Origin: Candidatus Heimdallarchaeota archaeon
GTDB lineage: Archaea > Asgardarchaeota > Heimdallarchaeia > Heimdallarchaeales > Heimdallarchaeaceae
Length of the DNA stretch: 10,335 nucleotides
Assembly: GCA_018238545.1 (NCBI GenBank)
Contig: JABCTC010000073.1
Coordinates: forward strand, 1-10,335
Direction of reading: 5' to 3'
Shown: in pieces, positions 1 to 10,335 of the stretch
Layout of the letters: the number at the start of each line of letters is the position of its first letter
Numbering within the stretch: position 1 is the first letter of the stretch
Program-made: the position numbers and the translations under genes
The notes under the pieces: generated by a model
The model's database searches: none
What the model was told of the DNA's origin: nothing
What the model saw: the letters and a program-made list of their open reading frames with translations, nothing else

Positions 1-55
1 TCTTTGAGTGAGGGTTGACAGCTACTTGTACTTTCTTTGTTGCTTGTGAGACCAT
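1..55 (-). CDS. 5' end of a hypothetical protein running off the left edge (MVSQATKKVQVAVNPHSK...)
   Basis: Minus-strand ATG at 55-53, open to base 1. It is preceded by an archaeal SD-like AGGTGA (66-61) and a TATA-like TTTATATA (91-84). Only 18 codons are visible. Confidence 0.55.
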   Translation of the reverse strand, partial: MVSQATKKVQVAVNPHSK

Positions 56-83
56 CGTCTTCACCTACTTATCCACAGAATGG

Positions 84-91
84 TATATAAA
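84..91 (-). promoter_or_regulatory. Putative archaeal TATA box (TTTATATA) for the minus-strand gene starting at 55
   Basis: Consensus-like TATA about 29 nt upstream of the ATG, which fits a short-leader transcript. Confidence 0.45.
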
Positions 92-205
92 CGCGAAGAA
101 AAGTTAACTGGGAGGAGCCCCCCTATTCTCACTAACATATGCTCTCTTTATTATTATTGTTCAAAATTTTTCCCCTCATTTCCCTCATAACAAGATTGGG
201 TAAGT

Positions 206-596
206 TTTTACTCAGCAGTTGACTACGGTTTGATTCCTCAAACTTACTTTGAGGATGGTGACGCTCTTGATATTCTTGTTCTCATCTCTGAAACCCACCT
301 TTACAGGTTGTGTTGTAGCTGCTCGACCTATTGGTGTTCTTAGGATGAAAGATGAGAAAGGGCATGATGACAAGATTTTATCTGTTGCTTCAACCGATCC
401 TTTCTATCATGGTGTTTATGAATTAGATGATGTTTATCCTCACACACTCAGCGAAATTGCAGAGTTTTTCAAGACTTACAAAGGTTTAGAGCATGGTAAA
501 AAGGTAGAGGTGCTAGGGTGGGATAAGAAGACAGAAGCTTTCAAAAGCATAACTCACTCTATGAAATTATACAGAGAATTATTTGATAAGAATTAA
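206..596 (+). pseudogene. ppa: Family I inorganic pyrophosphatase, 5'-truncated and frameshifted (pseudogene or assembly error)
   Basis: The frame from 206 reads FYSAVDYGLIPQTYFEDGDALDILVLISE, which contains the PPase DGDxLD signature. One extra A (GAAACCC, 290-296) shifts into the listed ORF frame PTFTGCVVAARPIGVLRMKDEKGHDDKIL...EIAEFFKTYKGLE. The N-terminal region (EIP..KYE) is not found upstream. Confidence 0.85.
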
Positions 597-627
597 GGAA
601 ATAATCTTTTTTCCTCTTTTCATTTTC
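596..627 (+). terminator. Putative terminator after ppa
   Basis: Short AGGAA...TTCCT stem plus several T runs directly after the stop codon. Confidence 0.4.
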
Positions 628-707
628 GTTGTCATAACGGAATATTCATAATGTAATTTTCTTTGAGAGTAAATCAGAATTTAATACAAACTAGGAGAAC
701 GCTTGTT

Positions 708-2600
708 ATGGCTCTCGAAAAATGGATAAACAATGAGGATTTGGAGAAACTTCGTGCTCTCGAAAATCCTAAAGCTGAAAAGGTAATTGAAGAATTTCTT
801 ACACTTTGCAAACCTGCTAAAGCAAGAGTAATTGATGATTCGCCAGAAGATATTGCTTATGTTCGTCAACTTGCCATTGATAACGGTGAAGAGATGAAGG
901 TAGCGGTAGAAGGACACACAATTCATTATGATGGTTTTTATGATCAAGCCAGGGATAAGAAAAACACCCGTTTACTTGTTCCAGCTGATGAAAAAGATAA
1001 ATATGGTCAACATATTAACACTGCTGATCGTGATGAGGGAATAAAGGAAGTTCTAGAGATAATGGATGGAACGATGGAAGGAAAAACTGTTCTCATAAGG
1101 TTTTTCAGTTTAGGTCCAACCAAATCTAAGTTTTCACTTCTTGCTCTTCAAATTACAGATTCCGCATATGTTGCTCATTCCGAAGATATTCTATATCGAA
1201 TGGGTTATGAAGAATTTAAGCGTAGAAAGGGTGACGATTTCTTCTACCTCATACACTCAGCAGGAGAACTTACAGATAAAAATGTAACAAAAAATGTTGA
1301 TAAAAGAAGAATATACATCGATTTAGTTGAAAATCGTGTTCTTTCTGTTAACAACCAATATGCTGGAAACAGTTTAGGATTAAAGAAACTTGCTTTAAGA
1401 TTAGCTATTAACAAAGCAGTAAGTGAAGATTGGCTCACTGAGCACATGTTCATTAGCGCTGTTTGGCCTCTGGATAAAAGTAGAAAAACTTACTTCCTTG
1501 GAGCTTTTCCAAGTGCTTGTGGTAAGACTAGTACAGCTATGATCCCCGGTTTTACAATTGTTGGAGACGACATAGCCTATCTAAGATTAAATGAAGCAGG
1601 TGAAGTTAAAGCTGTTAACATCGAACAAGGTATTTTTGGTATTATTAAAGATGTTAATCCAGATGATGACCCAGAAATTTACAAAAACTTATGTACACCT
1701 CGAGAAGCCATCTTTTCAAATGTATTAATCAAAGAAGGCACACCTTATTGGTTAGGAATGGGTGATCAAGTTACTGTTCCTGATAAAGGGATCAATTGGA
1801 CTTCCTCCAAGCTTGGAGATTGGGAAGCAGGAAAACATTTCGATGATGATGGTAATGAATTAAAATTCTCTCACCCAAATGCTAGATACACCATTAGAAT
1901 TGAAGGACTTGAGAATGCAGATGAGGCTATTCATGATCCTGAAGGTGTCAAAGTTTCGGGTATTATCTATGGGGGAAGAGATTCAGATACATCTGTTCCT
2001 GTTTATGAATCGTTCTCATGGGAACATGGAGTGTTCATAGGTGCATCTATTGAATCTGAAACCACTGCAGCAACCTTAGGTAAAGCAGGCGTTAGAAAAC
2101 ATCAACCAATGGCAAACTTAGACTTTATCGTTACACCGCTAGGCAAATACTTAGACGCACATTATAACTTCGGTAAAAGAATTGATGATGTTAACCGCCC
2201 TCGAATCTTTTCAACAAATTACTTCCTTAAGGACGAGAACGGACGTTATTACGATGAGATCTTAGACAAGAAGATTTGGTTACTTTGGGCTGAAGGTAGA
2301 GTTCATGGAGAATATGAAGCTATTGAAACTCCAGTCGGACATATTCCAAAGTATGAAGATATAGCGACTCTCTTCAAAGGGGCATTCGATGTAGACTATA
2401 CTAAGGAAAGGTATGAAGCTGAATTTTCTATAAGAATTCAGAAGTTCCTTTTGAAGATAGATAGAATAGAAGCAATCTTTCGAGGAGAGAAGGATATTCC
2501 TGAACAGCTGTTTGTTGATTTAGAGGAACAAAAGAAACGATTACTAGCTGCTAAAGAAAAGTTTGGTTCTGATATCATATCACCCTTTCTTTTTAAATAA
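708..2600 (+). CDS. pckG: Phosphoenolpyruvate carboxykinase (GTP-dependent)
   Basis: Motifs AFPSACGKTS, VGDDIA, WLTEHM, YAGNSL, HPNARY and IIYGGR. ATG 708 (MALEKW) with AGGAG at 693-697 is preferred over TTG 663. Confidence 0.96.
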   Translation: MALEKWINNEDLEKLRALENPKAEKVIEEFLTLCKPAKARVIDDSPEDIAYVRQLAIDNGEEMKVAVEGHTIHYDGFYDQARDKKNTRLLVPADEKDKYGQHINTADRDEGIKEVLEIMDGTMEGKTVLIRFFSLGPTKSKFSLLALQITDSAYVAHSEDILYRMGYEEFKRRKGDDFFYLIHSAGELTDKNVTKNVDKRRIYIDLVENRVLSVNNQYAGNSLGLKKLALRLAINKAVSEDWLTEHMFISAVWPLDKSRKTYFLGAFPSACGKTSTAMIPGFTIVGDDIAYLRLNEAGEVKAVNIEQGIFGIIKDVNPDDDPEIYKNLCTPREAIFSNVLIKEGTPYWLGMGDQVTVPDKGINWTSSKLGDWEAGKHFDDDGNELKFSHPNARYTIRIEGLENADEAIHDPEGVKVSGIIYGGRDSDTSVPVYESFSWEHGVFIGASIESETTAATLGKAGVRKHQPMANLDFIVTPLGKYLDAHYNFGKRIDDVNRPRIFSTNYFLKDENGRYYDEILDKKIWLLWAEGRVHGEYEAIETPVGHIPKYEDIATLFKGAFDVDYTKERYEAEFSIRIQKFLLKIDRIEAIFRGEKDIPEQLFVDLEEQKKRLLAAKEKFGSDIISPFLFK

Positions 2601-2612
2601 TAAGTAAGATCA

Positions 2613-2639
2613 GGGGATTAATTTCTTCCCCATTTTTTT
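2613..2639 (+). terminator. Hairpin plus T7 terminator after pckG
   Basis: GGGGA-N9-TCCCC (2613-2631) followed by ATTTTTTT, shortly after the stop codon. Confidence 0.65.
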
Positions 2640-2647
2640 GTAACTAT

Positions 2648-2923
2648 TTGTGGTGCATATATAGAATAGACTATACTCAATATCAGATTAAGTTGACAGT
2701 AGGATATCAAGTTGATGAGAACAAACAGAGCAAAAAAACAAATAAATTCGCTCTTGTAAACTGCATTATAGGAATACCAACTATTTTATTTTTAACATGG
2801 CTTATGGCAAAAGGATTTCTAGCAGATCACATTGTTACATCTTCTTTAGCTCTCAGTGTTCTTGCAATTGGTGTCGGTTATTCTATTTTCAAGATTGTTA
2901 AAGAAAAGAAAAGTAAGGAATAA
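2648..2923 (+). CDS. Small membrane protein with two predicted TM helices; true start uncertain and probably downstream
   Basis: Two hydrophobic segments (FALVNCIIGIPTILFLTWLMA; IVTSSLALSVLAIGVGYSIF) flanked by Lys-rich ends. Confidence 0.6.
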   Translation: MWCIYRIDYTQYQIKLTVGYQVDENKQSKKTNKFALVNCIIGIPTILFLTWLMAKGFLADHIVTSSLALSVLAIGVGYSIFKIVKEKKSKE

Positions 2924-3672
2924 AACTAGTTAGATTCATACCTTAAACTTAGTTCTAGATTGCACAAAACACCCTTTAAACCTGTAATTTGAGCTGAAAA
3001 TACATTATTGTCGAGAATAAGAACTTAGAAACATGAAAAGTACAAATTTTATCTATCAAAGGCCATAAGTTCGGTAATTTTTCTCTCGTACTATTTATGT
3101 CGGGAGTTGTACAAAGAAATAGACTTTCAAGTAAATCGTTACTCAATAAACATTTCATGAGAATTTTAAAATAGTTTGTTGAATAAAGATATTCTAGAAT
3201 AGGCGTATTAATTGTGCAGAATTAAGATTTTTAATAGATCATTGAACAAGCAAAAAACAAAACATAGAACATTTTGAGTTAAGCAACTAAATACTGTTGA
3301 TCGTTAACAGAAGTACTAAGATAAGCGAATACAATAGTTTCAAGAATATGGGAAAAAAATTTCACAAAATTTTATTGAACTTGCTTCAGGAAAATTACCG
3401 ATAGTTAATTTACTAATGGGTGGAAGAAATTTACAGTTCAACTATGATAGATTAAGAAAATTAAATCCCAAGTAATGAATACCCTAAGATATTGATAACA
3501 AGTTAGAATAGAATTCTGAAAGTTGAATAAAGAAGAAATCAGCCTGCACAAGGAAACAATATGGACAAATATTAATTAACTTGAAAACTAACTTAGCGAC
3601 CTTAAAGTAGCGAACACAGAGAATAGTTGCCTTTTCATAATACACAAATAATACAATTAATATACTAGTTAA

Positions 3673-3724
3673 CTACAGGGGTATTCTGTTGAAAATGTTT
3701 ATATTGGCAACAAAACCCTTGTAG
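3673..3724. repeat. Imperfect inverted repeat bracketing the promoter of the 3729 gene
   Basis: Left arm CTACAGGGGTATTCTGTTG (3673-3691). Right arm CAACAAAACCCTTGTAG (3708-3724), whose reverse complement is CTACAAGGGTTTTGTTG. The arms align with 1 mismatch and 2 single-base gaps. Confidence 0.55.
3691..3705 (+). promoter_or_regulatory. Putative BRE-TATA promoter (GAAAATG-TTTATATT), likely leaderless
   Basis: TATA-like element at 3698-3705, about 24 nt before ATG 3729, with a purine-rich BRE-like stretch upstream and no SD motif. Confidence 0.55.
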
Positions 3725-3728
3725 AAAC

Positions 3729-4259
3729 ATGATTGAAGAAGTAAGAGATTTACTCAAACGTATTGATCAAATAATTGATTCAGAATCAAGAAGGATGACT
3801 GATCAGATCGATGAACTAAAAGAAGAACTAAATGAATTAAAGGAATCTGGAGAGAACTTCAGTTTGATTAGAGATGAAATTAAGAACCTTACTTCACAAG
3901 TAGATGAGATAACATATGAACGAGATAGCCTTCAGAAAACAGTTGAAAAGCTTTCACCTTTAGAGAGTATAACTAAAGAATTAAGCGAACAAGTAAAAAA
4001 TTTAACACTGCAGCAAGAGGGATACATTTTCACAATTAAGGTAATAGCAAATTGGCTACCTAGTCAAAAAGAGAACATCGATGTTCTTGTAGCTTTATCG
4101 TCATCACCAAACCACACTTGTACATTGAAAGAATTACATAGCAAAACAATAATCCCTGAAGTAACATTGAAGAATCGTGTTCTTCCTATCCTAGAAGATA
4201 ACTCACTGATAAAACTAGAGGGGAAGGATGTTAAACTTACAATAAAAGAGAGTGAGTAA
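3729..4259 (+). CDS. Coiled-coil protein with probable C-terminal winged helix-turn-helix domain
   Basis: Residues ~1-100 show E/K/L heptad character. The C-terminus (IDVLVALSSSPNHTCTLKELHSKTIIPEVTLKNRVLPILEDNSLIKLEGKDVKL) follows a wHTH pattern. Confidence 0.7.
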   Translation: MIEEVRDLLKRIDQIIDSESRRMTDQIDELKEELNELKESGENFSLIRDEIKNLTSQVDEITYERDSLQKTVEKLSPLESITKELSEQVKNLTLQQEGYIFTIKVIANWLPSQKENIDVLVALSSSPNHTCTLKELHSKTIIPEVTLKNRVLPILEDNSLIKLEGKDVKLTIKESE

Positions 4260-4327
4260 TAGCTATAGAACGTTTGTGTAAGAAGTTCCGCAAAGTTAAA
4301 TAAGACAAATTGTTAAACATAATATAC

Positions 4328-5140
4328 ATGAAAAAAATACTCAAATCTCGTCGAGGAGTTTCAAGTATTATATCAACGCTAGTAATCTTTACAGTAATGG
4401 TTTCTGCTTTAGGTTTGGCTTTTTCGCAAATAATTCCTTCACTAGAAAGGTTTCAGACACAAAGTGATCTAACAGCTGCAACAAACACTTTCTTATCTTT
4501 TGATTCAGAAATTAAAACACTGATCAACACACCAGACAATTCTTCAAGCGTATTAAGATATAATCTTGATAATGGGATACTAGATTTGAAACAAAATAGA
4601 GAAATATCCTTAATGATAAATTCAGGAGGAGTTGCTTTATTGAATAAATCCTATTTCACAGGAGAGGTTGAGTATAAAATAGCAGGGAATTTTAAAGGGT
4701 TAGGAGGAGCGATATACGACTTTGGTAGCCCATTATTACTTGTTTATTCGCTTAACAGAACAGCGCAAATGATGAATATTGTTCACCAAACATTTGATGG
4801 ATACAAAACCATTCAATTATACTACAGTGTTTTTGTGAGCATAGAAATAACAAGTGAAACAGATGTAGAAGTTAATTTCATGATAGTTCACTTGAATACA
4901 TCAAAAACCTTGGATGGGCAAGGAGAGTATTTTCCAATAGTAAATACACAAGATAAGATCCAGATTGTGAAACTAAGTCAAGTGATAGAAAGTTTTAATC
5001 TTGGTGAACAAAGTGATGAACTATCTATAAAAGCTCAAACCGCAGGTTTCTCGCAGAATATAGCTTATACATTAGCCCCGCCAGTTTTCTCATTAACTGT
5101 TAATATCATACACATAAATATCGATTTTCGCACTGTATGA
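4328..5140 (+). CDS. Archaeal type IV pilin/archaellin-like protein with class III signal peptide
   Basis: From ATG 4328: MKKILKSRRG|VSSIISTLVIFTVMVSALGLAF, i.e. basic leader, Gly at -1 and a hydrophobic N-helix (PibD/FlaK substrate pattern). The remainder looks beta-rich with N-X-S/T sequons. TTAAATA at 4296-4302 supports this start. Confidence 0.8.
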   Translation: MKKILKSRRGVSSIISTLVIFTVMVSALGLAFSQIIPSLERFQTQSDLTAATNTFLSFDSEIKTLINTPDNSSSVLRYNLDNGILDLKQNREISLMINSGGVALLNKSYFTGEVEYKIAGNFKGLGGAIYDFGSPLLLVYSLNRTAQMMNIVHQTFDGYKTIQLYYSVFVSIEITSETDVEVNFMIVHLNTSKTLDGQGEYFPIVNTQDKIQIVKLSQVIESFNLGEQSDELSIKAQTAGFSQNIAYTLAPPVFSLTVNIIHINIDFRTV

Positions 5141-5563
5141 GAGAAAACAAGTAAAAATAATACTGACGAAAAAGGATATAATAGATAGCAATCATGTCTA
5201 TTTAGCGAAGTTTTCTCGTTTGAGATTGGACTTATGGGTGTAAAACCCTTGTATGATATTCTCATTTCGAAACTTCGCTACCCATATTTATCTTCTGATG
5301 GATTTACTATTTTAGCTAGTTTGTTCGTTCTACATAATGCTTTAGTGGATAATGACTGTTTAATGAGATATACAATAGGTGTTACCGCTTTCATTATTGT
5401 TTTAGTATTACGACCCACCCCTGTGGCATTTTTAATCTTTTTATGGAAAATGCTTATTCAATTGATATTTGTACTAGTATAACGGTTTCTTTGTCAGTTT
5501 TTTTCTTGTTGTCTTTTAGTATGTTCATCTTCTTCTAAGTATAACGTAAACGAGTGATGAACA

Positions 5564-5632
5564 ATGATGAAACAAAAATATGATCCTGAAGACGGAGACG
5601 AATCAATAACCCCACCATTATGGCAACCTTAA
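5564..5632 (+). CDS. 22-aa micro-peptide A, MMKQKYDPEDGDESITPPLWQP (alternative start 5567)
   Basis: ATG...TAA with an SD-like GAGTGA at 5552-5557 and a downstream T-tract. 18 of 21 aligned residues match the paralogue at 7427-7495, and five codons differ synonymously. Confidence 0.8.
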   Translation: MMKQKYDPEDGDESITPPLWQP

Positions 5633-5640
5633 TTGCCTTA

Positions 5641-5655
5641 ATTTTTTTTATTTTA
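5641..5655 (+). terminator. Oligo-T terminator after micro-peptide A, abutting a possible TATA (TTTATAAA, 5652-5659) for the next gene
   Basis: T8 run about 10 nt after the stop, mirrored after peptide B. Confidence 0.55.
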
Positions 5656-5687
5656 TAAATTATAGAAAATGCAAGTAAACTGCAATT

Positions 5688-7328
5688 TTGGTAAGCTACT
5701 TTAAATATTCATCTTCTGAAAGCTTATTGGTGCACAACTTGCTTATTGAGGAATTGGCTTCCAAAGTTGAATTTGCAAAGTCTAAAGAGAATCTTAGAGA
5801 AATCCTAGGAGATATATGTCTTCTCTCATCAAATGAAAGATCTAACAAGGAATTAATGTTGTTATTAGACAAAGCAATAGAAAAAAGTGAATTATTGGAT
5901 GATGAAAAATCATTGGTAAATTTGATTGGCTATAAAATTCCTGTATTATATAATAATCGTGAAAATGCTTCAGAGGTGCGAAAATTAATAGCAAGAATGC
6001 AGTTGATTTCTGAAAATAATAATTATAGTGATATATTAGCTTGGACATATTCTTATATTTGGTATATTGAAAAATTTGAGGAAAATAAGAAAAAAAGTAT
6101 TGAAGCCTTAGAACATTCTCTAAAATTGTTAGATGGGCTTTCAAATTATGATGAATATATTTATCACTTTATTAGATATTCTTATGCAGTCGAACAATGG
6201 CTGAATAATCATGACATTGAAAGTGCTACAATATTGGAAGAGTGTTTAATTTATTTTTTCAGAGAAGGGTTTTATAGGAGTTTAGCTCAAGTATTTGGTC
6301 TTTTAAGCATAATCTATACAAGAATGCATGAAAGTAAGAAAGCATTAAACTTAAGCAATCAAATTCTCGCTAACCGATTTATCTTTGACAGTTTGCCACT
6401 AGATGTAAGAGGTATAATTTATTATTTCACAGGTTTAGGGCATATGCTAAATGCTAATTTAGCAATAGCTGAATCGTATTTCAATGAGGCTTATAATATC
6501 CTTAAACCAATCTATAAGGATAGTATTTACTACAGCAATTTTCTTATTCTTCATTCTTATCTTGCAACTGTTAAAGGATTACAAGGCAAAACCGATCAAG
6601 TTTATACGCTAACTAAAGAAGCAGAGATTCTTCTTCAAACAGATTATATAAAAAGCAATTTGGATGAAAATACAAGAAAACAGATTGTTCATACCCTCAA
6701 TCTCGTGAAGTTCTACAACATCTCATGTCTAAGCTGTTATAATTATCAGGAACATCAAGAACTGATTAATGAAATTAGTAAAGGTTGTAAAGACCTATAC
6801 AGTGATTTTATGACTTTTAGTGAATTTATTCTTAACTCGAATCTTGATTCTGATAAGCTTCAACGTCTAATGACAATTGATAATTTTAGTATTAATCGTA
6901 TAAAACACCTGATCGAGTTTATGCTTGAAAAGCAAAAATTAGAAGTAAAAATCAGCCAAGAACAAAAAGCTCTGAATTATATTTCTATTTTAGAAAAGCA
7001 CGTAACAACGAGCAAGACTACATTTATAGAACATGCTTATAGGGATCTCCTTATAGCTCAGCAGCTGTTTTCACTTAAAAGATATGCAGAAATCTCTCCA
7101 CTTCTCAAGCAATATGAGAGTAGACTCAAACAAATTGAGGTTCTAGAAATGCGTATCTTCATAGAAGCTTTTATTCAAGTAGGTGCATATAAGAACGGAG
7201 ATCCTCTTGGTTCAGCTTTACAGTATATGGCAATAAAGAAATGTAGACTATATGGATTCTCTAGATTGGAATATACTCTATTGAATTACCTACAATTGCA
7301 ACAGAAGGAAATAACAAGAACTATATGA
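5688..7328 (+). CDS. All-helical TPR-like hypothetical protein (546 aa)
   Basis: Repeated amphipathic helix pairs with TPR-type patterns (LAQVFGLLSIIYTRMHESKKALNLSNQIL; GIIYYFTGLGHMLNANLAIAESYFNEAYNIL; HSYLATVKGLQGKTDQ). No TM segment or recognisable catalytic motif. TTG start. Confidence 0.75.
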   Translation: MVSYFKYSSSESLLVHNLLIEELASKVEFAKSKENLREILGDICLLSSNERSNKELMLLLDKAIEKSELLDDEKSLVNLIGYKIPVLYNNRENASEVRKLIARMQLISENNNYSDILAWTYSYIWYIEKFEENKKKSIEALEHSLKLLDGLSNYDEYIYHFIRYSYAVEQWLNNHDIESATILEECLIYFFREGFYRSLAQVFGLLSIIYTRMHESKKALNLSNQILANRFIFDSLPLDVRGIIYYFTGLGHMLNANLAIAESYFNEAYNILKPIYKDSIYYSNFLILHSYLATVKGLQGKTDQVYTLTKEAEILLQTDYIKSNLDENTRKQIVHTLNLVKFYNISCLSCYNYQEHQELINEISKGCKDLYSDFMTFSEFILNSNLDSDKLQRLMTIDNFSINRIKHLIEFMLEKQKLEVKISQEQKALNYISILEKHVTTSKTTFIEHAYRDLLIAQQLFSLKRYAEISPLLKQYESRLKQIEVLEMRIFIEAFIQVGAYKNGDPLGSALQYMAIKKCRLYGFSRLEYTLLNYLQLQQKEITRTI

Positions 7329-7426
7329 AATTCAAGGTGGGGATTCTTTGTTCGTTAGAAGTTATATTTGTCTCATAATTTCCTTGGATATTATTATCGT
7401 TACCTCTACTAGATTATTGATAATCT

Positions 7427-7495
7427 ATGAAACAAAAATATAATCCTGAAGACGGAGACGAAAGTATACTTCCCCCTTTGTGGTTACCCGGTTAA
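7427..7495 (+). CDS. 22-aa micro-peptide B, MKQKYNPEDGDESILPPLWLPG
   Basis: ATG 7427 to TAA 7495, paralogous to 5564-5632 and followed by a T-tract. Confidence 0.8.
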   Translation: MKQKYNPEDGDESILPPLWLPG

Positions 7496-7502
7496 CACTA
7501 AC

Positions 7503-7521
7503 TCTTTTTTTCTCTTTATTT
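7503..7521 (+). terminator. Oligo-T terminator after micro-peptide B
   Basis: T7 run within a pyrimidine-rich tract, about 10 nt after the stop. Confidence 0.55.
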
Positions 7522-7682
7522 ATATGATTTAAGCTACAATTGATGTGAAAATATTGTGTTATTTAAAAATCAATTTGATCATTAGAGGCTAGAATAGGTT
7601 AGAGAGAGTATAAATGTAGTATACTATAAGATAATAAGAAAGATAAAGGCTTATCATGACATAAAGACTGGTTAGTATTAAG

Positions 7683-8528
7683 ATGGATCAAATAGTTCGC
7701 TTCAGTAATGTATCAAAGAGATTTCAGTTATTCTGGGAGGAGATAGTCATATTTAAGGAGATTAATCTAGAGATTGATAGAAACGAACTAGTTTTATTAT
7801 ATGGTCCTAGTGGAAGTGGAAAAACAACTCTACTTAATATGCTTACAGGTCTCATGCACCCAAACGCAGGAGAAATACAAGTTGCTGGGTTATTCATAGA
7901 TTTGATTGAAGACAGAGAAAAAGCTGATTTTCGCTCAAACTACCTCGGAATAGTTTTTCAAGAAAACAACCTTGTTTCTACACTAACAGTCAGAGAAAAT
8001 ATAGTCCTCTTCCAGGAACTCTGTGGTTTTGATGGAGAGGAGGAGGAAAGGGAGAAGAAGATTGACGGATTACTAAAAAAATTAAAGATAGATAATAGGA
8101 AAGATAGTTTTCCAGCTCAGCTAAGCGGAGGAGAAAAGAAAAGAGTAGCCATAGCAAGAGCTTTGTCTAATGATCCACATATACTAATTTTAGATGAACC
8201 TACAGGAAACCTAGATCGCGAATCAGCAGATATGTTATGTGACTTAATCAACGAGATTTTTACTACAACAGATATCACAATAATTGTTGCATCTCACGAC
8301 CAGAAGATGAAAGAGATGGCATCAACAATATACAAAATAGGTTCACAAGCAGTGGTTCTGGAAGAAGACCATCCTGAAAGAAGAAAAAGGGATGATATCA
8401 AGTATAGAGCTATTGGTTCTATGGAAATGCAAGAGGAAGAAGAAGTTGAACTCAATGATGGATACTCAGAGAAAGAAGTAATGAACATGACAGAGGAAGA
8501 ACTAGACTTCATAGAAGAAGAAGAGTAA
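7683..8528 (+). CDS. ABC transporter ATP-binding protein, LolD/MacB/FtsE-like, with acidic C-terminal tail
   Basis: Walker A GPSGSGKTT, Q-loop GIVFQ, signature LSGGEKKRVAIARAL, Walker B/D-loop ILILDEPTGNLD and H-loop VASHD. Confidence 0.93.
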   Translation: MDQIVRFSNVSKRFQLFWEEIVIFKEINLEIDRNELVLLYGPSGSGKTTLLNMLTGLMHPNAGEIQVAGLFIDLIEDREKADFRSNYLGIVFQENNLVSTLTVRENIVLFQELCGFDGEEEEREKKIDGLLKKLKIDNRKDSFPAQLSGGEKKRVAIARALSNDPHILILDEPTGNLDRESADMLCDLINEIFTTTDITIIVASHDQKMKEMASTIYKIGSQAVVLEEDHPERRKRDDIKYRAIGSMEMQEEEEVELNDGYSEKEVMNMTEEELDFIEEEE

Positions 8529-8552
8529 AACTAAATGTGTGAGTGGATAGAG

Positions 8553-10335
8553 ATGATAGGACAACTGAAATTTGCTTGGATTGATTTTAGAAGATCGTTC
8601 CTAGGCTCACTATTTACCTTTATTAGCCAGATAATAACCTATTCAGCGATTACAATCAGCATTGGCTTATTCTCACTAATGAGAGCTAATCTCCAAATGT
8701 CATTAGATTATGTTTATTTTAGTTCCTACATGCTAATTACAATTTTTTTCATAGTGGTTTGTATAATAATTGGAATAATTGTAACCATCAGATCAATAGA
8801 TCTTAAGTTTCAAGGCCAAAAAGATGACATAGCTATAATGAAAAATGTAGGAGGGAAAAGTAGGTGGATATATAGCTACTTCATCTTCAATCAGATATTA
8901 ACAGCTGTAATAATGCTATTATTGGGGATAATACTAGGGTTAATCGTTCTAGTTATAACAAGCGTTTCCTTTGGCTTTGGGAGCATATTTAGCTATGTAG
9001 GATTTCTGCCAATTCTTGCAGGAAACTTGGCAATATTGGTTTCTTCATATCTTAAAGCACATTATACAATATTGAAATTCATTAGTGAAAAAGACTTTGA
9101 AATATCTTCAAGTAGTTTAAGTAACTACAAGAGCATCTTTGAATTTGATGCAGTAATAAACAAGTTTAGTTCATCAGTAAAACTAGGAGTAAAGAATTTC
9201 CTAAGATCAGGAAAGGTGCTAACGAGTCTTCTATTTAGCTTCTTTCTAATTTTCGCCTCAATTTCATTCGTTTTGGGACCATTAACAATAACTGAAACAC
9301 ATTATGTAAATATGAATAATAGATTTGAAGATTATTCTTATGTAATAGGATCACCAGATGCGATAGATTTCTTTAATCAGAGTTTACCAGTTCAAGAATA
9401 TAGTAATAGTTCCTATACTGGATTAGATAATGACCTAGAACAGTTCTATAATACTTCAATATCACCTCAACTATTAACGGAATTAGGGGAGATAGGAGTA
9501 ACGTATCAGAAGTACTTCATATCAAAACTGCAAGTACAAGAATTACCAGGGTATGAAATATTGAATGATATATACTTACCAATAGGGCAAGATCGTAAAG
9601 TATATGCTACAATAATAGGATATGAAGATATCAGTTTTGAAGAAAATGAATATATAGCAGGGACCAACCCGAACCCTTCGAAAGATGAGGTGTTGATAGG
9701 TGATTCATTAGAAGCTAAACTATTTGATAACAGCACACTTCAAAAATTAAAACTTCATGATGATTCAAATCAGTACAAAATTAGTGGGGTAGTAATAGAT
9801 AGTTTTGCAGCAGGATACAGTATCTATTGCCCATTGAGTAAATTAATCGCAGAGGGAGTTGCTAATGGGACTAATTTGCTTATGTTAGAAAATGTAGATG
9901 CAGCAGTTTATGATGAAATAAGTGAGATTTTGGAAGGATATGGATATCAAATAGTAAGTATTGAGAAGATGATCGATCAAAGTCTAGAGAGTTATGACAA
10001 CTTTACTAATATGTTTAAAGTGCTAGGAGGAGTAATGTTCGCAATATTTTCATTTCAAGTAATAGTATATTCATTCCTGTATTTCATAACATATAGAAAA
10101 GATTTCGTATTACTATACAGGCTAGGAATAAGAAAGAAAAGAATGTATGGAGCAGTTATAACGGCAATACTTCTACAAATAATTCCAGGGATAGCTTTAG
10201 GAAGCTATTTTGGAGCAATAATAGGAAGATATTTCCTTGTACCAAATGCAATATTATCAAACTTTGCAGTGATAATCATAGCAGTAATAGTGGGATTCAT
10301 ACTAATAGCAACAACTGCTTCAATCTACGCAAGTA
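8553..10335 (+). CDS. FtsX/MacB-family ABC permease with two FtsX units, 3'-partial (not in the ORF track)
   Basis: Open from ATG 8553 (alternative 8535) to the window end: MIGQLKFAWIDFRRS... It has two coupling motifs (QKDDIAIMKNVGGKSRWI; YRKDFVLLYRLGIRKKRM), a second-unit start (KLGVKNFLRS) and an extracellular domain with DEVLIGDSL and YKISGVV. It directly follows the ATPase. Confidence 0.9.
   Translation, partial: MIGQLKFAWIDFRRSFLGSLFTFISQIITYSAITISIGLFSLMRANLQMSLDYVYFSSYMLITIFFIVVCIIIGIIVTIRSIDLKFQGQKDDIAIMKNVGGKSRWIYSYFIFNQILTAVIMLLLGIILGLIVLVITSVSFGFGSIFSYVGFLPILAGNLAILVSSYLKAHYTILKFISEKDFEISSSSLSNYKSIFEFDAVINKFSSSVKLGVKNFLRSGKVLTSLLFSFFLIFASISFVLGPLTITETHYVNMNNRFEDYSYVIGSPDAIDFFNQSLPVQEYSNSSYTGLDNDLEQFYNTSISPQLLTELGEIGVTYQKYFISKLQVQELPGYEILNDIYLPIGQDRKVYATIIGYEDISFEENEYIAGTNPNPSKDEVLIGDSLEAKLFDNSTLQKLKLHDDSNQYKISGVVIDSFAAGYSIYCPLSKLIAEGVANGTNLLMLENVDAAVYDEISEILEGYGYQIVSIEKMIDQSLESYDNFTNMFKVLGGVMFAIFSFQVIVYSFLYFITYRKDFVLLYRLGIRKKRMYGAVITAILLQIIPGIALGSYFGAIIGRYFLVPNAILSNFAVIIIAVIVGFILIATTASIYAS

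Follow-up and report, generated by a model that had tools for sequence, protein, structure and literature searches.

The window, i.e. the whole stretch of 10,335 nucleotides that was analyzed, stems from a MAG of the Heimdallarchaeaceae and contains two 22-codon ORFs, pep1 and pep2, which lie upstream and downstream of a long ORF on the same strand (Table 1). The preliminary description had reported both of them at distances of 55 nt and 98 nt from a maximal ORF of 546 aa and had assigned a T-tract to each, all of which was reproduced. Only the start of the long gene had to be revised. The 546-aa frame indeed opens at TTG 5688 (+ strand) and runs to 7328, and comparison with TPR paralogues as well as a public gene call of 532 aa (P0060) place the start at GTG 5730 or TTG 5739, which yields a protein of 529-532 aa. 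As this start lies behind the TATA box, the gap between pep1 and the TPR gene really measures about 100 nt and includes a promoter. The TPR gene has its own promoter, with a conserved TATA box, an SD and a candidate operator between the T-tract and the start. At least two copies of TGCAA are present in 20 of 68 TPR upstream regions and only 12 TGCAA-N6-TGCAA pairs were found genome-wide, four of which precede TPR genes.

Table 1. Coordinates of the features in the window
Feature	Position	Strand	Remark
pep1 promoter and 5' leader	5492-5563	+	putative; assigned from position and conservation
TGTCA block, pep1 upstream region	5492-5496	+	
TATA-like TTTTAGTAT, pep1 upstream region	5514-5522	+	
AAGTATAAC block, pep1 upstream region	5537-5545	+	
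SD-like GAGTGATG, pep1 upstream region	5552-5559	+	
pep1, 22-codon gene MMKQKYDPEDGDESITPPLWQP	5564-5632	+	proximal upstream peptide of the TPR gene; belongs to the 110-gene family
T8 tract	5642-5649	+	probable archaeal terminator of pep1
Tandem TGCAA-N6-TGCAA, 11-bp period	5670-5685	+	just 5' of the TPR TATA box; candidate regulator site
TATA box TTTAAATA of the TPR gene	5700-5707	+	position conserved in class-A TPR upstream regions
TPR solenoid protein gene	5730-7328	+	532 aa from GTG 5730; 529 aa from TTG 5739
pep2, 22-codon gene MKQKYNPEDGDESILPPLWLPG	7427-7495	+	downstream of the TPR gene
T7 tract 3' of pep2	7505-7511	+	
ABC exporter-type ATPase	7683-8528	+	
FtsX/MacB-type permease	8535-10334	+	continues into contig C68

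The five synonymous differences between pep1 and pep2 are exactly those listed before (TCA/AGT, CCA/CCC, CCA/CCT, TTA/TTG and CCT/CCC), the three replacements are D/N, T/L and Q/L, and the pairwise dN/dS is 0.12. As the genome carries 13 copies and 110 non-redundant ones are found in its relatives, the likeness of the two goes far beyond chance; pep1 and pep2 are real, unannotated genes. The blocks upstream of pep1 are also present before most of the 110 peptide genes. The upstream region of pep2 is unlike that of pep1 and the SD-like block is absent from it. As no T-tract separates the TPR stop from pep2, pep2 is possibly co-transcribed with the TPR gene, and orthologous downstream copies are found in two loci, L021 (4684) and L022 (4681). 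No Rfam match was obtained in the intergenic regions, and the ORF-free stretch at 2924-3728, considered as a decayed cassette, has no similarity to one.

Related loci were searched with an alignment of the 13 closer members of the TPR family, the alignment of all 23 members being too diverse, and 110 non-redundant peptide genes were recovered from 63 loci in about 25 related MAGs. The source genome itself carries 13 peptide genes and about nine TPR protein paralogues, which are always adjacent. The encoded peptides of 18-30 aa are acidic and share an invariant D-P...G-D...P-P-x-W-x-P motif (n=110 genes), and no signal peptide or hydrophobic segment was found in the sequences of the family, in keeping with the earlier remark that a hydrophobic signal sequence is missing (median net charge -4, longest hydrophobic run four residues). 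All synonymous codons are used for the invariant D-P, G-D and P-P-x-W-x-P residues, differences at third positions are 2.65 times as frequent as at other positions, and comparison across the family gave a pS of 0.71, a pN of 0.23 and a median dN/dS of 0.24. Selection at the peptide level, proposed earlier for the two copies of the window, follows from the varied synonymous codons at invariant residues and from this median, by which the peptide genes are under purifying selection.

At the level of sequence, 108 of 110 peptides end with W-x-P, then no or one further residue and the stop codon. W-F is always followed by P-N in the family, P is invariably the last residue after W-Q, W-R, W-H or W-W, and the residues directly flanking W are hypervariable. 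Such a fixed distance of W-x-P to the stop would fit recognition of a free C-terminus. The peptides are not mimics of the tail of a larger protein, since neither the acidic-PPxW motif nor a terminal P-[PS]-x-W-x-P is present in any genome ORF of at least 80 aa. The predicted signals conserved for each peptide gene comprise a TATA-like box, an SD-like GTGAT and a T-tract; a run of at least five T residues occurs within 60 nt past the stop in 97 of the 110 genes (median 14 nt).

The arrangement seen in the window recurs throughout the related MAGs. Most peptide hits (99/113) lie upstream of a TPR gene on the same strand, and the remaining copies are convergent (four) or downstream (ten). Peptide ORFs beside homologous TPR genes, as anticipated in the preliminary description, were detected for 64 of 71 complete TPR genes, each of which is preceded on its own strand by one to three such ORFs; the seven TPR genes without an upstream peptide include three at contig edges and two with a convergent copy. 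Tandem arrays comprise up to three peptide genes, all of them equipped with a full promoter, SD and terminator, and orphan peptide genes without a TPR gene exist as well (locus L107). Even a TPR paralogue with only 22% identity keeps a peptide of the family. The pairing of peptide and TPR genes is nearly obligate. Moreover, the expected co-variation of both partners was observed: the subtype of the proximal peptide tracks the TPR clade across different genomes, and TPR identity correlates with peptide identity (r = 0.65), a value that was reached in none of 500 permutations. This correlation points at least to co-inheritance.

Genome distribution follows the same line. The family is present in 25 of 29 genomes of a single GTDB family, the Heimdallarchaeaceae, and in 0 of 370 other Asgard genomes. 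Five TPR-positive genomes contained 5-11 peptide matches each and no peptide matches were obtained in TPR-negative genomes of the same GTDB family. Adjacency, co-diversification and phyletic co-occurrence thus uphold the central claim that tiny peptide genes under selection are specifically paired with the TPR protein.

The product of the long gene had been called TPR-like, and an AF2 model (pLDDT 90.6) with 29 helices in one continuous TPR solenoid together with structure comparison confirmed this at fold level. Pfam contains no TPR family above threshold for the protein of the window, three TPR paralogues matched no Pfam or NCBIfam family at E <= 0.01, PADLOC gave no match for the TPR protein, and a feature search of a protein atlas returned generic TPR clusters only; in the public records inspected the TPR proteins are named 'hypothetical' or 'TPR repeat protein'. 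No enzyme, toxin, DNA-binding or membrane domain was found in the protein. The reported lack of an HTH also agrees with the model, which begins directly with the repeats, and with the alignments to AimR and NprR, which start past their HTH. A hidden HTH or output domain in the highly conserved C-terminal third was ruled out, as this part folds alone as TPR only. Among the nearest solved folds are TPRs with a bound peptide or degron, namely APPBP2 at Z 18.1, the peptide complex of Rap from phage phi105 at Z 16.9, RapI at Z 15.5, NprR-NprX at Z 15.3 and AimR at Z 13.6. Values of 13-17 fall into the range that the structure tool flags for helical repeats, and TPR solenoids are generally alike in fold. 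When the C-terminal third was compared by itself, PlcR-PapR ranked first (Z 12.2). Among predicted structures the best match is the TPR part of STAND/SARP regulators (AfsR, MalT; TM 0.66 over 439 residues), in which a TPR sensor is fused to NTPase and DNA-binding domains, whereas the Heimdall protein is TPR only. Prediction of the complex of the TPR protein with pep1 resulted in scores of 0.10, 0.36 and 0.02 for a 22-residue partner that lies outside the calibration of the tool.

To date, reports of TPR-based peptide-receptor cassettes are confined to Bacillota and the mobile elements of these bacteria (PMC12700828). The Heimdall cassette resembles these RRNPP(A) systems, and especially Rap-Phr, in that a tiny peptide gene adjoins the gene of a cytoplasmic TPR protein, in the many paralogous pairs per genome, and in a peptide type that tracks the receptor clade. 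At fold level, Rap, NprR and AimR can be superposed on residues ~30-400 and PlcR on the C-terminal third. RRNPP(A) receptors possess a TPR-type peptide-binding domain with 5-9 TPRs; the Heimdall solenoid is longer (~14 helix pairs), its host is archaeal and homology is not detectable by sequence. RRNPP(A) propeptides carry a Sec signal or are hydrophobic PptAB substrates and are trimmed to short mature peptides, and the output of the receptors lies in an N-terminal HTH or in a Rap-type bundle that acts on a response regulator. The Heimdall peptides differ too, being acidic, hydrophilic and without signal sequence, with 17 of ~22 residues conserved versus a mature end of 5-10 residues, and they are mostly encoded upstream with promoter and terminator of their own. 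Rap shares with the Heimdall protein the lack of an HTH, but its phosphatase-type N-terminal bundle was not identified here and the model gives no call on a Rap-type bundle. As sequence homology, signal peptide and HTH are all missing, the cassette is not an RRNPP member, and the earlier verdict that this is not a standard RRNPP system stands.

Other known systems share single traits with the cassette. The streptococcal ComR-ComS and Rgg-SHP pairs likewise have leaderless peptides with Trp in the C-terminal end and a transcript separate from that of the receptor, and any export would use an ABC transporter; however, the hydrophobic character of ComS and SHP and the HTH of their receptors have no counterpart in the Heimdall cassette. 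A ligand motif at a set distance from a free C-terminus is also read by APPBP2 (RxxGP C-degron), HOP (EEVD) and PEX5 (PTS1), the first of which is among the best structural matches of the solenoid. There the motif terminates a large protein, while here it belongs to a free-standing gene product.

Taken by its organization, the cassette looks like an undescribed module of a peptide and a candidate binding partner. Our tentative main reading, to which we assign a probability of roughly 0.45, is that the peptide is the ligand of the neighboring TPR protein and that both form a lineage-specific two-gene cassette of the Heimdallarchaeaceae. What we infer here is the step from 'paired' to 'ligand and receptor', as well as the binding, the positions that set specificity, the action inside the cell and the effect on regulation. 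For the roles of chaperone, maturase or antitoxin partner, which the preliminary description had offered as alternatives, the findings speak neither way. A micro-gene that has a promoter and a terminator of its own would give rise to an acidic peptide of 18-30 residues, whose partner would be the cytoplasmic protein of ~530 residues with its single continuous TPR solenoid. The invariant C-terminal I-x-P-P-x-W-x-P(-x)-COOH end would sit in the concave groove of the TPR protein, and variable residues at three positions (ahead of PP and on both sides of W) may set the specificity of the 6-9 pairs per genome. Because the TPR protein has no DNA-binding, enzymatic or membrane part, it is proposed that peptide binding switches its hold on a further partner protein, following a Rap-Phr-type logic, and the peptide would most likely act inside the producing cell. 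Against the ligand reading it has to be considered that close linkage makes genes co-diversify even if their products do not interact, that the folds of TPR solenoids are alike in general, with Z scores of 13-17 in the warning range of the tool, and that distal tandem peptides and orphan peptides (L107) misfit a strict one-to-one pairing.

Instead of acting within the cell, the leaderless peptide could be exported, e.g. by a MacB/FtsX-type ABC transporter, and re-imported to bind the TPR receptor, so that the pairs would be pherotypes of a cell-to-cell signaling system like RRNPP quorum sensing. The cassette logic and the many paralogous pairs per genome match this view, the peptides are hypervariable before and after W, and some RRNPPA peptides are leaderless and exit via PptAB or unknown routes (PMC12700828). 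The ABC ATPase and permease downstream of pep2 are single-copy, a conserved neighbor of the cassette island, and in 16 of 22 genomes they share a contig with cassettes. In 10 of ~23 genomes the permease has a peptide or TPR gene no more than 1.5 kb away, which may be on either of its sides and comes from different TPR clades, and the ATPase resembles those of bacteriocin and darobactin exporters, below their cut-offs. A role of the transporter as a dedicated exporter was considered; this linkage alone does not support a functional tie, since the ATPase-permease-M42 backbone is conserved and cassettes are inserted into it in some genomes and absent from others. Several congeners have an ABC-M42 backbone without a cassette within ~8 kb, and most cassettes of the source genome are located on contig C86, away from the transporter, for which reason the linkage looks like an insertion/duplication hotspot. 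Neither a signal peptide nor a hydrophobic stretch is present in the peptides, the cassettes are not linked to an importer or processing enzyme, and the TPR receptor lacks an HTH. We therefore consider signaling unlikely. The wider idea of a first peptide communication or recognition code in Archaea, with orthogonal pairs, ABC-exported peptides, an independent RRNPP-like invention and an Asgard family closest to the origin of the cassette, is in our estimate just as doubtful.

Still less likely is a role of the peptide in cis, as an arrest peptide whose nascent P-P-x-W-x-P-stop end stalls the ribosome near the T-tract and controls read-through into the TPR gene. TnaC is such a leader peptide controlling tnaA, and conserved residues at a set distance from the stop, Pro-Pro and a terminal Pro, all seen here, are typical of stalling peptides (TnaC, SecM). 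The predominance of upstream same-strand copies and the T-tract shortly past the stop would suit this mechanism, but a conserved TATA box, an SD and a candidate operator belonging to the TPR gene itself follow the T-tract, and the complete signals of each tandem peptide gene, the four convergent and ten downstream copies and the orphans are at odds with it. Furthermore, peptides differ by one residue in their length past W, and a change in sequence correlates with this. The lowest probability is given to a conflict or recognition module (toxin-antitoxin-like, defense or self/non-self) or a RiPP-type precursor with a TPR scaffold. The family comprises multiple copies and is confined to one lineage, congeners differ in the presence of cassettes at one chromosomal site, tandem arrays contain decayed copies, and the 3' end of the M42 gene was duplicated together with cassettes, as might be expected of such a module; a TnpB-like ORF at the C86 cassettes can be counted here as well. 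However, PADLOC, Pfam and NCBIfam are without match, no toxin, nuclease or modifying-enzyme domain was recognized, only 8 of 110 peptides contain Cys, and no relative was found on viral contigs. The neighbors of the cassettes vary, with the ABC transporter, the M42 aminopeptidase, HEAT proteins and housekeeping genes recurring, and no conserved enzyme, including any of the RiPP-modifying type, was found among them.

Searches of full-text literature revealed no archaeal counterpart of the TPR-based cassettes and no publication on the Heimdall peptide/TPR family, and gene finders have overlooked a strongly conserved gene family of at least 110 members. The exact sequences of four peptides were looked up and are absent from a collection of 15 billion proteins. 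If the peptide binds its TPR neighbor, Heimdallarchaeaceae hold 6-9 orthogonal micro-peptide/TPR pairs, which would make a simple, testable model for how TPR solenoids recognize short linear motifs in the archaea related to eukaryotes, and possibly also for archaeal peptide signaling.

Only 59 relatives of the TPR protein were detected among 1.84 billion representatives, and named records, genome loci and the genome search all place the family in Heimdall-type MAGs. The DNA sequencing runs with the family are marine-sediment and cold-seep metagenomes from 10 studies, with no RNA datasets among the matching runs. The contigs of four runs break within sequences that occur in several copies, namely at the promoter and 5' half of the peptide genes and at the TPR C-terminus, and their 'joints' are probably chimeras of paralogues.

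The coordinates of the two 22-codon micro-peptide genes, pep1 and pep2, bear out the arrangement proposed in the preliminary description, with one peptide gene on either side of a gene encoding a large TPR-solenoid protein, all on the same strand, and a T-tract after each peptide gene. The five synonymous and three replacement codon differences between pep1 and pep2 are exactly those listed there. Only the TPR protein length needed correction, as 546 residues correspond to the maximal ORF, while comparison with paralogues and the public gene call point to GTG 5730 or TTG 5739 as the start codon (529-532 residues), preceded by a TATA box and a GGTG Shine-Dalgarno-like element.

Features of the peptide/TPR cassettes and their surroundings in the window and in other contigs of the same genome (G000)
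Feature	Position	Strand	Remarks
pep1	window 5564-5632	+	upstream flank of long ORF
T8 tract	window 5642-5649		after pep1
TGCAA repeats of class A promoter	window 5670-5685		tandem, 11-bp period; directly upstream of TTTAAATA
Long ORF	window 5688-7328	+	maximal, 546 aa
TATA box of TPR gene	window 5700-5707		
pep2	window 7427-7495	+	downstream flank of long ORF
T7 tract	window 7505-7511		after pep2
Coiled-coil protein gene	window 3729-4259		
276-aa protein gene	window 4310-5140		adjoins coiled-coil gene
Contig overlap	window 10225-10335; C68:1-140 (L015)		approximately 110 nt
Last 42 nt of M42 gene, three copies	L015 (C68) 5428-5469, 7516-7557, 7732-7773		
Decaying TPR gene	C86:61598-63184		interrupted by TAG
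Decaying peptide copy	C68:7628-7681		without ATG, shortened
Decaying peptide copy	C86:5838-5900		premature TGA
Decaying peptide copy	C86:4192-4320		stop lost (42 aa)
TnpB-like ORF	L014 (C86) 3-1814		603 aa
TGCAA pair	C114:44619	-	promoter-like place
TGCAA pair	C119:42670	-	promoter-like place

The source assembly (3.63 Mb, 34% GC, 92% complete), of which the window is one entire contig (C10), contains the peptide ORF 13 times, and the large protein has approximately nine paralogues there, six of them close and three distant. Both kinds of gene are located on C10, C68 and C86 and are always adjacent to one another; even a paralogue with only 22% identity adjoins a family peptide. Relatives of the large protein are rare (only 59 among 1.84 billion representative proteins), and a search restricted to a single genome for each species yielded 58 loci. 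Almost all of them bear the label Candidatus Heimdallarchaeota or Heimdallarchaeaceae, and the MAGs contain several TPR paralogues each, often in tandem. Six-frame scans of the loci, a check suggested together with the original observation, identified 110 non-redundant peptide genes with lengths of 18-30 codons. The position relative to the TPR gene was upstream on the same strand for 99 of 113 matches, downstream on the same strand for 10 and convergent for 4. One to three upstream peptide genes accompany 64 of the 71 complete non-redundant TPR genes; of the remaining seven, three are located at the edge of a contig and a convergent copy is present for two. Among 399 Asgard genomes searched, one GTDB family accounted for every occurrence of the TPR family (25 of its 29 genomes), and the other 370 genomes had none. 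Five TPR-positive genomes of this GTDB family contained 5-11 peptide matches each, and no peptide match was obtained in five same-family genomes with no or only weak TPR match. The peptide ORFs are a gene family and not a coincidence, and a full-text literature search returned no description of this peptide/TPR family.

The peptide alignment revealed invariant residues (D-P, G-D and P-P-x-W-x-P, with at most one further residue ahead of the stop), at which all synonymous codons are used, e.g. four Pro codons per Pro and GAT/GAC per Asp. Codon position 3 differs 2.65 times as often as positions 1 or 2, and mean pS is 0.71 (saturated) versus a pN of 0.23. Together with the low dN/dS (0.12 for pep1 and pep2, family median 0.24), these patterns show that selection acts on the peptide at the protein level, as first suspected from the two window copies, and that the conservation does not reflect an RNA or DNA element. 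Variability is high at three sites: the residue preceding P-P (L/T/G/M), the one preceding W (L/A/M/G/V/F/I) and the one following W (F/Q/R/S/W/L/H/T/C). The last of these covaries with the C-terminus: P-N invariably follows W-F, P is invariably the last residue after W-Q, W-R, W-H and W-W, and W-S, W-T, W-C and W-L often lead to P plus one residue.

Most peptide genes are preceded by a conserved block consisting of TGTCA, a T-rich stretch, a TATA-like element (TTTTAGTAT or TTTAATAGC) approximately 50 nt upstream of the ATG start codon, and GAGTGAT at a distance of 5-8 nt from it. A run of at least five T residues follows within 60 nt of the stop in 97 of 110 peptide genes (median 14 nt), and the genes look like autonomous transcription units of approximately 120 nt. 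A different type is represented by pep2: it has no Shine-Dalgarno-like block, and because there is no T-tract between the TPR stop and pep2, the two genes may share a transcript; this arrangement recurs in two further loci (L021 and L022). A second promoter lies between the peptide T-tract and the TPR start and belongs to one of two classes, class A with the TGCAA repeats present in the window and class B with a conserved TTTATAAATCAATTTGCGGATTA block. At least two TGCAA motifs occur in 20 of 68 TPR upstream regions, and the whole genome contains only 12 tandem pairs, four of them before TPR genes. Two others were observed at promoter-like places on C114 and C119.

In a tree of 71 TPR proteins, clades have their own proximal peptide subtypes across different genomes. 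For example, EDGDESI[TL]PPLWxP occurs with the window's clade, and subtypes of other clades include DGDEDILPPGWFPN, GDGDEDIGPP[LIM]W[RQ]P, EPGDDDIGPPLW[HR]P, EPGDEHITPP[FI]W[QS]P and PGNDDDLPPGWFPN. TPR identity correlates with proximal peptide identity (r = 0.65, reached in 0 of 500 permutations), and the correlation persists for pairs from different genomes. This shows that peptide and TPR gene are passed on together as one unit; such co-diversification is compatible with cognate recognition but is no proof of it. Distal peptides of tandem arrays often represent subtypes typical of other TPR clades, and orphan peptides occur.

An AlphaFold2 model of the TPR protein based on a 23-sequence alignment (pLDDT 90.6, pTM 0.89) consists of 29 helices in one solenoid. 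Its structural neighbours are TPR proteins, including APC5 (Z 21.4), APPBP2 in complex with its C-degron (18.1), peptide-bound Rap of phage phi105 (16.9), RapI (15.5), NprR-NprX (15.3), AimR (13.6), LGN and MalT domain III; among predicted structures, SARP/NB-ARC regulators gave the best match, with their TPR sensor domain (TM 0.66). The C-terminal third is the most conserved part and was again predicted to be TPR when folded alone (pLDDT 86; top match PlcR-PapR, Z 12.2). Such Z values are frequently seen between helical repeats; they show which fold class the protein belongs to and not that it descends from RRNPP receptors. The protein contains no HTH, in agreement with the first reading of the sequence, and no enzyme, membrane or secretion feature, and it matches no Pfam, NCBIfam or PADLOC family. 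RRNPPA systems have been placed in Gram-positive bacteria and the viruses that infect them (PMC12700828). The Heimdallarchaeaceae unit resembles RRNPP in its TPR fold and in having a peptide gene alongside but lies outside the known taxon range, and searches for sequence homology, an export signal and an HTH output found none of them. It is not a member of RRNPP, which upholds the preliminary view that it is no standard system of this type.

The best-supported reading, to which we assign a probability of roughly 0.45, is a peptide ligand with a TPR binding partner, forming several orthogonal pairs with a Rap-Phr-like logic. Action inside the cell is probable, as the peptide shows no sign of being exported: the median charge is -4, the longest hydrophobic run is four residues, which substantiates the reported lack of a hydrophobic signal sequence, and neither signal peptide nor membrane anchor was found in the peptides. 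A secreted peptide signal is considered possible but unlikely. Slightly less credence is given to a cis-acting arrest peptide, as separate promoters, tandem arrays and convergent and orphan copies speak against it, and a conflict or RiPP-type role, which has no domain support, appears the least probable of these explanations.

The peptide/TPR family is accessory and shows fast turnover. The permease frame of the window, cut at 10334, continues to a stop in C68, because C68 begins with the last approximately 110 nt of the window. The island proceeds there in the order permease, peptide gene, TPR gene, convergent peptide gene, two HEAT proteins, two peptide genes, TPR gene, degenerate peptide gene and M42 aminopeptidase gene, which adds two TPR genes and five peptide genes. 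Two extra copies of the M42 gene end each lie just upstream of a peptide gene, and this recurrence shows that the cassettes in C68 have multiplied by tandem duplication at the M42 end. Several TPR and peptide genes are broken or degenerate. ATPase, permease and M42 form a conserved backbone in 19 congeners (permease neighbourhoods L107-L125); in some of them cassettes are inserted next to the ABC genes, on either flank, and in others they are absent within approximately 8 kb, and L107 carries two orphan peptide genes between M42 and permease. The ABC linkage is better explained by a hotspot than by an operon, although the neighbouring transporter may have an export role.

Beside the C86 cassettes, a TnpB-like ORF carries a Cas12f1-like TNB domain just below the Pfam cut-off. 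Approximately 800 nt of the window (2924-3728) contain no ORF of at least 61 aa, no Rfam or tRNA match and no cassette similarity. This segment is followed by the coiled-coil gene and the gene for the 276-aa protein, which carries a hydrophobic segment at its N-terminus and weakly matches DUF7289; in six loci, the window among them, the pair lies ahead of the cassette and is thus a syntenic neighbour.
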